32,000 nucleotides of DNA, taken from the NCBI GenBank assembly GCA_964403935.1, contig CAYOIB010000005.1, positions 1 through 32,000 of the forward strand, in the 5' to 3' direction. Under the pieces are notes generated by a model, which saw only the letters and a list, made by a program, of their open reading frames with translations, made no database searches and was not told the DNA's origin. Source of the stretch: an uncultured Puniceicoccaceae bacterium. GTDB lineage: Bacteria; Verrucomicrobiota; Verrucomicrobiia; Opitutales; Oceanipulchritudinaceae. Positions 1-32,000 of this stretch are shown piece by piece. How positions within the stretch are numbered: the first letter of the stretch is position 1; each line of letters starts with the position of its first letter. The translations under genes were made by a program, and so were the position numbers.

Positions 1-389
<389 letters not shown>

Positions 390-475
390 GGTCTCCAAGA
401 TTGTCGCTTGGAATCCGCTCCGCGATCGGCTCTTCGAATCGTTGGCCCCTCAGCGAAATCGTCCTGATATCGAGT

Positions 476-506
476 CCTCACGATCCTCTGTTCGAGGGTC
501 GTGAGG
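476..506 (+). terminator. 13-bp hairpin (one G-U pair) about 87 nt downstream of thiC; possible weak terminator
   Basis: CCTCACGATCCTC (476-488), loop tgttc, GAGGGTCGTGAGG (494-506). No U-tract follows, so this is not a canonical intrinsic terminator. Confidence 0.2.
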
Positions 507-678
507 ATTCGGGCGGCGCTCACCCCGCTGCACCGTCACGCAACAGGCTCCTTTGGTTGCCCAGCGCTTGGGGTGCGGTAACCGGGACAGACTTTAGGTG
601 GCAGGCAAACCAAAGGACCTCTCCCTTCCACCATTGCTGAAGATCCCAAGCGCCTGGCCCGGTATAAATCCATTTGCT

Positions 679-699
679 GTTCCAGCAGGCGACTGGAAC
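679..699 (-). terminator. 7-bp hairpin immediately downstream of the FabZ-like gene on the minus strand
   Basis: GTTCCAG (679-685) / CTGGAAC (693-699) with a 7-nt loop, 10 nt after the stop at 709. The following minus-strand sequence is only modestly T-rich. Confidence 0.25.
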
Positions 700-708
700 C
701 CGATGCCA

Positions 709-1152
709 TCAGGTTTCCGGATCCACCATAGCCAAAGCAAACTCCACGGTCAGAGCCGGTTTTCCGTCTTTGAGAATTTTTCCCTTCATGAAGTGAAAGG
801 CACCGACCGCTTCGGTGTAAGTGGCTTCGATCTCGATGGTGTCTCCAGGAGTGACCATTCGCTTAAACCGCGCATCGCTCACCCGCGCGAGAACGGGGGT
901 CTTGCTTCCGGAATTCTTGACGCCCTCCCGTCGTTGGCGTTCGGCCATGTAGACTGCTGCCGTTTGAAAGACAGCCTCGCAAAGAAGGACGCCCGGCATA
1001 ATCGGATTTCCCGGATAATGGCCGGCGAAGTGCGCCTCCTCCGGGTTGATAAACCGGCGACAGCGCGCGGAAGTTTCTGTGACTTCAACGACTTCGTCGA
1101 TAAAGAGAAACGGCGGACGATGCGGAATATTTTCAAGGATACGAGGGTCCAT
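709..1152 (-). CDS. FabZ/FabA-like 3-hydroxyacyl-ACP dehydratase (hotdog fold)
   Basis: 147 aa. IPHRPPFLFIDEV ... HFAGHYPGNPIMPGVLLCEAVFQ reproduces the FabZ signature (catalytic His in GH[FY]P, Glu in the LxEA helix). It lies 18 nt downstream of the oxidoreductase gene. Confidence 0.85.
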   Translation of the reverse strand: MDPRILENIPHRPPFLFIDEVVEVTETSARCRRFINPEEAHFAGHYPGNPIMPGVLLCEAVFQTAAVYMAERQRREGVKNSGSKTPVLARVSDARFKRMVTPGDTIEIEATYTEAVGAFHFMKGKILKDGKPALTVEFALAMVDPET

Positions 1153-1170
1153 AAGATTTGAAAATCAGGA

Positions 1171-2649
1171 TCAGGATAAAACGGGTTTCGACATTTCACT
1201 GAGGAACTTATCGACGCGGTTCGAGGTGATCACCCCGTAATTAATCGTGCCCAACCACCCCGACATGATGATTCCAACCGAACCGGCATGGAAGAGGCCA
1301 TGGAGGTGCTCCGGGAGGGCCTGAGAGACCTTCAGCCCTTCAAACTTTGTGCCAAAGGACGTCCCACCAATGTGGCGGACGTAGCGATTGACCGTGCGGG
1401 GGGTGGCGGCTTCGAGGTGGTCGATCTTCGCTGAAATACCGGGAACAAGCCGTTCGAGGGCAGTGACAGATCCCTTGATAAGAGCCTCCTTCTCCCGTTT
1501 GTAAGCCTCGTCATTCAGGTTTATCCAATCATCCCAGCGGGCATTGATCGAGGCGACGATGGTATAGCGCGGCTCACGCAGATGAGGACGCGTGTCCGGG
1601 TAATAGAAAGAGAAGGTCCGGCTGCTGCTGCGCATGCCGGTCAGTTCTTCCATGGAGAATTGTTCCGCATCGGATGTGAAAACCAGATCCCCGCTAAACG
1701 GGATAGACTCTCCCTTGCGCAGCCCCATGTAAACCTGACAGGAACTGGTGTTCACCCGAACGGCCTCGGCTGCCTTCACAAAATCCGGATCAAACCGCTC
1801 GGGCCCTGCAAGTTTGAGGATGGTGTTTTTGATGTTCGCATTGGAGACGATCGACTGGCATCGAATCGTCCGTGGGGGTAGTTCTTCGCCCGAATTCTGG
1901 CTTTGAGCCACGACGCCGACAACCCGGTGCCTTCCGTCCTCCGCGGGCTCCGTCAGAATCTCCTTCACCAAGGCTGCCTTCCTTAATTCCACGCCATTTC
2001 GTTTCAGTTCAGCCGTCATCTTCGTGATAAGGGTATCGGTCCCTCCCTTAAAGATATAGACCCCCTTGTTCATGAAGTTTGAGAAGACGATACCATAGGT
2101 GATGGCCGGATCCTCCATTGAAGAGCCATTGGCATAGGAGATCGGCTCCATGAGGAGCCGGTGGACATCATTCCTCCCCGGGAAATAGGACTCAAACAGC
2201 TCACCAGTCGTCTGGGAGTGATCATCGTAGAAATTCATCTCCGCGAGGCGCGCGTAAAAGGCTTCCACCCGCTCCTGCTCGATTCCAAAGTCCTTCGTGA
2301 GAATCCGGGTGAAATCGGTCCGGTCGAAGGTTGTCTGGATATTCATCTGAGGATTGATGAAACGCACATCCTGCAGTTGTTGAATGCTATCTGCGATCTC
2401 ACGCGTCCAGTATTTCCGGCAGGACTTGATCATTCCTGCGGGGAACCCGTGGAGAGAAATATCGAAGATATGCCCGCCCGGCCGCTTGAACCAAGTAGCG
2501 AGACCCCCGAATTGGTAATGGTGCTCAAGCAGCAATACCCGATGACCGGCCTTGGCCAGGATATTGGCACTTGTTAAGCCACCAAGCCCGCTGCCAATGA
2601 CCACCACGTCATACGCATCATCCACACCTTCCAGCCAATCTTTTGCCAT
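1171..2649 (-). CDS. NAD(P)/FAD-dependent oxidoreductase, phytoene-desaturase (CrtI)-like family
   Basis: 492 aa. It has an N-terminal dinucleotide-binding motif, [29 protein letters not shown], followed by GG...W. Length and layout fit the CrtI/amine-oxidase superfamily. Confidence 0.85.
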
Positions 2650-2749
2650 CGTTCAAGTCGTCAAATTTACAAACCCATAGTTGTGCGAGACCCTTGCCAC
2701 GGCCGCAACCCCGAAACCTTGGATCCGCGCCAAGGGGAGGTGCGATCGC

Positions 2750-3787
2750 TCACTTTGCGCCAGAATGCCAGGAGAGACCCGCTTGGGTTGCCATGTCCTG
2801 CAACCCCGGGGCGGATCGAAGGATGCTTCGGCAGGCGTTCAGCGCGAGCGAGCAGGTGGCGGTATCACCATTCACCCCGCCGGCAATGATGGAATCGATC
2901 CGAGGCTCTCCCTCAATCCGGATCCGATCCTGGGGTTCTTTGAAGCCGACTGCAGCGCGAAAATCCAGTGTGATGACCTCGTGTCCGTCGCTAAAGCCCC
3001 GCCCGGTTTGTCTGACGCCAAGCGCATGTCCCACCGGAACGGAAAGCAGGCCATCCTCCCATGGCTCAAACGCCAGGATGGGTTCGATTATATCTTCGGT
3101 GCGGTCCAACTTCCAGCCGAGCTGGGAAGCAATCAGGTGGATCGATTCAACGAGGCCCACATGCCGCAGCACACCTTCCTGAACGCGCGCAGCAAAGGCT
3201 TCAGGGCTCAACCCGGCACCAATTTTGCGTTGAAAAGGGAGCCGGCGACAGGAGGCATCCTGGTACCTCGAGATATGCAACGCGTCCACTCGATGGCAAA
3301 GCGCTGTCAGTGTTTGCGGAAGAAAATCCATTAGAAAGCCTGGATTGACTCCCGTCCCAAGCACCGCCCGGCCGGCTTCGATCGCCCTCCGATGAATCCG
3401 CCCGGCTGCGGCGGCGTCGCGTGCCCAGGGATAGATCAGCTCCTCGCAGGTCGAGACCACATGCGCCCCTCCAGCCAGAGCCTGGGCCACCTGAGACTCG
3501 ATCCGAATGAGGTCCGAAACGGTCATAATCAGGCATACATCGGGATGGGCCGACGCCACGGCGGCCTGAAGATCATCTTGGACCCAAAGACCTGTGGTCG
3601 CCCCTCCACCGAGCAACTCATCCAACTTTCTTCCGACCAGCGCCGGATCCTTGTCGACCACCCCAACCAGCTTAAACTCTGGGCGTGTCAAAAGGAGACG
3701 CAGGGTCATCAACCCCAATGGGCCCAAGCCACACTGGAGAAGGGTCACGGCATCACCGGGCGTTTCGATCCTATCTTTCCGGGACAT
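2750..3787 (-). CDS. NAD(P)-dependent amine dehydrogenase / DapB-N-domain family protein
   Basis: I place the start at ATG 3787 (MSRKDRIE...) rather than the track start at 3913. Supporting motifs are the Rossmann motif LLQCGLGPLGLMTL, VVSTCEELIYPW, VLGTGVNPGFLMD and RKIGAGLSPEAF ... HVGLVESIHLIA, typical of 2,4-diaminopentanoate-dehydrogenase-like AmDH proteins. Confidence 0.8.
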   Translation of the reverse strand: MSRKDRIETPGDAVTLLQCGLGPLGLMTLRLLLTRPEFKLVGVVDKDPALVGRKLDELLGGGATTGLWVQDDLQAAVASAHPDVCLIMTVSDLIRIESQVAQALAGGAHVVSTCEELIYPWARDAAAAGRIHRRAIEAGRAVLGTGVNPGFLMDFLPQTLTALCHRVDALHISRYQDASCRRLPFQRKIGAGLSPEAFAARVQEGVLRHVGLVESIHLIASQLGWKLDRTEDIIEPILAFEPWEDGLLSVPVGHALGVRQTGRGFSDGHEVITLDFRAAVGFKEPQDRIRIEGEPRIDSIIAGGVNGDTATCSLALNACRSILRSAPGLQDMATQAGLSWHSGAK

Positions 3788-3977
3788 CTTCCCGACACAA
3801 AATACACGAAAGGGGCATGGCGAGTCGCGACTGCCATCGACGTCTGCAAAGCATTCCAAACAAGGGATTCGCCTTAGGCCGCCTACGCATGGCACCCAAT
3901 CCCTTCCGAACACAGGCTGAAATCCGTCCTGCCGGTTGCATTTTGGTGGATTCTAGCTTTCTCATACACTCTAGACA

Positions 3978-3992
3978 GGAAATAATATTTCC
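3978..3992. promoter_or_regulatory. Perfect 15-bp palindrome GGAAATA-A-TATTTCC in a divergent intergenic region
   Basis: A 7+1+7 perfect inverted repeat in an AT-rich patch, 42-56 nt upstream of the DUF1328 ATG (4034) and about 190 nt upstream of the divergent AmDH-like gene. Confidence 0.3.
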
Positions 3993-4033
3993 AGATCTTT
4001 TCACAAAAGCGAACCACAAACATAAGGAACACC

Positions 4034-4213
4034 ATGCTCTACTGGGCCGCCGTTTTTTTTATTATTGCCCTTGTCGCAGCCATCTTCGGCTTCGGCGGTG
4101 TGGCCGAAGCTTCGTTGGGCATCGCGAAGGTGCTCTTCTTTATCTTTATCATTCTCTTCATTATTTCGCTCGTTGTCGGCTTGGGACGAAGGGGCCGAAC
4201 CCCGCCGGTGTAA
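4034..4213 (+). CDS. DUF1328 / UPF0391 (YtjA-like) small membrane protein, 59 aa
   Basis: Not in the ORF track because it is under 60 aa. ATG 4034 to TAA 4211-4213 translates to MLYWAAVFFIIALVAAIFGFGGVAEASLGIAKVLFFIFIILFIISLVVGLGRRGRTPPV. This shows the family hallmark: two TM helices around an LGFGG..A.....AK motif. Confidence 0.8.
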   Translation: MLYWAAVFFIIALVAAIFGFGGVAEASLGIAKVLFFIFIILFIISLVVGLGRRGRTPPV

Positions 4214-4259
4214 CTGCCCGTCCCCCTGCCTCACCCCCGATCAATCTTAAGTGTCCAAT

Positions 4260-4769
4260 ATGAAAAACCTGAAACCCATTCAAAAGATAACTACGCTCAC
4301 CTCGCTCCTTCTGGTGCTGGGTCTAACAGCTGGCTGCCCTGAACGGACGGTCCCGGAAGAACCGGCTGGAAACAATACCGCCACCCCCCAGGCGACCACG
4401 ACCAGCCCTCAGTCCACTGAGCTGGGTGGAGAAGGCGGCGGCCGTTTCAGCCAAGCTGCCAATGCTGCCCGAGAGAACGTGGGGAACATTGCCTCCCAGA
4501 CCCGCGAGCAACTGCTCGTTGCCTACGAACAGAACCGCGATGAATTCGAAGATCGTATTTCCGCGCTGAAGGAAGAAGCGGACGAAGCGAATGTCGAAGG
4601 CAACAATCGTTTTGAGCAGGAAATGGATCACCTGGAAGAGGCGTGGGACAACTTCGAGAACCTGGTCGATGATGGCGTCGATGCATCCGAGGATGCACTC
4701 TCGTCTGCATGGACTCAGCTGACGCAAGCCTATGAAGAGGCACGCCGTGCCCTCACTGAAGCTCGTTAA
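4260..4769 (+). CDS. Putative lipoprotein, acidic helical C-terminal part, function unknown
   Basis: MKNLKPIQKITTLTSLLLVLGLTAGC is a signal peptide with a lipobox-like LTAG|C. It is followed by a T/P/Q-rich linker and an E/D-rich helical region. The track start GTG 4251 is an alternative. Confidence 0.65.
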   Translation: MKNLKPIQKITTLTSLLLVLGLTAGCPERTVPEEPAGNNTATPQATTTSPQSTELGGEGGGRFSQAANAARENVGNIASQTREQLLVAYEQNRDEFEDRISALKEEADEANVEGNNRFEQEMDHLEEAWDNFENLVDDGVDASEDALSSAWTQLTQAYEEARRALTEAR

Positions 4770-6892
4770 CCCAATTGATCATTGGAAGGCATTTCCAGGA
4801 AGTCCGCGTAACGCTTCTTCCAGTCTTCCAGTTTCTTTAAATATGTAACAGTGTCATAAGGTGCCAGTATGGGATCATACTCGGCGAGGAGGGCGGATCG
4901 TTGCCAGTCAGCGGTCCGCCCTTTCTCTTTGGGCAACAGATAATAGCTCACACGGGCACCGGCTCCTGGGGGTGGTTTCATTCGCCCCGCGACTTCCAGG
5001 GCTGCCCGCCTCGGCTTCCCTGCCTTGGCAACCCGATCCACGTAAGTGCTGTGAGACGTACTGAGGTGCTCGGTCTTTGCGAGCTGTTCGACAGGAAAGC
5101 TCTGGCTTGATATCTCAACCTTCAATTGCTCGAAACGAACCAGGGGCGATATCTCTGAAGCGCCCAGCAACCAGGCGATCATCTGATCTGTCAACTCGAG
5201 AAGAAAAGGTTCCATCCCCCGCGACCGGAGGGCGGAACCCCGGACAATGACATGCGTCCCATCGAAGAGCGCATAGTTCTTCGCCTTGTAACAGAACATT
5301 GCCGGATAGCTTCCATCGCACTCCAGATCAATGCCCTCGGGCAGCCAAGCTCGGGCGGCAGCTAGAAGCTCATCGGGATCGCGACCAGAAGTACTTATAT
5401 AGAGACCATCGGTATCTGCCTCCAGAACCTCACAACCCAAGCCGCTGAAGCCCTCGATCAACGTGTGAAGCAGGTTCCGACCCTGCCGCGTCACCTCCGC
5501 GGCAAGAGCACCATCGCCAAAGCGTGCGTTGCCAAATCCAAGATAGCCGTAAAATGAATTGATCAGGATCTTGAAGGCCTGTTGCCGTGTGTCGGCTTCG
5601 CGCCGGATTACAGGATCAAGACCTTCGGCAGCAAGAGTCTTATAGTGAAGACGGTAGCTCCGAAGCTCAGCCAGCAAGGGGATGAAAAGTTTAAGGTGAT
5701 CTGTCTTCGGGTTCCGTCCCATCAGCAGCAACAGGCTGGGGTAAAGCGATGTGACATCGAAATGAAGCACGTCACGAAAGATCCCCGTGACAAAACTTTT
5801 TGAGAATCCACCCTCAAAGGATCCGATCACTGGCACCTCAGGCAGCGAAGCCGAAGCCTTGAAGTAACGTTCCAAAAGCAACGCCTCCACTTTCTGAGCG
5901 GATCCGCGCAAGCACACCTCCTGCAATAACATGGGGAAAGCCTGCGCCTGCGCAAAATAGGTCGGCAAAAGCAACTCGCTAAGCTCGCCGATCAACCGCA
6001 ACCGCCCCTCGACGTTGAGAGCCGGATCCTGTTCGTTTTTGCCGGATCCTGTCCGCGATGGTTTCCCCTGAGCACCAAAGCCAAAATAGGCGGCGACGGA
6101 CCCAAGGCCGTAGTCTGGAAGCTCACGGGCCGAAACATCCCAAGCCTGAGCGGCAAGAAAGGTGTCGAAGACAGTCCGCCCCGGCAATTCACAGCGGATG
6201 TAATCGACCCAGCGTTCGGCAAAGCGGATCCTGCTTTTACGGACGCGTGCCTCCGCTCCAAAACGCCCCCACAACCGCGGGACCCGAACCCGGCGGGCTC
6301 GCCGGACAAGGGCTTCGAGATCAAAGTTGAACAGGTCGTGTCCTTCGACAACATCCGGATCCCACGCAACCAACAGCTCACCAAACTCCTTGAGCAGCAG
6401 CCTTTCAGCGGCGTCCGTCATCGATTCAATTCGAAGGACGCGCACGCCTGCGTCCCAGGAGGCGCAAAGCCCAATCGCCGCCACACGTGATTCCGTTTGC
6501 TCCGGATTCGAACGATCCTCAACGACCTCGACGGCAACCTGACATCGCCTCAGGTCGCTAAAGTTCGACCCCGCAAAGATGCGTTCACCCGAGGCCATGA
6601 GCACCTGGTGCTCGTAAGGGCGGACAACTTCAGTGAAGCCATTCTCCGAGGCGCGAAGACCCGGCTCGAAGATATCCGGAGGCGCACTGATCCGATGTCC
6701 GAAAGGCCCGGGACCATCGAGCTCGACAACCTCCCACCCTTCAGCGGGAGATCTGTCGCGCGCCCATGCAAAAGGGACGAAGGCTGATGTCTCGGACCGG
6801 ACCTCACCCGTACCGCTCCGGAAGGCGCGGTGGACGCAGGCAGCATGGCTATTAACCCACAAGCCGACCAAGGTGCCCCCGCTCGTTCCCAT
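4766..6892 (-). CDS. polB: Family B DNA polymerase, Pol II-like (708 aa)
   Basis: Motif A is HFDVTSLYPSLL (nt 5735-5758), motif B is KILINSFYGYLG (5546-5572), motif C is ADTDGLYI (DTDG at 5405-5416), followed by a KAKNYAL (KxY) motif. The DPDVVEGHDLFNFDL block aligns with Pol II Exo II. The C-terminal tail resembles the E. coli Pol II end. Confidence 0.9.
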   Translation of the reverse strand: MGTSGGTLVGLWVNSHAACVHRAFRSGTGEVRSETSAFVPFAWARDRSPAEGWEVVELDGPGPFGHRISAPPDIFEPGLRASENGFTEVVRPYEHQVLMASGERIFAGSNFSDLRRCQVAVEVVEDRSNPEQTESRVAAIGLCASWDAGVRVLRIESMTDAAERLLLKEFGELLVAWDPDVVEGHDLFNFDLEALVRRARRVRVPRLWGRFGAEARVRKSRIRFAERWVDYIRCELPGRTVFDTFLAAQAWDVSARELPDYGLGSVAAYFGFGAQGKPSRTGSGKNEQDPALNVEGRLRLIGELSELLLPTYFAQAQAFPMLLQEVCLRGSAQKVEALLLERYFKASASLPEVPVIGSFEGGFSKSFVTGIFRDVLHFDVTSLYPSLLLLMGRNPKTDHLKLFIPLLAELRSYRLHYKTLAAEGLDPVIRREADTRQQAFKILINSFYGYLGFGNARFGDGALAAEVTRQGRNLLHTLIEGFSGLGCEVLEADTDGLYISTSGRDPDELLAAARAWLPEGIDLECDGSYPAMFCYKAKNYALFDGTHVIVRGSALRSRGMEPFLLELTDQMIAWLLGASEISPLVRFEQLKVEISSQSFPVEQLAKTEHLSTSHSTYVDRVAKAGKPRRAALEVAGRMKPPPGAGARVSYYLLPKEKGRTADWQRSALLAEYDPILAPYDTVTYLKKLEDWKKRYADFLEMPSNDQLG

Positions 6893-6897
6893 ATCAA

Positions 6898-7674
6898 TCA
6901 GTGGACGCTGCCGCCCTTCAGGGTGATTTTTTCCGGGGCTTCATGAACGGGAACATTCGGTGCCTTAGTGATGTTCGTCCAACGGTGCGTCGGAGCAGCC
7001 CATTTTGCCGCATTGAAGAGGACGCGTTTGATATCGGCGTTTTTGAAAATCGGATAAGTCTCATGCCCCGGGCGGAAGTAAAAGATCCGCCCCTGCCCCC
7101 GTCGCCAGCAATTACCACTACGGAAAACCTCTCCCCCTTCAAACCAGCTAATGAAAACCTGTTCCTCCGGCTCGGGGATGGAGAAAGGTTCGCCGTACAT
7201 TTCTGTATTTGGAAGTTCGATACACCCGCTGATTCCCTCCGCAATCGGGTGTGCCGGGTTGATCACCCAAAGCCGTTCGCGCTCACCAGCCTCACGCCAT
7301 TTCAAGGCACAGGGCGTCCCCATCAAGCGTTTGAAAATCTTGGAAAAATGGCCCGAGTGCAGCACGATAAGCCCCATGCCTTCATGGACCTTGGCGGCAA
7401 CCCGCTCGACGATCGCATCATCGACCTTTTGATGTGCGGTGTGGCCCCACCAGTAGAGGACATCGGTTGCCGCGAGAACCTCCTCTGTGAGACCGTGCTC
7501 CGGCTGGTCCAGCGTCGCCGTCCGAATTTCCAGCCTGTTGTCGGTGTCCAGCTCCTTCAGGCCCTCGCGGATCGTTTCATGGATGCCGTTTGGATAGATG
7601 CTCTTGACCAGTTCATTGTCCCGCTCGTGGACGAATTCATTCCAGATGGTGATACGGATTGGGGATTTCATCAT
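6898..7674 (-). CDS. ThuA-domain (trehalose-utilisation-like) protein
   Basis: 258 aa. Matching blocks are [65 protein letters not shown] and [12 protein letters not shown], giving a ThuA-family match along the whole length. Confidence 0.9.
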
Positions 7675-7740
7675 CTGTGTTCTGCACTCACCGGAGGTGT
7701 GAAGTCCAGCCCATTGAACCCCTCACCGCCCCTTTCCGGC

Positions 7741-9534
7741 TCAAAAAGACCAGAATAAAGGAATAACGATCATGGAGACAATGAAAGCGACGAAATTGAG
7801 CGGAATCCCAATCCGGGCAAAATCGCTGAAACGATAGCCACCCACACCATAGACATAGGTATTGGTTTGATAGCCAATCGGCGTGGCAAAACTGGCTGAA
7901 GCCGCGATCGCAATGGCCATCAGGAAGGGACGGGGGTCGATCTCCATCATCTGGGCAAGACCGATCGCGACCGACGTAAGAAGAACGGCCACCGCGTTGT
8001 TCGAAAGAACCTCCGTCAGGATACTTGTGAGGAGGTAAATGCCCACCAAGAGCGCAAATGGCTGCCAAGGCTCAGAAACAAAGGTCGAAACGGAGGCAAC
8101 CAGTTGCTGCCCCAGCCAGGCGGACGTCCCGGTCGACTCCATAGCGGCCCCCACCCCCAGCATCCCGAAAATAAGAAAGAGGATGGGCCAATGTATCGCT
8201 TCATAGGCTTCCTTCGTTGTCACGCAGCCCGTCAGAAGCAGTAGGACACATCCAATAATCGCGGCAGGAGCGATCGGCATGATGCCCACGCTAGCCGCCA
8301 CCACAACTCCGGCAATAACCCCCAGAATCAACGGCAATTTTTGGCGCCGGGCGACACTCGCAACGGCAGGCTTGTCCAAGACAATAAGGTCCTCACCGCC
8401 TCGAAGCTGGTCCACCGCTTCGGTTGTGCCGAGGAGGAGGAGTGTATCCCCATGTTCGAGCGTTATCCTGTCAAAGGAATCCCGCATGTTTCGGCCTCTT
8501 CGGTGAATGGCCAAGGGAGCCAGGCGATAACGTTGTCTGAAATTGACGTTTCGCAACGCCTCACCCACGAGGTCCGAATTTGCTCCCAAGACAGCTTCGA
8601 TGAGGACACCTTCCGAGAGGCTGATCCCCGTGAGTCCTTCTCCCAGCGCATCCCGAAGATCCAATCCTTCCGAAGGAACACCCGCTGCCACCTTCGGGGA
8701 CATAGACAGCAACAAGCGGTCACCGGCCTGGAGAATCGCCTCGTTCCCCGGAAGATTGAGGCGCACCCCCCGCCGCAGGATTTCCAAGATCCGCAGCCTC
8801 CGCCCACCGGCACGGGTCACTTCTTCCAGTGTCTTTCCGATCAGCGGGGATTTCTTATCGACGAACGCTTCAATCAGGTATTCCCGGCGCTCTGCCTCCG
8901 TCAGAATCGATGAAAGGGTTTCGCGAACCGGAAGCAGACGCGGACCAAAAATCGTCAGAAAGAGAGTTCCCGCAATAAGAAGGGGGATACCGATGACCGC
9001 GAGTTCAAACATGCCAAAGGCCGAATAACCCGCCTGTACCGCCATCGAGCTCACAATAATATTCGTGCTCGTTCCGATCAGCGTGCAGGAACCGCCAAAG
9101 ATGGAGGCGTAGGAAAGCGGAATGAGAAGCTTCGAAGCCGGCACCTGCATTCTCTGGGCGAGACTGAGGACCACCGGCAAAAACACGATCACCACAGGCG
9201 TGTTATTGACGAATGCTGAAGCGAAGGCGACGACGAGGATCATCGCGGGCAAGACCGTCCGCAGACTCATCTTGGGCAAGCGGGTCAATCCGCCGGCAAT
9301 CACGTCAATCGCCCCGCACCGATCCAGCGCAGCGCTGAGAATGAACATCGCCCCGACCGCAATGGGACCGGGATTGGAAAAGACCGCGAGGGCATCCGCC
9401 GGTGCCAGAAGTCCAAGAACCAGCAGCAAGGCAAAGGCGCCCATCGCCGTTAGCTCCGAAGGGATCTTTTCCCACACGAAAGCGATCAGGATACCGCCCA
9501 ACAGGACCAACATGAATGCGATAGGCCACGTCAT
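7741..9534 (-). CDS. SLC13/DASS-family anion transporter with two internal TrkA-C (RCK-C) domains
   Basis: I place the start at ATG 9534 ([14 protein letters not shown]...). The longer track ORF extends antisense into hemF. The protein is multi-TM with FVNNTPVV and [12 protein letters not shown] motifs. Two TrkA-C-like repeats are present (..[19 protein letters not shown].. and ..[23 protein letters not shown]..). Confidence 0.9.
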
Positions 9535-9694
9535 TTGGGGTGCCACTCGAATCAGAAACAGGCAGACCGGCGAGAAAGAAATCCACCGGCTCTCCGGGAG
9601 GGGCACTTCCCCGCAGGCAAGGAGCACGCGGTGCCGCCTTTGGCGTTGCACGGGGGCGGAAGGGGTGGTTGCTTGCCTTCCCGTGCAATCACCT

Positions 9695-10624
9695 GTGGAC
9701 ATCACCGCCGTCGAATCGTTTTTAACCTCGTTGCAGCAACGGATCCTCCAAGCCCTCAGCGATCTGGATCCGGCCCTCGTGGAACGTGAGGATCGCTGGA
9801 AGCGCCCCGGCGGCGGGGGCGGCCGCTCCGTTGCGGTGTCGGGTAACGTTTTTGAGAAGGGGGCGGTCAACTTTTCCGACGTCCACGGCGACACCCTTCC
9901 ACCGGCGGCGACGAAGAACCGGCCGCAGCTTGCGGGACGCCCCTTTCGGGCGTTGGGCGTCAGCGTTGTTATCCATCCTCTGAATCCCTTTATCCCCACC
10001 AGCCACATGAACGTGCGCTTCTTCCGGGCGAATGCCGACGAGCCGGTCTGGTGGTTTGGAGGCGGGTTCGACCTCACGCCCTACTATCCGTATTGGTCGG
10101 ATGCCGTGGAGTGGCATCGTGCAGCCGAAGGGGCCTGCAAGGATTTTGGGACTGATCTCTACGAGCGCTTCAAGGCGGAATGCGACCGCTACTTCTACCT
10201 TCCCCACCGGCAGGAAGCCCGCGGGGTCGGCGGACTTTTCTTCGATGACTTCAATGAGGACGGCTTTGAAGCGGCTTTCGGCTTCACCCGCACGGTGGGC
10301 GAAACCTTCGTCAAAGCCTATACCGCTCTGGTTCGAAAGCGGATGCTCACCCCTTACGAGGACCAACACCGTCATTTCCAGCTCTATCGGCGGGGGCGCT
10401 ATGTGGAGTTCAACCTGCTTCACGACAGAGGAACCCTCTTCGGCCTGCAGAGCGGAGGGAGAACCGAGAGTATTCTCCTGTCCCTGCCCCCGCTGGTTCG
10501 CTGGGATTACAATTGGTCCCCACCACCAGGCTCTCACGAAGCAGCCTTGCAGGAGCATTTCCTCAAGCCCCGCAACTGGTTGCAGGAGCCACCCCCCGAA
10601 GCCTTGCTCCCGGAGGCGAGATAG
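9695..10624 (+). CDS. hemF: Oxygen-dependent coproporphyrinogen III oxidase
   Basis: The HemF match runs along the whole length ([75 protein letters not shown]). I take the start as GTG 9695 (first in-frame start after the homology begins), but it is uncertain by a few codons. Confidence 0.88.
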
Positions 10625-10642
10625 CCATGCTTATAGCTCTTC

Positions 10643-11671
10643 ATGATGAATTCTCGCGAACGCTTCAATGCCGCCCTCGGCTGCAAACCATTGGACCGCC
10701 CACCTGTCTGGATCATGCGCCAGGCAGGCCGCTACCTCCCTGAATACCGTGCGCTCAAAGAACGGCATTCCTTCATCGAGATGGTGCGCACGCCAGAACT
10801 GGCAACTGAAGTGACACTCCAGCCCCTGCGGCGGTTTCCCCTCGATGCCGCCATCCTGTTCAGCGACATCCTGATTATTCCGGAGGCTCTCGGGCAGGAC
10901 TATTCCTTCCGCGAAGAGGGCGGGATCGCCATGGCTTACGCTCTCGATTCGACGGCCCGGATTCACGCCCTCGAAGCGGATCGGGTTCGGGAGCGACTCG
11001 CTTACGTCCCGGCTGCCCTCGAGTTGATCCGGAAGGAACTACAGGGCCAAACCGCCCTCCTCGGTTTTGCCGGCTCGCCCTGGACCTTGGCCACCTACAT
11101 GGTCGAAGGCGGCTCCAGCAAAGATTTTTCGCGCGCCAAAGCGCTCTTCTTCAGAGAGCCCGCCGCCTTTCACACCCTCATGGAGCGACTGGTTGACGCC
11201 ATTGTGACGCTTTGCCAGATAAAGATCGAAGCGGGCGTCGATGCGCTTCAAATCTTCGATTCCTGGGGCGCGGCCTGTCCGGGGGAACTCTACGAAGAGA
11301 TGTCCCTGAAATGGATCCGGCAGGTGATCGATCGCCTGCCGCCGGATTTTCCGATCATCCTCTACGCCAAGGGCATGGCACACCATGCGACGGAACTCTG
11401 CTCGACGGGCGCTCGGGCCCTCGGGATCGACTGGACAGTGGAACTCGGAAGCTTCCGCGACCAACTGGCACCCGATCGTGCGGTTCAGGGAAATCTGGAT
11501 CCCATCATTTTGGAGCTGGATCCCTCCACCGTTCGAACCCAGGTGACGGCTCTGCTTCAACGGATGCATGCGAAGCCCGGCTACATCTTCAATTTAGGAC
11601 ATGGAATAACCCCCCGCGCCCGGGTGGAAAGCGTTGCCGAACTGGTTCAGACGGTTCGAGATTACCGGTGA
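10643..11671 (+). CDS. hemE: Uroporphyrinogen decarboxylase
   Basis: 342 aa. PPVWIMRQAGRYLPEYR, ILFSDILIIPEALG, GFAGSPWTLATYMVEGG and IFDSWG are classic HemE motifs. Confidence 0.95.
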   Translation: MMNSRERFNAALGCKPLDRPPVWIMRQAGRYLPEYRALKERHSFIEMVRTPELATEVTLQPLRRFPLDAAILFSDILIIPEALGQDYSFREEGGIAMAYALDSTARIHALEADRVRERLAYVPAALELIRKELQGQTALLGFAGSPWTLATYMVEGGSSKDFSRAKALFFREPAAFHTLMERLVDAIVTLCQIKIEAGVDALQIFDSWGAACPGELYEEMSLKWIRQVIDRLPPDFPIILYAKGMAHHATELCSTGARALGIDWTVELGSFRDQLAPDRAVQGNLDPIILELDPSTVRTQVTALLQRMHAKPGYIFNLGHGITPRARVESVAELVQTVRDYR

Positions 11672-13044
11672 TGATAACGGATACGGAAAGCCCCCGCTTC
11701 GATCGATCGTTGATCGAGAAGTATGACCGACCCGGCCCGCGCTACACGTCCTACCCGACAGCTTTGCAGTTCTCTCCGGAAGTGCCCCACGCGAAGCTGC
11801 TGGAAGATTGCCGTGAAACGGCGGGCCCCCTTTCCGTTTACCTTCACCTTCCGTTTTGCGAGAGCTTGTGCTGGTTTTGCGCCTGCACGACCGTGATCAC
11901 CCTGAATCATGGTCGCGCCGATGCCTACCTCGACACCCTCGAAGCTGAAATGGAGTTGATGAAGCCCTATCTGCCCGAGGACCGCTCCCTCGCCCAGCTG
12001 CATCTCGGCGGCGGCTCCCCGAGTTTTCTGAAAGCCCATCAGCTCGAGCGCCTCGGCTCCATTCTCCGGTGCCACTTCAGCGTCGCCGAGGATCCCGAAT
12101 TCTCCGCCGAGCTGGACCCGCGCACCCTCACCGAAGAAAAGGTCGCCATCCTCCGGGAAAGCGGCTTCACCCGGGCATCCTTTGGCATACAGGATGTGAA
12201 TCCGGAAGTGCAGGTCGCCATCCACCGGATCCAGCCCGACAGCCTCAACCGCGAGACGATTGGATGGGTGAGGGATGCAGGATTCACCTCTGTAAACATT
12301 GACCTGATCTACGGGTTACCCAAGCAAACCCCAGCGTCCTTCGATGCGACGCTGGAAGCCATTCTGGCTTATGATCCGGATCGCATTGCCTTGTTCAGCT
12401 ACGCCCATGTGCCGTGGGTGGCCCCCGCCCAGAAGATTCTGGCGCGCTCCACCCTCCCCTCGGCCGAGGCGAAACTTGATCTGCTCGAACTCGCCGTGGC
12501 CCGCCTGACACAGGCTGGCTACATCTTTATCGGGATGGATCATTTCGCCAAAGCAACAGACCCATTGGCTCTGGCCGCGCAGAACGGGAGCCTGCACCGG
12601 AATTTCCAAGGCTACAGCACACGGGGTGGACTGAACCTCTGCGCCTTCGGCATGTCTTCAATCTCCCAAAGCGGCCGCGCCTACCGGCAGAACAATAAAG
12701 ACCTTGTCGCCTACACCAAGGATGTCTCGAACGGGCGCATCCCCTTGGAGCGCGGCTACTGCTTGAGTCCCAATGACGAGATGCGGCGAGCGCTCATCAT
12801 GGAGCTGATGTGCAAATTCTCGGTTGATCCGGATGCCAAGGCCCGGAAATGGGGCATGGATCCAGATGTCGAGTTTTCGAGCACCCGCCAACAACTCGAA
12901 GTGATGGAGGCGGATGGTCTCATCGAATGGTCGGGATCCCGCCTGAACGTCACCCCTTCCGGGCGCTTTGTCATCCGGAACATTGCGATGGCCTTTGACC
13001 CCCACGTCCGCATCGCGGAAAACCGTCACGCCCGAACAATTTGA
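11671..13044 (+). CDS. hemN: Oxygen-independent coproporphyrinogen III oxidase (radical SAM)
   Basis: Start ATG 11671 shares its A with the hemE TGA stop. Supporting motifs are PRYTSYPTA..F, the radical-SAM motif LPFCESLCWFCAC (CxxxCxxC), GGGSPSFL and a HemN C-terminal domain. 457 aa. The upstream part of the track ORF (11212-11670) is out-of-frame overlap with hemE. Confidence 0.93.
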   Translation: MITDTESPRFDRSLIEKYDRPGPRYTSYPTALQFSPEVPHAKLLEDCRETAGPLSVYLHLPFCESLCWFCACTTVITLNHGRADAYLDTLEAEMELMKPYLPEDRSLAQLHLGGGSPSFLKAHQLERLGSILRCHFSVAEDPEFSAELDPRTLTEEKVAILRESGFTRASFGIQDVNPEVQVAIHRIQPDSLNRETIGWVRDAGFTSVNIDLIYGLPKQTPASFDATLEAILAYDPDRIALFSYAHVPWVAPAQKILARSTLPSAEAKLDLLELAVARLTQAGYIFIGMDHFAKATDPLALAAQNGSLHRNFQGYSTRGGLNLCAFGMSSISQSGRAYRQNNKDLVAYTKDVSNGRIPLERGYCLSPNDEMRRALIMELMCKFSVDPDAKARKWGMDPDVEFSSTRQQLEVMEADGLIEWSGSRLNVTPSGRFVIRNIAMAFDPHVRIAENRHARTI

Positions 13045-14441
13045 CAGCGCGCCCCTCAACCTCCCATCCCGGACCCTCCGTGCTCATCCTCGGAGCGGGT
13101 ATTAGCGGCCTCACCTTGGCCTGGAGCCTGCGGAAGCAGGGCATTCACTGCCAGGTAATCGACCCTGCACGCCGGGTCGGCGGCGTTATCCGAACCGACC
13201 GCGGGGTCAGTGGTTGTATCTTTGAAAGCGGTCCAAGTTCCCTGCAGATCAAGTCTCGCCGGGTCGAAACGCTCATCCACGAGGCCGGACTGGCCAGCAA
13301 GATCGTCGAGGCCAATCCTGCCGCCCGAAAGCGCTTTGTTATTCAGGGCGGAGCTCCCATTGCTCTCCCCGGTTCCCTCCTCGGTGCCGTCACCACCCCA
13401 CTCTATTCGTTCAAAGACAAGCTCCGCCTCCTGCGTGAGCCCTTTATCGCTCCCACCTCCAAATCCGACGAATCTCTTGAGTCCTTTGCCACCCGTCGGC
13501 TGGGCAAGGCATTTGCCGATTATGGCGTATCGGTTCTCGCTTCAGGAATCTACGCCGGAGACCCCACAAAGCTTTCTATCCGCCACGGCTTTCCCAAGGT
13601 CTGGAATCTTGAAAAAGCTCACGGCTCGCTCATCCGCGGGGCTCTGAAACTTAAGATGGAGGCAAAGAAATCAGAGCGTTACAGACCGCGTCTGGTGTCC
13701 TTTGAGAACGGCCTCGAAACCCTTCCCGAAGAATTGGCCAAGTCGCTTGAAGAACAAGTGATGACCGGCACCACGCCCCTGAGCATCCAGCGACTCAACA
13801 ATCGATGGAAGGTGCGTTGGGAAGGCCCGGACGGCCCCGGTGGCGGCACTTTCAACAAGTTGGTTGTGACCGCGCCCCTGCATCTCTGGCCCGGACTGCC
13901 AGTCGACGATTTTGTCCGCGATCAGTTCAATTCGCTTCCGCAGGTTTCCTACTCCCCGCTAACCGTCCTTGGCGTGGCCTACCCCCGGACCGCGGTAGGC
14001 CACCCGCTCGATGGATTCGGACTCCTCGCTCCTCTCAAGGAAAAGCGGCGCATCCTCGGGGCACTCTTTGCCTCGCAACTGTTCCCCGGTCGCGCCCCGA
14101 CCGACTTGGCTACTTTCACTGTGTTTGTCGGGGGCGCAACCATGCCCAAGCTGTCTACCCTGCCGGATTACGCTTTGCATGAGCTGCTACACCATGAGCT
14201 CTCGGCCCTCTTTGGGATCACCGAGCTCCCTCAGTTGATCCGGCGCTATGATTGGCCCAAAGCCATCCCGCAATACAATGTCGGGTACGACTTTTTTCTC
14301 GGTGCCCTCGCCCGCGTGGAACATGCCCTACCCGGTTTTCATGCTCTCGGAAACTTCCGTGGAGGCCCAGGAATCAGCGATTGCATTGAGAGCGCCCTCT
14401 CCCTGGCGGAGCGCATTGCCGCCGAATCGGATTCGGCCTGA
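13041..14441 (+). CDS. hemY: FAD-dependent protoporphyrinogen oxidase (HemY/PgoX family)
   Basis: VLILGAGISGLTLAWSL.K.G....V.D...R.GG is the FAD motif, and the protein has the length of an amine-oxidase-type PPO. The start is either TTG 13041 (TTGA overlap with the hemN stop) or GTG 13080. Confidence 0.85.
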   Translation: MTARPSTSHPGPSVLILGAGISGLTLAWSLRKQGIHCQVIDPARRVGGVIRTDRGVSGCIFESGPSSLQIKSRRVETLIHEAGLASKIVEANPAARKRFVIQGGAPIALPGSLLGAVTTPLYSFKDKLRLLREPFIAPTSKSDESLESFATRRLGKAFADYGVSVLASGIYAGDPTKLSIRHGFPKVWNLEKAHGSLIRGALKLKMEAKKSERYRPRLVSFENGLETLPEELAKSLEEQVMTGTTPLSIQRLNNRWKVRWEGPDGPGGGTFNKLVVTAPLHLWPGLPVDDFVRDQFNSLPQVSYSPLTVLGVAYPRTAVGHPLDGFGLLAPLKEKRRILGALFASQLFPGRAPTDLATFTVFVGGATMPKLSTLPDYALHELLHHELSALFGITELPQLIRRYDWPKAIPQYNVGYDFFLGALARVEHALPGFHALGNFRGGPGISDCIESALSLAERIAAESDSA

Positions 14442-14445
14442 GGGG

Positions 14446-14658
14446 TCAGGAGTCCTCGACCGTAAACCCGATCTTCAGTCCAACCTGATAATGCACCACC
14501 TTCTGGTCGTCGATATGGCCGCGAATCTCGTCGACTTCGAACCACCGCATATTCTTCACGGATTTGCTCGCTCGCTTCACCGCGTTGTTAATCGCTTCTT
14601 CGATGGAATTCCGGGACGAACCGACGAGTTCGATTTTCTTGTAGATATGATCACTCAT
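14446..14658 (-). CDS. Dodecin-family flavin-binding protein (70 aa)
   Basis: I place the start at ATG 14658. MSDHIYKKIELVGSSRNSIEEAINNAVKRASKSVKNMRWFEVDEIRGHIDDQKVVHYQVGLKIGFTVED matches the dodecin family over its full length. Confidence 0.85.
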   Translation of the reverse strand: MSDHIYKKIELVGSSRNSIEEAINNAVKRASKSVKNMRWFEVDEIRGHIDDQKVVHYQVGLKIGFTVEDS

Positions 14659-14757
14659 TGTTTTACGGGCTTCAAATTTAGGTTTTCGGCACTTTGCACA
14701 GAACCATTCTGACACGGAACCACCCGAGGCGTCAAATGGCAGACAGGAAAGGTCGCT

Positions 14758-15327
14758 TCAATCCGCTTTTCCACCACCCGCTGGAGTGATGGGCACAGGC
14801 TTGCCCGCCTCCTTTGGCCGATCCCGCCGATAGACGTAGCGATTCAGCTCTTCAAGGGTCACCACCGCCGGTGCCTCCCTTTCCGCGGTCGAATCAAATG
14901 ACACCCGGGCAACGGGCGCTTCTTGAACCCAGAGAGCTTCCCGTCGCTGGAGAGCCCGTGGCTGATCCTGCCTGGCGGCACGCACTTGTGAAAGTCGCCC
15001 TCGTGGCCTGGCGAGGCGTCCGGAAGCTGGCTCATGCTGCGGGTGGCGCACCCCGCCCAAAGACATCTTCCCGCTGAAAGTGCGCGAGGCCTTCTCCTTC
15101 GCTTTCGGCAACGTCACGCCGCGATCAGCTTTCTCCCGCGTGGGATGGAGGATCACTCGGGGCGGAGCGCCGGTAGCGTCCGCGGGTGTCGAGGCTCTAC
15201 CGAAGGGCATGGGCTTCAGTGTCACAGCCTTCAAAGGAACCGTCGCCCGAAGGTCCGGTTCGAGCCCCGCCCGCACAGGTAAAGCCAGAGTCAGCAGGAG
15301 GAGGCCAATCGCCAGACAACGAAACAT
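14758..15327 (-). CDS. Secreted hypothetical protein (signal peptide, R/P/A-rich)
   Basis: [20 protein letters not shown]|G is a clear Sec signal peptide. I recognise no domain, and the sequence is low-complexity. Confidence 0.55.
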
Positions 15328-15433
15328 GGCTCCGGAAAATGCGATTTTTTCCTGTAAACATCAAGAGGGGAAATCATCCCTGACTTCGCGCCTCGCCAAA
15401 GAACGCATTGCCAAAGAACACCCGCCTCCCACG

Positions 15434-16243
15434 ATGAACCCCATGGAGCCTTACCTCGATCTTTTGCGCCACGTTTTTGCACATGGAAAAGAGCGGACGG
15501 ACCGAACAGGCGTCGGCACCCGGTCTATCTTTGGTGCCCAGACGCGCTACGATCTGCGGCAGGGCTTTCCTCTGGTGACGACAAAGAAGGTTTACACCCG
15601 GGGAATCATCCAGGAACTTCTGTGGTTCCTCAAGGGGGACACCAACATCTCCTACCTCCATGAGCACAAGGTCCGGATCTGGGATGAATGGGCCGATGAA
15701 AAAGGCGATCTTGGCCGTGTTTACGGAGCCCAGTGGACGGACTGGCGCGCGCCCGACGGACGACGCATTCACCAAATCGACGCCGTCATCGAGTCCATCC
15801 GGAAAAACCCCGGAAGCCGACGACACATTGTCAACGCATGGAACGTCGGTGAACTGGAGGAAATGGCGCTCCCTCCGTGCCACACCCTCTTCCAGTTTTA
15901 CGTCGACCTCGAAACAAAGGAACTCAGCTGCCAGCTCTACCAGCGCAGTGCCGACCTTTTTCTCGGCGTGCCCTTCAACATCGCCTCCTACAGCCTGCTC
16001 ACCCTGATGGTGGCGCAGGTTTGCGGCCTGAAGCCCGGGGAGTTCATTCACACGCTCGGGGACGCGCATATTTACAGCAACCACTTGGCTCAGGTGAAGA
16101 CACAACTCGATCGGGTGCCGAGGCCGCTTCCTCGCATGGAAATCGATCCGGCAGTCCGTTCGATCCATGATTTCCGTGAGGAGCACTTCACACTGGTCGA
16201 CTACAACCCCCATCCGGCTCTCAAGGGAGCGGTCGCCGTATGA
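15434..16243 (+). CDS. thyA: Thymidylate synthase (ThyA)
   Basis: I place the start at ATG 15434 ([11 protein letters not shown]...). Supporting motifs are [30 protein letters not shown], the catalytic-Cys motif ALPPCH.LFQFYV, and YQRS.D.FLG.PFNIASY. Confidence 0.95.
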
Positions 16244-16740
16244 ATTTGAACGCCCCGACTCCCCGCTCCTGGAAAGCCATCGCCGCTATGGCGGAAAACC
16301 GTGTCATAGGAAACGATGGAAAACTGCCCTGGAAGGTGCCGGGCGATCTCAAATGGGTGAAGACATGCACCTATGGCCACGCGATCGTTATGGGGCGAAA
16401 GACCCTCGAATCGATGGGGAAGCCGCTCCCCGGGCGCCTCAACATCGTTCTCTCACAATCTCTACAGGAGATTGAGGGGTGCCTTGTCCTCCCGGACTTC
16501 GAGGCCTTGAAACAGTTCAGAACGGATCGTGAACTCTGGATTTTTGGCGGTGCCAACCTCTATGAACAGGCCCTGCCTTTTGTGGGCGATCTTTACCTGA
16601 CCCTCATTCGGGCACAGCCTGAAGGGGACACATTCTTTCCGGAATTCGAGGATCGCTTCAAGCTGGTATCAATTATTGAATCTTATCCTACCCACGAGAT
16701 CCGCCACTACAAAAACCAGACGACCGCGCCTCTCGATTAA
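16240..16740 (+). CDS. folA: Dihydrofolate reductase
   Basis: ATGA overlap with the thyA stop. Supporting motifs are [47 protein letters not shown] and IFGGANLY. Confidence 0.9.
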
Positions 16741-16741
16741 C

Positions 16742-17740
16742 TCATTCATATTCTACTTTCTGGCACCGGTTCATCAGGTCATCCATCGCTTGCCGGACCT
16801 CTTTCCCATTGAAGAGAACTGCATTCATCTCCCGCAGGATGGGTGCTTCGATCCCCTTCTCCTCGCAGAGCTTCTGAAAGGCGCGGGCCGTGTGGTAGCC
16901 TTCCACCGTGCGCCCGTCTTCCAGCAGCTCTGAAGCGGACGCCCCACGGGCAATGGCCTCACCAAAAGCCCGATTCCGGCTCTCTGCCCCGTTACAGGTG
17001 AGCGAGAGATCCCCGAAACCGCTGAGCCCGTAAAACGTCTCAGTCCGTCCCCCAAAGCACTTTCCGAGGCGAACCATTTCGTGCAGGGCCCGCGTCAACA
17101 AAGCGGCCTTGCTGTTATCGCCAAGACCCAGCCCATCGCACATCCCGGCGGCGAGCGCGTAAACATTTTTCAGACTCCCTCCAAGCTCCACCCCGACCAG
17201 ATCATCCGTCCGGTAGACGCGCAGACCCGAACCGCTCAGAGCTTCCTGCAGATCACAGGCGGCCGAATCATCGCTCATCGCAAGAACGAGGGCGGACGGC
17301 TGCCCCTCCGCAACTTGAGAAGCAAAGGTCGGCCCGCTCAAAACGCCGTGAGCCAGGTTCGGCAAGCTCTCCCCCATCACCTCCGCCGGCAGCTTTCCGG
17401 TGCCCGGTTCAAGACCCTTCGAAAGCGTAAGGACCGTCTTCAAGCGCCAGGCCTTGCCCATCGATGCCGCTACGGTGCCACACACCTCCCGAAGAAAGGC
17501 CGAGGGGCATGCCAGAATAAGAAGATCGGCCTCCATCAGCGAGGGCGTCAGCTCAAGGCCAAGCTGCAAATCAGACGGGAGCTTATGGCCCGGTAGATGG
17601 CGCTTGTTCTCACGATCCGATGTCAATGCCAAGGCCTGATCCAGCTCGCGAGGCACCAGCGTAACAATGTGGCCAATGCGGACGAGGTGGAGCGCCACGG
17701 CTGTTCCCCATGCGCCCGCGGGATAGATGCAGATGTTCAT
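16742..17740 (-). CDS. gpsA: NAD(P)H-dependent glycerol-3-phosphate dehydrogenase
   Basis: I place the start at ATG 17740 (MNICIYPAGAWGTAVA...). Supporting motifs are LSKGLE, LSGPTFA.EVA, GGSLKNVYALAAGM.DGLGLG.N..AAL.TRAL.EM, the LSG.GDL.LTC... block and SRN..FG. Confidence 0.9.
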   Translation of the reverse strand: MNICIYPAGAWGTAVALHLVRIGHIVTLVPRELDQALALTSDRENKRHLPGHKLPSDLQLGLELTPSLMEADLLILACPSAFLREVCGTVAASMGKAWRLKTVLTLSKGLEPGTGKLPAEVMGESLPNLAHGVLSGPTFASQVAEGQPSALVLAMSDDSAACDLQEALSGSGLRVYRTDDLVGVELGGSLKNVYALAAGMCDGLGLGDNSKAALLTRALHEMVRLGKCFGGRTETFYGLSGFGDLSLTCNGAESRNRAFGEAIARGASASELLEDGRTVEGYHTARAFQKLCEEKGIEAPILREMNAVLFNGKEVRQAMDDLMNRCQKVEYE

Positions 17741-17867
17741 AATGAAATTTGTCGCTAACAGTCTTTCCAGAACCAAAATTCGATAGTCGCATGAAACCCG
17801 GACACCCGACACACGCCAAGGAAAACTTACCTTGGCGGATCACAACAGGCCGCCTAGGTTCACCGCA

Positions 17868-18131
17868 ATGATTCGGCGTTTTTTCATCTGGCGGGCGCAA
17901 AAGCGGCTCAGCAAACCCCGCTACAAGATCGACCGTCGAGCTTACCGGGGGCAATTCAATGCGGGCTTCTTCTCCTTCCTTCACCGCACCAAGTTCTGGG
18001 CGACGGACAACGATACTTACTACCGTCGCCGCAAACGCCGACTCCTGATCGCTGGCGTCATCGGGCTCGGCACGCTCGGTTTCGTTGTCTGGATCATTTA
18101 CGAATCCGTTGGTGCCCTCGGCATTTTTTGA
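17868..18131 (+). CDS. Small basic protein with a C-terminal TM helix, hypothetical
   Basis: ATG 17868 (the track used TTG 17832). Third-position GC-rich codon usage resembles the neighbouring genes. The C-terminus LLIAGVIGLGTLGFVVWIIY is a TM segment. I recognise no family. Confidence 0.45.
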   Translation: MIRRFFIWRAQKRLSKPRYKIDRRAYRGQFNAGFFSFLHRTKFWATDNDTYYRRRKRRLLIAGVIGLGTLGFVVWIIYESVGALGIF

Positions 18132-18152
18132 GAGGATCTCTTCCTCAAGCGT

Positions 18153-18644
18153 TCACGGGCGGAAGTGCTTCCCGAAGAGCGGAATGCCTCTGTAGTGGTG
18201 GACGCAGCTGTCCACCGGAAGATCCAAATTCACCGCCACCACATCAAACCGCACCGTTGTCGGCGACTTTCTCAACTGACTCAGGTAAGCCTTGGCCGTT
18301 CGACGAAGCACTTTGCGTTTCCGCGGCCGAATACTGGCATAGGCATTCAGGGGAGAACCCCTCCGAACCCGCACCTCGACGAAGACAACCGCCGGCCCCT
18401 CCCGCATCACGAGGTCCAGCTCGCCCCGGCCACTCCGCCAGTTCTTGGCCAGCAAGACCATTCCTCCCTTTCGCAAGGCTTGGACAGCCAGTTCTTCACC
18501 CTTATCACCCCGCAGTTGGGCTTCAGTCCTTGAGGATGTCCTGAAGCCGTGGAGGTCGCTGGGGAAGCAGCGTCCGGCCAAGGCCGGAAACCAACCGTGG
18601 AAGCGTCGTTTCAGCCAATTCGCCATGGTTAATGCCTTTGACAT
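18153..18644 (-). CDS. YraN-family (UPF0102) endonuclease-like protein
   Basis: GDKGEELAVQALRKGGMVLLAKNWRSGRGELDLVMREGPAVVFVEVRVRR reproduces the YraN core (GE.A..L...G......N.R...GE.DL......VFVEV+.R). A ~40-aa N-terminal extension leaves the start uncertain (ATG 18644 or 18626). Confidence 0.8.
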   Translation of the reverse strand: MSKALTMANWLKRRFHGWFPALAGRCFPSDLHGFRTSSRTEAQLRGDKGEELAVQALRKGGMVLLAKNWRSGRGELDLVMREGPAVVFVEVRVRRGSPLNAYASIRPRKRKVLRRTAKAYLSQLRKSPTTVRFDVVAVNLDLPVDSCVHHYRGIPLFGKHFRP

Positions 18645-18736
18645 AGAAACCCCCGGACGCCATAGCTTGGCGAGATTTATTTATCTGCGCCTCAGGCAAT
18701 ATATCACCCCCTCAGGCCGAATCACTTACCAGGATT

Positions 18737-20980
18737 ATGAAGAGCAATCTCTCCGGCGTGCTCCGGCGCACCCTCCTCCTCAAGGTCATCTCGAAACCTC
18801 AGCCCACGCGCGAGGATGTCGAGTCCATCATCGAACTCACGGCAAACAAGGTGGTGGAGGCCATCGAAGCGCAGTCCATGACCCTCTACCTCGTGGAAGA
18901 CGGGAAGATTGGTTTCAAATACGTTTATTTCTCTCCCACCCTCTGGGAAGATTTCCCGGAGCGGGAGGCGGAGTTTGCCGGCAAACGTGATACTTTGCTA
19001 ACGATGAAAATACCCGAGGGAACGGGTGTTGTAGGCAAGGTGATCGCATCGGGGCAGCCCGCCTTCTACTCCTTCGAACAGGATGTCGACCGCATCCACT
19101 CCCTCTCCAAGCAGACCGGCTTCGAGATCACTTCGATGCTCACTGTTCCTCTCCGCGGGTCCAACCGGATCATCGGCGCAATCCAGCTACTGAACAAGGA
19201 GCCCTTTGCCGACGACGATGTCTTCACCGATAACGATTTGGCCTTCCTCGAAGAAGTGGCGGAATATTCCGCACCCCTTCTTCAGCGCATGCTCGATCCC
19301 GGGTTTCGACCCGACGATCGCGAAACGGCCAAGTTCATCGCCCGGTTCACCGACAACCGGCTCGTTCTCGATGAGAGCGAGGTGGAAGTCGACGAAGAGC
19401 TGATTGGTGTCGCGGGTGACGGCATTATCCGCCGAACCCATATTCTGCCTTACAAACGTATTGGGGGTCAGGCCGTCGCCGCTCTGATGACCAATCCGCT
19501 GGATTATCCAAACCGCGAAAGCTTTCAGAACGCAACCGACCTGCACATCGAAGAAGTTGTTGTCGCTCCAACCTCTCTGATCGACGCGCTCCTGAAAAGA
19601 CATTCCAGCAGCTCAAGTGAAGTTGCCGATGCCCCTCACATCGACAGTGGAGAGATGGCGGAAATCGCCGATGTAATCGGGGTTGAATACGCCGAAGGTG
19701 GCGAAGGCGCGAGCGAGGATGACCTGACAGATGAAGAATCCGCGCCCATCATTCAACTCGCGAACCGCATTGTCGAAGACGCTTACATTACCGGCGCCTC
19801 CGATATCCATATCGAGCCACAGGAAAAGGATTTGATCGTTCGTTATCGGATTGACGGTATCTGTTCGGAAAAGCTCCACCTCCCGGCAAAAGTAGCCGGT
19901 GCTCTCGTGGCCCGGCTGAAGGTGATGGCAGACCTCGACATCGCGGAAAAACGTCTGCCGCAAGACGGACGTATCATTTTCAAGCGCTATACGAAGAAGA
20001 ATATCGACATCGACTTGCGCGTTGCCACAGGCCCGATGAACCACGGCGAAAAAGTGGTCATGCGTATTCTTGATAAAACCAAGTCCGCCCTCCCGATCAC
20101 CGCTCTCGGCTTCTCTCAGGAGAATCTGGATAAATACCGCGAGTGCATTGTCCAGCCCTACGGAATGATCTTGCACTGCGGGCCAACGGGTTCGGGCAAA
20201 TCGATGACCTTGTTCTCGGCCCTTCGCGAAGTGGCGTCACCCGAGGTCAATATTCAGACGGCGGAAGACCCAATCGAATACACCGTCCCCGGCATCAACC
20301 AGATGCAAATGCACCGGCAGATCGGGCTGACTTTTGCGAAGGCCCTGCGCGCCTACCTCCGAATGGATCCGGATATTATCCTCGTCGGGGAAATCCGCGA
20401 CCAGGAAACCGCTGAAATCGCCGTTGAGGCGGCTCTCACCGGTCACCTGCTCTTGTCTACCCTCCACACCAATGACGCTTCATCCACCATCGCGCGCTTT
20501 ACCGACATGGGGATCGAACCTTTCATGATTTCAGCGTCGATGCTCGTCGTTTGCGCACAGCGTTTGATGCGGCGTGTCTGCAAATCCTGCGGCGTCCGCT
20601 ACATTCCGACCGGGAATGAAGCCGAGATCATCGAGCGCGCCCTCGATGGCTGGAATGGGGAAATTTACCGTGCGAGCGAACACGGCTGCGCCCAGTGTGG
20701 AGGCAACGGTATGAAAGGCCGAATTGGTATCCACGAACTCATGCGCAACAACGATGAGATCACAAAGGCGATCAATGCCCGCGCTGAGACCGCCGAAATC
20801 AAACGCATCGCGATGGCTTCGGGAATGAGGACTCTGCATCAAGACAGCATGCTCAAGGTGAAGGAGAACACGTCCACGGTCATCGAAGCGCTCGGAACGG
20901 TTCCTACGGATCTCTACATCGACAAGAAATACGAGGCGGCCATGAACCAGGCAACGGCTGATATGGCACCAACAATCTGA
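18737..20980 (+). CDS. GspE/PilB-family type II/IV secretion ATPase with an N-terminal GAF domain
   Basis: 747 aa. It has a GAF-like N-terminus (..MTLYLVEDGKIGFKYVYF...GVVGKVIASGQP...MLTVPLRGSNRIIGAIQLLNK) and a T2SSE_N-like segment. The ATPase motifs are Walker A GPTGSGKS, Walker B ILVGEIRD and LTGHLLLSTLHTND. A CxxC...CxxC zinc motif is present (CKSCG...CAQCGG). Confidence 0.9.
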   Translation: MKSNLSGVLRRTLLLKVISKPQPTREDVESIIELTANKVVEAIEAQSMTLYLVEDGKIGFKYVYFSPTLWEDFPEREAEFAGKRDTLLTMKIPEGTGVVGKVIASGQPAFYSFEQDVDRIHSLSKQTGFEITSMLTVPLRGSNRIIGAIQLLNKEPFADDDVFTDNDLAFLEEVAEYSAPLLQRMLDPGFRPDDRETAKFIARFTDNRLVLDESEVEVDEELIGVAGDGIIRRTHILPYKRIGGQAVAALMTNPLDYPNRESFQNATDLHIEEVVVAPTSLIDALLKRHSSSSSEVADAPHIDSGEMAEIADVIGVEYAEGGEGASEDDLTDEESAPIIQLANRIVEDAYITGASDIHIEPQEKDLIVRYRIDGICSEKLHLPAKVAGALVARLKVMADLDIAEKRLPQDGRIIFKRYTKKNIDIDLRVATGPMNHGEKVVMRILDKTKSALPITALGFSQENLDKYRECIVQPYGMILHCGPTGSGKSMTLFSALREVASPEVNIQTAEDPIEYTVPGINQMQMHRQIGLTFAKALRAYLRMDPDIILVGEIRDQETAEIAVEAALTGHLLLSTLHTNDASSTIARFTDMGIEPFMISASMLVVCAQRLMRRVCKSCGVRYIPTGNEAEIIERALDGWNGEIYRASEHGCAQCGGNGMKGRIGIHELMRNNDEITKAINARAETAEIKRIAMASGMRTLHQDSMLKVKENTSTVIEALGTVPTDLYIDKKYEAAMNQATADMAPTI

Positions 20981-20989
20981 GGATGCTGC

Positions 20990-22009
20990 TCAGCCCCCGC
21001 TGAAATAGGCGCGCTGTCTGTCCGAAAGAGAAAGCCCCACCCGCTCCATCACTTTCATCATGTCTTCCCAGACCTGGCGCTTGCTGCGGACGGTGCCCGT
21101 GCGAAGGAGGTAACTCGGATGAAAGGTGGGCATGAGCGGGATGCCGTTGAAGCTCTGCCATTGCCCGCGCACACTGCTCATCTTTCGTTTGGGATCCGGT
21201 CCGAGTAAGCCATCCACGGCCGATTTCCCCAAGGCGACAATCACTTTCGGTGCCACAATCTCCACTTGAGCGCGCAGGTAAGGCAGGCAATAGGCCATCT
21301 CCTCTGCGGTGGGTGGGCGGTTCCCCACCGAGGTCGGCATTTCAGGGCGCCAATTCATTATGTTCGAAATATAGACGTCGTCTCGCGAGATACCCATCGC
21401 CCCAATAATCCTGGTAAGCAACTGCCCTGCTGGACCGACAAATGGAACGCCCGCCACTTCCTCGTCCGCCCCCGGTGCCTCACCACAGAAGAAGATTTCG
21501 GCAGCCGTCGGACCCACGCCAAAGACCACCCGCTTTCCGGGCTTCACCCGCTCATTGCATACCGGACATTCCAGGACGCGCTGACGCAGCCAGGTCAGCC
21601 GGGTTTCCTTATCGCCCTCCGGAAGCTTGAACTCCGGTGCGGCCGGCAGGGGCTTGGGCTGAAGCGCGAAGACTTCCGCTGCAGCCGGCTGACGGTCCCG
21701 GCGGGGAAGACCACTGCCCAACGGTAGCTCCATTTCGCCGGCTTCCTCCGGCTCATGCTTGCTGGAAAGGGTGTCGCCCACCGATCGCACCGGGGCTTTT
21801 CGCGGGGTATCGGCGCGGGCCGCTTCGACAGGAGCCCTGCTGGCAGGCGATGTCGTTGCCCGAATGGCGGCCTCCAGTTCTTCCAACGTTCCATCCTGCA
21901 AAAACAGATGCGTCGTTCCCTCGTCGCGCATCCGCTTTAGCGTAGCCACCACTGCTTCCAGTTCCTCGCGCATGGAATGAAGGATGCCACCGGGTCTCCG
22001 CCCGTCCAA
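20990..22009 (-). CDS. Family-4 uracil-DNA glycosylase with a ~130-aa N-terminal extension
   Basis: The C-terminal ~200 aa carry VVFGVGPTAAEIFFCGEAPGADEE..G.PFVGPAGQLL, NI...RP...NR.P and PTFHPSYLLR, which are UDG family 4 motifs. The N-terminal part is A/P/E-rich. An alternative start is ATG 21973. Confidence 0.85.
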   Translation of the reverse strand: MDGRRPGGILHSMREELEAVVATLKRMRDEGTTHLFLQDGTLEELEAAIRATTSPASRAPVEAARADTPRKAPVRSVGDTLSSKHEPEEAGEMELPLGSGLPRRDRQPAAAEVFALQPKPLPAAPEFKLPEGDKETRLTWLRQRVLECPVCNERVKPGKRVVFGVGPTAAEIFFCGEAPGADEEVAGVPFVGPAGQLLTRIIGAMGISRDDVYISNIMNWRPEMPTSVGNRPPTAEEMAYCLPYLRAQVEIVAPKVIVALGKSAVDGLLGPDPKRKMSSVRGQWQSFNGIPLMPTFHPSYLLRTGTVRSKRQVWEDMMKVMERVGLSLSDRQRAYFSGG

Positions 22010-22049
22010 CTAAAACAGGTTCTGAAACCAAGACGTCTAACCACCCTCG

Positions 22050-22973
22050 CTACTTTTGGGGATTCGGTCGGCCCTGTTCTTCCGACGCCTCTTCGCCAGC
22101 TTGGTTGTCCGGCGCATCTGAGCCCGTCGGCTGATCGAAATTCCCTGCCTTGAATACGTCCCAAAGAATCGATTGTTCGATATAACCCCGCTGCGTGGCC
22201 TTTACCGGCACCCGGATAATGAGCTCAACCTCGCCGGCCTTCGGAATCTGAAGGGTGACGCGCGGATCCACCGAAGGCGCATCGAGGCCCTGGTGGTCAC
22301 TGATCCGTCGCATATGCCTCCGGACTTCTTCCAGGTAGGGTCGGCAATGCTTCCGCGCCGCCTCTAAAAGAGCTTTTTGCGCCCCCCGCCAGTCCTCCTC
22401 GCGTTTGAAGGGAACGGTGAAGACGTGGAGCACATAATCATGGGTGTAGCTCTCATTCACGACGGGTTCGGAAACGAAAAGGCTGTTCGGAAGAACAGTC
22501 ACCCGCCCCGTGCGCTGGTGGGTGAGCTTGCCAGGTCCGATTTCCATGATCGTCGTTGCAAACAAGTTCTGATCGATGACGTCCCCGCGGAAGTCTTTGA
22601 CCTGAATGCGGTCGCCGATCTTGAAGGAGCGCGCTCCCGTTTTCAGGATACTACCCGTAACGCAGAGGATGAGCTCTTTTGTTGCCACGACCAAAGCCAC
22701 CGCGATCGCGACAACCGAAAGGGCCAGGGTGCGGAGCTCCGCCCCCCAAATAAAGACCAGCCCCAGGACCAAAAACAGAACAATCCCGTTGCGGGTCTGG
22801 ACCAGCCATTTTCGGCGCATTTCCGGTGAGGCGATACTCCGTCGGATCACGCGCGATGTCACCGCCCGCAGCAGACTCATCACCATAACGAGAATAGCGG
22901 TGCTGATAAGCAGGCTCAGGAGCGATTCCCGAACAGCAATGTCCCCAAGCCCAAAACCGAGTGTATCATTCAT
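22050..22973 (-). CDS. MscS-family small-conductance mechanosensitive channel
   Basis: 307 aa. It has three N-terminal TM helices, then FKIGDRIQVKDFRGDVIDQNLFATTIMEIG, the MscS beta-domain signature. Confidence 0.85.
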   Translation of the reverse strand: MNDTLGFGLGDIAVRESLLSLLISTAILVMVMSLLRAVTSRVIRRSIASPEMRRKWLVQTRNGIVLFLVLGLVFIWGAELRTLALSVVAIAVALVVATKELILCVTGSILKTGARSFKIGDRIQVKDFRGDVIDQNLFATTIMEIGPGKLTHQRTGRVTVLPNSLFVSEPVVNESYTHDYVLHVFTVPFKREEDWRGAQKALLEAARKHCRPYLEEVRRHMRRISDHQGLDAPSVDPRVTLQIPKAGEVELIIRVPVKATQRGYIEQSILWDVFKAGNFDQPTGSDAPDNQAGEEASEEQGRPNPQK

Positions 22974-23010
22974 GAGACAACCCCAAAATACTGAATATTT
23001 CTCATTCCTA

Positions 23011-23898
23011 TTATCCCTGACGGAGGAACGCTGCCACCATTGGATTCAAGGTTTCTCCTTCATCCTCGAGAACAAAATGCCCGGCATCGGCAAAGACGTA
23101 GGATTCCGCCTGAAGAAACCGCCGCCGCCAACCTTCGAGAAATTCCTCGTTGAAGCACCAGTCGCGGCCACCCCAGGCAATCATGACAGGGTGATCGGCA
23201 AACCGCTCCAGCGAAGCGTCGATTTCATTGAGCATGGCCGCCGAGGGATGATCGGCCTCAAGGGGAATATCACGGACGAAGGCCTCAACCGATCGCCGGC
23301 GCTCGGGCTTCGCGTATGGGAACAGGTACCCTGCGCGGACGCTGGCGGGCAGGCCTTTTTCTGTCGTCATGAAAAGAGCCGCGCGAACAAAGGCATTGAG
23401 TCGCCGAACAAGGAACGAACCAATGACGGGCCAGCGGCAGATCCGGATGCGAAACGGAATCCGGGTGGAATGAAAGGCTGCTGTATTGAGAATCACAATA
23501 CGCTTGATTCGTTCCGGCATTCGAGCAGCCAGTCCCATCCCAATCGCACCGCCCCAATCGTGCACCACCAAACTGAACTCCGTCAGCTTGAGCGATTCCA
23601 CCAAACCCACCACATTCTCAATATGCCCCGCCAGGTCATAGCTGAAGCGATTGGGATCTGGCACCTCGGATAGCCCCATACCCAAATGATCCGGCGCGAT
23701 ACAGCGATGCGTCGTGCGGAGATCGGAAATGAGATTTCGATAGAAAAAGGACCACGTGGGATTCCCATGCAGGAAGAGGATGGCTTCGCCACTTCCCTCG
23801 TCGAGGTAGTGCTGACGCGTCCCGGATTCCGTCATGAACCACTTCGAGGTAAACGGATAAAGGGCCCGGATTGCCGAAGGTAGTTCGGTTGCATTCAT
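23011..23898 (-). CDS. Alpha/beta hydrolase, haloalkane-dehalogenase / OleB-like subfamily
   Basis: I place the start at ATG 23898 (MNATELPS...), forming an ATGA overlap with the KASIII stop. Supporting motifs are LFLHGNPTWSFFYRNLI and VVHDWGGAIGMG (Asp-nucleophile HDWG elbow), with a C-terminal ...DAGHFVLED His. Confidence 0.85.
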   Translation of the reverse strand: MNATELPSAIRALYPFTSKWFMTESGTRQHYLDEGSGEAILFLHGNPTWSFFYRNLISDLRTTHRCIAPDHLGMGLSEVPDPNRFSYDLAGHIENVVGLVESLKLTEFSLVVHDWGGAIGMGLAARMPERIKRIVILNTAAFHSTRIPFRIRICRWPVIGSFLVRRLNAFVRAALFMTTEKGLPASVRAGYLFPYAKPERRRSVEAFVRDIPLEADHPSAAMLNEIDASLERFADHPVMIAWGGRDWCFNEEFLEGWRRRFLQAESYVFADAGHFVLEDEGETLNPMVAAFLRQG

Positions 23899-24947
23899 AT
23901 CGATCCTCTCCTTTTCACACCCAACATAAGGCAACTCAATCCGCTCCCAATTCCCAGGAGCGCCGATTGACTCCCCTTCCCGATCACGCCCTCTTTCATG
24001 GCCTTGGCCAAAGTGAGTGGCAGCGAGACCGAGCCGACATTTCCCAACTCGGGATAAGTCACAAAATCACGCTCGGAGGGGATTTCGAGGGCCTCCAGCA
24101 AACGCCGCTGGTGGGTGCGACCCACCTGGTGCGAGATGACGTGCGCAAAGGAATCCATGCCCCACTCAAGTTCCCGCAAAAAAGCATCCCATGTGCCCTT
24201 CGCCAAAGCGATTCCAGCATCGAGCAAGGCCTCCGCATCGGTCGCCATCTGCAGCGCATCACCTCCCGCCGATCCCCCTTCGCACAAGGTGTTCGCCAAA
24301 GAATCCGTCTGCACCATGCCACCCACAAGCTCCAGACAGTCCGCCTCCTCCTGCAGTTCATCCCGGTGACAAAGCACAGCCGCCACCGCCCCCGCCCCGA
24401 TCGTGAGATTGGCAAAAAGAGGTTTAATCGACTGCCGCGTGTGGTTCTCCGCGAGCAACGTGGTGATCGTGTGCTCAAGAAGAGGACGACCGTCTTCCCC
24501 CGACACCAACAACGCCCGCCGGATCTGGCCCGATTCAATCATCGAGGCCGCAAAAGTCATGGCGTTCAGAAACCCAAGACAGGCATTCGATACATCGCAG
24601 ACCTGCGCCTGCCGTGAAAGCCCGAGCAGGCCGTGAACATAGGCTGCCGTCGCCGGCTCCATCCGGTCGCGGCACACCCCGCAATGGACCAAAAGCTCAA
24701 TGTCTCCGGCCTCAAAGCAACTCGCTTCCAACGCTTTCTGCCCCGCCTCGGCCGAGGCTTCCGAAGGCCGGACGGATTGCGGCCAGAAATGGCGCGCCTT
24801 GATTCCGGTCATCAGTTCCAGACGCCCCTCTGGCAGACGAAGCCGCTCATACAGCGGGGCCAGGCGTTCCTCGATTGCCTCCGATGAGAGCCGCTCCGGC
24901 GGAACGACATAGCTCATTGACTCGATACAGGTAGATTGAAATCGCAT
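23895..24947 (-). CDS. FabH-like beta-ketoacyl synthase III family protein (350 aa)
   Basis: I place the start at ATG 24947 (MRFQSTCIES...). An apparent Cys-His-Asn triad is present: VSNACLGFLNA, ISHQVG and ELGNVGSVSLPLTL. Confidence 0.85.
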   Translation of the reverse strand: MRFQSTCIESMSYVVPPERLSSEAIEERLAPLYERLRLPEGRLELMTGIKARHFWPQSVRPSEASAEAGQKALEASCFEAGDIELLVHCGVCRDRMEPATAAYVHGLLGLSRQAQVCDVSNACLGFLNAMTFAASMIESGQIRRALLVSGEDGRPLLEHTITTLLAENHTRQSIKPLFANLTIGAGAVAAVLCHRDELQEEADCLELVGGMVQTDSLANTLCEGGSAGGDALQMATDAEALLDAGIALAKGTWDAFLRELEWGMDSFAHVISHQVGRTHQRRLLEALEIPSERDFVTYPELGNVGSVSLPLTLAKAMKEGVIGKGSQSALLGIGSGLSCLMLGVKRRGSI

Positions 24948-24960
24948 CTCGAACGGTATC

Positions 24961-25758
24961 CTAGGGGCGCGTCGCGAGCTGCACCACCTCGTCGTCAAAA
25001 TAGTTCCAGTCCATTCCGGCATTCACCACAATACCCTGAGCATTGATGCCGCTGCTGCGGGGGCTCAACAAAAACGCTGCTGTGTCGGCCACCTCCCGCG
25101 TGTCCAAAGCCCGCTTGCGCATGGTCAGCTTCTCGGCAAAGAGGTAATTCTCAAGATATCCCGGAATCCCGGCTGAGCTCTTCGTCTTCAGAGGCCCGGC
25201 ATTGATCGTATTAAAACGCACCTCGGTATCCTCGCTGAACGACTTCGCAAGAAAGCGCACACACCCTTCGAGGGCCGCCTTGATCGGCGACATATAACCA
25301 TAGCTCGCTGCCGTCACATACGATGAAATCCCAACCGCCACCACTGAAGCATCCTTTGCCAAGACCGGTTTGAAGGCCTGGCAGATCTCCACCAACGAAA
25401 AAGCTGAAATCTGCGTCGCCTGAAGAAAATCGGCCCGCCGCGTTTCATGGAACGGGCGCATCCCTTCGCTGTAATTTGCAAAAGCGATCGAATGAACCAG
25501 CCCATCCACTGTCCCGAATCGGGCTCTGGCCGCCTCGGCCGCAGCGGTGATCTGATCCAAATCCTCCACATCACAGCAAAACGAGGGCCGTTCCCCAAGA
25601 AGCTTGCCGAGCTGCGCCTGGCGTTCCGCTGTGCGCACACCATAAAGCACCTGAGCACCCTCAGCCTCCAGAGCCTGACCAATCGCCCAGGCAACGCTCC
25701 GCCTATTGCTCAGGCCGAAGACCACGACCCGTTTCCCTTTCATCTTCAAAAAACTCAT
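24961..25758 (-). CDS. FabI-like enoyl-ACP reductase (SDR family)
   Basis: I place the start at ATG 25758 (MSFLKMKGKRVVVFG...; ATG 25743 is also possible). Supporting motifs are VHSIAFA and Y-x6-K (SYGYMSPIKAALE), then NTINAGPLKT..S, which follows the FabI pattern. Confidence 0.85.
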   Translation of the reverse strand: MSFLKMKGKRVVVFGLSNRRSVAWAIGQALEAEGAQVLYGVRTAERQAQLGKLLGERPSFCCDVEDLDQITAAAEAARARFGTVDGLVHSIAFANYSEGMRPFHETRRADFLQATQISAFSLVEICQAFKPVLAKDASVVAVGISSYVTAASYGYMSPIKAALEGCVRFLAKSFSEDTEVRFNTINAGPLKTKSSAGIPGYLENYLFAEKLTMRKRALDTREVADTAAFLLSPRSSGINAQGIVVNAGMDWNYFDDEVVQLATRP

Positions 25759-26224
25759 CAAATCCCCTTCTGACCGCACATCTGTCCGTGCCGCACGAAA
25801 CCTCTGAGAAAGGCCCGAAGCCAAGGTGAAGTCCACTCAAAAGCCGAAAGGTTCAGGTGTTGTTTGCACCAAATCAAGGCGCTCTGGTTGGAGCGCATTC
25901 GGCCCCGGCAACCCATTCAGCAAAGCTTTTCGACCATGAGTCTCCGAAACCCTCAGAAGTTCCAGCTAACCGACCCGCACCCGGATACAATTCACCACGC
26001 CCTGTGTAGCAAATTGGCGAGTCTCACCACCGGCTGATTATGCGAGAGCAAACAGCTCTTCGTCTCCAAAGACCAAACCCCGTTGCCCTTCTCACCGGCG
26101 GGATTTGTTCATCGCGATTTTCCTTCACTTGCCCAAACTCGAATCTTACGCTTCAAGAAGTCATCGGCTTATCAATAAGATTATGATCGGCTGATATCTG
26201 CTTCCTTCACCTGCTCGACGCCTC

Positions 26225-29200
26225 ATGTCCGATTCCGATCCTGCCACTCCCTCCACTCCACAGGACCGCCTGCTTATTGATTATTCGGAACGTGTTAATT
26301 TTGCTTTCCAGCAAAACGCGATTCCAGTCATCCGGCGCCTTGAAATTCAAAATAATTCGGAGACGGATTGGCACGAGGTTACGTGTCGCATTCGAACTTA
26401 CCCGGAGTGGGCGGCGACGCATACGGAAAGAATCGCCCGTATTCCTGCCGGAACCGCCTACACCTTGTCGGATCTTCCGCTGGTATTAGACATCGGTTAT
26501 CTCACGAATCTTTCTGAGCGCGCCCGCGGGTTCATTCGTGTCACCGTATCCGCCTCGGATTCCGAGACTGGAGACAGATCCCGGGAGGATGCCAAAGACG
26601 ACGATGCGGAGGCACCGAAAGCGGGGCCGCTTCAAGTTCTGGAATACGATTACCCGGTTGATGTCTACGCACACGACGAATGGACCGGTCTCGTTACCCT
26701 GCCCGAAATCCTCGCGGCATTTGTCACACCCAATCTTTCTGTCATCGAACAACTCCTGAGCAACACCGCCCAATTGCTCGGCAAACGCACGACCTCCAGC
26801 GCGTTGGACGGTTATCAGGCGAATTCCAAAAAGCGTGTTTATGAAATCCTGGACGCGCTCTACGAGTCCGTCCGCGAACAACATATTTGCTACAGTCATC
26901 CTCCCGCGAGTTTCGAGCAGTCGGGGCAACGCATTCGCTTCGCCAACCAGATCCTGAAATCGCGGCTGGGCACTTGTCTCGATCTCTGCCTCCTGTTCGC
27001 CGGGCTCATCGAACAGGCTGGGTTGCACCCGATTGTCTTGATGCACAAAGGCCACGCTTACGCCGGTTGCTGGCTGATCGCCGATAGTTTCAGCGATCCT
27101 GCGACCGACGACTTGCAAAGCATTCGAAAACGCCAAGAGCTCGACGAACTTCTTGTCTTCGAGACCACTCTGGTTTGTGAGGACACCGGAGCCGATTTTG
27201 CCCGCGCGGTCGACGCCGCCAAAGCACACCTTTCGCTCGACGATATTTTCGACACCGCCATCGACATCCACCGCGCCCGAAGTTCCCGAATTCGCCCGCT
27301 CCCTCTTGAACGAAACGACGGCAGCGTGGATGTGCAAAAAGCTTTCGAGCGCCGGGAACATACGTCATCACCCGTTGCCATCCGCCGCCCCGAGCGCGTC
27401 TTCCGCGAAGACATCGATCTCGCGGAGCTCCCCCAAACACCCCAAGGTCGCATCGACAATTGGAAACAACGACTCCTCGATCTCACGCTCCGGAATCGTT
27501 TGCTCAATTTCAAAGAGACCAGGCAAACCGTCCCCTTGCTCTGCCCGCAGCCTGAGCACATGGAAGATGAATTGGCCGCCGACAAGAGTTTCAAAATCCT
27601 TGAACAGACGCCGATGCTCGCAGGAATGGATCCGCGCAGCCTGAGCTTGCACTCCCGGCAATCGGAAGAGGATCCACTGGTCGAGCACCTGATGAACGAG
27701 CTCCACGCAAAACGTCTGCGAAGCTCACTCACCGACAAAGAGCTCTCCCGCCGCCTGCTCGAACTCTACCGGAAGGTTCGTCTCGAAAACGAAGAAAGCG
27801 GAGCCAATACCCTTTACCTCGCCCTGGGCTTCCTCGAATGGAAACAGAACAAAGACGATGAGCGCAGCTTCCACGCCCCGATCCTGCTCATCCCCGTGCA
27901 ACTGCACCGGAAATCCGTCCAACAAGGTTTCAGCCTCCAACGCTACGACGAAGATCCCATCGTCAACGTCACCCTCCTGGAACTGCTCAAACGGGATTAC
28001 GATCTCGACGTGCCGGGTGTGAATCCACCTCCCGAAGACGAGTCCGGTGTCGATGTCGATCGCGTCTTCCGCCTCTTTCAGCACGCCGTCCGGGACATGA
28101 GGGGCTGGGAAGTCCGGCGTGAGGTCTGGCTGGCGCAATTCTCCTTCAATAAATTCCTTCTTTGGAAAGACCTCCAGGACCGGTCCGAAATCCTCTGCCG
28201 CAACGCCGTCGTCGACCACCTCATCAACAAGCCCGGCTCGCCTTTCATTGATCACTTGGAGTCCCTCGCGCCGCGCCAACTCGATGCGACCCTACGCTAC
28301 GACGAGATTTTCTGTCCCATGAGCGCGGATTCCTCCCAGCTCGCCGCCGTCGTGGCCGCATCGAAGGGCAAGAACTTCGTCATGAACGGCCCCCCCGGCA
28401 CGGGCAAGTCCCAGACCATCACAAACATTATCGCTCACTGCCTGGCTGAGGGAAAACGTGTCCTCTTTGTCGCGGAAAAACGGGCCGCGCTCGAAGTCGT
28501 GCACAACCGACTCAGCCAGATCGGACTCGGGCCCTTCTGCCTGGAGCTCCATTCCAACAAATCCGGAAAGTCCGAAGTGCTGCGTCAATTCGGCGAAGCC
28601 TTGCACTATGTCGAGCAACAGTCCGACGACGCATGGCACAACACCGCCAGGCACCTGGAAAGCTTGCGGCGCGAACTCAATGATTACGTTGCGGAACTCC
28701 ACCGCATCTATCCCGCCCATCTCAGTGCCTACCAATGTTATGCCTGGTTGATCGCTCACCCCGATCTCGCCGAATACTGCAAAGACTTCAACAGCCTCGA
28801 CCTCCCCACACCCGAAACCCACACCCGGGAACAACGCGAAGCACTTGAAGCTACCTGTGAACAGATCATGCTGCGTGGACAGGAACGCCGTCTGCCCGCG
28901 AGCGCTCGACACGGTTTGCGAACAATCACGGCAACCGACTGGACGCCCGAATGGGAAGATAGCGTGATCGCGGAAAACCGGGCACTGCAGGAAAGCCTCA
29001 CACACTTCGCGAACCTCTGGGCGCAAGTCGCACCCAAGCTCGGGGCACCCGCTGACACCGCGACCTTTTCGATGTTGGAGGCGGCCAGTGATCTCGCACA
29101 TTCGCTGCGAAACGCACCGACACTTCCGGCAGCATTTATTGGCGACGGTGAGTGGCCTGCATTCAAAGACCAAGTCGTTGCCTGGATCGCCAGCGGACGC

Positions 29201-32000
29201 GCCCGCGACACCGCTCGCGCCAACCTGGACGGTTTCGACCTCGCCCGCCTGTTTCAAACGGACACCCACACCCTGGAAAAAACCTGCGCCGCTATCGTCG
29301 AAAAAGGCGGCGTCCTGAAATCGATTAAACTCTGGCTACAACTCAAGCCTGTCCGCCAAGCTCGCCTCCAGGGTGCGTCCAAGTGGACCGCCGCCGAAGC
29401 CCCGGCATTCTTCGAAAACATCCGCCAACTCAAAGCCGAAACAGCCGTGCTCACGGAAGCCAATGAGCCCGCGACTCATCGGCTCGGCACGCATTGGAAT
29501 CACGGAGAATCCGATTGGGAGGCTCTACAGCAACTTCTCGATTACGGCGATGGATTGCACGCCTCGCTCAACGCCCTCGCCAACGGCTCCGTCGATACCC
29601 TCCTCCAACTCCGCCGCGCCGTCGGGGATCTCATCAGTGTCGGCTCCGAGTTTCTTCGCGCTGGTGCTCAACTCGAAGTTCTCTTTGCGCAACACCACAC
29701 CGCTTGGAGCACGCTCGTTGAGAACTACGTTGTTTTCAAAGAACGCGTCCAGCTCCGCGAACCCGCTGAAGCCGATCCCTTTATTTCAACGATCCAAGGC
29801 ATCTGCAAAGGCCTCGCTACAAACCGTGAACATTTGGCCAACTGGTGTCGCTGGCAAAGCAGCTATCAAGAAGCCCACCGCACCGGACTGCGCCCCTTGC
29901 TCGACGCACTTGCCCGCGAAGCACTGCCTTTGGAACGTTTCCGGGAGGCTTTTGAGTTCGCCTACCGCAACACGTTCCTCAAACGCATTCTCACCCTCTC
30001 ATCCACCTTGAGGGAGTTCTTCGGCGAAGAGCACCAGAAACGGATCGACGCCTTCAACCATTTTGACGCCCGCTACACCGACCTCACCGGAAGAGTGGTC
30101 GCGGCCCGTCTCGCCGCCCGCCTCCCCCGCGCACGAACCGAAAACTGCGCGGAAAACTCCGAACTCGGCATCCTCCAACGCGAACTCGTCAAACGCCGAC
30201 GCCACAAGCCTGTCCGCCGCCTCCTGGCCGAAACACCGGGCGTCGTTCCCGTTCTCAAACCCTGCTTTCTGATGAGTCCCCTTTCCGTCGCCCAATACCT
30301 CGACGCCGAACAAACCGACTTTGATGTGGTCGTGTTCGACGAAGCTTCCCAAATTCCAGTTTGGGATGCTGTCGGAGCGATCGCCCGCGGTAAACAAGTC
30401 ATCATCGTCGGCGACCCCAAACAGCTGCCGCCCACCAATTTCTTCAGCCGGGCTGACAATGACGATGCGTCCTACGAGGACACGGGCGAGGCCGATCTCG
30501 AAAGCATTCTCGATGAATGCCTCGGCTCCGGACTCACGATCTACAACCTTCTCTGGCACTACCGCAGCCGAAAGGAAGGCCTGATCGCGTTCTCCAATTA
30601 CCACTACTACAACAACGAACTTCACACCTTTCCCGCCCCGCACGCCGAAGAGGTCGGCGTGCGCCTTGTCCCCGTGCCAAACGGTTATTATGACAAAGGC
30701 AAATCCCGGACCAATCCCGCCGAAGCCGAAGCGATCAAGATCGAAGTGGTGCGGCGTCTCACCGATCCGGAACTCTCCGAAAAATCGATCGGTATCGTCA
30801 CCTTCAGCCAGGCACAACAAAGCCTGATCCTCGACAAACTCGACGAAGCCCGCCGTGAAACACCCGCCATTGAAGCTCACTTCAACGACGACAGGCACGA
30901 ACCGGTATTCGTCAAAAATCTCGAAAACGTCCAAGGCGACGAACGGGACGTCATCCTCTTCTCCATTTGCTACGGCCCCGATCAGGCGGGCAAACTCTCG
31001 ATGAACTTCGGCCCGCTCAATCGCGAGGGCGGTGAGCGACGGCTCAACGTCGCCGTCACCCGCGCGAAACACGATGTCGTTATTTTCTCCACCCTGCGCA
31101 GCGAGCAAATCGACCTCTCCCGCACCCGCGCCCTCGGTGCCGCTCACCTCAAAAGCTATCTGGAATACGCCGAGCGAGGTCCCGCCGCAATTGCCGGAAA
31201 CATTGAATCCGCCCAGACCACCGACTACGATTCCGTATTCGAAAAAGAAGTCGCCGGGTTTCTCCGGGGAAAAGGCTATACCGTGCATACCCAGATCGGC
31301 TGCTCCGGATACCGTGTCGACCTCGCCATCGTGCACCCCGATACTCCCGGACGTTATCGCCTCGGCATCGAGTGTGACGGTGCCACCTACCATAGTGCCG
31401 CCACCGCCCGCGACCGCGACCGCCTCCGACAATCCGTCCTCGAAGGTCTCGGCTGGCGGATTCACCGCATCTGGTCCACTGACTGGTGGCGCAATGCAAA
31501 CAATGCCCGCGACGACCTGCTCACCGAAGTTGAAGCCGCGCTGAAACAGCCGCTTCACAAAAACACTCCCAAAACGCCACCCGAACCCCAAACGCCTTTT
31601 CGATATGCCAACACCGTCGACACGGGCACCACAGTTGTCGAAGAAGCCCCGCCTCCGAAAACCGTTCGGAAGAAAAGTTACCCGAAAATCGTGCCTGTTC
31701 CCCACGGTCCGGCTGAGGTCTTTTACGAACCCAGGGGTCGCCCGATCCTTAAAACGCAGATTCAACGAATCATCGAGGCCGAAGGCCCGATCACAGTCGA
31801 CTTGATCACCCGCCGTGTCGCCCAGGAATGGGGATTCACGCGCATCGCCTCAAAAATCCGGCAGATCATCCAGGAAAATCTCCCTCGACGTTCACACGAT
31901 TCCGGAGCAAACGTCCCAACCTATTGGCCTGAATCCGTCGATCCCGGGACCTACACCTACTACCGGATCGCCGATCGCGAAGTCCGAAAATTCGAAGACG
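26225..32000 (+). CDS. Giant multidomain SF1 (Upf1-like) helicase-nuclease, 3' end beyond window (at least 1,925 aa)
   Basis: The nearest upstream in-frame stop is TGA 26192 and the first ATG is 26225. I translated the whole frame by hand and found no stop up to nt 32000. Recognisable blocks are a DUF4011-type WKQRLLDLTLRNRLLNFK and ANTLYLALGFLEW, Walker A MNGPPGTGKSQTI, motif II VVVFDEASQI, then IIVGDPKQLPPT, YRSR, VQGDERDVILFS and RRLNVAVTRAK. These are followed by a DUF559-type nuclease and a DUF3320-like tail. It is absent from the supplied ORF track. Confidence 0.92.
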   Translation, partial: MSDSDPATPSTPQDRLLIDYSERVNFAFQQNAIPVIRRLEIQNNSETDWHEVTCRIRTYPEWAATHTERIARIPAGTAYTLSDLPLVLDIGYLTNLSERARGFIRVTVSASDSETGDRSREDAKDDDAEAPKAGPLQVLEYDYPVDVYAHDEWTGLVTLPEILAAFVTPNLSVIEQLLSNTAQLLGKRTTSSALDGYQANSKKRVYEILDALYESVREQHICYSHPPASFEQSGQRIRFANQILKSRLGTCLDLCLLFAGLIEQAGLHPIVLMHKGHAYAGCWLIADSFSDPATDDLQSIRKRQELDELLVFETTLVCEDTGADFARAVDAAKAHLSLDDIFDTAIDIHRARSSRIRPLPLERNDGSVDVQKAFERREHTSSPVAIRRPERVFREDIDLAELPQTPQGRIDNWKQRLLDLTLRNRLLNFKETRQTVPLLCPQPEHMEDELAADKSFKILEQTPMLAGMDPRSLSLHSRQSEEDPLVEHLMNELHAKRLRSSLTDKELSRRLLELYRKVRLENEESGANTLYLALGFLEWKQNKDDERSFHAPILLIPVQLHRKSVQQGFSLQRYDEDPIVNVTLLELLKRDYDLDVPGVNPPPEDESGVDVDRVFRLFQHAVRDMRGWEVRREVWLAQFSFNKFLLWKDLQDRSEILCRNAVVDHLINKPGSPFIDHLESLAPRQLDATLRYDEIFCPMSADSSQLAAVVAASKGKNFVMNGPPGTGKSQTITNIIAHCLAEGKRVLFVAEKRAALEVVHNRLSQIGLGPFCLELHSNKSGKSEVLRQFGEALHYVEQQSDDAWHNTARHLESLRRELNDYVAELHRIYPAHLSAYQCYAWLIAHPDLAEYCKDFNSLDLPTPETHTREQREALEATCEQIMLRGQERRLPASARHGLRTITATDWTPEWEDSVIAENRALQESLTHFANLWAQVAPKLGAPADTATFSMLEAASDLAHSLRNAPTLPAAFIGDGEWPAFKDQVVAWIASGRARDTARANLDGFDLARLFQTDTHTLEKTCAAIVEKGGVLKSIKLWLQLKPVRQARLQGASKWTAAEAPAFFENIRQLKAETAVLTEANEPATHRLGTHWNHGESDWEALQQLLDYGDGLHASLNALANGSVDTLLQLRRAVGDLISVGSEFLRAGAQLEVLFAQHHTAWSTLVENYVVFKERVQLREPAEADPFISTIQGICKGLATNREHLANWCRWQSSYQEAHRTGLRPLLDALAREALPLERFREAFEFAYRNTFLKRILTLSSTLREFFGEEHQKRIDAFNHFDARYTDLTGRVVAARLAARLPRARTENCAENSELGILQRELVKRRRHKPVRRLLAETPGVVPVLKPCFLMSPLSVAQYLDAEQTDFDVVVFDEASQIPVWDAVGAIARGKQVIIVGDPKQLPPTNFFSRADNDDASYEDTGEADLESILDECLGSGLTIYNLLWHYRSRKEGLIAFSNYHYYNNELHTFPAPHAEEVGVRLVPVPNGYYDKGKSRTNPAEAEAIKIEVVRRLTDPELSEKSIGIVTFSQAQQSLILDKLDEARRETPAIEAHFNDDRHEPVFVKNLENVQGDERDVILFSICYGPDQAGKLSMNFGPLNREGGERRLNVAVTRAKHDVVIFSTLRSEQIDLSRTRALGAAHLKSYLEYAERGPAAIAGNIESAQTTDYDSVFEKEVAGFLRGKGYTVHTQIGCSGYRVDLAIVHPDTPGRYRLGIECDGATYHSAATARDRDRLRQSVLEGLGWRIHRIWSTDWWRNANNARDDLLTEVEAALKQPLHKNTPKTPPEPQTPFRYANTVDTGTTVVEEAPPPKTVRKKSYPKIVPVPHGPAEVFYEPRGRPILKTQIQRIIEAEGPITVDLITRRVAQEWGFTRIASKIRQIIQENLPRRSHDSGANVPTYWPESVDPGTYTYYRIADREVRKFED
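26870..27200 (+). other. Transglutaminase-like (papain-fold) core within the giant ORF
   Basis: ILKSRLGTC(251)LDLCLLFAGLIEQAGLHPIVLMHKGH(277)AYAGCWL ... ELLVFE(313)TT. The Cys codon is at 26975-26977, His at 27053-27055 and Glu at 27161-27163. The spacing resembles the Cys/His/Asp cores of transglutaminase-like domains. Confidence 0.5.
27449..28310 (+). other. DUF4011-type region of the giant ORF
   Basis: RIDNWKQRLLDLTLRNRLLNFKETRQTVPL ... ESGANTLYLALGFLEWKQ ... HAPILLIPVQL ... WLAQFSFNKFLLWKDL is the motif series characteristic of DUF4011-containing helicases. Confidence 0.7.
28319..31120 (+). other. Upf1-like SF1 helicase core (AAA_11/AAA_12-type) with a ~640-aa insert between Walker A and motif II
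   Basis: The Walker A Lys codon is at 28406-28408 (aa 728). The DE of motif II is at 30338-30343 (aa 1372-1373). C-terminal RecA-like motifs are present up to VAVTRAK. Confidence 0.85.
31238..31489 (+). other. DUF559/Vsr-like PD-(D/E)xK endonuclease module
   Basis: FEKEVAGFLRGKGYTVHTQIGCSGYRVD(1699)LAIVHP...RLGIE(1716)CD(1718)GATYHS...RDRLRQSVLEGLGWRIHRIWSTDWW. The ..VDL.. / IExDG..H pattern is that of DUF559-type restriction-endonuclease-like domains. Confidence 0.7.
31700..32000 (+). other. DUF3320-like C-terminal region (truncated by window end)
   Basis: ...ILKTQIQRIIEAEGPITVDLITRRVAQEWGFTRIASKIRQIIQENLP... resembles the winged-helix-like tail usually found after the nuclease module in DUF4011/DUF3320 helicases. 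Confidence 0.5.

Follow-up and report, generated by a model that had tools for sequence, protein, structure and literature searches.

The window analysed here, a stretch of 32,000 nucleotides, ends inside a giant open reading frame (ORF) that is probably, at roughly three chances in four, a chromosomal Opitutia copy of the ProA family of stand-alone anti-phage helicase-nucleases of about 2,000 residues. Judged from its sequence, the protein is an ordinary member of this already curated single-gene family, which is related to Hhe. It shares with Hhe a core made up of DUF4011, an interrupted Upf1-like SF1B helicase and a PD-(D/E)xK nuclease of the Vsr/MTES_1575 type, which ProA extends by an N-terminal beta-sandwich and transglutaminase-like module and by a C-terminal DUF3320 tail. 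The locus adds one chromosomal Verrucomicrobia/Opitutia member to a very large family, and we describe below the gene model, the family assignment, the distribution of relatives and a possible mode of action.

Gene model and domain architecture

Translation of the window gives 1,925 codons with zero stops in the +2 frame, from ATG 26225 to position 32000 on the plus strand. At the regional base composition (stop probability per random codon p = 0.031), the chance of so long an open run is approximately 10^-26. ATG 26225 is the sole start candidate downstream of an in-frame TGA at 26192, and alignments with close homologues begin at residue 1. An NCBI protein of 1,995 aa (P0001) is 100% identical to the translation, and therefore just 70 C-terminal codons fall beyond the window; the corresponding final 70 residues are known from P0001. 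An ORF of at least 1,925 codons, open at the window end, had been described in the earlier note, and both the stop-free translation and the length of P0001 bear this out, with no in-frame stop across 26225-32000.

The five long antisense ORFs lie exactly where the earlier note had placed them, and its observation that the ORF list misses the sense gene is correct. The cause of the omission is the tool, which leaves out ORFs running off the end of the source; it is a bookkeeping artefact and not a biological oddity. Pfam searches with the antisense ORFs returned nothing at E <= 0.01, and in annotation all five should be dropped and a single 1,995-codon ProA-family anti-phage gene called. Features of the gene and of its upstream spacer are listed in Table 1.

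Table 1 Features of the ProA-family gene and its upstream spacer, in window coordinates.
Feature	Position	Strand	Basis
Divergent intergenic spacer, FabI-like gene / proA	25837..26224	.	ORF list; 388 bp, probably ~466 bp with Met27 as FabI start
proA-family CDS, codons 1-1925 of 1995	26225..32000	+	Stop-free frame, P0001, NF058533.1; 3' end beyond window
N-terminal beta-sandwich (Ig-like), aa 15-147	26267..26665	+	AF2 model m847e0f3cf16b, strands aa 15-147
Transglutaminase-like (papain-fold) domain, aa 160-353, Cys251/His277/Glu313	26702..27283	+	Foldseek, weak Pfam, conservation
DUF4011, aa 416-588	27470..27988	+	PF13195 matched over its full length, E 5.6e-47
SF1 helicase domain 1A, N-terminal part; Walker A GPPGTGKS aa 722-729 (K728)	28313..28624	+	AAA_19, AAA_30, AAA_11
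All-alpha insertion of ~540 aa (aa ~801-1340) splitting helicase 1A	28625..30244	+	AF2 model
Helicase motifs II-VI, rest of domain 1A and domain 2A	30299..31102	+	AAA_11 C-terminal part, AAA_12
MTES_1575 / Vsr-DUF559-type PD-(D/E)xK nuclease, aa 1672-1767	31238..31525	+	PF18741
DUF3320, aa 1833-1880	31721..31864	+	PF11784 E 2.3e-15

The DUF4011-type region, the Upf1-like SF1 helicase, the DUF559/Vsr-type endonuclease and the DUF3320-like tail that the earlier note had read from the translation were all recovered by profile searches, and K728, D1699 and E1716 sit at the positions it had assigned to them. The helicase is of the Upf1-like SF1B type: Walker A, DEAS/motif II and motifs III-VI are present (DEASQ at 1372-1376, GDPKQLPP at 1396-1403, QGDERD at 1570 and VAVTRA at 1609), the motif residues are invariant (K728 in 119/119 homologues), and the best similarity in the PDB is to Upf1, IGHMBP2 and Sen1. 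Among solved structures, the PDB sequence search returned generic Upf1-like helicases only, with matches to IGHMBP2 (3e-10), Upf1 and, over aa 1363-1626, Sen1 and Nam7/Upf1; the TIGR00376 IGHMBP2-family model also matches the protein. The likeness to the eukaryotic IGHMBP2, Sen1 and Upf1/Nam7 proteins lies in helicase motifs I-VI, and the motor alone is held in common, whereas the window protein adds the nuclease, the transglutaminase-like module, DUF4011 and DUF3320, as well as a helical insertion in domain 1A that lacks a solved counterpart.

This insertion is fully helical in the AF2 model m7e67dd649d06 (pLDDT 84, pTM 0.58), the confidence of which is local. The stretch from aa 771 to 1360 has zero Pfam matches, and a Foldseek search of the PDB with the insertion fold gave only low-probability coiled-coil matches (dynein, Rad50, JetC), none of them credible. 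It is also the least conserved stretch of the protein, with a column identity of 0.35-0.45. Some relatives, by reading of their sequences, carry 250-300 additional residues within the insertion that resemble internal duplications.

Assignment of the nuclease to the Vsr/MTES_1575 class follows from a PF18741 score of 131.8 bits (E 9.6e-39), where 38.2 bits suffice, and from retention of the acidic residues; DUF559 matches weakly (E 2.4e-4). Across the 119 homologues, the putative nuclease residues are kept in 118 (D1699), 118 (E1716) and 119 (D1718) proteins. DUF3320 occurs in one copy, even when the full-length tail is included.

Membership of the ProA family and relation to Hhe

With the NCBIfam equivalog NF058533.1 ("anti-phage protein ProA"), the window protein reaches 2083.6 bits, above the curated cut-off of 1500, despite the 70 missing C-terminal residues, and it aligns in one stretch (aa 25-1924, model positions 1-1865 of 1903). 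Taken by itself, the N-terminal region of 410 aa aligns to model positions 1-339 with 350 bits, and the model extends from the N-terminal module through DUF4011, the helicase with its insertion and the nuclease to the tail. We found no structural difference from ProA; the window copy is distinguished by being verrucomicrobial and chromosomal, and by its 35-39% identity to plasmid-borne proteobacterial members. Homologues from Klebsiella and P. aeruginosa (both plasmid-borne), Puniceicoccaceae and Oryzomonas likewise pass the ProA cut-off (2075-2372 bits) and fail that of Hhe. The statement in the earlier note that this combination of modules has no assigned function is thus out of date, since a curated anti-phage family model spans the protein end to end. 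The anti-phage label of ProA derives from the name of the NCBIfam model alone: a literature search found no paper describing ProA, its matches being to "proactive" or to the proline gene proA.

A second curated resource points in the same direction. The PADLOC PDC-S37 HMM, for which the PADLOC-DB v2 library gives no curated cut-off, matches most of its length to the window protein (1310.4 bits, aa 408-1888, model positions 8-1442 of 1550). This model starts at DUF4011, hence does not contain the N-terminal module, and has the status of a phage defence candidate; PDC-S37 was not mentioned in any paper found by the literature search.

Hhe, which is reportedly due to Gao et al. 2020, is the nearest named relative. 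Like the window protein, it is a single polypeptide in which DUF4011 is combined with a split SF1 helicase and with a nuclease of the Vsr type, and it acts as a single-gene defence system. All three parts of this core are present in the window protein and the Hhe model aligns to those segments only (the DUF4011 region to model positions 115-285), scoring 897.4 bits (NCBIfam NF042953.1), far below the cut-off of 2000; the same model gives 806-868 bits for four further ProA-type proteins, and the PADLOC Hhe model gives 629 bits for the window protein. The difference lies in the N-terminal beta-sandwich/transglutaminase-like module of about 390 aa and in the DUF3320 tail, neither of which the Hhe model matches. 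Hhe protects against lambda, T3, T7 and PhiV-1, and the Vsr-domain mutation E1731A abolishes its defence (10.1101/2022.06.16.496414), and T7 class II DNA-metabolism genes behave as its candidate triggers (10.1101/2024.10.10.617714).

Mokosh, the system named for comparison in the earlier note, shares with the window protein the use of a COG1112/Upf1-like SF1 helicase in defence, whereas its nuclease class and overall architecture are unlike. We rejected Mokosh as the closest analogue: the MkoA/MkoC models give only partial matches (100.8 and 94.6 bits) over the generic C-terminal half of the helicase, and Pfam finds no PLD nuclease domain in the protein.

Distribution, genomic context and competing readings

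Matches to the window protein occur in 607 plasmid records (at least 80% coverage in 66) spanning Proteobacteria and Bacteroides, and these include 230 conjugative and 167 mobilizable plasmids. The copy on a Klebsiella IncFIB plasmid is flanked by IS110 and IS5; no near-identical copy of this gene was found in E. coli genomes. On a conjugative P. aeruginosa plasmid with ICE-type transfer genes, the copy adjoins ParDE and an integrase, and chromosomal relatives adjoin integrases, a resolvase, ParE, HigB and HipA toxin genes, and PLD and SMC-like ATPase genes. Nearer to the window protein, at least 20 Verrucomicrobia-like relatives have 56-71% identity, and of the 11 upstream genes in the window none occurs near five relatives of 56-70% identity. 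Across 13 loci there is no conserved partner gene within 5 kb, the common ORFs being IS3-type transposases and HTH proteins only; ProA is a single-gene system. The suggestion in the earlier note of a defence gene is therefore upheld at the level of the family, with the ProA cut-off passed, PDC-S37 and Hhe matched, and relatives non-syntenic and borne on mobile genetic elements (MGEs).

At the locus itself, the upstream neighbour is a FabI-like gene (24961-25836, minus strand), preceded by genes for heme synthesis, ThyA/DHFR, UDG and a family-B polymerase, and no tRNA, integrase, defence gene or MGE marker is present in the 26 kb of housekeeping genes on this side. The description of the gene as standing alone in a housekeeping context accordingly holds for the upstream side. 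Likewise, the spacer is divergent, as had been noted, and its length of 388 bp is probably an underestimate: the Pfam match of the FabI-like protein starts at residue 41, so that Met27 is its more probable start and the spacer would measure about 466 bp. The spacer has short, two-copy repeats only, and we found in it no sigma-70-like promoter, no Rfam family and no credible small ORF. The GC content (0.582) and GC3 (0.670) of the gene are the same as those of its neighbours, and therefore show no mark of recent insertion; its RSCU distance is 0.149 compared to 0.08-0.11 for other long genes, which is mildly atypical at such length.

Both the housekeeping upstream context and the neighbour-like composition run counter to an anti-phage reading. 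They fit a role in genome maintenance, in which the protein would be a lineage core gene whose helicase and nuclease act on stalled forks, R-loops or mismatches in host DNA. Vsr is itself a repair nuclease, and the existence of the Verrucomicrobia-like relatives also counts in favour of this role. In P. aeruginosa, every isolate carries a large DUF4011 gene (PA14_RS11765) as part of the core genome (PMC10250203), which shows that some proteins of the superfamily are not accessory. However, the Verrucomicrobia-like relatives occupy differing neighbourhoods, members of the family are common on plasmids and integrative elements, beside insertion sequences and toxin-antitoxin genes, and in curated resources the family is listed either as anti-phage or as a candidate for defence, which together make a housekeeping function improbable.

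The abundance of conjugative and mobilizable carriers, the P. aeruginosa plasmid with ICE-type genes and the proximity of copies to toxin-antitoxin stabilisation modules would also suit a main role in competition between mobile elements, either as anti-plasmid or anti-ICE exclusion or as stabilisation of the carrier, instead of phage defence proper. We consider this a long shot: the family is named for anti-phage activity, its relative Hhe restricts phages directly, and the window copy is chromosomal, on a stretch free of MGE markers.

Upf1-like helicases frequently work on RNA, and a DNA substrate is therefore an assumption here. It is nevertheless very improbable that the protein acts in the manner of Upf1, Sen1 and IGHMBP2, surveying phage transcripts or R-loops while its nuclease cuts the associated nucleic acid, as its sole solved sequence relatives (Upf1-like RNA/DNA helicases) and the TIGR00376 match would allow, given that the fused nuclease is of the DNA-cutting Vsr/PD-(D/E)xK class, that the candidate triggers of Hhe are phage DNA-metabolism genes, and that SF1B helicases of the Upf1-like clade translocate on ssDNA as well.

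The N-terminal module and a proposed mode of action

The N-terminal region begins with a beta-sandwich domain that is found in 120/120 of the best homologues and that resembles, by Foldseek, the sandwiches of PapD/CsuC-type chaperones (E from 6e-5 to 3e-3; the rmsd is high). The domain that follows misses the Pfam gathering scores (Transglut_core E 0.17, 12.6 vs 23 bits; DUF553 E 0.042, 13.7 vs 20.5 bits), and the same weak matches recur in family members (DUF553 in 14/17, Transglut_core in 8/17). A profile search of the PDB with the N-terminal region returned no match. The AF2 model of this region (pLDDT 80), in turn, was matched by Foldseek at a probability of 1.00 to TG2, TG3, FXIII, protein 4.2 and PNGase, with an rmsd of 2.6-4 A across ~140 columns. 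C251 and H277 are invariant in 119/119 homologues, of which 116 have E and the other 3 have D at position 313. Structure prediction and conservation thus support a transglutaminase core fold with a putatively catalytic Cys-His-Asp/Glu triad, in keeping with the transglutaminase-like core that the earlier note had proposed. All three predicted catalytic sites (helicase, nuclease and transglutaminase-like) are conserved in the 119 homologues.

Under the preferred reading of the ORF as an anti-phage ProA protein, we propose a mode of action from its domains and from the Hhe precedent. The ATP-driven SF1B motor would load onto nucleic-acid intermediates from phage DNA replication or recombination, and its translocation would be coupled to the C-terminal nuclease, such that DNA is nicked or cleaved and phage replication is halted, possibly with sacrifice of the infected cell. 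Sensing or regulation would probably fall to the transglutaminase-like module at the N-terminus and to the helical insertion, which is variable. Substrate, trigger and outcome, and the roles of the N-terminal module and of DUF3320, are all inferred in this scheme.

A more specific version is tentative and, in our view, unlikely: the transglutaminase-like domain, instead of serving as a passive scaffold, might be a working protease, deamidase or cross-linker that senses or attacks a phage protein and gates the nuclease, with the expandable insertion as a variable recognition surface. If true, ProA would be a three-enzyme immune protein in which a thiol enzyme gates a nuclease. The mode of action of ProA, and above all the role of the invariant transglutaminase-like triad, is a family-wide question that extends beyond this locus; the N-terminal module alone is found in 7,198 clusters at 50% identity.

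Reading frame and family assignment

Translation of positions 26225-32000 (+), the proA reading frame, gives 1,925 codons with zero stops, an open run with a probability of ~10^-26 at the region's base composition (stop probability per random codon p = 0.031), and the sole start candidate downstream of an in-frame TGA at 26192 is the ATG at 26225. An NCBI protein of 1,995 aa (P0001), encoded on a 78,782-bp contig, is 100% identical to this translation, so the window is short of just 70 proA codons. The gene is intact, and the giant stop-free ORF proposed in the earlier note is borne out. That note correctly observed that the ORF list has no sense ORF here, an absence that proved to be a bookkeeping artefact, arising only because the tool drops ORFs running past the source end. 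The five antisense ORFs that it had placed over proA are present at exactly those positions, and none has a Pfam match. Long shadow ORFs lie antisense to genuine genes throughout the window (e.g., a 500-aa ORF at 9122-10624 (+), antisense to the gene at 7741-10077 for the CitMHS transporter), so those over proA reflect a general property of the sequence.

Against the NCBIfam equivalog NF058533.1, "anti-phage protein ProA" (curated cut-off 1,500), the translated protein reaches 2,083.6 bits in one stretch matching aa 25-1924 to model positions 1-1865 of 1903. It is a routine member of this already known family, and the earlier view that no function had been assigned to the module combination no longer holds. 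Our literature search did not find a paper describing ProA; the anti-phage label is therefore taken from the name of the curated model. The PADLOC defence candidate PDC-S37 also matches (1,310 bits, aa 408-1888). Hhe, a single-gene defence helicase-nuclease (Gao et al. 2020), reaches 629 bits with its PADLOC model and 897 bits with its NCBIfam model, short of the latter's cut-off of 2,000; copies from Klebsiella and P. aeruginosa plasmids, Puniceicoccaceae and Oryzomonas pass the ProA cut-off and fail that of Hhe. In a segment-by-segment scan, the Hhe model matched the DUF4011 region, the late insertion and helicase, and the nuclease, but neither the N-terminal 410 residues nor the DUF3320 tail. 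ProA is thus an Hhe-type core extended at both ends, by a beta-sandwich/transglutaminase-like module at the N-terminus and by DUF3320 at the C-terminus. The Mokosh models match the generic helicase part only (~100 bits), which makes Hhe, rather than the Mokosh comparison first drawn, the nearest named relative.

Domain architecture

Pfam profile searches recovered all of the anticipated DUF4011, Upf1-like helicase, nuclease and DUF3320 modules, and the three catalytic sites are strongly conserved in the homologue alignment. By sequence, the solved relatives are Upf1-like SF1B helicases only: IGHMBP2 (3e-10), then Sen1 and Nam7/Upf1. A segment of ~540 residues, with no Pfam family, separates Walker A from motif II. 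AlphaFold2 modelling of aa 690-1440 (pLDDT 84, pTM 0.58) shows this segment as wholly alpha-helical; it has no credible solved counterpart by Foldseek, and its conservation in the homologue alignment is lower than that of any other part of the protein. Some homologues (P0072, P0100, P0061) carry 250-300 aa extra in this insertion (region aligned to window aa ~800-1340); read by eye, the additions look like tandem internal duplications of a helical unit and may explain the 1,750-2,320 aa length range of the family. A homologue subgroup of ~1,750 aa (P0080, P0046, P0052 and similar) is without the DUF3320 tail in precomputed Pfam lists; some of the family can therefore do without it.

Features of the window and of the proA product (aa numbered from ATG 26225)
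Feature	Position	Strand	Remarks
Family-B DNA polymerase + exonuclease ORF	4766-6892	-	708 aa; PF00136 E 2.4e-17, PF03104 E 9e-7
FabI-like ORF	24961-25836	-	Listed GTG start; Pfam match from residue 41, Met at residue 27
Direct repeats TTCCTTCAC(T/C)TGC	26120-26132 / 26202-26214		82 bp apart, just upstream of proA ATG
Direct repeats ATCGGCT(T/G)AT	26163-26172 / 26186-26195		23 bp apart, just upstream of proA ATG
DUF4011	aa 416-588		Pfam E 5.6e-47
AAA_19/AAA_30/AAA_11, first part of split SF1 helicase	aa 703-765		Pfam
Walker A GPPGTGKS	aa 722-729		Inside AAA_19/AAA_30/AAA_11 part
AAA_11, C-terminal part	aa 1361-1404		Pfam
AAA_12	aa 1440-1622		Pfam
MTES_1575 restriction-endonuclease-like domain	aa 1672-1767		Pfam E 9.6e-39; DUF559 match weak
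DUF3320	aa 1833-1880		Pfam E 2.3e-15

The transglutaminase-like core named in the earlier note misses the Pfam threshold with both DUF553 (E 0.042) and Transglut_core (E 0.17); of 17 family members, 14 give the same weak match to DUF553 and 8 that to Transglut_core. An AlphaFold2 model from a 17-sequence input alignment (pLDDT 80, pTM 0.76) comprises a beta-sandwich (aa 15-147) and an alpha/beta domain (aa 160-353), and the latter superposes by Foldseek on transglutaminases 2 and 3, factor XIII, protein 4.2 and PNGase (probability 1.00, rmsd 2.6-4 A, ~140 columns). Each of 119 full-length homologues has Cys251 and His277, with Glu (116 sequences) or Asp (3) at position 313; the predicted Cys-His-Glu catalytic triad is thus retained. 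Given these matches and this conservation, we accept the modelled aa 160-353 as a transglutaminase-like fold on structural grounds. The N-terminal module occurs in all 120 best homologues, and its profile matches 7,198 clusters (50% identity) at E <= 0.001, the best matches being mostly 1,900-2,100 aa long.

Genomic setting and the defence reading

The 26 kb upstream of proA hold housekeeping genes (amine oxidase, a family-B polymerase that is probably a Pol II-type enzyme, ThuA, CitMHS transporter, HemE/HemN/HemY, ThyA, DHFR, GpsA, GspE-like ATPase, UDG, MscS, hydrolase, KAS III and FabI), confirming on this side the context described in the earlier note. The window contains no tRNA or Rfam family. 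The GC (0.582) and GC3 (0.670) of proA equal its neighbours' values, its synonymous codon usage is merely mildly atypical for gene length, and it bears no mark of recent insertion in the window. Such a context would suit a housekeeping repair enzyme, as would the fact that P. aeruginosa has a DUF4011 gene among its core genes (PMC10250203), but family-level evidence favours defence.

The nearest relatives, at 56-71% identity, derive from metagenomes or MAGs labelled Verrucomicrobia, Puniceicoccaceae or Opitutia, and the 11 genes lying upstream of proA in the window are all missing within 10 kb at five of their loci. Neighbourhoods differ, with an ECF sigma factor and gyrBA at one locus, HipBA and a truncated second proA copy at another, and two-component and SDR genes or a HigB-like toxin elsewhere; the non-syntenic, patchy placement that the earlier note expected of a defence gene is seen at family level. 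At locus L004, a 513-aa gene (17934-19475 (+)) with AAA_12, MTES_1575 and DUF3320 only, 2 kb downstream of a 70%-identical homologue, is either a truncated second copy or a remnant.

Members at 42-44% identity adjoin genes of mobile-element and defence type: a ParE toxin, PD-(D/E)xK protein, ORF6N and SMC-like ATPase cluster; an integrase, rolling-circle Rep and DUF2726; a resolvase, PLD, AAA_13/Metallophos/SMC-like genes and integrase; or a phage integrase directly upstream, HigB and an IS3 transposase. Directly after the homologues at two unrelated loci stand ATPase clusters, of SMC_N/AAA_23 type (L009, 15978-20868) and AAA_13/Metallophos/AAA_15 type (L011, 16150-22244), which look like separate defence systems and suggest a defence-island setting. 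Plasmid matches number 607 records in Proteobacteria and Bacteroides, 66 covering at least 80% of the protein; a Klebsiella IncFIB plasmid has its copy flanked by IS110 and IS5, and a conjugative P. aeruginosa plasmid with ICE-type transfer genes carries proA as cargo beside ParDE and an integrase. Across 13 loci no partner ORF within 5 kb is shared except transposases and HTH proteins, consistent with a single-gene system. The defence reading is supported, and the same family-level evidence favours it over an anti-plasmid or MGE-competition role and over RNA-directed surveillance; for this particular copy these two readings and the repair enzyme are less likely possibilities.

Hhe blocks lambda, T3, T7 and PhiV-1, and mutation of its Vsr domain abolishes activity (10.1101/2022.06.16.496414); the DNA-metabolism genes of T7 class II act like triggers, and one gene from Bas63 shows toxicity only with Hhe present (10.1101/2024.10.10.617714). 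By analogy, the SF1B motor of ProA would engage nucleic-acid intermediates from phage DNA metabolism and drive the Vsr-type nuclease to cut DNA, with the transglutaminase-like module and the variable helical insertion as candidates for sensing or gating. That the invariant triad marks an active enzyme sensing or attacking a phage protein seems unlikely.

The 388-bp divergent spacer of the earlier note holds for the ORFs as listed; FabI probably starts at Met27, near 25758, which would make the spacer to proA ~466 bp. It contains no sigma-70-like promoter, and its repeats are short and two-copy only. The two direct-repeat pairs may be operator-like or may have arisen by chance.
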